From: an uncultured Nitrospiraceae bacterium
Lineage (GTDB): Bacteria > Nitrospirota > Thermodesulfovibrionia > Thermodesulfovibrionales > Dissulfurispiraceae
NCBI GenBank assembly: GCA_963705105.1
Contig: CAVPIW010000016.1
Span: 1-64,000, forward strand
Direction: 5' to 3'
DNA: 64,000 nt
Under the pieces are notes generated by a model, which worked only from the letters and a program-made list of their open reading frames with translations, made no database searches and was not told the DNA's origin. The translations under genes and the position numbers were made by a program. Each line of letters opens with the position of its first letter. Within the stretch, counting starts at the first letter, position 1. Below are positions 1 through 64,000 of the stretch, piece after piece.

Positions 1-65
1 CTCGATGCCACCCTTCAAGCCTTCATCGAACAGGAGATCAGGTACGGGCTGAAGTCCGGGACACC

Positions 66-656
66 TTGAGAGCTTCGGGCACCAGAAATCTTCTTCTTTT
101 CACGACGGTCAGCTCTGTCTGGGCCATCGTACTCGGGTTCATCGGCCCCTTCTACGTCCTCCAGGTGGAAAGGTTGAGCGGCGGGATGGAGAAGCTCGGG
201 ATCGCCTTCAGCATCACCGTTCTCGTCCAGTCGGCCACGACATACTTTGCAGGACGTTTTTCAGACAGACTGGGAAGAAAACCCTTCCTCTTTCTCACCG
301 CCTACGTTGATGCGGTCGTCCTTTTCCTGTACACGATTATTCAGGAGACCTATCAGCTCTATATCCTTCAGGCCCTCCTCGGTGTTACCAACGGCATCGT
401 CGGCACAATCACGACGTCCATCCTCGGCGACATGACGATCCGCGAAAAAAGAGGGGCGATGGTCGGAAAGTTCAACGCCGTCGTGAGCATTGCAGCAGCG
501 GCGGGGCTGGCGCTGGGCGGGTACCTTGTCAAGATTTACGGACTGCAGTATCTCTTTTATCTTGCTTCCATCGTCGTGGCGCTTTCGACGATTTTGCTTG
601 TCTTTATCCGGGAGGACTCTCTCATGACAACGGGGAGCCAACCTTCTTCCGATTAG
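66..656 (+). CDS. Short (about 6-TM, half-size) MFS transporter
   Basis: MFS motif A (GRFSDRLGRK) and hydrophobic helices; only 196 aa; TTG start uncertain. Confidence 0.75.
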   Translation: MRASGTRNLLLFTTVSSVWAIVLGFIGPFYVLQVERLSGGMEKLGIAFSITVLVQSATTYFAGRFSDRLGRKPFLFLTAYVDAVVLFLYTIIQETYQLYILQALLGVTNGIVGTITTSILGDMTIREKRGAMVGKFNAVVSIAAAAGLALGGYLVKIYGLQYLFYLASIVVALSTILLVFIREDSLMTTGSQPSSD

Positions 657-661
657 AGCCC

Positions 662-1414
662 CTATCGAAGGAGAGGGTCCGGAAGCCCCGCTGCTTCGAA
701 TCCCTTCGCCCTGAAGAGACAGCTGTCGCAGCTCCCGCAGGGCCTGCCGTCGGGCTGGGGATCATAACAGCTCCACGTTTGTCCGTAGTCGACACCGAGG
801 GCAGTCCCCTGTCGTATGATCTCGGACTTTGTGAGGTAGAGGAGCGGGGCATGAATCCTGAATTTCAGTTTTCCTTCCACGGATATCTTCGTTGCGAGAT
901 TGGCCATTTCCTCAAAGGCCTTCAGGTATTCGGGCCTGCAATCGGGATAGCCGCTGTAGTCCACGGCATTGGCGCCGATGAATATATGAGGCGCCTCCAG
1001 CACCTCCGCCCAGGCAAGGGCGCAGGAAAGAAAAATAGTATTCCGGGCCGGGACGTAGGTAACGGGGATCTGTTTCTGCATGCTGCCTTCGTGTGTGCCT
1101 GCCATGCCCGCCGTTCCGTGTTTACTGCCGTCGGCGATGATCTTCCCATCCGTGAGCCGAGTCTGATGCTTGGGCACGTTCATCTCCGACGTGAGGGCAG
1201 ACCCGCCGATCTCTCTCAGGTCAAACCCGATGACAAGGTGCCTGCTGACGCCGATGCTGTGTGCCACGTCCCTCGCCGATTCGAGTTCGCGCCGGTGTCT
1301 CTGGGCGTAATCGAAGCTGAGGGCGTAGCAGTCGTATCCTCCGTCTTTTGCAAGCGCAAGTGTCGTTGACGAATCGATGCCGCCGCTGAGAAGAACGACC
1401 GCCCTCTCCCGCAT
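662..1414 (-). CDS. queC: 7-cyano-7-deazaguanine synthase
   Basis: SGGIDS PP-loop, [18 protein letters not shown]...CGSCDSC zinc site. Confidence 0.97.
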
Positions 1415-1418
1415 CGGC

Positions 1419-2012
1419 CTATCTCTTCTCCCCGATCCTGCTCTCCGTTCCCTGTATGAGACGCCTGATGTTGGGAATGTGGCGCAGGAACACGAGGACC
1501 GTTATGGCCGCGGCAATGGCCATCTTTTCCCGCGAGTAGTCGATCATATAGAACGAGAAGGGGAGTAAACCGAAAGACACGAGGGCAGCCAGGGAGGAAA
1601 TGCGGCTCCACTTGACCGTCACGAGCCAGAGAGTGACCGTGAAGAGGGTGACGGGAGGGGACAAAACAGCGAGAACCCCGAGGCTCGTTGCGACCCCTTT
1701 GCCTCCCCTGAACCTGAGAAAGACCGAAAAGTTGTGGCCCAGAATGGCCGTCACGCCGGCGAGTCCTTCCAGCAGCAGTCCGGTGCCGGCGGCCCTGGCT
1801 ATAGCGACGGCAATGGCGCCTTTTGCCATGTCTCCCAGGAGGGTCAGAATCGCCGCCTCTTTGCCCAGCGCCCTCAGGACATTGGTCGCCCCGATGTTAC
1901 CGCTGCCCACGCTCCGAAGATCGACGCCCCTGCTGCGCGCTATGAGGAGGCCTGTCGGGATCGACCCGATGAAGTACGCTGCGATAAAGACGATGGCGGA
2001 AAGGATGGTCAC
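1419..2012 (-). CDS. plsY: Glycerol-3-phosphate acyltransferase
   Basis: GSGNIGATN and FRGGKGVAT motifs; real start is probably the GTG at 2012 overlapping the pgsA stop (ORF track over-extends to 2279). Confidence 0.93.
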
Positions 2013-2545
2013 TGGATCTGCCGCCAGAAGGACGTCGTATACTGCACACCGGAGACGAGGGCGAGGATCAAGGCGATATACATGAGTATGATTCCCACAT
2101 CGTAGAAATCGACGCTCCCGATGCCTCCGGGTAGGAGCAGAAGGATGATCGATGTCATCTGCGCCGCTGTCTTCAGTTTCCCGCCCTTTTCGGCTGCGAT
2201 GACGATATTCTTCGACAGCGCGACGACCCGCAATGCCGTAACAACAAATTCCCTGACGATCATGATGATGGCGATCCATGCCGAAAGCCGGACCATGTCG
2301 ACGAGGAGGATGAGGGCCGAGATGACGAGGAACTTGTCGGCGATGGGATCGAGGATGATGCCGAATTTCGTGACGTCGCCCGACCGCCTGGCGAGATACC
2401 CGTCGAGAAAGTCCGTGGCCGATGCGATGAGGAAGATGCTGATGCCGAGCAGCGGACTTTCAGGGGTGATGACGACGAAAAAAGGGATGAGGACGATCCT
2501 GCTGAAGGTGAGGATCGTGGGAAGGTTAAATTTTATGGTACTCAT
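2009..2545 (-). CDS. pgsA: CDP-diacylglycerol--glycerol-3-phosphate 3-phosphatidyltransferase
   Basis: TDFLDGYLAR...G...DPIADK CDP-alcohol phosphatidyltransferase signature. Confidence 0.95.
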   Translation of the reverse strand: MSTIKFNLPTILTFSRIVLIPFFVVITPESPLLGISIFLIASATDFLDGYLARRSGDVTKFGIILDPIADKFLVISALILLVDMVRLSAWIAIIMIVREFVVTALRVVALSKNIVIAAEKGGKLKTAAQMTSIILLLLPGGIGSVDFYDVGIILMYIALILALVSGVQYTTSFWRQIQ

Positions 2546-3077
2546 CCATCAAGTCCTCCCAGAGGCCCTGGGCCTTCAGGAGCAGCTCGCAGACCTCCCG
2601 GACGGCGCCCCGGCCTCCCCCGTTCTTCGTGACGAAGATGGCCGATCCTTTCGCTTCTTCTGTCGCATCGGCCACGGCAACGGGAAGACCGACCCTGTTC
2701 AGCAGCGACAGATCGACAATATCGTCACCGACGTATGCGACCTCCTCATTGGTCACCCCGTACTTTTCGAGCAGATGGTCATAGGCGACGGATTTGATGT
2801 GACACCGCTGATAGACCTCGGTGATGCCGAGCTCGCGGGCCCTCCGTTCCACGACTTTTGAAAACCTTCCGGTGATGATGGCGACCTTGACTCCCGCCCT
2901 GCCGACCATCTTGATTCCGTGACCGTCCCTCACGTTGAAGGCCTTCAGTTCATTGCCGTCGTCGTCGAGGATGATGCTCCCGTCGGTAAGAACGCCGTCC
3001 ACATCAAGGATGAGAAGTTTGATATTCCGTGCGATCGTAAAGAGTTCTTCTTCCTTCATTGGTTTTCTCAGGTTCAA
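2526..3077 (-). CDS. kdsC: KDO-8-phosphate phosphatase (HAD family)
   Basis: DVDGVLTDG, GDDIVD, GGRGAVRE; lies in the kds operon. Confidence 0.95.
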   Translation of the reverse strand: MNLRKPMKEEELFTIARNIKLLILDVDGVLTDGSIILDDDGNELKAFNVRDGHGIKMVGRAGVKVAIITGRFSKVVERRARELGITEVYQRCHIKSVAYDHLLEKYGVTNEEVAYVGDDIVDLSLLNRVGLPVAVADATEEAKGSAIFVTKNGGGRGAVREVCELLLKAQGLWEDLMDEYHKI

Positions 3078-4048
3078 ACGATTCCCTTTCGCAGAATTTC
3101 ATGGAGGTGGATGATGCCCCGTATCCTCCCTTCATGATCGGGGACGATGAGGGCAGTGATCGAGTGCCTCTCCATGACCGAGAGGGCCTTTGCAGCCAGT
3201 TCCTCTTCCCCGATCGTCCGCGGATTTCTCGTCATCACCTCTCCGGCCCTCATGTCGAAGAAGGACTTTCCCCATTTCTCGATCCCCCTCCTCAGGTCAC
3301 CATCGGTTATAATGCCAAGAATCTCCTGGTTGAAGCCAGTGATAACCGTAACGCCGAGCCTCTTTGACGAGATATCGACGATCGCCTGCAGCATGGGGGT
3401 TTCAGGAGCAGTGACAGGCAGGGCTTCACCGGTATGCATGAGGTCCTTCACTGTTATGAGGAGCTTTTTCCCGAGACTGCCGCCGGGGTGGAGGCAGGCA
3501 AAGTCGCCTGCCTGGAATCCACGTTTCATGAGGAGAGCGACTGCAAGGGCATCGCCCATTGCCATCGCGGCGGCAGTTGACGCCGTCGGCACGATGCCGA
3601 GGGGACAGGCCTCCTCTCTCACCGAGACGTCGATGGTGATGTCCGCGGCCCTGGAAAGTGTTGAATCATGATTCCCCGTCAGGGAAATAATGCCCACGTT
3701 GAACCTCTTGAGATAGGGAAGGAGCTGGATGAGTTCGTCGGTCTCGCCGCTGTTTGAGATGGCGATGATGACATCCTCGGGCGTGACCATACCAAGGTCA
3801 CCATGGCCTGCCTCTGCAGGGTGGAGGAAGAAGGCGGGCGTCCCCGTGGAGGCGAGGGTTGCGGCGATCTTCTTTCCGATGAGGCCGGACTTTCCCATGC
3901 CGGTGACGACGACCCGTCCACGGCTGCTGTACAGCATATCGACGGCGCGGTCGAAATCTCTCCCAAGCCTTTCCGTCAGCGCGAGAACGGCTTCAGCCTC
4001 CGCCCGGAGCACTCTCTTCGCTATCTCGATGACCGTTTCCGCAGTCAT
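3074..4048 (-). CDS. kdsD: Arabinose-5-phosphate isomerase (KpsF/GutQ, SIS + CBS domains)
   Basis: GMGKSG, EAGHGDLG, HPGGSLG, C-terminal CBS pair. Confidence 0.96.
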   Translation of the reverse strand: MTAETVIEIAKRVLRAEAEAVLALTERLGRDFDRAVDMLYSSRGRVVVTGMGKSGLIGKKIAATLASTGTPAFFLHPAEAGHGDLGMVTPEDVIIAISNSGETDELIQLLPYLKRFNVGIISLTGNHDSTLSRAADITIDVSVREEACPLGIVPTASTAAAMAMGDALAVALLMKRGFQAGDFACLHPGGSLGKKLLITVKDLMHTGEALPVTAPETPMLQAIVDISSKRLGVTVITGFNQEILGIITDGDLRRGIEKWGKSFFDMRAGEVMTRNPRTIGEEELAAKALSVMERHSITALIVPDHEGRIRGIIHLHEILRKGIV

Positions 4049-4061
4049 GCTTCCCTATTCC

Positions 4062-4901
4062 TCATTCATTACCCGCAGAGCAGAGTTCATGAATCGTCTT
4101 GATGGTCGACAGCAGGCCCCTCACCTCGCCGAGGGGGATCATATTCGGTCCGTCGCAGAGAGCCTTGTCCGGTTCCGGGTGGACCTCCATGAAAAGCCCG
4201 TCCACACCGACGGCAACGGCGGCCCGCGCGAGGGGGCCGGCGAACTCGCGCTGCCCGCCTGAGCAGTGCCCCTGTCCCCCCGGAAGCTGCAGGCTGTGGG
4301 TCACGTCGAAGACGACGGGATACCCGAAAGAGCGCATGACCGGCAGGCCCCTGAAGTCGACGACCAGGTTGTTGTATCCGAAGGACGTGCCCCTCTCCGT
4401 AATGATCAGCTTTTTATTGCCCGTCGATATGAATTTATCGATGATGTTCCTGACGTCCCAGGGCGAGAGGAACTGGCCTTTCTTGACGTTGACGGCCCTG
4501 CCCGTCTCGGCCGCAGCGAGAACGATGTCCGTCTGGCGGCAGAGAAAGGCCGGGATCTGGAGGACGTCGAGAACTTCTGATGCCTGCCAGACCTCATCGA
4601 CGGAGTGCACATCGGAAAGCACGGGCACGCCGAACTTCCGCCGCAGCTCGCTCAGGATGGCGAGCCCCTTTTCAATACCTGGGCCTCGGTAGGAATTCAG
4701 TGACGTGCGGTTCGCCTTGTCGTAGGAGCTTTTGAAGATGAGGGAGAGCCCGAGGGAGCGGCAGATATCGAGCAGCCCCGCCGCCACGGAGAACGTGATG
4801 TCTTCGCTTTCGATCACGCAAGGACCGGCGATGACGGCGAGAGGATTGCCGGGACCAAGGGCGACGGTATTGACGGGCACAGGTTTCATGGCAGGATTCA
4901 C
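4062..4901 (-). CDS. kdsA: KDO-8-phosphate synthase
   Basis: AGPCVIES, DKANRTS, QIPAFLCRQT, ERGTSFGY; start may be 4889. Confidence 0.97.
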   Translation of the reverse strand: MNPAMKPVPVNTVALGPGNPLAVIAGPCVIESEDITFSVAAGLLDICRSLGLSLIFKSSYDKANRTSLNSYRGPGIEKGLAILSELRRKFGVPVLSDVHSVDEVWQASEVLDVLQIPAFLCRQTDIVLAAAETGRAVNVKKGQFLSPWDVRNIIDKFISTGNKKLIITERGTSFGYNNLVVDFRGLPVMRSFGYPVVFDVTHSLQLPGGQGHCSGGQREFAGPLARAAVAVGVDGLFMEVHPEPDKALCDGPNMIPLGEVRGLLSTIKTIHELCSAGNE

Positions 4902-4923
4902 CGGTTATTATACCATCAAAAGT

Positions 4924-5862
4924 TCAGGCGGTGTGCTGTGACGGGTCGCCTTCCCCGTGAAGGAGGTCCTTCAGCCTCAACGCGTTCTTGATCGCCGACG
5001 CGCCGTGGCAGTTGTTGAACATGGCATAAACCACGCTGACTTTCTCCCCGATGCCGCGCAGCGGAGGGAGGAATTGCCGCAACTCGCCGTCGGAATAGGA
5101 ATAGTCATACCTCAAAGACGTTTCGATGCCCTTCCTCAGCCAGTGCTGACGGTTGCGGCCGTGAAAGCGGAAATAGGCAGTGTCGGATGTCGCAGAGGGG
5201 AGAAAGGGGACCGTGGCGAGTGTGCCGTACTGGGGTTCATCGGCCGTGACGTAAGTCATACCGAGGTCCCGCAGAAATGCGAAAACGGACGCCGACCTCT
5301 GCGGCGTCAACCAGCTCCCGTGCCTGAACTCGACGGCTACAGAGAATTCCCCGAAGAGGGATCGGCATCGCCTGATCTCGTCGAGGGCCGCCTGCCGGTA
5401 CGTCAACCAGGGGGGGAACTGAAAGACGAGCAGCCCCAGTTTCCCCGTCCGGACAAGGGGAAGGAGCGCAAGCCTGAACCGGTGCGCGATCTCGCCGAGG
5501 AGGCCGGGGTCTTTGACATAGACGTACTTCCTCTCTCCGGTCCCACTCCCCCTCAGGGTCCTCAGATCGGCAGGAAGGGAACGGGGGTCCACGCCGTGAC
5601 CGGTCAATGCACCGTATGCCTTTATGTGGAAGATGAAGTTGTCGGGAGTCCTCGATGCCCAGAGGGAGACGGTCCTCTCGTCGGGGATCGCATAATATGA
5701 AGAGTCGACCTCCACCGTATCAAAGCGGCCGGCATAGAAGCGCAGCCGTCCCTCGGCCGTCCGAACCTCCGCGGGATAGAATTCGCCGCTCCCGATGAGG
5801 GTCTTTTCCGTCCATGAGCATGTGCCTGTCCGTACCATTGCCATATCGTCGTCGTCAGTCAT
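4924..5862 (-). CDS. DUF72 family protein
   Basis: VEVDSSYY, QFPP, AVEFRH, YFRFHGR, FNN motifs. Confidence 0.9.
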   Translation of the reverse strand: MTDDDDMAMVRTGTCSWTEKTLIGSGEFYPAEVRTAEGRLRFYAGRFDTVEVDSSYYAIPDERTVSLWASRTPDNFIFHIKAYGALTGHGVDPRSLPADLRTLRGSGTGERKYVYVKDPGLLGEIAHRFRLALLPLVRTGKLGLLVFQFPPWLTYRQAALDEIRRCRSLFGEFSVAVEFRHGSWLTPQRSASVFAFLRDLGMTYVTADEPQYGTLATVPFLPSATSDTAYFRFHGRNRQHWLRKGIETSLRYDYSYSDGELRQFLPPLRGIGEKVSVVYAMFNNCHGASAIKNALRLKDLLHGEGDPSQHTA

Positions 5863-6145
5863 GCTCGTGCGTGAATGCGCAAATGTTCGTCCTACTCCGT
5901 CACTGACAGTTTATCATTTCGTTTTGTTGGCGTCCAGGAGGGAAAGAATGGATAAGGGGGGGTTGCGGAAAAAGCAGATTCGTTATATATTGAAAGAGAA
6001 GAGCGGATAATTACAATTTTGTCATGATGTTATAGTGATGACTATTCACAAGACGTCCCTGTGACGGGAGGTGATGGACGGAAGGCGGGCTTTTTTGGAA
6101 ATACGGCTTTTTTGTATGCACCCCATACAAAGTAAGGAGGCAAGT

Positions 6146-7681
6146 ATGAAGAAGAGTATTTTGATCGCATGCTCACTATGCTTCATCGTGGTCGCTTTTG
6201 CACAGGCGCAGGTGCCGCCGCCGCAGATGGTGTCGCTCCTGAACGCTTTCAACGACCTGTACGGAACGTCGGCGACCCCTGTCGGCCAATGCAGCCCCTG
6301 CCACTCCAATCCGGCGGTGGGGCAGCTCAATGGGTATGGTTCCGACTTCATTGCATTGGGCGGTCAGGGATTTCAGGAGACACTCCTCAAAACCGTTCCG
6401 CAATCGTGAGGATTCAGAACATCGACTCGGACGGTGACGGCTTCTCGAACATCGGAGAAATCAACGCGAGGACCCTCCCCGGCGATGGGACGAGCGTGCC
6501 GAATCAAGCCGCAGGCATCCCTGTGCCTGTTTCCGGTCAGATGATTGTTTTCTTCGAACCGATATCCATTCCTCTGGCTGATACGGATCCTGCCCAGGCA
6601 AAGCCCGTCGGCATCGGTACCGCCGCCATCGGGGGCGATACCTTTACGCTTAACATGAATCTCGAAGCCTTTGCCGGTCCTGTCGATCTGTACGTCGCTC
6701 TTGCCGTTCCTCCCTCGGTATCGTCAGACATATTGCTCCTGACACCGACGGGCGTACAACCTATATCAGCAGGATTCACTCCGCTCGTGTCGAACCAGTC
6801 GGCAGAATTCTTGCTGCCTTTCCCGAGCTTTGACATTGAAGTCCTGCCGGCGGGCAGCTATGTTGTTGTCGTTGCGGCAACGCCGCCGGGGGCAGGGAAC
6901 CTGGACAGTTCGTACATTTGGGTGACGGCGTTCAATATCAGTCATGAAGTGACGATTACGACGACGCTGAGCGGCAGCCAGGTTGTGCCTCCTGTTACCA
7001 CCGCAGGCACGGGAACGGCAACCCTGACGGTCAATACCGCAACGGGCGCCGTCGGAGGATCACTCACCTTTTCGGGTCTCAACAGTAACGCCCTGGTTGC
7101 CCATATTCACCAGGGAGCGGCTGGCACGAACGGCCCCGTCATCCTTGATCTGACCGGCGGAGCAGGGGCGACGTCGGGCACGTGGACCATCCCGGTCGGT
7201 TCGACACTCACACCGGACCGTATCGACGCCCTGAAGAACAACGGGCTCTATTACCAGGTCCACAGTCAGTCGAATCCCTCAGGAGAACTGCGCGGTCAGA
7301 TCCTTAATCCCGTCATAACGATCACGACAACCCTCAGCGGCAGTCAGGTCGTACCGTCTGTCACAACGTCAGGGACAGGGACGGCGAATGTCACCTTCAA
7401 CACGATAACAGGGGCGATTGCCGGGGCCATCACCTTTTCCGGTCTTACGGGGAACTCTCTGCTTTGCCACATTCACCAGGGAGCGGCGGGAGCGAACGGA
7501 CCCGTCATCGTCGACCTCGAAGGAGGAGCGGGAGCGACGTCAGGCATCTGGTTCTTCCCACCAAGCGCGACACTGTTGCCGGCAGAGATCGATGCCCTGA
7601 GGAATGACGGGCTGTACTATCAGCTCCACTCGACGACATCCCCGGGCGGAGAACTGCGCGGACAGGTAGCTATTCCCGTAA
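6146..7681 (+). CDS. Secreted monoheme c-type cytochrome with DxDxDG motif and two CHRD domains; frameshifted in this sequence
   Basis: AAGGAGG RBS, signal peptide and CSPCH in frame 6146-6409; continues in the -1 frame (DSDGDGFSNIGEINARTLPG, then two CHRD repeats HIHQG...GELRGQ); probable true stop TAA 7679-7681 after a second indel. Confidence 0.75.
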
Positions 7682-7752
7682 GATTCGACGGCAGGGGTCG
7701 CCCGGACCATGATCGTTCTTCCGGGAAATTCGGTGGTTATTTCCACCAAATG

Positions 7753-7787
7753 AAAAAGGCAGGGGATGGAGCCATCCCCTGCCTTTT
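7753..7787. terminator. Bidirectional intrinsic terminator between convergent genes
   Basis: AAAAAGGCAGGGGATGG-AG-CCATCCCCTGCCTTTT hairpin with A and T tails. Confidence 0.85.
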
Positions 7788-7823
7788 ATAATGCAACGTT
7801 GTTAGATTCGTGAAAAGCCGTCG

Positions 7824-8720
7824 CTAATTCACACCCCTTCCGCTCAGGGCGATCGACCTGACCGGCGTGTCGGGGTCGTTCGACGTCAACCGCATCGTCG
7901 CCGTCTTTGTCCCTTCCGATGTGGGGGTGAAAGTCACCCTGAGGGAGTATGTCGCCCCGGGAGCGACAGAGAAGGTTCTGACTGCCGCTCTGAACATGCT
8001 CGCATGTGTCCCCGCCATCTCGATCCTGCTCACGGTGAGGGTTGCGTTCCCCCTGTTGGTGATCGTGATTGACCGCGTCTTCGAGACACCGACTTCCTCG
8101 TCGCCGAAGCTGTAGGACGAGGGCGTCGAGATGTCAGGCGTCCCCGATGTCGATGCCACGTTGAAGGTCGCCTGGACAGAGACGTTCGATCCCACCATTA
8201 CCGTGCAGACGCCCGTTCCCGAGCATCCGCCCCCAGACCACCCGGCAAAGACGGACCCCGATGAAGCCGAGGCTGTCAATGTCACGGATGTCCCCGATGA
8301 GTAGGACTGGGAGCAGTCGGAGCCGCAGCTGATCCCTTCCGGTGCGCTCGTCACCGTGCCGGAACCGCTGCCGGCCTTCGTCACCGTCATCGTATAGACG
8401 GCGGACTCCGGCGCTGAACCGTCCGCTTCGCCGGGGAATGTTCCGGCCGTGATTTCCTGGATGTTCGTTCTGCCGTCTCCGTCGGAATCGAGGCCCTCTA
8501 TGGCCGCAAAGTTGCGGGATGCGGTCCTGAATGCCGTGCCGTAAGAATTCAGCGCCGGGATGATCGTGTGGCAGAGACGGCAGGTGTCGATTGTGCTGCC
8601 CGCCACTCCGTAGCGGTTTTGAAACTGGGGCATGTACGTGCCTATGGCAAAGGCGGTTCCGCTCAGAGCGACGAGCAGTATTGCTGCTATGATAATCCTG
8701 ATTGTCGCTTTCCTTTTCAT
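7824..8720 (-). CDS. Secreted monoheme c-type cytochrome with DxDxDG motif, InlB-B-type repeat and C-terminal Ig-like (ASH/choice-of-anchor D-like) domain
   Basis: Signal peptide, CRLCH, DSDGDGRTNIQEITAGTFPG, GSGTVTSAPEGISCG...FAGWSGG, F..T..G.K...L.SND; ATG at 8720 overlaps the hydrogenase stop (ATGA). Confidence 0.8.
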   Translation of the reverse strand: MKRKATIRIIIAAILLVALSGTAFAIGTYMPQFQNRYGVAGSTIDTCRLCHTIIPALNSYGTAFRTASRNFAAIEGLDSDGDGRTNIQEITAGTFPGEADGSAPESAVYTMTVTKAGSGSGTVTSAPEGISCGSDCSQSYSSGTSVTLTASASSGSVFAGWSGGGCSGTGVCTVMVGSNVSVQATFNVASTSGTPDISTPSSYSFGDEEVGVSKTRSITITNRGNATLTVSRIEMAGTHASMFRAAVRTFSVAPGATYSLRVTFTPTSEGTKTATMRLTSNDPDTPVRSIALSGRGVN

Positions 8721-10360
8721 GCTTCCCTCCCCGGATGTGTCGCCACTCTGATGGCGCCTCTTTCTCTGAGATCCACGACGTGGACGGCGCAGGCAATGCA
8801 CGGATCATAGGAGTGGATGGTTCTCAGTATCTCGACCGGTCTGGCACTGTCTGCCGTCGGCGTGTTGACGAGGGCCTGCTCCACCGGTCCCGGTTTGTTT
8901 GCGCTGCAGCGGGGTCCGAAATTCCATGTCGACGGGATGACCATCTGGTAGTTCGAGATCATGCCGCTGCCGATGGTGATCCAGTGGCCCAGTGCTCCCC
9001 TCGGTGCTTCGGTGAGAGAATAGCCGCTTCCGTTCAGCGGGACAACCGCGCTGTTGGCGATCCTCGTGTCGCCGCCGACGTTCCCTTCCAGTTCAGAGAT
9101 CCAGGGACCCATGGCGTCACACATGACCTGCGTTTCCAGCGCCCTTGCCGCCGTACGTCCCAACGTCGAGAACATCTGGGCAGTGCTGAGGCCGAGGGTA
9201 GACAGAAAGGCATCAACGGCCGTGCGCGTCTGCTGCTGACCCCTGCCATAGGCGACCATAACACGGGCAAGGGGACCGACCTCCATGGGATCGCCGTTAT
9301 ACCTCGGGGCCTTGAGCCAGCTGTAGCGGGTGTTCACGTCGAGGCCCGTATAGACCGGCTGTGTCACACCGCCGGAGGGATGCAACGCCGTGCTGCCCTG
9401 ATACCAGCTGTGCGCCACGTGTTCGGTGATGACATTGGTGTCGACTGCCGCTACATGCGCATAGTCCCTGTTGAATATGGCGCCTCGGGGGAAGAAGAGC
9501 GTGTCGGGCTCAATTGTTCCCTGAGGAAACTCCCCGAAAGTGAGCAGGTTTGGAAATCCACCAATGGCCGCCCACTCGGGATAGTAGCTTGCCAGCAGGT
9601 AGAGGTCTGGAATGTAGATCGTGTCGACGAACTGCTTCGTCTCCTGCCAGAGCGTCCTGAAGTGGGTGAGCCTGCTTCGCGTGATATCCTGATAGCATGT
9701 GACCCCGCCGATGATCATACCGTGGGGGTGGGGGTTTTTGCCGCCGAATATGGCGTGCATCCTCGCTGTTCTGTTCTGCTGCCCCAGTGCTTCGAGGTAA
9801 TGCGCCATGAACAGGAGATTCGCCTCGGGAGGGAGCTTGTATGCCGGGTGTCCCCAGTAGCCGTTGGCGAAGGGGCCGAGCTGGCCGCCGCCGGCGAAGG
9901 CCTGAAGACGCGCCTTGACGGCGCTGAAATCGATGGGCTTTGCGTTCGGCGAGAGGTCCGCCGCAAGAGCGGCCGTGCGCGCGGGGTCTGCCGACAGGGC
10001 GCTCACCACATCCACCCAATCAAGGGCGTGGAGTTGATAAAAATGAATGACGTGATCCTGCACATGCTGGGTCGCCATGAGCAGGTTCCTGATGATGCGC
10101 GCATTCTTCGGCAGGGTGACGTTCGCGGCATTTTCCACGGCTTTGACCGAGCCTGCGGCATGGACATAGGTGCAGACGCCACAGAGACGCTGTGTATAGA
10201 GCCATGCTTCCCTCGGGTCCCTTCCCCTGAGTATCGTCTCGATCCCTCTGAAAAGGGTCCCCGTGCTCCATGCCCCGGTCACCGCGCCGTTGACAACCTC
10301 CGTTTCCATCCTCAGGTGACCCTCTATCCTCGTAACTGGATCTATTGTTATTCGTGCCAT
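8717..10360 (-). CDS. Group 1 [NiFe]-hydrogenase large subunit
   Basis: DPVTRIEGH, L1 RLCGVC, L2 DPCIACAVH followed by a cleavable C-terminal extension; the L2 Cys codons are TGC, so not NiFeSe. Confidence 0.97.
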   Translation of the reverse strand: MARITIDPVTRIEGHLRMETEVVNGAVTGAWSTGTLFRGIETILRGRDPREAWLYTQRLCGVCTYVHAAGSVKAVENAANVTLPKNARIIRNLLMATQHVQDHVIHFYQLHALDWVDVVSALSADPARTAALAADLSPNAKPIDFSAVKARLQAFAGGGQLGPFANGYWGHPAYKLPPEANLLFMAHYLEALGQQNRTARMHAIFGGKNPHPHGMIIGGVTCYQDITRSRLTHFRTLWQETKQFVDTIYIPDLYLLASYYPEWAAIGGFPNLLTFGEFPQGTIEPDTLFFPRGAIFNRDYAHVAAVDTNVITEHVAHSWYQGSTALHPSGGVTQPVYTGLDVNTRYSWLKAPRYNGDPMEVGPLARVMVAYGRGQQQTRTAVDAFLSTLGLSTAQMFSTLGRTAARALETQVMCDAMGPWISELEGNVGGDTRIANSAVVPLNGSGYSLTEAPRGALGHWITIGSGMISNYQMVIPSTWNFGPRCSANKPGPVEQALVNTPTADSARPVEILRTIHSYDPCIACAVHVVDLRERGAIRVATHPGREA

Positions 10361-10424
10361 GTATTCCTCCTTATCTGTGTGATGAATCGCAGCTTATATG
10401 CGTGCTTTACCTTGTTGTTGCATT

Positions 10425-10597
10425 GAAAGGCGGGGAGAAGCGCCTCAAAGCCTTGCTGAAGGCGACGATGAGCCTCGTCAGGTTTGTCTTTCGGGATTCC
10501 GCTCTTTATGTGATCGAACATAGTCTTAAAAGGTCGTCTTCTGTGAGGGTTACGGAGTCGCCGCAGCAAGGTTTTCGGCGCATACGCCCCGCCTTTC
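10425..10597 (+). repeat. Intergenic ~170-bp repeated element, copy 1
   Basis: Terminal inverted repeat GAAAGGCGGGG...CCCCGCCTTTC; 3' half similar to 35690-35847. Confidence 0.75.
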
Positions 10598-10623
10598 CCG
10601 GGAGTGTATTGCAACGATAAGGT

Positions 10624-11520
10624 TTAGTCACCCCGGTAAAAGGGCGACATGGCGTCCCAGAAATTCGGCTGCGCGCAGCCGATGCAGGGATGTCCGGCCT
10701 GGACGTCCCAGCTCGTCCCCTCGTTCCAGAGCATGGAGGGACAGTTGTTGTACGTCCGCTCTCCCTTGCAGCCGGCGTCTTCGAGGCATCTGCTCTCGTT
10801 CTCCCGGTATGGGCACTGGTCGTGGACCCTCCTTCCGTAGGCGAAGGTCGGCCTGCCGAGAGAGTCGAGGGCGGGAAGCCGATCGAAGAGGAGATAGTTG
10901 GCTATGGTGGAGATGAAATTCACCGGGTTGGGCGGGCAGCCGGCGACATTGACGACGGGCTTCGTCATCAGGGTGCCGAGGGCGTCTTTCACGCCCCGGG
11001 CTCCCGTCGGATTGGGCGCCGCTGCGGCAAGACCTCCATAGGCCGCACAGGTGCCCAAAGCGATTGTCGCAAAGGACTTCGGGCAGATGGTCCGGGCGAT
11101 GTCGAGCATCGTCCTGCCGCCGATCATACCGTATTGCCCGTTGCTCGCCGTAGGGATTGATCCCTCGACGACGCAGAGAAACTGGCCCGTGTACTGGTTC
11201 GCGGTGTTATAGAGCGTCGTTTCGACGTCATGCCCCGCTCCTGCAAGAAGGGTTTCGTGGTAGTCGAGGGAGATGGTTTCCAGAATGACCCTGTCGATGG
11301 TCGGAGCTGCGCACCTGAGGGCTGATTCCGTGCAGCCCGTGCATTCCGAGAAGTGGAGCCAGAGCACACGCGGGCGGGGACCCGTGAGCGCTTCGGCTAT
11401 CTGCGCGGCGAAGGTCTCCTGCAGCCCCAGCGTCAGGGCGACGGCCGAACAGAACTTAAGAAAGTCACGGCGTGTCACGCCGCGCTTTCCCATCATCGCT
11501 TCAAGTTTGTCTTCGTTCAT
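10624..11520 (-). CDS. Group 1 [NiFe]-hydrogenase small subunit, Tat-exported, no C-terminal membrane anchor
   Basis: TRRDFLK twin-arginine signal, ECTGC, GTCAAYGG, GCPP, HDQC...CL..GCKG, GHPCIGC. Confidence 0.96.
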   Translation of the reverse strand: MNEDKLEAMMGKRGVTRRDFLKFCSAVALTLGLQETFAAQIAEALTGPRPRVLWLHFSECTGCTESALRCAAPTIDRVILETISLDYHETLLAGAGHDVETTLYNTANQYTGQFLCVVEGSIPTASNGQYGMIGGRTMLDIARTICPKSFATIALGTCAAYGGLAAAAPNPTGARGVKDALGTLMTKPVVNVAGCPPNPVNFISTIANYLLFDRLPALDSLGRPTFAYGRRVHDQCPYRENESRCLEDAGCKGERTYNNCPSMLWNEGTSWDVQAGHPCIGCAQPNFWDAMSPFYRGD

Positions 11521-11609
11521 ACTTTTCCTCCTTCATGAATTGGGGATAACCCGTCAATGAACGGGTTAATGTCTTAACTAATACACCGGCAATTGAATGC
11601 CTCTACCAC

Positions 11610-11683
11610 TGTCATTGCCGCAAGCGGATCGCGCAGGCAATCCTTCTGAAAAACGGAAGGATTCCGGATAAGCCGGAATGACA
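11610..11683. repeat. REP-like palindromic element (GTCATTCCGGC...GGAATCC type)
   Basis: TGTCATTGCCG...AATCCTTC...GAAGGATTCCGGATAAGCCGGAATGACA nested inverted repeats; a related half element at 11748-11787. Confidence 0.65.
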
Positions 11684-12044
11684 AAGCATGGTGCAGTTAA
11701 TCTGTTTGATTGCCTTGGTAATAATGTGCCGTACCGTAAATGCAACTGGATGCCAGATTTTGCGGGCATGACGACTTTTCACGAATCCGATAATACTGTG
11801 CAATAATTGCGCAGTGATGAGCAGATTCTGCGCTTGCCATCATGCCCGGAGCATTACCATGACAGGAAGAACGCTTCTGTCCGCGTCTCTTTATCACCCC
11901 CCCTTCGGTCGGTTCCTTTGGCCTTTATTGGCAAAGGAGTACGACAGAGGAACACCTCGTATTATTCTGTCTTTACAAGACTTTATCGGGCGATTGGTAA
12001 AAAGGGCGCAAAACGACGCAGCCGTAACTGCTGATGAGGGAGCC

Positions 12045-12131
12045 CGCCGGCAGCCTGGCGGTCCGCATCCTGCTTGCGGACCCATGGCTTTGCGCCCTTT
12101 CCTTGCGGAATGTTTGCCCTTTACAGCGACG
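12045..12131 (-). ncRNA. c-di-GMP-I (GEMM) riboswitch aptamer
   Basis: Minus strand reads CGTCGCTGTAAAGGGCAAACATTCC-GCAA-GGAAAGGGCGCAAAGCCATGGGTCCGCAAGCAGGATGCGGACCGCCAGGCTGCCGGCG, matching the GGCAAAC / GNRA / GCAAAGC / GCC..GCTGCC layout; P1 is CGTCG:CGGCG. Confidence 0.85.
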
Positions 12132-12160
12132 CTTTATAAAAGAAAAACGATCTTTTTTCT

Positions 12161-12176
12161 TACAATATTCGTGCCA
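12161..12176 (-). promoter_or_regulatory. Sigma54 (-24/-12)-like promoter
   Basis: TGGCAC-GAATA-TTGTA on the minus strand (one mismatch to TTGC), about 30 nt upstream of the riboswitch. Confidence 0.6.
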
Positions 12177-12575
12177 CATTGGGGTTAATTGAATGTTTCT
12201 TCATCGACCCTGACTCTTCAGGGGGCTCTGAGCGCTGAATTTAGAGTGTTTTGAAATCAAGGGGATGGGCAAAAATGTCTCAGTCCGGCGCGTCCAAACA
12301 AAATGTTTCCTGTTCCTGACGACATCGACGGAAGGTATAAACCCCGGCATCCCGCTTCCCGGAAACCATACACCGGAAATGCCTGTCATACAGCAATCGG
12401 GATGCAGGTTGAAGTTTCAATGCATGAGAATGCATACAAATAAAATGACATAAACAAGGCTAATACATTGATAATAATATATTATTTATTGCCGGAGATC
12501 AGGATTCGCGCTGTTTTTTGTCGATTTATCGGGGATCGGGATTGCCAGAACAGGACAAATGTTCTATATTTAAAT

Positions 12576-13061
12576 ATGCTGCAGATAGCCTTCACACAAT
12601 TGTCGTTAATCGTTCTCTCCGCTTTTCTGCTCCTGATCGCCGCCGGTTCGGCGTCTGCCGATGCAACGGGGAAGACGACCTGCGCGCCTACCCACCCCGA
12701 CGCCCTTGGTCCCTTCTATAAGCCCGATGCACCCGTGCGGGCGGCCGTCGGAAAGGGATATGAGCTGAAAGGAACCGTGAGGTCCTCAAAGGACTGCTCG
12801 ACTCTCAGCGGTGCGAAGATCGAATTCTGGCTTGCCGGGACCGACGGGCGGTACGATGACGATCACCGTGCGACGCTGTTCGCCGGCGCTTCCGGCGCCT
12901 ATCGTTTCGGGAGCAACTTCCCGCCCCCCTATGCCGGGCGTCCATCCCACATACACATACGCGTGACCGCCAAAGGTTTCCGCACCCTCGTGACGCAGCA
13001 TTACCCTGTCGCCGGTACGACGGGGGGAGAGTTCGACCTCGTTCTCGTCCCCCTCCAATAA
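12576..13061 (+). CDS. Secreted intradiol ring-cleavage dioxygenase-like protein
   Basis: Signal peptide, GPFY, G.YD, PPPYAGRPSHIH; ATG at 12576 preferred over the ORF-track TTG. Confidence 0.8.
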   Translation: MLQIAFTQLSLIVLSAFLLLIAAGSASADATGKTTCAPTHPDALGPFYKPDAPVRAAVGKGYELKGTVRSSKDCSTLSGAKIEFWLAGTDGRYDDDHRATLFAGASGAYRFGSNFPPPYAGRPSHIHIRVTAKGFRTLVTQHYPVAGTTGGEFDLVLVPLQ

Positions 13062-13149
13062 ATACGGGTAGAGACTTTTCTTTCGATCCGTATACAAAAT
13101 GCAAATGCCCCTTCAGCAGCCTTCCCTCTGCTTCTTGCCACATTTTTTA

Positions 13150-13194
13150 TTGACCACATCAGGTGACCTCTGGTATAGTTAAACGCCCGTTTAA
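13150..13194 (+). promoter_or_regulatory. Sigma70 promoter with overlapping palindromic TetR operator
   Basis: TTGACC-18nt-TATAGT with extended TG, immediately followed by the palindrome TTAAACG-CC-CGTTTAA (13179-13194). Confidence 0.7.
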
Positions 13195-13217
13195 AAAAAT
13201 ATGTAAGAGGTGTTTTT

Positions 13218-13913
13218 CTGGATACCAAGGAGGTGATCCTCAACGCCGCCGAAGTCCTTTTCGCGCGCGCGGGATACCGTGCCTCATCGATGAGGGCGAT
13301 TACGGAGAGCGCAGGGGTGAACCTGGCCCTCGTCAATTACCACTTCGGCTCCAAAGATGCATTGCTCGAGGCCGTTATCGGACGCAGATTGCGGCCCGTC
13401 AATGACCTCAGGCTCAGGAGACTGCAGGAGATACGGAACAGATCGGAAGAACGGAACATGAAACCCGATCTTCCGGAGATTCTCCGGGCATACATCGAGC
13501 CCGTTTTCGGCAGCGGAGAATCGCAGAAGGGCTGGGTCTATTTTACAAACCTGATCGGCAGGGCCTTCACCGAGCCTGACGAAACGGTGCAAAAGACTTT
13601 TCTCCGTCATATGAAACCTGTGCATCAGCTCATACTCGATCTGCTCGGGGACGCCCTGCCGGACCTCTCCGTTGAGGAGGTGTTCTGGAGATACCAGTTC
13701 CTTGTGGGGGCCCTCGGCCGGGCCATATTCATAAACTCGACTCCCGGATACGGGCGATTGATGAAAGACTTCGAAACAGACTCTGAAACCCTGATGGGGA
13801 TGCTGGTGTCTTTCGCAACGGGAGGAATGGACGCGACGGGGAGCCGGGTGAGTCGAAAAGGCAAGGGCAAGCAACTCAACCAAGGTTTGCTTAAGGATGG
13901 GCCGTTATCATAG
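13218..13913 (+). CDS. TetR/AcrR (PsrA-like) transcriptional regulator
   Basis: ILNAAEVLFA..G....SMRAI...AGVNLALVNYHFGSK HTH; start probably CTG 13218 (DTKEVIL), alternative GTG 13233. Confidence 0.9.
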   Translation: MDTKEVILNAAEVLFARAGYRASSMRAITESAGVNLALVNYHFGSKDALLEAVIGRRLRPVNDLRLRRLQEIRNRSEERNMKPDLPEILRAYIEPVFGSGESQKGWVYFTNLIGRAFTEPDETVQKTFLRHMKPVHQLILDLLGDALPDLSVEEVFWRYQFLVGALGRAIFINSTPGYGRLMKDFETDSETLMGMLVSFATGGMDATGSRVSRKGKGKQLNQGLLKDGPLS

Positions 13914-13942
13914 ATGTCTTATAGAAACAGGAGGAGACGAAC

Positions 13943-15166
13943 ATGACGTTTATAGAGTTTTCTATGCTCATTAAGAGAAGAGCAGGGAAAATTGCTGTCG
14001 TTGGAATGCTTACCGGGTGCCTTGTTATGGCCGGCTGCGGGAAACAGGGCCCGGCGCCGGCAAAGGGGCCGGGCACGCCGCCCGAAGTAGGAGTTATCGT
14101 GGTTCAACCGCAACGTGTGGCGCTCACCACGGAGCTTTCCGGTCGCACCTCCGCTCACATCATTGCAGAGGTGCGGCCGCAGGTAGGCGGCATCATTCAG
14201 AAACGGCTGTTTACGGAAGGCTCGGACGTCAAGGCCGACGAGGTGCTCTATCAGATCGATCCGGCCGCTTACCAGGCAGCCTATAACAGTGCAAAGGCTG
14301 CCCTGGCCAGGGCTGATGCCAATCTTATTCCAATCCGGCTCAGGGCCGGTCGCTATGAGGAGCTTGTACAAATCAACGCCGTCAGCAAACAGGACTACGA
14401 CGATGCAAGCGCGGCGCTTAAACAGGCCGAGGCGGATGTCGAGGCCGGCAAGGCTGCAGTCGAGACCGCCCGGATCAACCTGGCCTATACCAGGGTAACA
14501 GCCCCTATCTCCGGACGCATCGGCCGGTCATCAGTGACCAACGGCGCTCTCGTCACGGCGAGTCAGCCTGCCGCTCTGGCCACCATCCAACAGCTCGATC
14601 CCATGTACGTGGATGTCACACAGTCCAGCGCCGAGCTGCTGCGGTTGAAGCAGAACCTGGCCAGCGGCCTGCTCAAAAGCGGCGGGGCAGCCCAGGCTCG
14701 GGTCAAACTGCTGCTGGAGGACGGCAGCGCCTATTCGTTACCCGGCACGCTGAAGTTTTCCGAAGTGACGGTGGACCAGAGCACCGGCTCCGTCACGCTG
14801 CGTGCCATCTTCCCGAACCCGAAACAGACCCTCCTGCCGGGCATGTTCGTCCGCGCCGTCATGGAGGAAGGGTTTATCGACAATGCAATCCTCGTTCCGC
14901 AGCGGGGTGTCACCCGCAGCCCCGACGGCAGCGCCATGGTTATGGTCGTCGGCGCCGAAGAGAAGATGGAACCTCGCATCATCAAGGTCGTCCGGACCGT
15001 GAACGACAACTGGCTCGTCAGCGAAGGGCTGAAGGCGGGCGACCGGGTCATCCTGGAAGGACTGCAGAAGGCGCGCCCGGGAACGCCGGTCAAAGCCGTA
15101 GCCTTCGGCGGCAAGGCTGACGGAGCTCCCGGCGGTGCTCCGAAAGCGGCGGCACCAACCAAATAG
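13943..15166 (+). CDS. acrA: RND efflux periplasmic adaptor (AcrA/MexA-like lipoprotein)
   Basis: Lipobox [31 protein letters not shown]. Confidence 0.92.
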
Positions 15167-15177
15167 AGGAGATCGTC

Positions 15178-18100
15178 ATGCCGAGATTTTTCATAAATCG
15201 TCCCATCTTCGCAATCGTGATCGCCATTCTTGTCATGCTGGCCGGCGTGCTCGCGATCCGGACGCTGCCGGTATCGCAGTACCCTCCTATCGCGCCGCCC
15301 CAGATCACCATTAACGCCGTGTATCCGGGCGCCTCGGCCCAGACGGTGCAGGACACCGTGACCCAGGTGATCGAACAGAAGATGAACGGCATCGATAACC
15401 TGATCTACATGTCATCCGCCAGCGACTCGGCCGGGGCTGTGTCGATCAACCTGACCTTCAAGGCCGGCACCGACCCGAACATCGCCCAGGTGCAGGTGCA
15501 GAACAAACTGCAGCTGGCCACGCCGCTCCTGCCCCAGATTGTGCAACGGCAGGGTATCCAGGTGGTCAAATCCACCAGGAACTTCCTGCTGATCGTCGGG
15601 CTCGTCTCGGAAGACGGCTCCATGGACCGCAATGCCCTGACGGACTACATGGTCTCCAATCTCCAGGATATCATCAGCCGCCTGGAAGGGGTGGGCGAGC
15701 TGCAGCTGTTCGGCACCCAGAACGCCATGCGGATCTGGCTGAACCCCGACAAGATGAACAACTTCCGCCTGACCACAAATGACGTGATTGCGGCCCTCCA
15801 GGCCCAGAACGCCCAGGTCTCGGCGGGACAGTTCGGGGGCACACCTGCCCCGCCGGGACAACAGTTGAACGCCACCATTACGGCCCGCACCCTGCTGCAG
15901 ACGACGGAGCAGTTCGATGCCATCGTGCTGAGGACCAACAGCGACGGCTCCACAGTCAGGCTCAGGGACGTGGCAGAGTCCCGGATCGGCACCGAGAACT
16001 ATGAGATTCAGTCGTTCTACAAGGGAAAGCCGGTCGGCGGCATGGCAATCCGGCTGGCAGCGGGCGCCAATGCGCTGGATACGGGCAACCGGGTCAAGGC
16101 AAAGATGGAAGAGCTGTCGAAATACTTCCCGCCCGGCATGAAGGTGGTCTATCCTTACGACACGACCCCCTTTGTCAGGATCTCCATCGAAGAGGTGGTG
16201 TACACCCTGATCGAAGCGGTCTTCCTGGTCTTCATCATCATGTTCCTCTTCCTGCAGAACATGCGGGCCACCCTGATCCCCACCATCGCCGTTCCGGTGG
16301 TTTTGCTGGGGACGATGGGTGTGCTGGCGGCCGCCGGTTTTTCGATCAACACGCTGACCATGTTCGCACTGGTGATCGTCATAGGTCTCCTGGTGGACGA
16401 CGCCATTGTCGTTGTCGAGAACGTGGAGCGGATCATGTCCGAGGAGGGGCTGTCGCCCCGTGACGCCACCATCAAGTCGATGGGGCAGATCACCAGCGCC
16501 CTCTGGGGCATCTCCACCGTCCTGACGGCGGTCTTTCTGCCGATGGCCTTCTTCGGCGGGTCAACCGGCGTGATCTACCGCCAGTTCTCGATCACCATCA
16601 TCTCCGCCATGATCCTGTCGGTGCTGGTGGCCATGATCCTGACCCCGGCGCTCTGCGCCACCCTGCTCAAACCGGTCGAAAAGGGGCATCGTGCCGGCGA
16701 GACGGGCTGGTTCGGTTGGTTTTTCCGCCGGTTCAACAAGGCATTTGACTATGCCAGAGAGAAATACGAGGGGATCGTCAGCCGCTCCTTCGGCAAGCCG
16801 GTGCGCTACCTGGTGGTGTACGGCGCCATTGTCGCAGCCATGGCCTTCTTTTTCCTGCGCCTCCCCACAGCCTTCCTGCCCGATGAGGACCAGGGGTTCA
16901 TCGTCTGCCAGATCCAGCTGCCTGCCGGCGCCACCGTGGAACGGACCATAGAGGTGATACGGAAGATGGAGAAGCATTTCCTTGAGCAGGAAACAAAGAC
17001 GGTGGACGCCATAATCACCGTGGCCGGGTTCAGCTTTGCCGGCCGGGGCCAGAACATGGGGCTTGCCTTTGTGAAACTCAAGGACTGGAAGCTGCGCAAG
17101 ACGCCCGACCTGAAGGCGCCGGCCGTGGCGGGCCGGGCCATGATGGCATTCTCGCAGATCCGGGACGGCCTGGCCTTTGCCTTTTCGCCGCCGGCTGTGG
17201 TGGAGCTGGGACAGGCCAACGGGTTTGACTTCCAGCTCCAGGACCGCGGCGGCCTGGGGCATGGGAAACTGATGGAGGCGCGGAACCAGCTCCTGGGGAT
17301 GGCCATGCAAAACCCCAAGCTGGTAGCGGTGCGTCCCAACGGCCAGGATGACTCCCCCCAGTTCAGGCTCGACATCGATGACGTGCGGGCCGGGGCACTC
17401 GGGGTCTCGCTGGCGACGGTCAACGAGGTCCTCGCCACCGCCTGGGGAAGCTCCTACGTCAACGACTTCATCCAGAACGGCCGGGTCAAGAAGGTCTACC
17501 TCCAGGCCGACGCCCGGTTCCGGATGCTGCCGGAGGATATCGGCAGATGGTACGTCCGCAACAACAGGGGGGAGATGGTCCCCTTCTCCGCCTTTTCAAC
17601 GGCACGCTGGGAATACGGTTCACCCCGCCTGGAGCGCTACAACGGCATCCCGTCCGTTGAGATCATGGGGCAGGCTGCACCCGGAGTCAGTACCGGCGAG
17701 GCGATGGCCGAGATGGAGAAAATGGCCGCCCAGCTGCCCGTGGGGATCGGCTACGAGTGGACCGGCCTCTCCTATGAAGAAAAACAGGCGGGGAAACAGG
17801 CGCCGGCCCTCTATGCCATCTCGCTCCTGGTGGTATTTCTCAGTGTGGCGGCCCTGTATGAGAGCTGGACCATCCCCTTCGTCAATATGCTCATGCTGCC
17901 GCTGGGGCTGGTGGGTGCGGTCACGGCGGTGACGCTGCGGGTGCTCCCCAACGATGTCTATCTCCAGATCGGTCTGCTGACCACCGTGGGACTTTCCACA
18001 AAGAACGCCATCCTGATCGTCCAGTTCATCAAGGCGCAGATGCAGGAGGGTCGTGAGCTGGTCGAGGCCACCCTGACGGCGGTGAAGATCCGGCTCCGTC

Positions 18101-18345
18101 CTGTCATCATGACATCACTCGCCTTCTTCTTCGGCACCCTGCCGCTGGCCCTGACCAAGGGAGCCGGGGCCGCAGCCCAGAACGCCATCGGCACCGCCGT
18201 CACGGGCGGACTGCTCTCGGCCACATTCATCGACCTCATCTTTATTCCCTTTTTCTTCGTGATCGTATCGCGGCTGTTCGGCCGGGCAAAATATAAACAG
18301 CACGCAGCAGCACCCGCTCTCGCCGATGCCGGGGAGGTGCAGTGA
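15178..18345 (+). CDS. acrB: HAE1 RND efflux pump (AcrB/MexB-like)
   Basis: [41 protein letters not shown]; 1055 aa. Confidence 0.95.
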
Positions 18346-18346
18346 G

Positions 18347-19879
18347 ATGGAAAGACTGTTCAGGAAAACCGGGACGGGAAATACAGACTTTACAGCCACA
18401 CGAAACGGCGGGGCGAAGCGCCCCGCCATCCGGTCTGTCGTATGCAGCATTATGGCAGGACGACGTGCCACCAGACTGCGCAGTGCCGCTATCGCTCTTG
18501 CACTGCTCGTTCTCTCCGGCTGCGCAAGTATGGCCCCGGAGTATAAACGTCCGGCAGCGCCCGTTCCATCGGCATGGCCGAGCGGCCCGTCTTACAAGGA
18601 CAGCGCGGCCAAACCGGGAGACCTAAGCGTTGCCGACATTGCATGGCAGGAGTATTTCATCGACGGGAAGCTGCAAGAGCTGATCGGTCTGGCTGTCGAA
18701 AACAACAGGGACCTGCGCATCGCGGCACTCAACATCGAAAGGTCGCAGGCGCTGTACCGCATCCAGCGGGCCGATCTCTTCCCGACGGTCAACGCTTCCG
18801 CCAGCGCCGTGGAGGCGAGGACACCGGGAGTGCTTTCCGGCACCGGGCAGCCCATAACGGCGCACCAGTACAGCGTCAATCTCGCGGTCAGCGCCTACGA
18901 GCTCGATTTTTTCGGTCGTGTGCGCAGCCTTAAAGACCAGGCCCTGCAGCAGTTTTTCGCCACCGAGGAGGCACGCCGCAGCTTGCAGATCAGCCTCGTG
19001 GCAGAGGTTGCGAGCAACTACCTGTTCCTCGCCGCCGATAAGGAGCTCCTGAAAATCGCCCGGGACACCTTCGAGAGCCAGCAGGCATCGTATAACCTTA
19101 TCAAACGCCGATTCGAAGCCGGCGCATCGTCTGAGCTGGATCTCCGCCAGGCCCAGACCAGCGTGGATGCGGCACGGGTTGATATTGCCCGCTTCACGAG
19201 CCAGGTGGCGCAGGACGAAAACGCGCTGGCGCTCCTCATCGGCTCGCCTGTGCCGGCTGACCTCCTGCCTTCAGGGCTCAGTGAGATCTTGGCATTAAAA
19301 GAGCTCAGCGCAGGTCTGCCGTCGGAGGTGCTGCAGCGCCGTCCCGACATCATGCAGGCGGAGCACCTTCTCCAGGCCGCCAACGCGAACATCGGCGCGG
19401 CGCGGGCGGCGTTCTTCCCGAGCATCACCCTGACGACGAGCATCGGTCTCTCAAGCGATCAGCTTTCCGGACTCTTCAAGGGAGGAACGGGCACATGGAC
19501 CTTCATACCGCAAATCACCCTGCCGATCTTTGATGCGGGGCGAAACCGGGCCAACCTGAAAGTGTCGGAAGTGGACCGCGAGATATTCCTTGCCCAGTAC
19601 GAGAAAGCGATCCAGAGCGCCTTCAGGGAAGTGGCCGACGCCTTTGCGCAGCGCGGCACCCTGAACGATCAACTGGAGGCCCAGCAGTCTCTGACGGATG
19701 CGAGCGCCGTAAGCTACCGCCTGTCGCAGGCGCGCTACGATAAAGGCGTCGCAAGCTACCTGAACGTGCTGGACTCGCAGCGCTCTCTGTACAGTGCGCA
19801 GCAGGGGCTGATTGCGGTGCGCCTTTCCCACCTGATCAATCTGGTGACGCTGTATAAGGTGCTTGGCGGAGGAGTGTAA
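18347..19879 (+). CDS. Outer-membrane efflux lipoprotein (OprM/NodT family)
   Basis: Lipobox [31 protein letters not shown]; start uncertain. Confidence 0.93.
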
Positions 19880-20026
19880 CGTGACTCGCCGCACAAAGGG
19901 TATCCAGGGATTTCATTACGCGGCTGACGCACATGGATCCGGACAACGACATGACATTGAACGACCAATGAACGAGAAAGACGACATTATAATGCGGAAA
20001 ACCTGCTGATAGCTAAAGAAAATCTT

Positions 20027-20372
20027 TGGTGGAGGCGGCGGGAATCGAACCCGCGTCCGAAAGCACTACTCTCAAGCGTCTACATGCGTATCCTGCTTAT
20101 TTCATGTCGGGTACCGCACTGCCGGCAGGCGGGCCTTCCGGTACCCCATCCCTTGAATCTCCCGCCGGAATTAAGGGCTTCATCCGGCGGCAGCCTGCTC
20201 TATGACACCCTTGGCTGAAGTGCAGGCGACTTCAACGGGGCGCGCCGCTATTGGTTAAGCAGCGAGTGCCAGTTCGTTGTTGGCGTTTGTGTTGTTTTCC
20301 ATCTTTTTACGTGGTGATGGGCCACGGCATGCTGCTTGATCCTCGTAACCCCCGTCGAGACCAATCGCCCCC
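20027..20372 (-). ncRNA. ssrA: tmRNA
   Basis: 5' GGGGGCG...CTCGAC and 3' GGTTCGATTCCCGCCGCCTCCACCA tRNA-like ends; tag frame ANNELALAA-stop; directly downstream of smpB. Confidence 0.95.
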
Positions 20373-20427
20373 GAGGAGAAGATCGTGACCGTCAACGACA
20401 ACGATCACAATTTATTATACCATAGCG

Positions 20428-20871
20428 TCAGCGCGTTTTCATCGCCTTTTCGATGGCCCTCTTGTCTTCCCTCTCCTTGATCGCCTCTCTCTTTTCGTAG
20501 GTCCTTTTCCCCTTGGCGACGCCGATTTCGACCTTTGCAAAGGGGCCTTTAAAGTATATTTTCAGAGGAACGAGGGTGTATCCCTTCTGCTGGATCTTGC
20601 CCCTCAGCCTCTCGATCTCCTTTCTGTTCAGCAGGAGCTTCCTCGTCCTCAAAGGATCGTGATTCATGATGTTCCCGTGACTGTATGGGCTGATGTGGCA
20701 GTTCAGGAGGAATACCTCGGAGTCCTTGATGATGACGTAGCTTTCCTTGAGGTGGGCACGCCCTTCCCGGAGGGACTTCACTTCCGTTCCCAGCAGGGCG
20801 ATGCCGGCTTCGACGTTCTCCTCGATAAAATAGTCGTGAAATGCTTTCCTGTTCTGGCAGACGATCTTCAT
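20428..20871 (-). CDS. smpB: SsrA-binding protein
   Basis: NRKAFHDY, GTEVKSLR, RKLLL, KGK..YEKRE. Confidence 0.98.
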   Translation of the reverse strand: MKIVCQNRKAFHDYFIEENVEAGIALLGTEVKSLREGRAHLKESYVIIKDSEVFLLNCHISPYSHGNIMNHDPLRTRKLLLNRKEIERLRGKIQQKGYTLVPLKIYFKGPFAKVEIGVAKGKRTYEKREAIKEREDKRAIEKAMKTR

Positions 20872-20971
20872 TTGTCATTATATCACAGGGGGAAACACGT
20901 CGGCAGTCGTCAATCAGAAAGGTCCGCAGTTGCCGGACTGCAGGAAGGGAAGACCGGAATCTGTGAGGAAA

Positions 20972-21047
20972 TGGAGCGGGCGACGGGATTCGAACCCGCG
21001 ACCCCAACCTTGGCAAGGTTGTGCTCTACCAGCTGAGCTACACCCGC
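20972..21047 (-). tRNA. tRNA-Gly (GCC)
   Basis: GCGGGTGTAGCTCAGCTGGTAGAGCACAACCTTGCCAAGGTTGGGGTCGCGGGTTCGAATCCCGTCGCCCGCTCCA cloverleaf, 76 nt. Confidence 0.98.
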
Positions 21048-21048
21048 A

Positions 21049-21297
21049 TCAATTGATTCGTTTGTCCGGATTGAGGGAGGCAAGGACCTGATTGAGAAGC
21101 CACACTTTTTCCTCGACGGCATCCAGCTTCGATTCCACTTCCTTTAACCGTTGTTCGGAACCTTTTTCGAGGAGATGCATCTTTTTGTCCGTGTCCTTCG
21201 TGAAGCTCTCAAGCGAATAGAGGATCTGATCCATCTTATTCTTCAGGATCTCCAGTTCATCCTTGTCAGGATCCTTCTTTTCCCGCCGGAAAAACAT
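21049..21297 (-). CDS. Small coiled-coil hypothetical protein
   Basis: Open frame with heptad-like Leu/Glu/Lys composition, ending just before the tRNA. Confidence 0.55.
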   Translation of the reverse strand: MFFRREKKDPDKDELEILKNKMDQILYSLESFTKDTDKKMHLLEKGSEQRLKEVESKLDAVEEKVWLLNQVLASLNPDKRIN

Positions 21298-21395
21298 TAT
21301 ACAAATTATCACAAGCAAACCCGGTCTGTCAATCTTCCCTCTGCCGGAAAAGGCCGTATTTTGCGAAAACAGGGGCGTTTCTGTAAAATAAACCG

Positions 21396-22892
21396 ATGAA
21401 TCTTGATTTTGAGGAATTCCGGGCCCTCGCCGACAGGGGAAACCTCATCCCCCTTTTCGAAGAGATCGTCAACGACCTTGAGACGCCGGTAAGCGCCTAC
21501 CTCAAGCTCTCCAGAAAACCCTCGTTCCTCCTGGAAAGCGTCGAAGGCGGTGAAAAGTGGGCGAGGTATTCCTTCATCGGGATCGACCCTCTCCTCACTC
21601 TCACGTGCCACGGCAAACAGGTGACGATCGCAAGTCGGGGGGATATAGCGCATGAGGAAACGGACAACCCCATGGGTGTCGTCGAACGCATCCTTTCCCG
21701 GTTCAGGCCCGTGCCGGTTCCCGGCCTTCCCCGGTTTTCCGGAGGATTCGTCGGATATGTGGGGTATGACGTCGTCAAGTCCTTCGAAAGGGTGCCCGAC
21801 AGGGGAAAGCCGGGGACCGACGCGCCCGATATTTTCCTTATGCTCACCGACACGATCGTGATTTTCGACAGCCTCAGACAGACCGTCAAGGTCGTGAACA
21901 ATGTGCACACGGAGGGAAGTGATCTCAGGACCGCCTATGATCAGGCCTGCCAGAAGATCAGGGAGGTCGTGTACGCGCTCCGTTCGGGGAGAGTCTCGGG
22001 ATATCCCGGCACTATGCCGAAGGAAGGCCCCTCGAACATCCCCCTGTCGAAGGACCTTTCCTTCACGTCCAATTTCACCGAGGACGCGTTCTGCGGAGTT
22101 GTCGAGCGTGCCAAGGAATATATCATGTCCGGAGACGTCGTCCAGGTGGTCCTTTCCCAGCGCTTCGAGACGCGCTCCGCTTTCGATCCGCTCAATGTCT
22201 ACCGCACCCTCCGTCTCGTCAACCCCTCGCCGTATATGTACTACATCGAGACAGGCGAAATGGAGATCGTCGGCTCATCCCCGGAGATCCTCGTGAGGCT
22301 CGACGGCGACAGGATAACGCTCAGGCCCATAGCAGGGACAAGGAAGCGGGGCATGACCGAGGAGGAGGATCGGGCACTGGAGGAGGACCTCAGGAATGAC
22401 CCGAAAGAGATTGCAGAGCACATCATGCTTGTCGACCTCGGCAGGAACGACGTGGGGAGGGTGGCGGCAATCGGCTCTGTCAAGGTAAAGGAACTGATGA
22501 CGATCGAGCGGTACAGCCATGTTATGCACCTCGTATCGAACGTCGAGGGGACGCTCCGGAAGGGGCTCAACGCCTTCGATGTCTTCCGTTCCTGTTTTCC
22601 CGCCGGGACCGTCACGGGCGCACCGAAGGTGAGGGCCATGGAAATCATCGAAGAACTCGAACCGACGAGGAGGGGGCCTTACGCCGGCGCGGTCGGCTAC
22701 TTCGATTTCTCCGGCAACATGGACACGTGCATTACCATCAGGACCCTCGTTTTCAGAGACGGCAAGGTCCATGTCCAGGCCGGCGCCGGCCTCGTTGCCG
22801 ATTCGGTGCCGGCCAGCGAATACCGTGAAACGGTAAACAAGGCGACGGCCATGATGAAGGCCCTCGAAGGGTCACGCAGGATTTTCTCATGA
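21396..22892 (+). CDS. trpE: Anthranilate synthase component I
   Basis: LLESVEGGE, NPSPYMY, RPIAGT, EHIMLVDLGRND, PAGTVTGAPK. Confidence 0.96.
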   Translation: MNLDFEEFRALADRGNLIPLFEEIVNDLETPVSAYLKLSRKPSFLLESVEGGEKWARYSFIGIDPLLTLTCHGKQVTIASRGDIAHEETDNPMGVVERILSRFRPVPVPGLPRFSGGFVGYVGYDVVKSFERVPDRGKPGTDAPDIFLMLTDTIVIFDSLRQTVKVVNNVHTEGSDLRTAYDQACQKIREVVYALRSGRVSGYPGTMPKEGPSNIPLSKDLSFTSNFTEDAFCGVVERAKEYIMSGDVVQVVLSQRFETRSAFDPLNVYRTLRLVNPSPYMYYIETGEMEIVGSSPEILVRLDGDRITLRPIAGTRKRGMTEEEDRALEEDLRNDPKEIAEHIMLVDLGRNDVGRVAAIGSVKVKELMTIERYSHVMHLVSNVEGTLRKGLNAFDVFRSCFPAGTVTGAPKVRAMEIIEELEPTRRGPYAGAVGYFDFSGNMDTCITIRTLVFRDGKVHVQAGAGLVADSVPASEYRETVNKATAMMKALEGSRRIFS

Positions 22893-22953
22893 ACACGGCG
22901 GCCGGATTTCGCCGGCTCGTGATTGACAACAAGGGAGGCGACGGGGGTTCCCC

Positions 22954-23535
22954 ATGCTTTTGATCATCGATAATTACGACTCTTTCACGTTCAATCTTTT
23001 CCAGTATCTCGGCGAACTCGGTGAGACGATGGAGGTCTACCGGAACGACCGGATCACCATTGATGACATCGAGAGTCTCAATCCGGCGAGGATCGTCATA
23101 TCACCCGGCCCCTGCACGCCCAATGAGGCAGGGGTCTCCATCGAGACGATCAGGCACTTTGCCGGCAAGGTCCCGATCCTCGGCGTCTGCCTCGGCCATC
23201 AGTCGATCGGCGCCGCTTTCGGCGGTGAGATCATCAGGGCCCCCAAACTGATGCACGGCAAGACGTCGATGGTCCATCACGACGGCAGGACCATATTTGA
23301 AGGCCTCCCGTCTCCCTTTATCGCGACTCGTTATCACTCCCTCATCATCAGGAAAGGATCTCTCCCGGATTGCCTTGAGATCACGGCATGGACCGACGAC
23401 GGGGTCATTATGGGCGTCCGGCACAGGGAATACGTCATCGAGGGGGTCCAGTTCCATCCCGAATCGATTCTCACGACCGTCGGTAAGGACCTGTTGAGAA
23501 ACTTCATCCGCATCAGCAACGCCGTCAGGGTATAG
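22954..23535 (+). CDS. trpG: Anthranilate synthase component II (glutamine amidotransferase)
   Basis: [25 protein letters not shown]. Confidence 0.95.
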
Positions 23536-23538
23536 GAC

Positions 23539-24549
23539 GTGATCAAAGAAGCCGTCCACATGTTCGTCGAAAACATCGACCTGTCCGAAGCGGAGATGGC
23601 GGAATGCATGACCGACATCATGGAAGGGAAGGCGACGGATGCGCAGATCGGCGCTTTCCTGGTGGCGCTGCGGATCAAGGGGGAGACCGTCGAGGAGATC
23701 ACCGGCGCCGCCCGGGTCATGAGAGACAAGGCGATGAAAATAGAGGCGCCTGAGGGTGTGATCGATACCTGCGGCACGGGCGGGGACATGTCGGGAACAT
23801 TCAATATCTCTACGACGACGGCCCTCGTCGTTGCCGCTGCCGGGGTGCCCGTGGCGAAACACGGAAACCGGTCCATTTCAAGCCAGTCGGGAAGCGCAGA
23901 CGTGCTCGAGGCCCTCGGGGTCAGAATCGACCTGCCGCCCCGCGCCGTCGAGACCTGTCTTTTCGATACGAACTTCGGGTTCCTCTTTGCGCCGCTTTTT
24001 CACCCGGCCATGAAATTCGCCATAGGTCCGAGGAGGGAGATCGGTATCCGGACAATCTTCAACATCCTCGGCCCCCTCACGAACCCGGCGAGCGCGAAGC
24101 GCCAGATCATGGGGGTCTTTTCGGGAACGCTGACAAAAGCGCTTGCGATGGTTCTCGGCAATCTCGGCGCCATCGACGCCATGGTTGTTCATGGAGAGGA
24201 CGGCCTCGATGAGATAACATCCTGTGACGGATCTGTCGTTTCGCGATTCCGTCACGGCGCCGTCGATTCCTTTTATGTGACGCCGGAGCAATTCGGTTTC
24301 AAACGTCATGACCTGGAGAAGCTGATCGGGGGGGACAAGACCCGGAACGCCGGAATCACCCTTGCTATTTTGACAGGCGAACATGGCGCCCCGAGGGACA
24401 CGGTGCTGATGAATGCGGCCGCCGCCCTCTTGGTGGCGGGACGGGCCGACGACTTCAGCGCCGGCGCTGAGATGGCGGCCGAGGTTATTGATTCCGGCAA
24501 GGCTTTGGCGAAACTGGAGGAGATCCGGCGGGTCTCGAACGCCCTTTAG
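23539..24549 (+). CDS. trpD: Anthranilate phosphoribosyltransferase
   Basis: DTCGTGGD, FNIST, KHGNRS, GSADVLEALG, DGLDE. Confidence 0.97.
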   Translation: MIKEAVHMFVENIDLSEAEMAECMTDIMEGKATDAQIGAFLVALRIKGETVEEITGAARVMRDKAMKIEAPEGVIDTCGTGGDMSGTFNISTTTALVVAAAGVPVAKHGNRSISSQSGSADVLEALGVRIDLPPRAVETCLFDTNFGFLFAPLFHPAMKFAIGPRREIGIRTIFNILGPLTNPASAKRQIMGVFSGTLTKALAMVLGNLGAIDAMVVHGEDGLDEITSCDGSVVSRFRHGAVDSFYVTPEQFGFKRHDLEKLIGGDKTRNAGITLAILTGEHGAPRDTVLMNAAAALLVAGRADDFSAGAEMAAEVIDSGKALAKLEEIRRVSNAL

Positions 24550-25217
24550 TCTCTGCACTCCCCCATCGTAATGGGGCCGCCGAAGACGCGGTAATAGTCC
24601 TTCAGCAGCCTGCACACCTCCACCGGGTCGTCGACGATCTGAAAATGGGCGAAGTCCTCTTTATTCAGTGTTCCCTGAGGAACCAGATCGGTCTTCATCC
24701 AGTCGATGAGTCCCCTCCAGTACTTCTCGCCGAAGAGTATGACCGGAAAGGACTCGATCTTCCCCGTCTGGACGAGGTTCAGTGCCTCGAACAGCTCGTC
24801 GATGGTGCCGAAGCCGCCGGGGAAAATGACAAAGGCGATGGCATACTTGATGAACATGAGTTTTCTCACGAAGAAATAGCGGAAGGTGAGGGAGACATCC
24901 TGGTAGCGGTTCGGCGACTGCTCATGGGGGATTTCGACGTTGAGGCCCACGGACTTCCCCTTTCCCATCTTGGCCCCCCTGTTCGCAGCCTCCATGATGC
25001 CCGGCCCGCCTCCGGTGATGACGGCAAAACCTGCGTCGGAAAGCATTTTGCCGACCTTGATGGCCTGCTGATAATAGTATGACTCCTCGGTGAGACGGGA
25101 ACTGCCGAAAACGCTCACGGCAGGTCCGAGATCGAAGAGGCTCTCGAAGCCCTCGACGAGTTCCGACTGGATTCTGAACACCCGCCATGTCTCCGATTTC
25201 CGCAGGTCTTCGATCAT
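24546..25217 (-). CDS. LOG-family Rossmann-fold nucleotide hydrolase
   Basis: TGGGPGIMEA, FFVRK, PGGFGTIDE. Confidence 0.92.
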   Translation of the reverse strand: MIEDLRKSETWRVFRIQSELVEGFESLFDLGPAVSVFGSSRLTEESYYYQQAIKVGKMLSDAGFAVITGGGPGIMEAANRGAKMGKGKSVGLNVEIPHEQSPNRYQDVSLTFRYFFVRKLMFIKYAIAFVIFPGGFGTIDELFEALNLVQTGKIESFPVILFGEKYWRGLIDWMKTDLVPQGTLNKEDFAHFQIVDDPVEVCRLLKDYYRVFGGPITMGECRD

Positions 25218-25226
25218 GGTGTAAGC

Positions 25227-25604
25227 CTATTCCTCCTCGATTTCCGTGCGAACGAGGGCGAGGATCGCAGAGTGGGGTACGATCAGGAATTTCTTCCCCT
25301 CGAACTCGATGTCCGTGGAGGCATCTTTGAGAAAGATCGCGTAATCGCCTTCCATCGCCTGAAGGGGAACATACTTCAGGTCTTTCTTTCCCTCCTTCAT
25401 CCAGGGCTCTTCGAGCATGGCATTGGGGTCATGGACAGGGTATCCGGGGCCCGTTTTCACAATATAGCCTCCCTGCACCTTTTCCTTCTCCTTGACAGTC
25501 GGTGGAAGGTAGAGACCGGACCCGGTCCGTTCCTGCTTGTCATCAAGTGAAATGAGGACCCTGTCGCCTATAACGATGAGGTTTTTTCTCGTTTTCATAA
25601 CCAT
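25227..25604 (-). CDS. Stand-alone GroES/Cpn10-family protein
   Basis: GDRVLI, TGSGLYLP, G..V..GPG, GD..IF; no groEL adjacent. Confidence 0.8.
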   Translation of the reverse strand: MVMKTRKNLIVIGDRVLISLDDKQERTGSGLYLPPTVKEKEKVQGGYIVKTGPGYPVHDPNAMLEEPWMKEGKKDLKYVPLQAMEGDYAIFLKDASTDIEFEGKKFLIVPHSAILALVRTEIEEE

Positions 25605-25662
25605 ACCATTATAACAAATCAGGGGAAGCCCGCCGCACAGCGGGCTTCCCGTAACCCCGGGG

Positions 25663-27754
25663 TCAGGATCTTTTTCGTTTCAGGTTGCAGAGTAAAAGCA
25701 ATGACAACAAGATGAGCGACAGGTCAGTTCCCGGCACTCCCTTCTGTCGGTTCGTAACGAGAGAGCATCCCACCTCCTCCACCGCCTCCGCCGCCCGTGG
25801 ACACACTCGACTGGGTGCCATCAGCGGGGGTTGTGACGGCCAGCTCATTTGAATAGGCTGAATTTCCGGCAGCAGCATTGAATGCCCTGATGCGATAGAC
25901 ATACGTCGTCGACGGAGTCAGTGCCGTATCGCGAAAACCCGAGGCGTTCTGTCCCGTCACAGCGATCTGCACGAAGGCTCCGGACTGGCCCCGTCTCTCG
26001 ATGGCGTAGCCCTGCTCGGATTGTGACGTGTCGGTCCAGAGAAGGTCAACCTGTGTGGCTGAAGGAGCGCCTGCTGAAAGACCGGCAGGCTGAGTAAGAG
26101 GTGTCGTCACGGTCATCTCTCCGGCAAGGCTTTCCGAAGACTCACCGATAGCATTCAAGGCCTTCACCCTGTAGGAGTAGACCGTGCCGTCGGCGACAGT
26201 CGTATCATCAGTGCGGGTCGTGTCCGGAGGGAGTCTTTTCAGTTCTTCAAAGGCGCCGCTTCCGGCTCTCCTCTCCACCCTGTAGCCGTCCTCTCCCGTC
26301 GCCCTGTCCGTCCAGGCCAGAGTGACCTGATTCGACGACGGGGCTTTCGCTGTCAGTCCCTCCGGTGCAAGCAGGGAAGAGAGGGCCTTATATGCATTAA
26401 CCCTCCCGCCTGTTTGTATCAGACCGGAGAGGCTGGGCAGGACATCGACGTATCTGAAAATAGTGCTCCTGATCTGGGCATGTGAGAAATGCGTGTAGTA
26501 GCTCATGAGGAGCCCCGCAACGCCGCTCACATAGGGAGCCGACATGGAAGTCCCCGATTCAAAGGAATATCCGCCGGGCACTGTGCTCAGGATGTATACT
26601 CCCGGCTCACCCACGTGGACCGTATTGGGGCCGAAGTTGCTGAATACAGCTTTTTTGTCGTTCTGGTCCGTTGCGGCTACGGCAATGATGTTGTCGAGGG
26701 CATAACTTGCCGGATAGGAGGGGAAGAGGTCGTTATTGTCACCAACACCGTCGTCGCCGCCGTTGCCGGCAGCAGCGACGACGAGGACGCCGGCGTTCCT
26801 TGCATCCCGGAGGGTGTCGAACTCGGCATTCGAGAAGTCGGCGCCGCTGAAGCTCGCATTGATCACCCGTGCGCCCATGGAAACGGCATACCCGATTGCA
26901 TCGATCTCGTCGGCAATGGAGCCGAAACCGTCGCCGCTGAGGATCTTGAGAGGCATGATCTGGACATGCCACATCATGCCCGAGACCCCGACGCCGTTGT
27001 TTCCGGCAGCGCCGATAATGCCCGATACATGCGTCCCGTGTCCGTTATCATCGAAAGGGTCATTCGTTTCGGCGACGAAGTTCCATCCCCTGCAGTCATC
27101 GATCCTGCCGTTGCCGTCGTCATCAATGCCGTTTGCACAGTCCGTCTCTCCCGGATTTCTCCAGACGTTGTCCCTGAGGTCAGGATGGGTGTGATCGATG
27201 CCGCTATCAATGACGGCGACGATGACGGACGGGCTCCCTCGTGTTATATCCCAGGCTTCCGTCGCCTTGATATCGGCGCCCGGTGTGCCGTTGGCTATCC
27301 GTCCCGTGTTGAGCAGAGGCCATTGCTGATTGAAGAAGGCGTCGTTCGGGATCGTCGCCGATGCCCGTCTGATGTAATTCGGTTCGGCGTATTCAACGTG
27401 GGGGTTTGCCGTGTAGAGCTCAATCGCCGCCCTGACGGAGAGACCCTGGGGGAGCTTTATGCGCTCCATGTTCTGGTTAAGATTAAACCGCTTCATGACC
27501 TTTGCGCCGACCTCCCGGTGGACCGATAGTGAAGAGGCCCTGACCGAGCCCGGCCTGAACTTGACGATCACCTCGCCTTCCCGGTATCGGGCCGTATCCA
27601 ATCGGCCCAGAATGGTCTGTGGCGATGTTTTTCCGATACCGGTCGCTTCCTTCGTTGACGGCGCCGGCGAAGCAGATGAAACCTGCGATTTCTGCTCACC
27701 GCAGCCGACGGCAAAAAGCAGCATCATGATCAATAGAGGGAACAGTCTCTTCAT
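25663..27754 (-). CDS. S8 subtilase lipoprotein with two FN3 domains and a Gly-rich C-terminal sorting signal; frameshifted near the C-terminus
   Basis: Lipobox AVGC, VAVIDSG (Asp), HGTHVSG (His), SGTSMSAP (Ser); GGGGGCSL...LILLSLLLL...KRKRS tail lies in the +1 frame after the CCC run at 25769-25771. Confidence 0.88.
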
Positions 27755-27917
27755 TGTCCTCTCCTTTTCTTTCTTTATCTGTGGGAGCACCATGGAAGGT
27801 ACGCCTGATCTTTTCTCTCCGGCAGTTCTAAACGCGCCTTGCCCCCATGTTTGAAAATAGCATGTTTCCGCTGAAACAGGGAAATAGATATGCCGGCAGG
27901 CGCCCACCGGGCATCAG

Positions 27918-27947
27918 AAAAAAGGGCGGGAAGACCCCGCCCTTTTT
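27918..27947. terminator. Intrinsic terminator
   Basis: AAAAAAGGGCGGG-AAGAC-CCCGCCCTTTTT. Confidence 0.8.
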
Positions 27948-27971
27948 GTTCGAGTTGCTCTTCACGATGAA

Positions 27972-29375
27972 TCAGGGTTGATTCGTGACAGTTACTGTGA
28001 CAACGACACTCTGCGGAGGTATCGCCGAGTCGGTGATCGTCAGATCAACCACCGCTGAAGTGCCTACACTAACGCTGTTGGAAACAGCGCTTGCAGTAAA
28101 TGTTGTCGCGCCGGTGACGGTAGCCGTAACAATGTTGGGAGCCGAGGATATGACTGCGTATGGCCCCGTTCCACCGGAAATCGCAAAGGACCTTGACGTT
28201 GCCCCGGCTGTACAGGAATTATCATTTTCGCAGATTGTGATCGTCGTCGGTCGAACCGTCAAAGGTGTCACGGGAGGCGGCGGGACAACCGGCGCCTGGA
28301 TCGTCAGCGACAGGGAGCCCTGGACGCCGGCGACGGACGCCGTGATGTTTGCCGACAAGTCGAAGCCGGCCTCGAGCGACGGTGCCGTGAACTGAACCGT
28401 TGCAACTCCGTTCACCGTCTGGGCGAAGGGGTCAATGCCTCCACTGGTCGTTGTGAAGTTCACAGCCGTCCCGTCGGGAGCGGGGGCGCCTGTCGACGTC
28501 GTCACCATGGCGGAAATTGTCGCTTCCTCGCCTGACTCGACGGGGTTCGGATTCGCTGACACGACGACGGAACTGACCGTGATCGGCTGGACGAAGACAG
28601 AAACGAGATTTGCAGCGCCCGAAAAATCGCTGATGGCGAAGAGGTTGATCGTCATTGCGAAGGGCCTGAGAGCCTGGGGCGAGAACTCCATGAGAATGTT
28701 GGCCTGTCCGTTGGCGTCTGTCGCCGCGCTGTCGCCGAGGGCGATCGGGAAGACGGCTTCAGTGCTGTCTGCGCCGAAACGGATAAGATCTCCGGCGATG
28801 GGCTGCCCGAAGGGATCGAGCACCGTCGCCCTGACGAGGATCTGCCTGTCGCTGGGGTTCTCGAAGATGATAAAGTCGTTCGGTTCATTGAATACGCCGT
28901 CTGCATCGCCGTCGATATCGATCCGCAAAGTGGGACCCGGGAAGTTCCGGCTGAAGGGGGAGAAGAACACCGTCTTGCTGTCCCGCACATTGCCGGACCC
29001 GGAGGCGATTTCCGCCTGAATCGTCGCGAACCCCGGCGTCGATGAGGTGATACTCGTTCTGGCTACGCCTTCGGTATCGGTGACGGCTCTGACCGTCGAA
29101 GGGGTCCCGCCGGTAAGGGACAGATTGGTGAAGACGACGGGGGTGTTTACGATCGGCATGCCGTTGCCGTCGAGCACCTTTGCATTGACGAAAAGGGTCG
29201 AGTTCGTCTGTGCGACGTAGTGTGTCGGCTGCACCTGGACGACAGTCGGTATGCCGGGGTTTTCACCTCTCGGGACGTCCGTCGAGCCGCCGCCCCCTCC
29301 TCCGCACCCGAAGAGGCCGAAAGAGATTGCCAGGATGGTAATGCTCAGTATGGAAAGAATGTCTTTTCTCCTCAT
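27972..29375 (-). CDS. Ig-like (invasin/Big_1-type) surface lipoprotein
   Basis: Lipobox LFGC followed by GGGGGG; repeats with V.D..G.P....V.F, TD..G.A, DGTAVNFTT. Confidence 0.8.
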   Translation of the reverse strand: MRRKDILSILSITILAISFGLFGCGGGGGGSTDVPRGENPGIPTVVQVQPTHYVAQTNSTLFVNAKVLDGNGMPIVNTPVVFTNLSLTGGTPSTVRAVTDTEGVARTSITSSTPGFATIQAEIASGSGNVRDSKTVFFSPFSRNFPGPTLRIDIDGDADGVFNEPNDFIIFENPSDRQILVRATVLDPFGQPIAGDLIRFGADSTEAVFPIALGDSAATDANGQANILMEFSPQALRPFAMTINLFAISDFSGAANLVSVFVQPITVSSVVVSANPNPVESGEEATISAMVTTSTGAPAPDGTAVNFTTTSGGIDPFAQTVNGVATVQFTAPSLEAGFDLSANITASVAGVQGSLSLTIQAPVVPPPPVTPLTVRPTTITICENDNSCTAGATSRSFAISGGTGPYAVISSAPNIVTATVTGATTFTASAVSNSVSVGTSAVVDLTITDSAIPPQSVVVTVTVTNQP

Positions 29376-29391
29376 GCCTGTCCTCCAAAAG

Positions 29392-30045
29392 TCAGTTAGA
29401 TGCATCACAGTAGTCGAAGGAGCCGATCTCGAAGTTCGTCTGCGCCTGGAATATGAAAGGCGTGCCGTTTTCGCTCTTGCCCTCGAAGGTGAAGGTCGCC
29501 GTATAGTTGTTGATTAACGATCCTGAGGAGGCGTACTGCCCGCTCGTTATGTCGATGAGATACTGGTCTTTCCTGATGAGGTCCGCCAATACAATCGTGG
29601 TCTCGAGGATGCTCGGAGCCGGGGGGATGACAATCGTCTCTCTCCTCGTATCCGTCAGGATGGGAGGAGCACCGATGGAATCTCCGGACCGGCGGTACTC
29701 GATCGTGTATTTTTCCACGAAGAGCGTTTTCGGTTCGAAGTTGGAGTTCGTGTTGGGGTCGATGGGCCGTGTCTGCACCCTGAGGATTGCGCTGTGAGTC
29801 GTAATGGACTCGGTCTGATTGCCGGGCTGAACGGGGTCGCAGTCAATGATCTGATGCACGTCGACGCTGAATGTGTTGCCGCCGAGATAGAAGGGCGTCA
29901 AAGTGGCTTCGATCGTGATGCTGTTGTCCTCCGTGCCCTGACTGCCGGGCTGTCCCGGCGTGCCGCCTCCTCCCCCGCATCCCCAAAGGAAAGCTGTCGT
30001 CAGTGATACGATCAGGGTCGCAATTAAGATAAGACTTCTTTTCAT
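29392..30045 (-). CDS. Hypothetical lipoprotein
   Basis: GGAGG RBS, lipobox LWGC followed by GGGGG; beta-rich. Confidence 0.75.
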   Translation of the reverse strand: MKRSLILIATLIVSLTTAFLWGCGGGGGTPGQPGSQGTEDNSITIEATLTPFYLGGNTFSVDVHQIIDCDPVQPGNQTESITTHSAILRVQTRPIDPNTNSNFEPKTLFVEKYTIEYRRSGDSIGAPPILTDTRRETIVIPPAPSILETTIVLADLIRKDQYLIDITSGQYASSGSLINNYTATFTFEGKSENGTPFIFQAQTNFEIGSFDYCDASN

Positions 30046-30276
30046 ATTTCCTCCCACCTTGTTCCGCAAAGAGAATCCACCCCGAGAGCCCGTTCTCATA
30101 AAAAGACCGGCCACACTTCTGTCCTCTCTCTGCGAACGCATGTTATTTGATTTCCGTGCATTGGACATACTGGTTTCGCCTTTTCTCTGCTGCCTGTGCA
30201 GCAATCCACGGGGGTTTCTACTGCTGATCCCTGAGCCGTCTCATGAGGGCAGGAGCCTTGCCCTTTCCGTCTGAAG

Positions 30277-32538
30277 CTACTTCATGACCCGCGGGGTCAG
30301 AAAGATGATCATCTCCTGGTTGATGCGTTCTTTTGTCTCCCGTTTGAAGAGATATCCGAGGACCGGGATGCGGGAGAGTCCGGGCACACCGGAGTCCTCC
30401 TTCACTTCACCTATTCTCATAACGCCGCCGATGACGACGGTCTCACCGTCCTTCACGAGCAATGCCGTCGAGGCTGACCTCGTGTCGATTTGAGGGTTTC
30501 CGAGGGCATCGACAAACTGGAAATTCGGCTCGTCCTTGTTGACCTCGATTTTCAGGAACACTCCGTTTTCAATGACCTGGGGAACGATTTTGAGCTTGAG
30601 GTTCGCGTCTTTATAGACGGTGCTGAATGTGTCGTTCTGCCCCCTTGTTGTAACCGGGATCTGGGCGCCCTGCTTGATGACGGCCATCTCGTTGTTCAGG
30701 GCGACGATCCTGGGATTGGAAACGATGCGGCCCTTGCCGATGTCTTCAATTGCAGTGATTCTGAGGTCGAGACCGAGGGTCTGCGCCGCGTTCAGATAGC
30801 CGAAGGTTATCGCGCTCGTCGGTGCAAGTGCCGCGGTCACACCTGTTGCGGGAAGGTTGATGAGGGCCGGCGCCCCTTTTCCGCCCAGAACGTTCCCGGG
30901 CTTCGTTGGATCCGCCCCCGGGACGGAGCCGCTGACGATCGACATATAATCGTTCGGACGGGCCTTGAACCCCCACTCAATGCCGAGGCTCCTCAGGAAG
31001 TTGTTGTTGATCTCGAGGATGCGCGCCTCGATGAGGATCTGGGGCTCCGGTTTGTCCAGCGTCCTGACGATTTCCTCGACTTTCTGGATAACCATGGGAA
31101 CGTCGGTCAGGACAATGGATCCTGTTGATCTCCTGCTGATAAGCCTCTCGAAAGGATCCTTGTCTTCGCCGAGTCTTTCGTTCTGTCTGAATATGCCGAT
31201 GCCTCCCCACGCGGTGAGCACCTTCGAGTCCTTTATAGCCTTTTCAACGAGGGAAACGTCCACATACCGTATGGGAAAGACCCGCGTCTCGAGCAGGCCG
31301 GCCTTCGCCTCGTTCTCTTTGACCTTCGCTTCGTTCTCCTTGATCTTCGCTTCGTTCTCGATCGACTTGGCGATGGTCTCACCCGAGGAGGGCACGATCT
31401 TCAGCACCTTTCCGTCATAGATCCTCTGCAGGTTGTAGGTCCTCAGGATCAGGTCCATTGCCTGATCCCAGGGCACCTTTTCGAGCCGCATATTGACGAT
31501 CTTGAGAGGCTTTTCGCCTTTGGGGTCCTTGGGGTCTTTTCCCACATCGGGATGGACGACGATGTTATACCCTGCCACATCTGCGAGAAGCCTGAGGATG
31601 GGAATGACCTCGGCATCCTGGATATCCAGGGAGACCACATTACCGTTTGAGACCTGCTTGACCGGCGATCCTTCGCCGTGGCCGCTCGCCCCTTTCTTTG
31701 CCGAAACGAGATCGATGACGATCTCATCGTCCAGCGCCATGGCCTCTGCTTCAGTCGATGCTTCGACGTCGAGGATGAACCGGGCCTTGTTCTTTTCGGC
31801 TTTCTGTTTGAGACCCTTGACGGGTGCCGGGAATTTGTTCGGCACTGAAGCGGACAATGCGACGTCTGGTATATCGATCATCACTGTCCCATCTACCTGA
31901 GAGATGGCAGGCTCAGGCATCATGCCGTCGCCCTTGATGACAAGTTCGATGCCCTTATCCGTCTTGTCGAAGAAGATGTCCACGATCTTTCCGGCTTTCG
32001 CAGTCAGAGCCGAGGCGTCGCGCGCAGGCGCGGCCTGCACGCCGGCGGCTTCCTTTCCGGCAGCCGGCTGATCCGCTGCGACCCGCACGATGAGCACGTT
32101 GTCCTGCATCTGCGCCTTCAGGTCCGCAGGAGACTGAAGGAGCACGTCGAGCTGTGCTACCGCCGGTGCCTTCTGCGAGGGTATGATCTCCGTCACACCA
32201 TCATGCTTCGAGAACACCTTTCCCCGGAAATTACCGAGGGTGAGGCCCTCCAATATAAGGGAGACCCTGAAAGGATCAATCGTCTTAACTATTGAGTAGG
32301 TGAAGGGCCCTGTGGCCTTAATAGTTACGGAATGATCGGAGATCTGAATATCAGAAATGCTTGGTGTCCCGGCAGGCGGAGCCCCTCCTGCGCTGTCCTC
32401 CGCAAAGACCGTTGCCGTGAAAGCGGCAAACAGAAACACAAAACTCCAGAGGGCAACCAGAGCATGCCCGAGGAGGACCGGTCTTTTTGTCTGAATGTCC
32501 GACTTCGATGGCAGACGAACGTGCCCTGTAATCTTCAT
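30277..32538 (-). CDS. pilQ: Type IV pilus secretin
   Basis: AMIN-like N-terminus, VPWDQA, QILIEARI, DGETVVIGG, VPGLSRIPVLGYLF, IFLTPRV. Confidence 0.93.
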   Translation of the reverse strand: MKITGHVRLPSKSDIQTKRPVLLGHALVALWSFVFLFAAFTATVFAEDSAGGAPPAGTPSISDIQISDHSVTIKATGPFTYSIVKTIDPFRVSLILEGLTLGNFRGKVFSKHDGVTEIIPSQKAPAVAQLDVLLQSPADLKAQMQDNVLIVRVAADQPAAGKEAAGVQAAPARDASALTAKAGKIVDIFFDKTDKGIELVIKGDGMMPEPAISQVDGTVMIDIPDVALSASVPNKFPAPVKGLKQKAEKNKARFILDVEASTEAEAMALDDEIVIDLVSAKKGASGHGEGSPVKQVSNGNVVSLDIQDAEVIPILRLLADVAGYNIVVHPDVGKDPKDPKGEKPLKIVNMRLEKVPWDQAMDLILRTYNLQRIYDGKVLKIVPSSGETIAKSIENEAKIKENEAKVKENEAKAGLLETRVFPIRYVDVSLVEKAIKDSKVLTAWGGIGIFRQNERLGEDKDPFERLISRRSTGSIVLTDVPMVIQKVEEIVRTLDKPEPQILIEARILEINNNFLRSLGIEWGFKARPNDYMSIVSGSVPGADPTKPGNVLGGKGAPALINLPATGVTAALAPTSAITFGYLNAAQTLGLDLRITAIEDIGKGRIVSNPRIVALNNEMAVIKQGAQIPVTTRGQNDTFSTVYKDANLKLKIVPQVIENGVFLKIEVNKDEPNFQFVDALGNPQIDTRSASTALLVKDGETVVIGGVMRIGEVKEDSGVPGLSRIPVLGYLFKRETKERINQEMIIFLTPRVMK
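31303..31359 (-). repeat. 21-bp tandem repeat inside pilQ (ENEAK-x-K, about 3 copies)
   Basis: Protein reads ENEAKIKENEAKVKENEAK. Confidence 0.7.
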
Positions 32539-33032
32539 CCTTCTTCCCTCCCGCTCAGCGTTAAAAGGGTATCCTTTGATCTTGTTATACCCTTGTAATC
32601 TTTGACATTTTCCCTGACGATGACCGCATCCCTCGTAATCTTATGGATAATACCGGAACGCAGCCCGAGTTTCATGCCCTCGCGGATCGTATAGGACTTC
32701 CCGTCGGGCAAGGTGACGACAGCATAATTGCCGTGGCTGTTCTGCAGAATCGCGATGACCCTGAAGTCCATGATTTCAAAATGATCAATCGGGCTATCAG
32801 ATTTCTTCTTCTCTTTTCCTGTTTTTGCAATAAGAGGAGCAAAGGGGTCCCGCCGGTCTCCCGCATCATACTCGGGAAGTGAGTGCCCCTGCGTATTGGC
32901 AACCTGCTGGACCGCCTTCTGTTGGTTCTGGTTTGCTTTCTGGCCCTGGTCGACAGCCAGTGAAGCTGCCGGCGATGCGAGCAGCAGGGCGGTACTCATC
33001 ACTGTTGCGGTTAAAGTCCATGCGCTCTTCAT
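32535..33032 (-). CDS. pilP: Type IV pilus assembly protein PilP
   Basis: RRDPF, PDGKSY, G..LG...G; position in the operon. Confidence 0.88.
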   Translation of the reverse strand: MKSAWTLTATVMSTALLLASPAASLAVDQGQKANQNQQKAVQQVANTQGHSLPEYDAGDRRDPFAPLIAKTGKEKKKSDSPIDHFEIMDFRVIAILQNSHGNYAVVTLPDGKSYTIREGMKLGLRSGIIHKITRDAVIVRENVKDYKGITRSKDTLLTLSGREEG

Positions 33033-33739
33033 TTTTTCTTCTCTTGTTCCGACGGTTTGGTGTTGGTAGCGGTTTCTTTGTCCTTGTTCTTGTCTTTGTT
33101 TTTCTCTTTTTCGGCCTTCTCCATGGCCTTCTTCTCCTCATTCGACAGGAGAGAATAGGTGAGCGTCGTGAAGCTGATTGTCAGCGGCTGCTCACTTTTC
33201 AGATACCGTTTGCTCGAAACCTTCATGGTGAAATCGGGGATATTGATGATCCTCTGGAGTTTCGCAATGCCGCTTAGGAACTCCCCGTACCGGTGAAAGC
33301 TCCCGAGCATCTCGACCTCGACGGGTATTTCCGTGATCTCCCTGCTTGCATGAAGGGATCTTTCCTTGGGCTTCCATGTCAGCACCTGGAGTCCTGAGCC
33401 GAGACCGACGTCAGAAACCTGCCTCAGGAGAGACGATATCTCCTTTTCCTGGGGCAACTGGAGCTGGAGGGTATCGATGGCGCTTTTCAGTTTGTCGTTT
33501 TCCCCCATGAGCGTTGAGAGTTTAGCCGTCTTCTGCCGTGCGATCATGATGTCACCCTGCTGTTTTTCGAGTTCCTGGACGAGACGGCTCCTTTCGCTGA
33601 TCGCAGGGACGATGAAATAGAAGATGAAGAGGGCAGCGACGATGACGGGAGGAACGATGTACAGGAGCCTCTTCTTCATCGGCGTCAGATTTTCCATGTT
33701 CAACTGCAGATTCGGTTTCATGTTCAGGTTCACGTGCAT
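33029..33739 (-). CDS. pilO: Type IV pilus assembly protein PilO
   Basis: TM segment, LPQEKEISSLL, GSFH....F...I..L.RI. Confidence 0.9.
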   Translation of the reverse strand: MHVNLNMKPNLQLNMENLTPMKKRLLYIVPPVIVAALFIFYFIVPAISERSRLVQELEKQQGDIMIARQKTAKLSTLMGENDKLKSAIDTLQLQLPQEKEISSLLRQVSDVGLGSGLQVLTWKPKERSLHASREITEIPVEVEMLGSFHRYGEFLSGIAKLQRIINIPDFTMKVSSKRYLKSEQPLTISFTTLTYSLLSNEEKKAMEKAEKEKNKDKNKDKETATNTKPSEQEKKK

Positions 33740-33750
33740 TCCCCCCTGGC

Positions 33751-34293
33751 CTACGTCTTTGCCCTGAAATTGAACTTGAATTTATAAACGGCCACCTTTT
33801 CGACCTCAGCCTGTTTCGTCTCCGTCAGGTTGACATCGGAGATGCGCTCCGATTTCTTGAGGTTCTCCATGTACGATACGATCTCGGCCGGCGAGAAGGC
33901 ATACCCTTCGACATTCATGGTGTTGTCCTTGAATGTGAGGGTGTTCAGCCAGATGCCGCTGGGAAGCTGGACGCCGAGGTCGTTGATGATCTTCATGGGC
34001 AGGGCCTGGTCTCTCTTGAGCGATTCGATGAGAGACTTTCTTTTCTCCAATTCCTTGTTCAGTTGCTCAAAGCGTTTGACCTCTTCGAGCTGCTTGTCGA
34101 GACTGGCCAGGAGGGCACGGTTCGTTTCGACCTCCGCTTTTTTCTGGTCCACATGTGACTTCAGGAAAAATGTGGCTGCCCCCATGACACAGACCGCGAC
34201 GAGAGTGAAAAGAGCGATCCTGGTGAGGACGCCGTACGAGCCCTTGCCCTTCGTCTTTTTCTTTTCCTCCGGGAGAAGATTGATCTTAATCAT
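33751..34293 (-). CDS. pilN: Type IV pilus assembly protein PilN
   Basis: MIKINLLP N-terminal PilM-binding motif, TM segment, P.GIWL. Confidence 0.93.
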   Translation of the reverse strand: MIKINLLPEEKKKTKGKGSYGVLTRIALFTLVAVCVMGAATFFLKSHVDQKKAEVETNRALLASLDKQLEEVKRFEQLNKELEKRKSLIESLKRDQALPMKIINDLGVQLPSGIWLNTLTFKDNTMNVEGYAFSPAEIVSYMENLKKSERISDVNLTETKQAEVEKVAVYKFKFNFRAKT

Positions 34294-35347
34294 TCTTGTC
34301 TCCAAACCGCCTCAAGGCGAGACCGACTGCGACAGAGGCGAGCGGTCCCATCTCGGAAATATAGGCTTTGTCTAATTTATCGGGAACCCTGATGTTTTTA
34401 AAGGGGTCCACAACGTCCACGGGCACGCCGATGCGCTCTGACATCATCTCGGGGAAGTCCTTCATGAGCGCGGCGCCTCCGCCGAGCATGATCCTGCCGA
34501 TCGCTTGCTCGCTGATGCTGCTGTTGAAGTACTCGAAGGACCGGTAGATCTCCGCATAAATTTCATCGGACGCCGAATCCATGACCATGCGGGAATCATC
34601 CTCGGATATGCCTTCAACGACCTGTCCTCTCATCAATCTCTCGGCATCCTCCCGCGACGCTTTCAGTATTCTTTCGAAGGCATCGACATGATAGTTGTTC
34701 CCGATGGAGGTATCCCTGACAAAGATGGGCGTTCCTTCATGGAGGATGCTGATGTTGGTCTTGCTCGCCCCGACGTTGACGAGGGCGATGTTCCGGTGTT
34801 CAGTGGCATCGTAGTTTGCCTCGTAGGTGTTGCACATCGCGAAGGAGTCCACGTCGACGACGGATGCATGAAATCCGGCGGCCTGAACGGCGTCGACATA
34901 ATCCTGCATCACGTTCTTCTTGACGGCCGCGATGATGACTTCCATCTGCTCTTCCTCTCCCTTCTTGGGTCCGAGTATCTGGAAGTCGATGTTGACGTCC
35001 TGGATGTCGAAGGGGATGTACTGCTCAGCCTCATAGCTGATCGATGTGGAGAGCTCTTCATCCGTCATCATGGGGAGGGTTACCTTCTTGATGATTACGG
35101 AGGAGTGTCCGGAAATACCCACGACGACGGTGCCGCGCTTTATTCCGGATTTCCTGAAGAGATCCCGTATCGCCGATACGAGAGCCTCCCGGTCACAGAT
35201 GACCCCGTCGGTAATGATGCCAGGCGGAATCGGCATATAGTCGAAGTATGAGAGTTCATAGCCGTTCTTCCTGTCCTGGAGTTCCACTGCCTTGATACAG
35301 CTTGAGCCGATGTCGAGACCGATGGTATGCTTTTTTCCGAACAACAT
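34286..35347 (-). CDS. pilM: Type IV pilus assembly ATPase-like protein PilM
   Basis: GLDIGSS.IK, EAEQYIPF, VDVDSFA, AVGLALR. Confidence 0.95.
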   Translation of the reverse strand: MLFGKKHTIGLDIGSSCIKAVELQDRKNGYELSYFDYMPIPPGIITDGVICDREALVSAIRDLFRKSGIKRGTVVVGISGHSSVIIKKVTLPMMTDEELSTSISYEAEQYIPFDIQDVNIDFQILGPKKGEEEQMEVIIAAVKKNVMQDYVDAVQAAGFHASVVDVDSFAMCNTYEANYDATEHRNIALVNVGASKTNISILHEGTPIFVRDTSIGNNYHVDAFERILKASREDAERLMRGQVVEGISEDDSRMVMDSASDEIYAEIYRSFEYFNSSISEQAIGRIMLGGGAALMKDFPEMMSERIGVPVDVVDPFKNIRVPDKLDKAYISEMGPLASVAVGLALRRFGDKND

Positions 35348-35689
35348 AGTTTTTCCTTATCAGAGTTTTTTTACCCGTCAATTATTTTTTTATCGGATAA
35401 AATTGCCACATCTTAAGTCGGAAAAAAATACCTATTCGTTTTTTCAGGACCTGATGCCGGCGTGCTGTCCGTTTTTCTTGCTGCACGCCGGGGCGTGATG
35501 ATGTGCCGGTTTTCCGGCTTTCCGCGACGGTTTATGCGGGGACTGCTGACGGGTGAATGTCTCGGCGGTATCTGCGCCATGCCGTTATCTTATGCAATCA
35601 TGAAAGGAACGGGCTGTGATGCCTCTCACACCAGCGGCACAGAAATCGTTACGCAGTGCGTTGTGAGACTGTACACCTTGCATTTGAAA

Positions 35690-35847
35690 GGAAAGGCGGG
35701 GTGAAGTGCTCTGAAAAACAGTGTCGGTGTCAGTGTGAGTGCCAGTAAAAAGGCTCACTTTTTCGACCATCGGCTTGAAACGTCTTCTTTTGTGACGGTT
35801 AAGGTACCGCCGCATCAAGGTTTTCGGCGCATGCACCCCGCCTTTCC
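35690..35847 (+). repeat. Intergenic ~160-bp repeated element, copy 2
   Basis: 14-bp perfect terminal inverted repeat GGAAAGGCGGGGTG...CACCCCGCCTTTCC. Confidence 0.8.
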
Positions 35848-35913
35848 TGAGGGCGTATGCAACGATAGGATAAACAATAGTCGGTGTCAGTCAAAGGCTG
35901 TTGCGGCAGGATG

Positions 35914-35949
35914 AAAATGAGGGATGCGGGGACAACGGCCCGCATCCCC
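35914..35949 (-). terminator. Probable aspS terminator
   Basis: GGGATGCGGG/CCCGCATCCC stem followed by a short T tract on the minus strand. Confidence 0.55.
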
Positions 35950-35967
35950 TACGGCGTAAATGTAAGG

Positions 35968-37773
35968 CTACAGGGGCAGGTCGACTTTGATATGCAGCTC
36001 CTTTGTCTGTTTCGCCTCCACGGGAGAGGGCGCGCCGCTGAGGAGGCAGACGGCCTTTTGCGTCTTCGGAAAGGCGATGACATCGCGGATCGTATGCGCC
36101 CCGACCATGAGCATGACGAGACGGTCGAGCCCGAGGGCGATGCCGCCGTGGGGCGGTGCGCCGTATTCGAGGGCATCGAGGAGGAACCCGAATTTCATGG
36201 CCGACTCGTCGTCGGAAATGCCGAGGACCCGGAACATCCTTTTCTGTATGTCCCTGCGGTGTATACGGATGCTGCCCCCGCCGATCTCGTTGCCGTTCAG
36301 GACGAGGTCATAGGCCTTTGCCCGGAGCGATGAAAGGAGCCCGGCCTGCTTCAGGTAGGCCTCGCCGGAAAGCTCCTCCTCCGGCAGGGAGCAGATGCGT
36401 TCACAGTCCTCGTCGACGGGTGACGTGAAGGGATGATGCATCGCGGCGAACCTCTTGTCCTCCTCGTCCCATTCGAGAAGAGGGAAATCGGTGATCCAGA
36501 GGAAGTCGAAACCTTCCCGGACCAGATTCAGGCGCTTGGCGAGGCTGAGTCTCATGCGGCTGAGAACATCGTGGACAACCCTTTCCTTGTCGGCTACAAA
36601 GAGCAGGAGGTCTCCCTCCGCTGCTTCGAGGCGCTCCGCCATTTGCTGCAGGATGCCCTCGGGAAAGAACTTGGCGATGGGCGATTCGAAGCCGTTTTTC
36701 ACCCTGATCCAGGCGAGTCCCTTTGCGCCGAAGGACTGCGCCTCTTCGGTGAGCATGTCAATTTCCCGCCTTGAGAGTCCCGCCATCGTTTTAGCGTTGA
36801 TCCCCTTCACCCTGCCGCCTGCATTGAGGGTGTCGTTGAACACCTTGAACGATCCCTCGCGGACGAGATCGGCCACGTCCTTCAGCTCGAGGCCGAACCG
36901 GGTATCGGGCTTGTCGTTGCCGAAACGCTCCATGGATTCCCGGAAGGACAGGCGCGGGAAAGGCAGGGAGACGTCATGGCCGAGGACCTCCCGGAAAAGC
37001 TTCCCGATCATCGTCTCCATCAGGGACATGATATCGGAGCTGTCGATGAAAGACATCTCAAGGTCGACCTGCGTGAATTCGGGCTGCCTGTCCGCCCGGA
37101 GGTCCTCGTCACGGAAGCATTTGACGATCTGGAAGTACCGTTCCATGCCGGCGACCATGAGAATCTGCTTGAAAAGCTGGGGTGACTGGGGCAAGGCAAA
37201 AAAATGTCCCGGGTTGAGCCGGCTCGGGACAAGGTAGTCCCGGGCCCCCTCGGGAGTGGATTTTGTCAGCATCGGCGTTTCCGTCTCCACAAAGCCTTCC
37301 CCGTCGAGAAAGTCCCGTATGGTCTTCGTGATGCGGTGCCGGATGACGAGATTGCGCTGCAGCTCGGGCCTCCTGAGATCGAGGTAGCGGTGTTTGAAGC
37401 GGAGAAACTCGGACGCCTCGTGGGCCTCCTCCAGGGGAAAGGGCAGGGGCTGGGATGTGTTGAGGACCGTCATCGTCGCGGCATAGACTTCGACCATGCC
37501 TGTCGGGAGAGAGGCATTCTCCGTTCCTTCGGGCCTCCGCCTCACATCACCGCGCACGGCAATGACGAATTCCCCCCGCAGGTCGTGGGCGGCACTGTGG
37601 GCCTCAGGGGACACGTCAGGGCTGAAGACGATCTGGATGATGCCGCTCCGGTCCCGCAGGTCGACGAAGATAAGACCGCCGTGATCACGTCTCCGGAACA
37701 CCCATCCCGCAAGGCTGAGGGTTGATCCGACATCGGCCTCGCGGACATCACCACACCACTTGTCACGAATCAT
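35968..37773 (-). CDS. aspS: Aspartate--tRNA ligase (probably non-discriminating)
   Basis: [36 protein letters not shown]; His in RDHGG and Gly in RPEG are typical of ND-AspRS. Confidence 0.97.
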
Positions 37774-37831
37774 GGTACCTCCGAACATTGAATGTAATTA
37801 ATCATATCGCTGCAACTGCAACAGGGTCTCC

Positions 37832-37990
37832 GGAAAAGCGGGACGAGGATGCCGAAAAGCCTTGGTGCTGCGAAACCTTTGCCGTCACAAAGACAACGTT
37901 GCAGGACGATGTCTGAAAAAAGGTGAACCTTTTGCTGACACTCACACTGTCACTGACACTGTCGTTCAGAGCACTTTGTCCCGCCTATTC
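37832..37990 (-). repeat. Intergenic ~160-bp repeated element, copy 3 (inverted relative to copy 2)
   Basis: Reverse complement aligns along its length with 35690-35847; terminal stem GCGGGAC/GTCCCGC. Confidence 0.8.
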
Positions 37991-38031
37991 ATGCGTCTGA
38001 AAGGTTAACTCTGCTGCCGTGGCGGCGGGCA

Positions 38032-38751
38032 TCACGACTGCAGGAATTTCTTCAGTTGCTGCAGCTCCTCCGGGGCCATGGCCCTCATCTCCCCGGGACG
38101 CAGATCACCGAGCTTCAGGCCGTCGATGGCCACCCGGATGAGGCGGATCACCGTATACCCGATCTTTTCGAACATCCTCCGTATCTGTCTCTTTTTCCCC
38201 TCGTGGATGGACATCTCGACCCAGCAGTTGCTCTCCCTGTGGCGCACATTGAGCACCCGCGCCGGGGCGGTCATGCCGTCCTCGAGACGGATGCCTTTCC
38301 TGAGTTTTTCGATGTCCTCGTTTCCGATCAGTCCCTTTACCTTGACGAGGTAGACCTTGGAAATTTTTTTCGAAGGGTGCATCACGGCATGGGCCAGCGC
38401 CCCGTCATTGGTGACGATCAGGAGCCCCTCGGAATCATAATCAAGCCTGCCCACGGGGAAGACCCTGTAACGGGTATCCTTCAGGAAATCTGCGACGGTC
38501 TGCCTGCCCTCGGGGTCCGAAAGGGACGTCACGACGCCCCTCGGTTTGTTGAATTTGTAATACACCTTCGGCTGCGTCTCCGTGCAGAGCTTGCCGTCAA
38601 CCTTAATATGGTCCCGCGACGGGTCCGCCTTCATCCCCAGGCTCGCCGTCACGCCGTTGACCGTTACCCGGCCTTCCGCGATGAACTCCTCGGCTTTCCG
38701 CCTGGATGATATGCCGAACCGGGCCAGGACTTTCTGAAGGCGCTCTTCCAT
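38032..38751 (-). CDS. rluB: rRNA pseudouridine synthase (RluB/RsuA family)
   Basis: ERLQK.LA, SRRKAE S4 domain, GRLDYDSEGL, EGKKRQIRRM. Confidence 0.88.
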   Translation of the reverse strand: MEERLQKVLARFGISSRRKAEEFIAEGRVTVNGVTASLGMKADPSRDHIKVDGKLCTETQPKVYYKFNKPRGVVTSLSDPEGRQTVADFLKDTRYRVFPVGRLDYDSEGLLIVTNDGALAHAVMHPSKKISKVYLVKVKGLIGNEDIEKLRKGIRLEDGMTAPARVLNVRHRESNCWVEMSIHEGKKRQIRRMFEKIGYTVIRLIRVAIDGLKLGDLRPGEMRAMAPEELQQLKKFLQS

Positions 38752-38767
38752 AATTCAGGCGCAGCGA

Positions 38768-39715
38768 TCAGAGCTTGATCTCAATGTACGATTTTTCCCT
38801 GAGGCCCCTGATCCAATTCCTGTATTCCGTCTTGAACCTCTCCTCGAGCAGTTGCTGCCTCACCATCTCCCTGGTCTGCGCGGGATCCTTGAAGCTGCGC
38901 TTGTCGTTCACTTTGAGGATATGCACTCCCCTGCCGGTCCAGAAGGGCTCGCTCACGTCGCCGGTCTCCATCGTCACCAACACATTTATGAACTCTTTCG
39001 AGAGGTCTTTCGTCCGCACGAAGCCCAGGTCTCCGCCGCTCCTCGCGCTCGAATCCTCGGAAAACTGCTTCGCCAGGGTCCCGAAGTTCTCGCCCTTCCT
39101 GATCTGATCGTAGATGCCCCGCGCTTTTTTTTCCGTCTCTTCGCGGTTGTCGCCTGTGCTGAGGAAGATATGACTGATCGCGTATCCTTCGCTGTCCGAG
39201 ACGATCTCCGGCTTCTTCATGAGAAACCCGTTGATGTCGGTCTCCGTCACGACGATCTTGCTTCTCACCTCCTGATCGACGATCCTGTTAATGGTGATCT
39301 GTTCGGCCAGCTTCTTCCTGTATTCCTCCGGGGTAAACCCCTCCTTTTTTATCATGCTGAAAAACTGGTCGTCCGTCAGTGAGTACTTGCCCTTGATCCC
39401 CGCGATGACACGGTCCACTTCCTCTTTGTTTGCGAAGATGCCGACTTTCTCCGCCTCCTGCAGCTGCAGCCTCATGTCGATAAGGGTTTCGAGAAAGAAC
39501 TTTTCGCTCTCCCTGAAAATCTTGCTTCGCTCCTCGGTGCCAAGGGCCTTCATCTCTTCGCTCGCCTCGAATTCCATTGTCTTGTATAGATCGCTCCATG
39601 TGATGACATCCTTGTTCACGATGGCCACGACCTTGTCGAGGAGCGTGGTACCATATGCAAAGCCCGTGAAAAGAAGCATAAGAGCGCAAAGAAAGTATGT
39701 CGTTCTTCTGATCAT
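38768..39715 (-). CDS. SurA-type parvulin peptidyl-prolyl isomerase
   Basis: DKVVAIVN, ISHIF, F..LAKQFSED, GGDLG, GVHI. Confidence 0.88.
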   Translation of the reverse strand: MIRRTTYFLCALMLLFTGFAYGTTLLDKVVAIVNKDVITWSDLYKTMEFEASEEMKALGTEERSKIFRESEKFFLETLIDMRLQLQEAEKVGIFANKEEVDRVIAGIKGKYSLTDDQFFSMIKKEGFTPEEYRKKLAEQITINRIVDQEVRSKIVVTETDINGFLMKKPEIVSDSEGYAISHIFLSTGDNREETEKKARGIYDQIRKGENFGTLAKQFSEDSSARSGGDLGFVRTKDLSKEFINVLVTMETGDVSEPFWTGRGVHILKVNDKRSFKDPAQTREMVRQQLLEERFKTEYRNWIRGLREKSYIEIKL

Positions 39716-39780
39716 GAGTCGGCCTCCTTGAAATTCTCCCACGACAACCGATGAGTTCCGGGCACTTCCGGTTTATGATT

Positions 39781-40809
39781 CTAACATATCCGGGGCAACT
39801 GCTCTCCAGGGAGCATATCCATGACCCGCGTGCCTCCGATGGCGGTCTTCAGGAGCACCATGCCCGTCGTCATCCTGTCGGCCGCCGACACTTCGCCGAT
39901 GACGGACGCCCTCCGCCCGAGAGGGTGAGCCGTCATCCGTTCAAGAATAGGACCGGCGGCCCCGGGTGAGACGACGGCGATGAGGCATCCTTCATTTGCG
40001 ACGTAGAGCGGATCGAGGCCGAGGAGATCACAGGCCCCCTGCACGCCCGGTGTTATGGGGAGCGCCTGCTCCTCGATGACGGCGCAGTGTCCCGTTTCTT
40101 CGGCGATCTCCCGCAGTGTCGTGGCGACGCCGCCCCTCGTGGGGTCCCTCATCATCTTAACGCCGCCGGCGACGGAGAGCATGGTCCGGCAGAGGTCATG
40201 CAACGGGGCCGTGTCGCTCAGGACGGGCGGTTCGAAACTGATGCCGCTCCTTTCGGACAGGACTGCGATGCCGTGGTTACCGATCAAACCGCTGACGATG
40301 ATTTTGTCGCCCGGCACGATCAGCTCCGGTCCCAGTCTCACGTCGGGCCCCACAACGCCGATGCCGCTCGTGTTGATGAAGAGGCCGTCACCCTTGCCAC
40401 GTTCCACGACCTTCGTGTCGCCTGTGACGATCCTGACCCCGGCACGGTCCGCCGCCTGCGAGATCGATGCAAGAACGGCCTCGAAGGAGGACAGGGGAAA
40501 GCCCTCTTCAATGATGAATCCCAGGGAGAGCACAAGGGGTGACGCGCCGACGACGGCGAGGTCGTTGACGGTGCCGAAAACGGCGAGATCTCCGATATTC
40601 CCTCCCGGGAAAAACAGGGGGGAGACGACATAGGAGTCCGTCGTGAATGCAAGCCTCGCGTCCGGCGTGAGCAGGCCCTGAAATATCCCGGGATCCAGAA
40701 CGGCGGAGTCCCTCAGTTCATGCATGTCGAAGGCGGGCTGGAAATACCTGCGGATGAGATCGTGCATCAACCGTCCGCCGCTGCCGTGTCCGAGCAGGAT
40801 CCTCTCCAT
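39781..40809 (-). CDS. hypE: Hydrogenase maturation protein HypE
   Basis: HGSGG, TTDSYVV, GDTKVV, RDPTRGG, ANEG, C-terminal LPRIC. Confidence 0.97.
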   Translation of the reverse strand: MERILLGHGSGGRLMHDLIRRYFQPAFDMHELRDSAVLDPGIFQGLLTPDARLAFTTDSYVVSPLFFPGGNIGDLAVFGTVNDLAVVGASPLVLSLGFIIEEGFPLSSFEAVLASISQAADRAGVRIVTGDTKVVERGKGDGLFINTSGIGVVGPDVRLGPELIVPGDKIIVSGLIGNHGIAVLSERSGISFEPPVLSDTAPLHDLCRTMLSVAGGVKMMRDPTRGGVATTLREIAEETGHCAVIEEQALPITPGVQGACDLLGLDPLYVANEGCLIAVVSPGAAGPILERMTAHPLGRRASVIGEVSAADRMTTGMVLLKTAIGGTRVMDMLPGEQLPRIC

Positions 40810-40810
40810 A

Positions 40811-41769
40811 TCACTCCTTCGCCGGTCTTGCCCCGACCTGGACTGAGAGAGGGCCCTCCCGGGCCGGACCGAGGGCCGTCACCGCGTAAAAGGCTTCAGC
40901 GGCAAGAGGGAACCGGTCGGTGAACACGGGGCTGAGTGACTCCCCGATTGGAGCGAATTCGCGTTCCTCTGCACTCCTCCGGTAGACCCTGTATCCGGTG
41001 ACCCAGGATTCACGGTTTTCCGTCCACGAGAGATGGACCCTGTCATCGGATGCAGCGAAGCGCAGGCCCGCCGGTGCAGCGGGAACGTAGTCGGCGGGGT
41101 GGACCGTAAGTTCAGCAGAAGGATGCCCCTCTGTCTTCAGGGCGTTATCGAGCACCGTCCGCACCGAGTAAGAGACGGTCCTTGCCGTTTCGACGGAGTC
41201 CCTGAACAGGGGGTCGGACAGGATTGCAACCGGCGCCGGGGAGGAATCAGCTTCACTGCTTCGGTAGATACGGTATTTCACGTCGCCGGGGACTTTTTCC
41301 CACGATATTTCGACGCCGTCGTCCAGAAGCCGGAAGGTCAGCCCTGCCGGAGGGGGGGCGGCTTCGCGGGGACGACATCCAGGGGAGGCGAAAGGTCTCC
41401 CTGCACTTTCTTGAGACTGACGGGTCTGATGGTAAAACTGTAGTGCCGGCCCTGAACGAGGCTGTCCGTGACGTGCGACGTTGCATCGGCCTTCAGGACA
41501 ATTTGCCCGGCAGCCCCCTGCTCCGTCCCGCCGGGGACGGCTTCGTGCTGTTCGATGATGAACCCTTCTATCTTTTTCCGCAGGCCGTCGGGATATTCCC
41601 AGGAGAGAACGACCTTTTCCTCACTCTGCAGGGCCGAGATGGCAGTGACAGCCTCGGGCTTGTCGAAGGCCTTCAGGGTGGGAGCGCCCTTCTTCCCGCA
41701 TGACGGCAGGGTGAACAGGCCGACAAGAAGGGACAGAAAGACGAGCGAGACGTGAGAAGGCCTCTTCAT
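40811..41769 (-). CDS. Fibronectin type III lipoprotein; frameshifted at a homopolymer run
   Basis: Lipobox LPSC followed by GKKGAP; adding one C to the C7 run (41352-41358) joins ORF 41338-41769 to ORF 40811-41281, giving three FN3-like domains. Confidence 0.8.
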
Positions 41770-41773
41770 GACG

Positions 41774-43153
41774 TCAGTCCTTTCCGAGCATCTCCCGGAA
41801 ACGGCTGATCTGCTCCCTCACCATGTCCGGCGACGTGCCTCCCACAGACCGCTTCGCCGTCACCGACCGGGAGGGGGTGATGAAGGTGTAAAGGTCTTTG
41901 CCGAAGGCATCGGAGAAGGACCGGTATTCCCGAAGGTCGACCTCTTCCAGGTTCCTGCCGGTTTCGATGCAGTGACGGACGATCCTGCCCGTGATCTCGT
42001 GGGCCGAGCGGAACGGTACACCCTTTCGGACGAGATACTCGGCGATGTCAGTCGCCGTTGCGAAGCCCGCCCCTGCGCTCTGCTCCATGAACTCTTTCCT
42101 GAAGGTCACCTGCCGGAGCATGTCAGGGAGGATGGCGAGCACCGCCGTGACGGTATCGATCGTGTCGAACACGGGCTCCTTGTCCTCCTGCATGTCCCGG
42201 TTGTAGGCAAGGGGGAGCCCCTTCATCATCGTGAGAAGGCTGAAAAGATTTCCGTACACACGGCCCGTCTTGCCCCTCATCAGCTCTGCAACATCGGGAT
42301 TCTTCTTCTGCGGCATGATGCTCGATCCCGTGGTGAAGGCGTCGGAAAGCTCGATGAAGGAAAACTCCGCCGTCGACCAGAGGACAAGCTCCTCGGCGAG
42401 GCGCGAGACATGCATCATGAGCAGCGCCGATGCGGAGAGGAACTCGACGGCGAAATCCCTGTCCGAAACTGCGTCGATGCTGTTCTCCGACACGTCGTCG
42501 AAGCCGAGAAGCTCGGCCACATAGTGCCTGTCGATGGGGAGGGACGTGCCTGCAAGGGCGCAGGACCCCAGGGGAAGCACGTTGAGGCGCTTCAGGAGGT
42601 CCCGGAAGCGCTCCCTGTCCCGCCGGAGCATCTGCGCGTAGGCCATGAGGTGGTGCGAGAGGAGCACGGGCTGGGCCCTCTGGAGGTGCGTGAACCCCGG
42701 CATGATGACGCCGAGATGATCCTCCGACAGGTCGACGAGCACACCCGCTGCATCCTTCAGCAGGGCGATGATCCGGCCCACTTCATCCCGCAGGAGCATC
42801 CTCAGGTCCAGGGCCACCTGGTCGTTTCTCGACCTGGCCGTGTGAAGCCTGCTGCCTGCTTCGCCGATCTTGTCACGGAGCGACTGCTCGATGTTCATAT
42901 GGATGTCCTCCAGTTCCTCGCGGAACAGGAAGGTCCCCCTTTCGATCTCGCGGCCGATCTCCTTCAGTCCCCGGACGATGCTGTTCGCGTCTTTCTTCGG
43001 TATGATCTTCTGCTTCGCCAGCATCTTCGCGTGGGCGATGCTTCCCTCGATATCGTACCGCCAGAGACGCCTGTCGAAGGATATCGACTCGGTGAAGCGC
43101 TCGACGCTCTTCGCCGTCGCGCCCGTGAACCTGCCCGACCAGGGTTTCTTCAT
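41774..43153 (-). CDS. argH: Argininosuccinate lyase
   Basis: [33 protein letters not shown]; start 43153 or 43168. Confidence 0.97.
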
Positions 43154-43172
43154 CGGTCCTTCAGGCATCCTC

Positions 43173-45266
<2,094 letters not shown>

Positions 45267-45333
45267 AACTACCCCCTTTGTATCACTTGGTAAATTTCAG
45301 GACCTTTTCGTTCGTATCACGGCCGGAGGCCGT

Positions 45334-45777
45334 TCATGCACAGCCTGACTTCTCTATGATCTCCCCGACGATCGGGACGTACTCCGTCTTTCCCTCTATC
45401 CGCTTCGATGCTATTTTCACGATCAGAAACGTCGCGATGAGCAGACCGAAACCTGTCAGGGCCGAGACGATGTCCGGATCGCTGCCGGGGAAAAACCCGC
45501 TCAGATATTCCTTGCCCAGCACGGCGCCCACAATGAGGGCGAGGGCAGGGATGCCGTAGACCATGAGGGCTCCCTTGATGTAGGTATAGGGCCTGAAGAA
45601 CACCCGCACCGTATCGCCCACGGCCGCCCGCACATCGTTGACCGCCTCCACCTCAGCCCCGCCTGCAACGACCTTGCAGACCGACCCTCCCGGGCATTTC
45701 TCTCAGCCGCTCTGCTTCTGAATGGCGACAACGGCCATGGGGCCCTTCAGTTCCCTGACGATCCCGATCTCTTCCAC
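45334..45777 (-). CDS. rseC: RseC/MucC-family membrane protein with an in-frame UGA (candidate selenocysteine at codon 25)
   Basis: GTG 45777 gives MEEIGIVRELKGPMAVVAIQKQSG-UGA-EKCPGGSVCK...GDTV...YGIP plus two TM helices, in frame with ORF 45334-45651. Confidence 0.82.
45661..45681 (-). promoter_or_regulatory. Candidate bacterial SECIS hairpin
   Basis: GTCTGCAA-GGTCG-TTGCAGGC stem-loop; the G-first loop begins 29 nt after the UGA. Confidence 0.7.
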
Positions 45778-47614
45778 GATTGCTTTCTCTCTTACCTGTA
45801 AGGAAATTAAGAGTAAATTATACCATATAGAGTGAATCAAAGGGTTATAAGCGGGGGGGCCAGGGGAGCTGGGAGGGAAACGGGGCGTTCCTGCCCCATG
45901 ATCGCGGAGCGATGGCGCCGTGCTTCCCTTGCTTCGGCATGTCGTTATCAGTCATGAAGCCGTAAAATGCTCCCTATCGTCACATCCAACTCTTTGGTCC
46001 ATAAACATAAAAATGATCCCTCCGACCAGTGCTTGTGCTATAATGAGCCTAAGAGAACGGGCAGACGGGTATGTCGGCTAATTTTGTTAGCAGGTACAGC
46101 GAGCAATACTTGAGCAATGGCTAAGTCAGTTGGTGCAGGAAGGTGTGTTCATTGCCTTAAGGTGGTACAAGAACGAAATTGGGATCATGTCTTTCCCGAA
46201 TCCTGGTACCCTGAGACAACACCACCTGACATTGCAAAGTGGAAAGCCCCGAGCTGCATAAGATGTAACAGGGATTATGGTAAGATCGAACAGGATCTGC
46301 TAATAATATTTGGTCTATGTCTTGACCCCAATCATCCAGACACAAAAGGTATTGCCAAGAAAGCTCTTCGATCGATCAAACCAGAATATGGCCGAGATCG
46401 AAAAGATCGTCGGGCTCGGGAACGAAAGCTGGAGAAAACACTGCGAGAATTGACTATATTTCAGTCAATACCTGATCATGGCATTTTCCCGAACTTTGGG
46501 CCACTACAGCCACCGAGCACTGAAGGCTATATTGGCTTACCACTTCCGAAACACCAGATTGAACGGCTCGCCGAAAAAATTGTGAGAGGTGTTGCCTTTG
46601 TTGAAGATGGCCTTTATATAGATGAGCGATACAATTTGAGGTCATGTCAATAGGTGTGTAAAAAGCCATCAGGCGGCGAACCTTTCGACAGACTCTTCCT
46701 GCTCGACGGCAATGCCGTCTGTGAAGAGTTTCCCCTCGTGGACATCCCTCAGTAACCAATATCCCTTGAGCCTGCGGAATCTCTTCTCAGCGACTCCCAG
46801 CAACTTCCAGATCATCGCCGTCGCGTTTTGGACTTTCCTATACCGCTTCGCCGCATCCGTTCTCAAACGCACCGCGCTGAACGGTGACTCCACCACATTG
46901 GTCGTCCTGATATGCACCCAGTGCTCTTTCGGCAATGAATAGAACGTCACCATTCGCTCCCAATCTCTCCTCAGGGTCTCCGTCGCCTTCGGAAAATCCC
47001 TCCCATACCGGCTGATAAAGCTGTCCCTGAGCCTCTCACACTCTGCCTGCGTCTCTGCATAGGGGATCTTGGTGAGATACTCGCCTGCCTCGGCACGTAT
47101 CCTCTTGGGCATCGCATCCAGCACGTTGGTTATCTTATGGTTCCAACACCTCTGCTCCTTGCCCTCGGGATGAAGCTCTCCCAACGCTGACCATATCCCC
47201 AAATGACCATCGGCAACCGTCAATGTGCCCAGCTTCAGTCCCCGAGCGGTCAGATCCCTCAGGACCCCTGCCCAGGATTCCTTGCTCTCCCGATACCCGC
47301 TCTCGCAGGCCAGCAGGATCTTTTCCCCCGTAACCAACGCCCCGATGATCACCAGCAATGCTGCTTTGTCTTTCTCCAACCCGGCCTTCACGTATATCCC
47401 GTCCGCCCACTGATAGACGACCTCAAGCCCGGAAAGATCCCGAGCCTTCCACTCGTCGTATTCGCACTGCCATTTGCCCTTCAGCCGCTGGATCGACGAG
47501 GACGACAGCGGCGCCCTGTTGTTTTTCGCATTAAACCGACCTATATTTTCTGATTAAAGCAGCTTGTACATTGTCTCGACCTTTTGAGGAAGGGGGGGCG
47601 GGTGCCCCCCATCG

Positions 47615-48421
47615 TCAGATGATTTCCGAGGATGCAAGGCGGACATGCTCAGCGGAGACAAGCGGGCATTTCTCCGCAGCGGCAGCCATCAGCGCGCCTC
47701 TGGCAAGATTATTCGCCCGTCTGAGCAGGCCGCCGGAGCCATGGTGAATCGCCGTGACGGCCTGCTCGCTGAAAAGATTCTGGGTGCATCCCGCCACGAC
47801 GAGATGGTGCAGAAGGTAGGGGGCCATTTCATCACTTGTGAGAGATTCCATATGGCCTCGTGCAACCACCCGTGAGGCCAGAGGTCTGGACTGTCTGAAC
47901 ATGAGGTTGTCGATCAGGTTATTTTGCCCGGCCAGAATGATCGGCAGCAGCGGCTGTGAATCGCCATCAAACTGTGCCAGGGTATGAATCTCCGCAAAGA
48001 CATCCATCCTGATCAGGGAGGCCTCATCGACAATGAGCACGGGCCTCTGCTTTTTATGGACCAGTTCCAGGAGGCACGTGCGGATCATCTTCGTCAGAAC
48101 GGCCTTGGAGGAACTCCGGGATTCGATGTCCAGGGCAGCGCAGATCTGCCTGTACAGCTCGATGATCGATCCTGATGTTGCCGTCACAAAGAGGATTCTG
48201 TATTCCGAGGGATGAAGGGCCGATGAGGCGAACCGCAGGGCGGAGGATTTGCCGCTGCCCACATCCCCGGTGATCACGGCCACTGCCCCGAGGTTCACCG
48301 CGTACAGGAAGCGCTCCTTGGCGCCGATGAGTGCGACGCTTTTCATCAGGTCGTCGATCCTGAGATCCTGTGCAAAGGGCTCCTTTTGAAAGCCGAAGAA
48401 GACCCCGGTGAGGTCACTCAT
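47615..48421 (-). CDS. ExeA-like AAA ATPase (transposition helper)
   Basis: FGFQKEPF, GDVGSGKS Walker A, LIVDEA Walker B, ILAGQ. Confidence 0.9.
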   Translation of the reverse strand: MSDLTGVFFGFQKEPFAQDLRIDDLMKSVALIGAKERFLYAVNLGAVAVITGDVGSGKSSALRFASSALHPSEYRILFVTATSGSIIELYRQICAALDIESRSSSKAVLTKMIRTCLLELVHKKQRPVLIVDEASLIRMDVFAEIHTLAQFDGDSQPLLPIILAGQNNLIDNLMFRQSRPLASRVVARGHMESLTSDEMAPYLLHHLVVAGCTQNLFSEQAVTAIHHGSGGLLRRANNLARGALMAAAAEKCPLVSAEHVRLASSEII

Positions 48422-49721
48422 TGCCGGCCTCCGTATCCCTGCGACCAAACAGAGTGCCTCCCCGATATCGTTGGGGTGTAGTGAGGGGTTCGACCTCCAG
48501 GGCGTCCTTTCCCCTGCGGATGCGGCAGTTGACATGGACATCCACCGGGCGAGCGAATCCATACGTCATGCCTGCCAGAGTGATCTCCACCCGGGCGGGG
48601 TCGTGGTCATTGTACAGCAGGGTCACCTGCTTTCCGATCAGCGGCACCGGCGCTTCGTAGAGTCGTCCATTGAGGGAGACGGTCCTGTCTTTTGCCACGG
48701 TCCGTCGGGCAACGGTGCGGAAGTGATCTTCGAGGTCCTTCGGGGCAGGCCGCACACAGGCGATGTTGTCGGCAAAACGCTGCAGTGGTGTCTGCCCTGT
48801 GCTGCCGTGCGTCGTGTCATGGTACCGCCGTATCCACGAGCCGAGGGTCGCGTTGAGGTCATCCAACGTGGTGACGGTCTGAGCGCTGATGACTTGGTCC
48901 CGTATAGTGCGAAACCACCTCTCCACCTTCCCCTTGCCCTGGGGCTGGTACGGCTTGGCATGCAGTAAAACGATGCCCAGGGAAGCGCAGATATGCTCCA
49001 GGTGGTGACTCCGGAAGGCGGAGCCGTTATCCACGTAGAGCTTCCTTGGGATGCCGCGCATCAGAAGGGCTTTGCGAAAGGCATCCAGAAAGCACCCCAG
49101 CCGCTCGTGAAGATAAAACTCCGCATGAGGAATCAAACGGCTGTGGTCGTCCAGGAAGGCGATCAGATAGGTCTTTCTCTGTTTCCCCTCCACGGCAGCA
49201 GAGGGGCCGTGCATCACGTCGGCTTGCCACAGGGTGTTGGGTGCCTCCGCCTCGAACTTCCTCCTGTCCTGCGGAGCCGCCGACGGCTTGTCGAGCAATC
49301 CCTCGGCCTGCAGGAAGCGGTACACGGCGGAATAGGTGACCTTTGTCCCCGGCAGGATGATCTTCCTGTGCCGCGCCTGCTGCATCAGCACGGGCAAGGA
49401 GACCCCCGGCAGCTCTTTGCGGAGTGTCTTGAGGCCCATCGCCGTCTCCTCGTCGATCGCCCGCGGCTTGCCCTTGTCGGAGCGTCCCCGGGGATACAGC
49501 GACTCCAGCTTGTTGCCCGAGGCCTTGTACCGCGCAATCCACTGTTTGATCGCAGATTCGCTGATCCGGGTCCGCACGCTATGGGGAATCGTCCACTTCC
49601 GGGCGCACTTGTCCTTCATCAGCCTGTCGGTCTCTCCCCTGTCCAGCGTCCTGCCGTCTACAAAGTCGGCGATCACCCCAAACCGAAACACCGCGATCCG
49701 TTTTTGCTTGTCTTCGTCCAC
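48414..49721 (-). CDS. DDE transposase (rve core, Mu-like C-terminus)
   Basis: WQADVMHG, LDDHSR, LYVDNGSAF, GKVERWF. Confidence 0.93.
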   Translation of the reverse strand: MDEDKQKRIAVFRFGVIADFVDGRTLDRGETDRLMKDKCARKWTIPHSVRTRISESAIKQWIARYKASGNKLESLYPRGRSDKGKPRAIDEETAMGLKTLRKELPGVSLPVLMQQARHRKIILPGTKVTYSAVYRFLQAEGLLDKPSAAPQDRRKFEAEAPNTLWQADVMHGPSAAVEGKQRKTYLIAFLDDHSRLIPHAEFYLHERLGCFLDAFRKALLMRGIPRKLYVDNGSAFRSHHLEHICASLGIVLLHAKPYQPQGKGKVERWFRTIRDQVISAQTVTTLDDLNATLGSWIRRYHDTTHGSTGQTPLQRFADNIACVRPAPKDLEDHFRTVARRTVAKDRTVSLNGRLYEAPVPLIGKQVTLLYNDHDPARVEITLAGMTYGFARPVDVHVNCRIRRGKDALEVEPLTTPQRYRGGTLFGRRDTEAGNE

Positions 49722-49825
49722 TACAAACCTCCTTCATCGTGTGATGAAAGAGCGTACACCAGCGACCATCCCCAGCGTAATGGCACAGTTCGGTGGACTG
49801 CCTCCTCGTCACCCCCCTGTCGGCA

Positions 49826-50281
49826 TTAAAGCAGCCTCTTGACGGGGACCTTGCCGCGCTGCAGCACCTCATGAAAGCCCTCAAGAAGATCACCGGAGAA
49901 GGACAGACCGAGGGACGTCGTGATGTTTCTGCCCAGAGCCCGTAGCCAGTGCCCCTGCCTCTGCCGGCTGAACTCCCGGCTCCCCCATACGCCCTTTGTG
50001 ATCCGATGACACAAACGGGCAAAGATGATCCGTATCGGCACATGGTGACGGGGCCAGTAGCCAAAAGGACGAAGTCTGTAGAGGCAGCCGCACTCGGCAC
50101 AGACGAACCGCTTCAGGACAAGGGCCGTGCCGTATCCGTCGAAGTGGGCATCGACGTACCCATGACTCCAGATCCTGCTGCTCCCACACCCCTCCCGCAG
50201 ACACGCCGACGGCCGGGGGAATGCATAGTCGCGGCCACGTTCAAAGAGCTCCTTGATACTTCCTGTGAAAAACAGTAACAA
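49826..50281 (-). CDS. IS-associated Cys-rich zinc-ribbon protein (DUF6431-like)
   Basis: C..C...HGY...RFVCAEC; AGGAGG RBS before TTG 50281. Confidence 0.7.
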   Translation of the reverse strand: MLLFFTGSIKELFERGRDYAFPRPSACLREGCGSSRIWSHGYVDAHFDGYGTALVLKRFVCAECGCLYRLRPFGYWPRHHVPIRIIFARLCHRITKGVWGSREFSRQRQGHWLRALGRNITTSLGLSFSGDLLEGFHEVLQRGKVPVKRLL

Positions 50282-51245
50282 TACAATCCTCCTTGGGCCT
50301 GAAGCGATGAAGGGAGCGCCAGAACTCACTGCTCGTCGCTTTGGGCCTTTGTCGTAATGGGACATCACGGAGGATAGTTTAATCCGAATGACAGGATGTT
50401 TGGGTCAGAAGATTGTGAAGAATACAGCGGCTTTTAGGTCAGCTTAATGAGGGAACTAACACGCCCCTTCTCCCAATAACCCCCGAAGCGCTAAATCAAA
50501 ATCCCCCTGCGCCAGTCCGTGGAGATACAATTCCGGCAGTAACTGCCCCACTTCTTTTGACCGACGTATGAATAACGGCAGGACCTTGCTCTCAAATCGC
50601 TCCTCCGCTCCCCGCACACGGGGCCGTCGGACCGTGATCGTCCCGTTCATCAGCGTGAACTTCTTCCCCTTCCCGTGTCCGTTCCAATACCCCCGCTTGC
50701 TATCCACCTTCTTGATCCTCTCGGATTTCTTCCTCCCTAAAAAGATCTCGACTTCCTCTTCCAGTATGTCTTGAATGTATTCCTGGACTCTCTGCCGAAC
50801 TATCCCTTCCAATGCCTCGTACGTCGCCCTTGACGGCTCAACTGCCTCGGTGATACTCTTGTCCATGGTGGTGTCTCCTTTCTCTTTGTTGATTCCAGGT
50901 CAACTGATTAAGGATACACCGCCTTCTCACTCATTTACACACTTTTTGATCTTACCTCTACAATTTTGAGATTTATGTATTAGAGGATGCAGGAGCGACG
51001 CCGGTCATTGAACTGATTGAAAAGTATGGCGTCCAACTGCATCGTGGACCTGGTCTGGTCGTTCGGCGTGCAGTCATTCCAGAAGACCGCCAGTCTGGTC
51101 TATACGCAGTCGAAATATGGGGGCGAGCAAAGCTCTATGCGGCTGTCACGCCGAAGTCGCTTGATGACATCAATGACTAAACTGTTAATCACTGGCTCGC
51201 GCAGCCGCTGGCGCTAGCGCACGGCCGTAACCGCTGAGAGGGAAA

Positions 51246-52001
51246 ATGGCTGCACTACCCGAAACAATCGAAGAAAAACAAGGACAATACGTCTTCTTCG
51301 TCTATATCGTCGAATCGCCGTCGGCTGCTGACCTTTATCATGGTCGATCGGAGGGCAGTGTTGTAGCAAATGCGCTGCGATTAGATTCGATCCCTTGCAT
51401 AACCCGAACCGCGATTAATCCCGAGGCTTTTATGGCTGCGCTGCGTATTGGACTGCCTGAAGCAATGAAACAATTTCGAGGGCGATACCCTATTCTTCAT
51501 CTGAGTGCTCATGGCGGTAGCGATGGCATTCAACTATCCAGCGGCGATATTGTTACATGGCAATCACTTCGTGAGTTGTTGGTCCCCATTAATAGAAGTC
51601 TTCAGGGCGTATTGCTTCTTTGCATGTCAGCATGCGAAGGATATAGTGCATGTCGTATGGCGATGGAAATTAAAGACTCACCTCATCCCTATTTCGCAAT
51701 GATTGGCAATAGCAGTAGACCTACATGGTCGGACACTGCCGTGTCCTACCTTGCCTTTTATCATCTGCTTTCGAAAGGCTGGGCAATACCCGATGCTGTG
51801 AACTCTATGAAGGCTGCTTCAGGAGAAGAAAATTGGATTGTTCAGACAGCTGATCAGATCAAGAAAGATTATATAGAATTCTTGAAAAGCAAGATTGAAC
51901 CTGTGGCATTGCAACGAGAACTTGAAACAGTTGCTCGTGAGGAAGAGCTTTCGCGTGCTGCACAATCCCTTAAACAATCACAGATAGCGCAACGCTCGTA
52001 A
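51246..52001 (+). CDS. Stand-alone caspase/CHAT-fold protein
   Basis: PILHLSAHG and LCMSACEG His-Cys dyad motifs. Confidence 0.72.
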   Translation: MAALPETIEEKQGQYVFFVYIVESPSAADLYHGRSEGSVVANALRLDSIPCITRTAINPEAFMAALRIGLPEAMKQFRGRYPILHLSAHGGSDGIQLSSGDIVTWQSLRELLVPINRSLQGVLLLCMSACEGYSACRMAMEIKDSPHPYFAMIGNSSRPTWSDTAVSYLAFYHLLSKGWAIPDAVNSMKAASGEENWIVQTADQIKKDYIEFLKSKIEPVALQRELETVAREEELSRAAQSLKQSQIAQRS

Positions 52002-52075
52002 TAAAAGCAGACCTAAAGCAATTCTATTCTATTCTGAGTTCACAAATGGCATTCGCCCCGAACTGGAGAACAGAT

Positions 52076-52567
52076 ATGAAAAATATAGGGCTCTATTTCT
52101 TCGATGCGTCAGCAGTTATAAAAATATTTGTCGCAGAACCAGGAAGTGAAAGAGTCAATAAAATAATGGGCTCTATTGACCCCATCTTTTCATCTTGGGT
52201 GATTCTTGCTGAAGTTTTAGGCGTGTTAAAGAGGAAATATTTAATAGATAAGAATTTATCGGATGCCGAATATAGCCAGGCTATAGATAGGTTCTTCAAA
52301 ATGATTAAATCAAGAAAAATAAGGGTTCTCGATCTCACCGAAGAAAATGGGGAACCTGCTCTCAGCACCTTTACTGGAGATATCGCGACCATCCGAAAAC
52401 AATACCCGTATTTGGACGCGGCTGACGCGTTACAAATCGCGGCAATGGACAACAGCATCCTGAAGCTGTTGCAGAAAAATGGTTCAACATTTTTTGTAAC
52501 CGCGGACAACAAACTGGGGAAAGCTGCTGAGGAAAAAGGATATGAAGTTCTTTATGTAAATTCTTAG
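52076..52567 (+). CDS. PIN-domain (VapC-like) ribonuclease
   Basis: FFDASAVIK...EPGS, E, DAADALQIA, FVTADNKL. Confidence 0.88.
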   Translation: MKNIGLYFFDASAVIKIFVAEPGSERVNKIMGSIDPIFSSWVILAEVLGVLKRKYLIDKNLSDAEYSQAIDRFFKMIKSRKIRVLDLTEENGEPALSTFTGDIATIRKQYPYLDAADALQIAAMDNSILKLLQKNGSTFFVTADNKLGKAAEEKGYEVLYVNS

Positions 52568-52660
52568 GGGGCTGGGGCCGGCAATTTGCCGACCCCTCTT
52601 CTTACTGTACTCGATTTTCTGCAGACTGACAGATGAAAGAAGGAAACATGATTCGTATGG

Positions 52661-52942
52661 TTACCATCTATTCCTGTACTGCTTCTGATAGGGATTCGTC
52701 GACGGCGCGCTGTATGGATCTCGTTGATATGGTGTCTGCACGCGCGGGTTTCTGTCGTTGTAGTCATACCTGTTAATAGTTCCATCCTTGTCACTATCCT
52801 TCCACATATTGTCATAATTCCTGTAATTGTTACCCCAAGCATCTTCGTAAGGTCTTGATCCAGAACCCGAGTTTGCCGCCTGAGAAGTCCCGACAAGTGC
52901 TATTGTGAGAATGACGACCATTGCCAATCCGAGTTTTTTCAT
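52661..52942 (-). CDS. Small secreted protein with DxDxDG motif
   Basis: GAGGAGG RBS, signal peptide, DSDKDGTINRYD. Confidence 0.75.
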   Translation of the reverse strand: MKKLGLAMVVILTIALVGTSQAANSGSGSRPYEDAWGNNYRNYDNMWKDSDKDGTINRYDYNDRNPRVQTPYQRDPYSAPSTNPYQKQYRNRW

Positions 52943-52960
52943 TTCTACCTCCTCATCTTT

Positions 52961-53263
52961 TTATCTGAGCTTGTATTGTTTGGAATCGTGGTTATCATGG
53001 ATGAAATTGTTGTTGTCATCACGGTCCCTGAGATTAGGGATACCATCCCTGTCATTGTCACGAATGAACGGACTGCTGAAACCGCCACGACCTTTTGATG
53101 GCCCGTAATTATTCCATTTCATGGAGTCCGGCGTTGAACGATAGTGGGGCGCCACGTATGCACCGTTGCTACGAAAATGGCCGCCGACCTTGGCGGCGGA
53201 TGCAACCGCCGCGAAGCAAACAACCAGCAGCCCGGCTACAATCCCTGGAAGTGTCTTCTTCAT
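52961..53263 (-). CDS. Small secreted protein with VxGxxRxNGxYVxPHYR and DxDxDG motifs
   Basis: AGGAGG RBS, signal peptide, DNDRDGIPNLRDRD. Confidence 0.75.
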   Translation of the reverse strand: MKKTLPGIVAGLLVVCFAAVASAAKVGGHFRSNGAYVAPHYRSTPDSMKWNNYGPSKGRGGFSSPFIRDNDRDGIPNLRDRDDNNNFIHDNHDSKQYKLR

Positions 53264-54650
53264 CTTTTTCCTCCTTTGATCTGATTTGCTTCTATAAACA
53301 ATAGACAAACAAGAAGGAGAAATCTTGCAGGATGTGCCGAAAAAAAATCAGAAGGATTACTGCCAGTCGCCGATGAGGATAAAAGGAGCCCAGAAATAGG
53401 GATGGGAGCCGTCTACGGTTTGGATGCCCTTCTCGACGGGAACAAATTTCTGTTTCTTGCCTTCCGTGATTCCGCCGACGCCACGAACAATGCCGCGCCC
53501 GGTCTTACCCCTGATCATTTCAATTTGTGCAAGCCGGAGCGCCTGCGCCTTGGGATATGTCTTCAAATTTCTGTAGAAAAGCTCCATGAACTTGGCGGTC
53601 GATTCATCGTTCACCTTCCAGAGGCTGGCGACGATGGACGGCGCACCGGCATAAATAAAACCGCGGGTCAGACCGATCAACTCATCTCCGGTCAGCATTT
53701 TACCAAGTGCCGTTTCACAAGCACTAAGCGTAACGAGGGATGCATTTTGCAGATCAAGATTAAAAATTTCCTGGACTTCGAGTCTTCCGTCTTCGTCCTT
53801 GTCCTTCGTCAGACGAATACTCGATAAAAGCGGGGCATCGGTGTTCAATTCGCCATGGGTAGCGAAATGGATGGCATTATATCCAGCCGTTAATTCCTTC
53901 GCTCTTTTTTCAGTAGCCCGTTCTCTAAGAAAAAGTGACGTACTCTCCGGGAACATAGTATCAAGCATTTGCACCTCTGCTTCTGCATAAGGCAAATTCA
54001 AACTCTCTTCTTCAAGCACAGGATTGCCAAAGGCCAAAATTCTTCCTGTGAAAGGTTTTCTTTTTGCAACGATAAGTTTCAGCACACTTGCGCTTGGAGC
54101 ATATAATATCTCATATTGTTCGACGAGGAACATATCACGGGCTTCGCTGGAATTTTCATTTTTGTCTGCAGGATTGACAAGGAGTGCTTGAAACGGCAAG
54201 AAATGAAAGCCGGCATAGGGAATTATTACAATCCTCTTGGTCTTGATAAATGGAACTGCTGGACGTAATATTAGATCATACAGTTGTGATGCTATTTCAT
54301 TATAGTTGCCTATAGTTGTTATAGAATTTCTGAACTTCACAATCACTGATATTACATTTTGCGTAGTAGCTGAAGTTTCGATAAAATGAAACATATTTTT
54401 ATTTATTATCCATATGACGATTCTGTTAGGATCTGTTGCATAAAAGTATTCTAATAATGTCGTATCATCATCGAGCGTGTTTTGAACTTCTTTCATCGTT
54501 AAAGGAACGCCGCTTATTAATGAAAAAAAATCAGGATCTACTTGTTTTATTGTGGCCATAATTTTGTCATGCTCTATTTGAGCAGATTCCATATTACGAT
54601 ATAATATGTCGACAATGTTATCCTTCTGTTCCCTTACTCTATATTGGATC

Positions 54651-56021
54651 GAGGTAAGATCAAAAAGTGTGTAAATGAGTGAGAAGGCGGTGTATCCTTA
54701 ATCAGTTGACCTGGAATCAACAAAGAGAAAGGAGACACCACCATGGACAAGAGTATCACCGAGGCAGTTGAGCCGTCAAGGGCGACGTACGAGGCATTGG
54801 AAGGGATAGTTCGGCAGAGAGTCCAGGAATACATTCAAGACATACTGGAAGAGGAAGTCGAGATCTTTTTAGGGAGGAAGAAATCCGAGAGGATCAAGAA
54901 GGTGGATAGCAAGCGGGGGTATTGGAACGGACACGGGAAGGGGAAGAAGTTCACGCTGATGAACGGGACGATCACGGTCCGACGGCCCCGTGTGCGGGGA
55001 GCGGAGGAGCGATTTGAGAGCAAGGTCCTGCCGTTATTCATACGTCGGTCAAAAGAAGTGGGGCAGTTACTGCCGGAATTGTATCTCCACGGACTGGCGC
55101 AGGGGGATTTTGATTTAGCGCTTCGGGGGTTATTGGGAGAAGGGGCGCCGCTGTCGTCCTCGTCGATCCAGCGGCTGAAGGGCAAATGGCAGTGCGAATA
55201 CGACGAGTGGAAGGCTCGGGATCTTTCCGGGCTTGAGGTCGTCTATCAGTGGGCGGACGGGATATACGTGAAGGCCGGGTTGGAGAAAGACAAAGCAGCA
55301 TTGCTGGTGATCATCGGGGCGTTGGTTACGGGGGAAAAGATCCTGCTGGCCTGCGAGAGCGGGTATCGGGAGAGCAAGGAATCCTGGGCAGGGGTCCTGA
55401 GGGATCTGACCGCTCGGGGACTGAAGCTGGGCACATTGACGGTTGCCGATGGTCATTTGGGGATATGGTCAGCGTTGGGAGAGCTTCATCCCGAGGGCAA
55501 GGAGCAGAGGTGTTGGAACCATAAGATAACCAACGTGCTGGATGCGATGCCCAAGAGGATACGTGCCGAGGCAGGCGAGTATCTCACCAAGATCCCCTAT
55601 GCAGAGACGCAGGCAGAGTGTGAGAGGCTCAGGGACAGCTTTATCAGCCGGTATGGGAGGGATTTTCCGAAGGCGACGGAGACCCTGAGGAGAGATTGGG
55701 AGCGAATGGTGACGTTCTATTCATTGCCGAAAGAGCACTGGGTGCATATCAGGACGACCAATGTGGTGGAGTCACCGTTCAGCGCGGTGCGTTTGAGAAC
55801 GGATGCGGCGAAGCGGTATAGGAAAGTCCAAAACGCGACGGCGATGATCTGGAAGTTGCTGGGAGTCGCTGAGAAGAGATTCCGCAGGCTCAAGGGATAT
55901 TGGTTACTGAGGGATGTCCACGAGGGGAAACTCTTCACAGACGGCATTGCCGTCGAGCAGGAAGAGTCTGTCGAAAGGTTCGCCGCCTGATGGCTTTTTA
56001 CACACCTATTGACATGACCTC
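54651..56021 (+). mobile_element. IS256-family element copy A (1371 bp)
   Basis: Inverted repeats GAGGTAAGATCAAAAAGTGTGTAAA / TTTACACACCTATTGACATGACCTC; 8-bp TSD ATTGGATC. Confidence 0.97.
54743..55990 (+). CDS. IS256-family transposase
   Basis: WADGIY, VADG, QRCWNHK, RTTNVVES; 415 aa. Confidence 0.95.
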   Translation: MDKSITEAVEPSRATYEALEGIVRQRVQEYIQDILEEEVEIFLGRKKSERIKKVDSKRGYWNGHGKGKKFTLMNGTITVRRPRVRGAEERFESKVLPLFIRRSKEVGQLLPELYLHGLAQGDFDLALRGLLGEGAPLSSSSIQRLKGKWQCEYDEWKARDLSGLEVVYQWADGIYVKAGLEKDKAALLVIIGALVTGEKILLACESGYRESKESWAGVLRDLTARGLKLGTLTVADGHLGIWSALGELHPEGKEQRCWNHKITNVLDAMPKRIRAEAGEYLTKIPYAETQAECERLRDSFISRYGRDFPKATETLRRDWERMVTFYSLPKEHWVHIRTTNVVESPFSAVRLRTDAAKRYRKVQNATAMIWKLLGVAEKRFRRLKGYWLLRDVHEGKLFTDGIAVEQEESVERFAA

Positions 56022-56552
56022 ATTGGATCTCTTCTATTTGACTTGTTAGATTACTTATTTTGATTCTTAATTCCCTTTGTTTAGCATACAAATCTCTGTT
56101 ATTATTCCGCTCAATTTTTAATTTACTCCCAAGCACGTCGAGAATTGCCCTTGATTTGGCCCTTTCCAGCATGTTGAAAGCATCTTCAAATCTGCCAAGT
56201 TTTATTAAAACATCGATAAGTTCTAAATACGCAAGATTGTAATCAATTGTGCCTGAATAACTCTCACGGTCTTTTACGCTAGCAATCTGTGATTTTATTT
56301 TTTCGAACATTTCAATTGCTAAGGTTAAATGTTCCCGTGCAAGTTCAAGATTCCCTAAATTGACATAGATCATACCGAGGTTCCAATTTATTTCATATTG
56401 CCTGATTCTATCATGCTTAGATACTATGCCCAGTGCCCTTTTAGCTACAATTTCCGCTTCCTCATAGGAATTCATTGACATAAGTGTGGAAATCATGCTT
56501 AGCAAATTGCTAAAAATCCACTGCTTATTGTTCAGTTCTTCCGAGAGACGCA

Positions 56553-57923
56553 GAGGTAAGATCAAAAAGTGTGTAAATGAGTGAGAAGGCGGTGTATCCT
56601 TAATCAGTTGACCTGGAATCAACAAAGAGAAAGGAGACACCACCATGGACAAGAGTATCACCGAGGCAGTTGAGCCGTCAAGGGCGACGTACGAGGCATT
56701 GGAAGGGATAGTTCGGCAGAGAGTCCAGGAATACATTCAAGACATACTGGAAGAGGAAGTCGAGATCTTTTTAGGGAGGAAGAAATCCGAGAGGATCAAG
56801 AAGGTGGATAGCAAGCGGGGGTATTGGAACGGACACGGGAAGGGGAAGAAGTTCACGCTGATGAACGGGACGATCACGGTCCGACGGCCCCGTGTGCGGG
56901 GAGCGGAGGAGCGATTTGAGAGCAAGGTCCTGCCGTTATTCATACGTCGGTCAAAAGAAGTGGGGCAGTTACTGCCGGAATTGTATCTCCACGGACTGGC
57001 GCAGGGGGATTTTGATTTAGCGCTTCGGGGGTTATTGGGAGAAGGGGCGCCGCTGTCGTCCTCGTCGATCCAGCGGCTGAAGGGCAAATGGCAGTGCGAA
57101 TACGACGAGTGGAAGGCTCGGGATCTTTCCGGGCTTGAGGTCGTCTATCAGTGGGCGGACGGGATATACGTGAAGGCCGGGTTGGAGAAAGACAAAGCAG
57201 CATTGCTGGTGATCATCGGGGCGTTGGTTACGGGGGAAAAGATCCTGCTGGCCTGCGAGAGCGGGTATCGGGAGAGCAAGGAATCCTGGGCAGGGGTCCT
57301 GAGGGATCTGACCGCTCGGGGACTGAAGCTGGGCACATTGACGGTTGCCGATGGTCATTTGGGGATATGGTCAGCGTTGGGAGAGCTTCATCCCGAGGGC
57401 AAGGAGCAGAGGTGTTGGAACCATAAGATAACCAACGTGCTGGATGCGATGCCCAAGAGGATACGTGCCGAGGCAGGCGAGTATCTCACCAAGATCCCCT
57501 ATGCAGAGACGCAGGCAGAGTGTGAGAGGCTCAGGGACAGCTTTATCAGCCGGTATGGGAGGGATTTTCCGAAGGCGACGGAGACCCTGAGGAGAGATTG
57601 GGAGCGAATGGTGACGTTCTATTCATTGCCGAAAGAGCACTGGGTGCATATCAGGACGACCAATGTGGTGGAGTCACCGTTCAGCGCGGTGCGTTTGAGA
57701 ACGGATGCGGCGAAGCGGTATAGGAAAGTCCAAAACGCGACGGCGATGATCTGGAAGTTGCTGGGAGTCGCTGAGAAGAGATTCCGCAGGCTCAAGGGAT
57801 ATTGGTTACTGAGGGATGTCCACGAGGGGAAACTCTTCACAGACGGCATTGCCGTCGAGCAGGAAGAGTCTGTCGAAAGGTTCGCCGCCTGATGGCTTTT
57901 TACACACCTATTGACATGACCTC
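56553..57923 (+). mobile_element. IS256-family element copy B (1371 bp)
   Basis: Same inverted repeats; 8-bp TSD GAGACGCA. Confidence 0.97.
56645..57892 (+). CDS. IS256-family transposase
   Basis: Translation identical to copy A. Confidence 0.95.
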   Translation: MDKSITEAVEPSRATYEALEGIVRQRVQEYIQDILEEEVEIFLGRKKSERIKKVDSKRGYWNGHGKGKKFTLMNGTITVRRPRVRGAEERFESKVLPLFIRRSKEVGQLLPELYLHGLAQGDFDLALRGLLGEGAPLSSSSIQRLKGKWQCEYDEWKARDLSGLEVVYQWADGIYVKAGLEKDKAALLVIIGALVTGEKILLACESGYRESKESWAGVLRDLTARGLKLGTLTVADGHLGIWSALGELHPEGKEQRCWNHKITNVLDAMPKRIRAEAGEYLTKIPYAETQAECERLRDSFISRYGRDFPKATETLRRDWERMVTFYSLPKEHWVHIRTTNVVESPFSAVRLRTDAAKRYRKVQNATAMIWKLLGVAEKRFRRLKGYWLLRDVHEGKLFTDGIAVEQEESVERFAA

Positions 57924-58309
57924 GAGACGCAAACCCTCTTTGTTATAGTTAATGGCATTAGAATATTCACCGAGGCATCGATGAATGCTTACAAGTACTA
58001 CCAAATAGAACATGGTTTCCTGATGATTCTTAATTTCGGGCAAGATCATTTTTATTTTTTCAAGATTGTAGCGAGCTGAATTCGGATCCTTAAGTCGGCA
58101 ATAAAATTCCGCCAGAATGCCATAAGCATTACCTTCTAATGCTTTATTGCCAGTTGCTTTAAATTCCTTTGCCGCATCCTCTAATGTTCTTTTGCAGGAT
58201 TCTGATAGATAATTCTGAATATAGTTAGAAGAATCCATATTTTTTGTTGTGCAAATCAAACCGAAATAAGTAACAAGAATCAATCTCTTCATATTTGCTA
58301 TTTCGGGAT

Positions 58310-59680
58310 GAGGTAAGATCAAAAAGTGTGTAAATGAGTGAGAAGGCGGTGTATCCTTAATCAGTTGACCTGGAATCAACAAAGAGAAAGGAGACACCAC
58401 CATGGACAAGAGTATCACCGAGGCAGTTGAGCCGTCAAGGGCGACGTACGAGGCATTGGAAGGGATAGTTCGGCAGAGAGTCCAGGAATACATTCAAGAC
58501 ATACTGGAAGAGGAAGTCGAGATCTTTTTAGGGAGGAAGAAATCCGAGAGGATCAAGAAGGTGGATAGCAAGCGGGGGTATTGGAACGGACACGGGAAGG
58601 GGAAGAAGTTCACGCTGATGAACGGGACGATCACGGTCCGACGGCCCCGTGTGCGGGGAGCGGAGGAGCGATTTGAGAGCAAGGTCCTGCCGTTATTCAT
58701 ACGTCGGTCAAAAGAAGTGGGGCAGTTACTGCCGGAATTGTATCTCCACGGACTGGCGCAGGGGGATTTTGATTTAGCGCTTCGGGGGTTATTGGGAGAA
58801 GGGGCGCCGCTGTCGTCCTCGTCGATCCAGCGGCTGAAGGGCAAATGGCAGTGCGAATACGACGAGTGGAAGGCTCGGGATCTTTCCGGGCTTGAGGTCG
58901 TCTATCAGTGGGCGGACGGGATATACGTGAAGGCCGGGTTGGAGAAAGACAAAGCAGCATTGCTGGTGATCATCGGGGCGTTGGTTACGGGGGAAAAGAT
59001 CCTGCTGGCCTGCGAGAGCGGGTATCGGGAGAGCAAGGAATCCTGGGCAGGGGTCCTGAGGGATCTGACCGCTCGGGGACTGAAGCTGGGCACATTGACG
59101 GTTGCCGATGGTCATTTGGGGATATGGTCAGCGTTGGGAGAGCTTCATCCCGAGGGCAAGGAGCAGAGGTGTTGGAACCATAAGATAACCAACGTGCTGG
59201 ATGCGATGCCCAAGAGGATACGTGCCGAGGCAGGCGAGTATCTCACCAAGATCCCCTATGCAGAGACGCAGGCAGAGTGTGAGAGGCTCAGGGACAGCTT
59301 TATCAGCCGGTATGGGAGGGATTTTCCGAAGGCGACGGAGACCCTGAGGAGAGATTGGGAGCGAATGGTGACGTTCTATTCATTGCCGAAAGAGCACTGG
59401 GTGCATATCAGGACGACCAATGTGGTGGAGTCACCGTTCAGCGCGGTGCGTTTGAGAACGGATGCGGCGAAGCGGTATAGGAAAGTCCAAAACGCGACGG
59501 CGATGATCTGGAAGTTGCTGGGAGTCGCTGAGAAGAGATTCCGCAGGCTCAAGGGATATTGGTTACTGAGGGATGTCCACGAGGGGAAACTCTTCACAGA
59601 CGGCATTGCCGTCGAGCAGGAAGAGTCTGTCGAAAGGTTCGCCGCCTGATGGCTTTTTACACACCTATTGACATGACCTC
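58310..59680 (+). mobile_element. IS256-family element copy C (1371 bp)
   Basis: Same inverted repeats; 8-bp TSD TTCGGGAT. Confidence 0.97.
58402..59649 (+). CDS. IS256-family transposase
   Basis: Translation identical to copy A. Confidence 0.95.
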   Translation: MDKSITEAVEPSRATYEALEGIVRQRVQEYIQDILEEEVEIFLGRKKSERIKKVDSKRGYWNGHGKGKKFTLMNGTITVRRPRVRGAEERFESKVLPLFIRRSKEVGQLLPELYLHGLAQGDFDLALRGLLGEGAPLSSSSIQRLKGKWQCEYDEWKARDLSGLEVVYQWADGIYVKAGLEKDKAALLVIIGALVTGEKILLACESGYRESKESWAGVLRDLTARGLKLGTLTVADGHLGIWSALGELHPEGKEQRCWNHKITNVLDAMPKRIRAEAGEYLTKIPYAETQAECERLRDSFISRYGRDFPKATETLRRDWERMVTFYSLPKEHWVHIRTTNVVESPFSAVRLRTDAAKRYRKVQNATAMIWKLLGVAEKRFRRLKGYWLLRDVHEGKLFTDGIAVEQEESVERFAA

Positions 59681-61317
59681 TTCGGGATCATCAATATTCT
59701 TAATGCTTCTGTATGCTTGTTCGTAATGATTGACTGCTTTTTCTATATTGTTAAGATGACGTGCCCCATTTCCCAATTCTATGTATCCATCTACTTGAAG
59801 TTCATGATTTTGCGATTCCTTTGCCAGCTTTATCGCCAGCAATGAATAATTAAATGCCGTCGAATAATTGCCCATCTGATTGTGGAGCACTGCCATCAGA
59901 AGAGCGGTTTTCGCCTGTTTGGCTCTATCGCCCCTCTTCTCAGCCAATTCGTTAGCGCTGTGAGCATACTTAAGGGCTAACAAATCGTCATGAATTGCTG
60001 TTAGTGATTCAATAAGAGGAATCAAAATATTAAACCGAAATTCTGTGTTTTCATTTTCATAAGCAAGAACCTGTTCATAATATTTTGACGATTTGTCATA
60101 TATTGCCAGTGAATAATATAAAGAAGCTAAATATAAATAAATCTCTTTCTTGATTTGTTCGTCAAAGACATCATTTGCCAACTGTAGAGCCTTGGAAAAG
60201 ATATCAATGGCAGCCTTTTTTGATGACTCTTCACGCAGCGCCATAAGCTCCATCCCTCGAACGATGTAAGAATGTCCTTCAGCCAATTTTAGCTTATCGG
60301 CATCCTTAATTTTTTTAGCCACTTCAGCTGCTGAGAGATAATATTCAAGGGAAGTTGTATATCGCCCAGTCTCTGCATATGCTTTTGCCGTGTCCATCAG
60401 TACAGCGTATAAATTCGTCTCATTCCCAGGAATTTGGTTGGCAGTAATTCTTTTATCAGCATAGGCAAGATAACTGTTGAAGTCTCGAATTCTAAAATGC
60501 ATAAGGGCAAGCAGATAATATGATTCTTTCAGCAGAATGCTGTCGGACAATCGTTCCGCTGTCTTTAAAGCAGTTCTTATATGAATCTCGGCATCTTTAA
60601 CATCTCCGTCAACTGCAGATAGTATCAGGCCAGCCTTGGCGAGGTTGATAAACGCCTCAATCTCTGATATCTTCTGGGCATCGCCTAATAGTTCATAGGT
60701 TTTGCCTGCCTTATCATAAAAGTCCAGAGCTTTTGTCAGATCAGCCAAATGAACAGCATAGATACGTCCGACTTGAAATTGGAGCCTTCCAATATACTTC
60801 TTTGCATTTAGTTCTATCACTGCCTCAAGAATCGTCTCTAATAACTTAACGGTATTGTTGAAGTCGCCTTTATTAAGATATTTCCCCGCCTCGAAGTGCA
60901 TCGACATTGCGGTACTGATTCTATCCATTTGTTCAATGCTCGGCATAGCAGCAAATTTTCCGGGTCTTGTCATTAATGAGCCATATGTCTCCCGTGCTCT
61001 CACGAGCACCCTATTTGCAATAGCAACATCTCCTGACTCAAGTTTTAAAACAGCTAACCAGGTCAGCATATCAGCTTCGGCCTGCTGATCACCGAGTTCG
61101 TGAAAAGCGCTGGCTGCTGTCAATAAAAATCTCTCAGCCTGTTGTAGATCACCTTCACTGTGTGCCTTCATTCCCAATTGCCAGTGATTCACGGCGGCTT
61201 CTCTTGTGGCTGTTTGCTGGGCGTAAAGGCATGCCGAATGGCCGGTGACAAACAGGCATGCGCAGGAAAGCGCCAACAGGAAAAGTGTTCTTTTCATTTT
61301 GTCTGCGAAGAGAATCA

Positions 61318-64000
61318 TTAAGGTTCTATGTACTTGTCTATCTTTCCGTCTCCGTCGAGATCCAATCCATAAAGGTCGATCTCGCCGTCTTCATCTGCGT
61401 CGATAGCCCAGCTCTCAAATTTTCCGTCTTTATCCAGGTCGAAGATTTTCGCTTCGATCTTTCCGTTCTCATCTCGGTCGACTCCGATAAAGTCGGCGAC
61501 TTCATCCTGATCACGGTCGACGATGTAGAGGTCGATTTTTCCGTTCCCATCCGTATCCGCACCGACGACATCAACGATGCCATCTTTGTTCGTGTCGTGC
61601 TCGTAGTATTTTACATTCTTCAGCAGATTGTCAGCGGCGGCTTTTTGAACGATCCGGCTTTCCTTTCTCTGCAGAAATGACTGAATCACGTCAACAGAGA
61701 CTGCGAAGTTCAGACCTTCGCCGCGCTTTACAAATGAATTGACGCCGATGACCTCTCCCTTATTATTCAGGAGAGGTCCGCCGGAATTGCCGGGGTTGAT
61801 CGGTGTCTGTGTCTGGATGACTTTGCTCCTGTGCTTGATTTTGATGTCATATGACCACTCATATGCCGGTCTGATCTGGCTGATTATGCCTTTCGTATAT
61901 GTCCATATCTCGCCTTCGGGGTGCCCGATGGCGTGGACCTCCTGCGCAACCTCGACGCCTGCAATGGTGCCCATCTTGATCAGGGGTAATTTTTTCGGTG
62001 GATGTTCAATTTTGAGGAGTGCCAAATCAGTCTGCTGGTCGACTTTGACTACCTTTGCCGTATATGCGTCCTCTTTGGTCAGTTCGGCGCTCTTTTCAGG
62101 CTTGAAGAAGACAACCACCCTGTCATGGTCTCCAACGACATGCCAGTTGGTTATTACATGGCCTTGCCTGTCGATCACCGACCCGGAGCCAATGCCGCTC
62201 CTGGTTGCAATGAGCACGACGGCCGGGGCTGCTTCTTTATAAACCTTAATGCCGCCGACGCCCCTTGTTTCTTCGAGGGCGCTCTTTTTCTTTATGTTCT
62301 CCATTCTGTTACTGATGGTGGCCGGATCCGGGGCTTTTCCCGAATCAGCCGTCATCATGTTCCTGATGGAGCTTGCACTGCTCCTCACGAGCGCTCCTTT
62401 GGGTGCCTTCTGTTTTTCAGGTTTCGGGGACGCAGACGGGAGGGAAGCGGCCTCCTTGAAAGATCTGTTGTCGATATGCCGGAAACTGACGGCCCGCACG
62501 ACAGCGCCTGTTCCCCGTACGATTTCTGTGACGCTTTGTATGACCTTGCCATCCTTCAATTTGAAGCTTTTTGCTTTCCCCTCCGTTATGCCGCCGACGC
62601 CTCTTTCCACAATTTTAATCTCTTCGCGGATCTTTTCCGACGCCTCCTTCCTCTGCTTCTTCGCGGCACCCGCCATTTCCCTGAGCAGGCGCTGGATTTC
62701 GTCCAGAGGCGATTCGGAAGCGAGGACATATATGGTCTCGATTCCCGTCTTGTCATCGAGCCAGAACCACTGGCTGGCGGGAGGGACCGAATTTTCTGCT
62801 GCAGCTTTTGCCCTGTTGCTGAGGGGGATCTTAGGATCGGGAAAAAGCTGCCCCGCTTCATGTGTGCTGTCGAACAGAAGGATGTAAACATAGGCGTCCC
62901 TATTCGTTTTGAAATGGACCTGGAAATTGTCAGACGACCTCAGAACGCTCCCTTCTCTTACCAGGATTTCTGAAACGCTGCCGTCTGTCTCCTCGCGCTG
63001 GCCGATTATATTGACCGACAATTCCAGGGGTTCTTTCTCGGGAGATGTTACGGCAGCAGGCAGGGTGCGTTCCGACGTTGGCGGTGTGCCGGGGGGCGGA
63101 TTCGATTGCCTTGTTACAGCAAAGACAAGGGCCAGAAGGACGGTCAGAAGAAGACCAACAAAAATAAGGAATGCCGGGCGTTTTCTATGACTGTCTGACG
63201 TCGTCTCAAGGCTGATCCCCTCTACTGTGATCCCCCTGGTCCTGTTTTCGGCAGCGATCACGGTTTTACCGGCTTGAGGATCAGCGCCTGTCGATTCTGC
63301 AAATTCCGGCAATTTCTGCGTCGGATCACCGTATAACATGTAACTTGCCCAAATGATGTTTTCCATTCCGTACATTTCGACGAGGCGCCTCCTTGCCGCC
63401 GTTACTGCCGTTCCTATTGGTGTCGCCTGATTCAGGGAGCGATAGAATTCAACTGCAAAGTCAGAACTCGGAGAGTCGAGCACTTCCCAGAAGGTGCCGA
63501 TATAGTGGGAGACTCCGGAGAGGAGAAAGGCATTGGCGAGGCCATAGATGCGCTCTTGAGAGTCATTGCCGAGCGTCCATGGGTCTGTCCTGCCCGAATG
63601 GCAAGCGTTAGAGAAGACAAGGAAGGGAAGGGGCGCGCCACCAGCCATTCTCATGACGTCAGAGGCAGTCCATTTCCCGTTTTCGAGAAGCCAGCCGCTT
63701 TTTAACGGATCGGAAGGGTCATAGTCGGCGTGGCCGGCATAATGAACGATGTCATAGTCATGCAGGTTCATCTTCACGTATTCCACGCCGACAGCGGTGC
63801 TCACAAAGCTCACCGTGAATGCCTCGTCTCCCTCGCTGAGTGCATCCCTGATGGTCACTCCCTCTTTATAGGCTGCATCGAGGTTCCCCTGAGGATCGGC
63901 AATGATGAGCATGGTGACCGGGCCCGCGGAGCGTCTTCTCTGATCACCCGCAATCGGTTGCCTTGTGCTGACGACCCTTCCCATGCCGAATTTGAGCGAT
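61318..64000 (-). CDS. Multidomain CHAT - TM - DUF4384-like - trypsin-like protease - DxDxDG repeat protein (5' end outside the window)
   Basis: HYAGHA and FSNACHSG CHAT dyad, WASYMLYGDP, TM helix after HRKR, DAYVYILLFDS...LFP..WF.LD..G.E, TNWHVV/DLAL/GNSGGP triad, five DxDxDG repeats; frame open to the window edge. Confidence 0.88.
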   Translation of the reverse strand, partial: SLKFGMGRVVSTRQPIAGDQRRRSAGPVTMLIIADPQGNLDAAYKEGVTIRDALSEGDEAFTVSFVSTAVGVEYVKMNLHDYDIVHYAGHADYDPSDPLKSGWLLENGKWTASDVMRMAGGAPLPFLVFSNACHSGRTDPWTLGNDSQERIYGLANAFLLSGVSHYIGTFWEVLDSPSSDFAVEFYRSLNQATPIGTAVTAARRRLVEMYGMENIIWASYMLYGDPTQKLPEFAESTGADPQAGKTVIAAENRTRGITVEGISLETTSDSHRKRPAFLIFVGLLLTVLLALVFAVTRQSNPPPGTPPTSERTLPAAVTSPEKEPLELSVNIIGQREETDGSVSEILVREGSVLRSSDNFQVHFKTNRDAYVYILLFDSTHEAGQLFPDPKIPLSNRAKAAAENSVPPASQWFWLDDKTGIETIYVLASESPLDEIQRLLREMAGAAKKQRKEASEKIREEIKIVERGVGGITEGKAKSFKLKDGKVIQSVTEIVRGTGAVVRAVSFRHIDNRSFKEAASLPSASPKPEKQKAPKGALVRSSASSIRNMMTADSGKAPDPATISNRMENIKKKSALEETRGVGGIKVYKEAAPAVVLIATRSGIGSGSVIDRQGHVITNWHVVGDHDRVVVFFKPEKSAELTKEDAYTAKVVKVDQQTDLALLKIEHPPKKLPLIKMGTIAGVEVAQEVHAIGHPEGEIWTYTKGIISQIRPAYEWSYDIKIKHRSKVIQTQTPINPGNSGGPLLNNKGEVIGVNSFVKRGEGLNFAVSVDVIQSFLQRKESRIVQKAAADNLLKNVKYYEHDTNKDGIVDVVGADTDGNGKIDLYIVDRDQDEVADFIGVDRDENGKIEAKIFDLDKDGKFESWAIDADEDGEIDLYGLDLDGDGKIDKYIEP

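What the first reader, a model, noticed from the sequence alone, without database searches (positions are those of the whole stretch)
45334..45777. rseC has an in-frame UGA at a conserved Cys plus a SECIS-like hairpin: candidate selenoprotein missed by the ORF track
Seen: extending ORF 45334-45651 upstream gives an RseC-like N-terminus with TGA at 45705-45703, in the position of the first Cys of the C-x2-C-x5-C motif (U-E-K-C-P-G-G-S-V-C). An 8-bp stem with a GGTCG loop follows, the loop starting 29 nt after the UGA. Known: bacterial SECIS elements are short hairpins just 3' of the UGA with a G at the start of the loop; the E. coli fdhF element has a similar UGCAGGUCUGCA core; UxxC is a common selenoprotein redox motif. 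Inference: a Sec-containing RseC. Whether this family is already catalogued as a selenoprotein needs checking.
Basis: partly seen in the sequence, partly recalled or inferred. Interest (0 to 1): 0.8.

Follow-up and report, generated by a model that had tools for sequence, protein, structure and literature searches.

The report
Selenocysteine form of Rnf helper RseC
The apparent stop codon inside this bacterium's rseC gene also sits at the same spot in eight genomes of a second lineage and is likely read as selenocysteine, which would put selenium on a predicted iron-sulfur site of a probable helper of the Rnf energy complex, in a protein family that the selenoprotein catalogue I read does not list.

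Summary
Confirmed and extended. TGA 45705-45703 is codon 25 of a 147-residue RseC/MucC protein (PF04246), at the first Cys of the invariant C-x2-C-x5-C triad. Contigs of 6 of 8 runs laid keep it. The genome has selA, selB, selC and selD. An 8-bp hairpin with a GGUCG loop follows 29 nt downstream and resembles hairpins behind this genome's other UGA-at-Cys genes. The nearest relatives read all have Cys, but 8 of 13 genomes of a genus in another family (42% identical protein) carry TGA at the same codon, with a different hairpin whose synonymous sites are nearly frozen (pS 0.04 against about 0.5 on either side). A tree rejects one origin (AU p 0.0003): two gains and at least one reversion. RseC is absent from the 119-family catalogue of 2026 and has no Sec model in NCBIfam. 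Correction: in E. coli this triad binds an Fe-S cluster, so Sec is more likely a cluster ligand than a thioredoxin-type UxxC. RseC tracks RnfC across genomes; SoxR was not found. Sec insertion is inferred, not measured. The scan's notes held no earlier RseC finding.

The parts
45334..45777 (-). rseC coding sequence, 147 residues from GTG, read through the internal UGA; gene callers list only the last 105 residues
   Evidence: six 105-residue and one 73-residue database entries in its cluster
45703..45705 (-). In-frame TGA, codon 25, predicted selenocysteine; first position of the C-x2-C-x5-C triad
   Evidence: kept in contigs of 6 of 8 runs
45694..45696 (-). Cys28 codon, second residue of the triad
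   Evidence: invariant in the 54-row alignment
45676..45678 (-). Cys34 codon, third residue of the triad; lies inside the 5' arm of the hairpin
45661..45681 (-). Predicted bacterial SECIS hairpin: 8-bp stem, GGUCG loop (45673-45669) starting 29 nt after the UGA
   Evidence: consensus model in PMC13188914 section 5
45397..45585 (-). Two long hydrophobic helices (residues 65-95 and 101-127), predicted membrane hairpin
   Evidence: AlphaFold2 model, mean pLDDT 77; same layout as E. coli RseC
43173..45266 (-). Downstream elongation-factor-G-like gene (named from its sequence), conserved neighbour; no functional link shown
   Evidence: present in 62 of 67 homologue loci longer than 2 kb, including all 8 other TGA loci

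Best explanation
This is an intact rseC gene whose codon 25 is UGA and is likely decoded as selenocysteine through the hairpin behind it, giving a U-x2-C-x5-C triad that probably binds an iron-sulfur cluster in a membrane-anchored protein likely serving the Rnf complex. Steps: (1) shown: codon, hairpin, Sec genes, conservation. (2) inferred, about 0.92: SelB binds the hairpin and delivers Sec-tRNA(UCA), so the full 147-residue protein is made with Sec25. (3) inferred from E. coli RseC, about 0.65: Sec25, Cys28 and Cys34 hold a labile Fe-S cluster on the cytoplasmic side of a two-helix membrane anchor. (4) inferred from co-occurrence and from E. coli and Clostridium genetics, about 0.7: it supports the function or expression of RnfCDGEAB rather than reducing SoxR. 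The Cys-to-Sec change arose twice at this codon within one bacterial order and reverted at least once.
For: Machinery: selA E 6e-149, SelB wing domain, tRNA-Sec 69 bits with UCA anticodon, selD with its own in-frame TGA. Recurrence: TGA at codon 25 in 8 of 13 genomes of genus g25, family f2, 42% identical to the window's protein; selA in 13 of 13, selB in 12 of 13 (missing in an 87% complete genome), tRNA-Sec(UCA) in 5 of 5 tested. Hairpin: a stem of 5 or more pairs with a G-G/G-U loop start at 16-37 nt in 9 of 9 TGA genes against 11 of 70 Cys genes; 6 or more pairs in 8 of 9 against 6 of 70 (kin are not independent). The same rule fits 10 of 11 UGA-at-Cys genes picked in this genome by paralogues or motif, counting stems of 4 or more. 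Selection among the 8 g25 TGA genes: pN/pS 0.18 before and 0.20 after the UGA; pS 0.04 in the hairpin codons against 0.51 and 0.49 outside, while 4 Cys sister genes have pS 0.44 in the same codons. A strain about 96% identical differs by 13 synonymous and 2 non-synonymous changes, all downstream of the UGA. Tree: 3 changes, 0% of bootstrap trees with one; AU test rejects one clade, p 0.0003. Function: the E. coli triad C26/C29/C35 is needed for activity and the N-terminal domain takes up an oxygen-sensitive cluster with a [4Fe-4S]-like spectrum; RseC interacts with RsxB and RsxD (PMC11729352); the NCBIfam match is co-linear with an offset of one residue. RnfC and ApbE in 5 of 5 RseC genomes tested, a full rnfCDGEAB-like run of genes in this genome; 5 of 5 RseC-less genomes lack RnfC; in family f12, 31 genomes have both, 19 neither, 2 RseC only, 5 RnfC only. 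SoxR in 0 of 5 TGA genomes tested.
Against: No protein-level or reporter evidence. The Sec form is rare: 9 of 79 genes read in full, and 9 of about 320 class genomes with RseC by a pattern that only sees the first Cys position. The window's lineage is one species-level genome plus strains; 53 other RseC genomes of its family show no in-frame TGA by the pattern or in the loci read. No two-sided compensatory change was found in the g25 hairpin, only one-sided ones. The published loose SECIS model also fits many Cys genes, and part of the g25 hairpin exists in one Cys gene outside the TGA clade (L153, 4-5 pairs), so the hairpin can come partly from the protein sequence. Most Sec-using relatives keep Cys here, so Sec is not needed for the family's function. 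Cluster binding was shown only for a refolded E. coli fragment, and single Cys changes did not abolish activity. The triad region has the lowest confidence in the model (pLDDT 50-54). 7 of 57 f12 genomes break the RseC-RnfC pairing.
Confidence: 0.82

Rival explanations
1. Sec is inserted, but it works as a selenol/thiol redox switch (Se-S bond with Cys28 or Cys34), as in thioredoxin-type UxxC selenoproteins, not as a metal ligand.
For: UxxC is the commonest motif in the catalogue. [quoted passage not shown] The fourth ligand of a cluster is not evident.
Against: No thioredoxin fold: the model is a small beta domain plus two helices, with only weak OB-fold-like matches, E 0.02 or worse. All three positions are invariant. 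E. coli N-terminal domain took up an Fe-S cluster.
Confidence: 0.2
2. The TGA is a true stop: the gene is a pseudogene, or only the 105-residue product from the internal GTG at 45651 is made.
For: Public collections hold only the 105-residue form for this species. 29 of 29 nearest loci have Cys. A TGY-to-TGA change is a single substitution.
Against: The same codon changed in a second lineage and persisted across 8 species with pN/pS about 0.2 on both sides. The short product would lack all three triad residues, yet Cys28 and Cys34 are kept in 9 of 9 TGA genes. Synonymous sites are frozen in the hairpin only in TGA genes. Genomes that lose RseC tend to lack Rnf, while these keep it.
Confidence: 0.04
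3. UGA is read as Cys (or another residue) by a special tRNA, such as the selC* tRNA-Cys(UCA) known from some deltaproteobacteria, not as Sec.
For: This genome has a tRNA-Sec-like tRNA-Cys (C10:176596-176691), and such tRNAs with a UCA anticodon are described (PMC5389517 passages).
Against: That tRNA has a GCA anticodon and ends in UCCA; the only UCA tRNA found scores 69 bits as tRNA-Sec and ends in GCCA. One selA, one SelB wing domain and a Sec-type selD are present. The gene's own end codon is TGA, near where relatives end, so UGA is not generally reassigned.
Confidence: 0.03

Closest known systems
E. coli RseC (SoxR-reducing system protein; PF04246 RseC_MucC; PRK10862), PMC11729352
   Same: Same Pfam family, two-helix membrane anchor with cytoplasmic ends, C-x2-C-x5-C triad in register, host has Rnf/Rsx and ApbE.
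   Different: First triad residue is encoded by UGA; no SoxR found in 5 TGA genomes tested; gene lies before an EF-G-like gene, not in an rpoE operon; scores 24 bits against the equivalog cut-off of 184.
Clostridium ljungdahlii RseC, needed for autotrophy and rnf expression (PMC9124969, abstract only)
   Same: RseC of an Rnf-containing bacterium; phenotype tied to Rnf rather than to SoxR.
   Different: No Sec mentioned in the abstract; here rseC is on another contig than the rnf genes; sequence not compared here.
Catalogued bacterial selenoproteins with in-ORF SECIS, in particular those with Fe-S or metal sites (MvhD/VhuD, HdrA, HgcB, Csac_0668-type 2Fe-2S proteins; Table 1 of PMC13188914)
   Same: UGA at a conserved Cys, hairpin 16-37 nt downstream with G at the loop start, selABCD in the genome, Cys orthologues.
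   Different: RseC/PF04246 is not among the 119 families and subfamilies listed; the Sec form here is recent and patchy, with two origins and a reversion.

Membership tests
RseC/MucC (PF04246) | Score above the Pfam gathering cut-off over the whole model | tested here: met
   87 bits against 24.4, model positions 1-128 of 130
RseC/MucC (PF04246) | N-terminal C-x2-C-x5-C triad | tested here: met
   U25, C28, C34; three invariant columns in 54 rows with U read as C; the g25 proteins have x4 spacing
RseC/MucC (PF04246) | Two membrane helices after the Cys domain | tested here: met
   Hydrophobic helices 65-95 and 101-127 in the model; topology itself not measured
RseC/MucC (PF04246) | Binds an oxygen-sensitive Fe-S cluster | not testable with these tools
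   Shown for an E. coli fragment only
SoxR-reducing RseC equivalog (PRK10862) | Curated cut-off, and SoxR in the host | tested here: not met
   24 bits against 184; SoxR in 0 of 5 genomes
Bacterial selenoprotein genes | In-frame UGA aligned to conserved Cys in homologues | tested here: met
   9 TGA and 70 TGY at the same codon among 79 genes
Bacterial selenoprotein genes | selA, selB, selC, selD in the genome | tested here: met
   for the window's genome; for g25 (selD not tested there)
Bacterial selenoprotein genes | SECIS hairpin: 3-9 nt loop, 4-16 bp stem, G in the first two loop positions, 16-37 nt from UGA, at most -7.5 kcal/mol | tested here: met
   5-nt loop GGUCG, 8 bp, 29 nt; the 36-nt stretch holding it folds at -17 kcal/mol including a second small stem
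Bacterial selenoprotein genes | Hairpin under selection, with compensatory changes | tested here: inconclusive
   Synonymous sites frozen in TGA genes only; no two-sided change
Bacterial selenoprotein genes | Purifying selection on both sides of the UGA | tested here: met
   pN/pS 0.18 and 0.20 in g25; 13 synonymous to 2 non-synonymous downstream in a strain of the window's species
Bacterial selenoprotein genes | Selenium in the protein product | not testable with these tools
   needs labelling or mass spectrometry
Thioredoxin-fold UxxC selenoproteins | Thioredoxin fold around UxxC | tested here: not met
   Model and fold search show a small beta domain plus two helices, no match at E 0.001

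The most novel reading that the evidence does not exclude
RseC is the Fe-S carrier or maturation factor of Rnf (the counterpart of NqrM for Nqr), and its first ligand has been swapped to selenium twice independently, with a new SECIS built from coding sequence each time and later lost again. The Sec, Cys and revertant alleles in one genus would then be a natural experiment on how new selenoproteins are born and on what a selenolate ligand does to a labile cluster.
Probability: 0.3. Interest if true: 0.75.

Novelty: new variant of a known kind. Interest (0 to 1): 0.6.

Why it matters
It adds a family to the bacterial selenoprotein list and corrects a systematic truncation: the TGA genes appear in databases as 102-105-residue proteins without their Cys motif. 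It catches Cys-to-Sec conversion at a young stage, twice at one codon, with sister Cys alleles and a revertant, which makes the origin of a SECIS inside coding sequence testable. Selenium at this one position also points to the first triad residue as the chemically special site of RseC, a widespread protein whose job for Rnf is still unclear, and gives a built-in spectroscopic label for it.

Tried and rejected
Protein scan of metagenome contigs: no confirmed relative. TGA-motif scan of metagenome contigs: 46 matches, none RseC. TGA-motif scan of genome contigs: 1 match, not RseC. Pattern over 401 phylum genomes: no TGA RseC beyond the two lineages; the pattern is tuned to this class. Other phyla could not be reached, so nothing is claimed for them. 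TGA or other stops flagged in G004, G008 and 11 further relatives were terminal stops or lay past the aligned gene; other flagged rows were not fetched. Short 102-residue database entries are suggestive only: 24 of 70 hits for the g25 protein are 102-107 residues, but such short entries also occur in clusters with Cys members. The loose published SECIS model, scanned permissively, does not separate TGA from Cys genes; the stricter stem rule was set after seeing this genome's other UGA genes. Rfam: no match. Solved structures: no sequence relative; fold search no match at E 0.001; the wider fold search was not run. No sigma-70 promoter or terminator by the simple scan. RNA run X18 covers most of the gene but stops 5 bases before the UGA and, being contigs, shows neither strand nor level. 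No complex prediction was sent.

Full report
Observation. The minus strand from GTG 45777 to the stop at 45334 encodes 147 residues with one internal TGA at codon 25 (45705-45703), in S-G-U-E-K-C-P-G-G-S-V-C. The read-through protein matches RseC_MucC PF04246 over nearly the whole model (87 bits, cut-off 24.4). The hairpin GTCTGCAA-GGTCG-TTGCAGGC (45681-45661) has 8 pairs and its loop begins 29 nt after the UGA, inside the bacterial SECIS consensus given in PMC13188914 (section 5 read). Against shuffles it is modest (z -1.4 to -2.4); 0.7% of 8634 Cys codons in long frames of this genome have a comparable stem and loop, and 1.1% of synonymous recodings of these residues do.

The codon is real. 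Eight of the 24 listed runs were laid, all as assembled contigs. Six, from six studies, cover the codon with no listed difference; one does not reach it; the RNA run ends 5 bases short. The best holder may be the source sample. Three DNA runs hold a strain about 96% identical. In X3 it differs by 13 synonymous and 2 non-synonymous changes, all downstream of the UGA, as expected of a working gene. It shows no difference at all in 45632-45777, which holds the UGA and hairpin (about 0.001 if changes were even); constraint or a recent sweep could each explain this.

Machinery. The genome (99% complete) has selA, a SelB C-terminal wing domain in a 657-codon frame, tRNA-Sec with UCA and selD with its own TGA. 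A coding-potential scan gave 760 loose candidates; among them are UGA-at-Cys genes that look like FdhA, MvhD, a NiFe hydrogenase large subunit, MsrA, DsbA/DsbG, a thioredoxin-like protein and rhodaneses (names from motifs and recall). Ten of 11 such genes that I picked have a short stem with a G-U or G-G loop start 17-24 nt downstream, and the rseC loop fits that pattern. Homologues are named as Nitrospirota by NCBI; the class is probably Thermodesulfovibrionia (my inference).

Relatives. The 29 nearest loci all have TGC or TGT, which alone would leave a singleton. But two genomes of another family showed TGA at the same codon. A pattern over all 390 class genomes, 320 of which have RseC, matched 68 genomes; read by eye, nine are in-frame TGA in rseC and the rest are out-of-frame TGT-GA or unrelated. 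The nine are the window's genome and 8 of 13 genomes of genus g25, whose protein is 42% identical. All 13 have selA and 12 have selB; 5 of 5 tested have tRNA-Sec(UCA). Only the first Cys position was screened class-wide; 207 weaker matches were not listed.

Hairpin in the second lineage. It is a different sequence, CACCTG-CGTGA-CAGGTG, with the loop 23 nt after the UGA. Among 79 distinct genes, a stem of at least 5 pairs with a G-G/G-U loop start occurs in 9 of 9 TGA and 11 of 70 Cys genes; at least 6 pairs in 8 of 9 and 6 of 70. These rows are kin, so the contrast is descriptive. Among the eight g25 TGA genes synonymous divergence is 0.51 upstream, 0.49 downstream and 0.04 in the seven hairpin codons; four Cys sister genes show 0.44 in those codons. 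pN/pS is 0.18 before and 0.20 after the UGA. Against this: no two-sided compensatory change, the loose published model fits many Cys genes too, and one Cys gene outside the clade has part of the same stem.

History. A tree of the 79 proteins with the codon masked needs three changes of state. The window's protein nests among Cys proteins of its own family; the g25 TGA genes form a subclade that includes one Cys gene (G303, TGT, with a weakened stem and intact selA, selB, selC). Forcing all TGA rows plus G303 together is rejected (AU p 0.0003; G303 was added after seeing the tree). The simplest reading is two gains and at least one reversion; a database protein 89% identical to the g25 form with Cys (P0039) may be another.

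What it does. In E. coli RseC (PMC11729352; abstract, methods, results and discussion read) the conserved triad is C26/C29/C35, activity is lost when two are changed, the N-terminal domain takes up an oxygen-sensitive cluster with a [4Fe-4S]-like spectrum, both ends face the cytoplasm, and the protein interacts with RsxB and RsxD of the Rnf-type complex. The NCBIfam match is co-linear with an offset of one, so U25 corresponds to C26. The model shows a small beta domain and two long helices, with low confidence at the triad and no thioredoxin fold. In C. ljungdahlii loss of rseC abolishes autotrophy and lowers rnf transcription (PMC9124969, abstract only). Here RnfC and ApbE are present in 5 of 5 RseC genomes tested, absent RseC goes with absent RnfC in 5 of 5, and in family f12 50 of 57 genomes agree. 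SoxR was found in 0 of 5 TGA genomes. I therefore read Sec25 as a likely Fe-S ligand in an Rnf accessory protein. Whether that protein matures, feeds or regulates Rnf is open; the NqrM parallel (PMC12174285 passages) is my inference.

Novelty. Table 1 of the 2026 review (119 families; parts 1 and 2 of section 7 read) has no RseC, MucC or PF04246. Word searches found none in the main texts of BSepDB, deep-Sep and SelCysML, nor as a name in four deep-Sep supplements. The BSepDB supplement was cut before its family table, which may bear on this. Library searches for RseC with selenoprotein and selenocysteine, PF04246 with selenocysteine and related terms returned nothing on a Sec RseC, judged from listings; subscription papers are not covered. 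NCBIfam of June 2026 has no Sec-type model that hits the protein. The scan's own notes had no RseC finding; they do record UGA-at-Cys NuoB and YeeE genes in this genome, whose codons and hairpins also appear.

Verdict. A very likely new selenoprotein form of a known family, narrow in range, with two origins at one codon. Known decoding mechanism, new host family, untested chemistry. Interest 0.6.

Noticed in passing
G000:C10:176596-176691 (-); L004:1497-1592: 96-nt tRNA with GCA (Cys) anticodon that folds like tRNA-Sec (8-bp acceptor, 5-bp T stem, long variable arm) and scores 56 bits on the tRNA-Sec model; probably the selC* tRNA-Cys class reported for Nitrospirae (PMC5389517). It overlaps the upstream region of a 430-residue gene and lies near a rhodanese-like gene.
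   Followed up: partly
G000:C5:32942 (-): NuoB-like frame with in-frame TGA (FGLA*CAIEMM) followed by a 6-bp hairpin; already noted by the scan as e1-7898244. A second possible Sec at an Fe-S ligand in this genome.
   Followed up: no
G000: C5:161929(+), C12:54725(+), C5:133695(-), C10:51332(-), C7:173498(-), C5:313861(-), C6:758464(+), C6:852929(-), C6:833469(+), C12:101917(+), C14:198108(+), C6:886025(+), C6:641879(+), C6:152544(-): Further UGA-at-Cys candidates with hairpins that look like catalogued families (FdhA twice, MvhD, NiFe large subunit, MsrA, DsbA/G twice, thioredoxin-like, three rhodaneses, arsenite methyltransferase-like, YeeE twice); names from motifs and recall.
   Followed up: partly
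G000: C14:183516(-), C12:137087(+), C17:57937(-), C12:315839(-), C7:214910(-): Unassigned in-frame TGA candidates in coding-like sequence, the first four with hairpins; not identified.
   Followed up: no
G000:C6:631301-631390 (-): ARAGORN calls a 90-nt tRNA with GTC anticodon, long for tRNA-Asp; could be an allo-tRNA-like element.
   Followed up: no
G000 contigs C4 and C3: C4 carries an array of 23 tRNA genes within about 2.2 kb; C3 (67% GC, 9 kb) carries 5 and may be foreign to the bin.
   Followed up: no
window 46669-50866 and 54743-55990: Transposase-like gene (415 aa at 54743-55990) with a second copy split by an integrase plus ATPase pair (47615-49721), just upstream of rseC; a strain in the reads diverges from the window at about 45855, so this region is variable.
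   Followed up: no
window 43173-45266; homologue loci: rseC precedes an EF-G-like gene in 62 of 67 loci; in G018 and G286 the two lie in one open frame of about 860 codons broken by a single stop.
   Followed up: partly
several genomes (e.g. G054, G120, G172): Some class genomes have two or three RseC-like matches, so paralogues exist; not examined for TGA.
   Followed up: no
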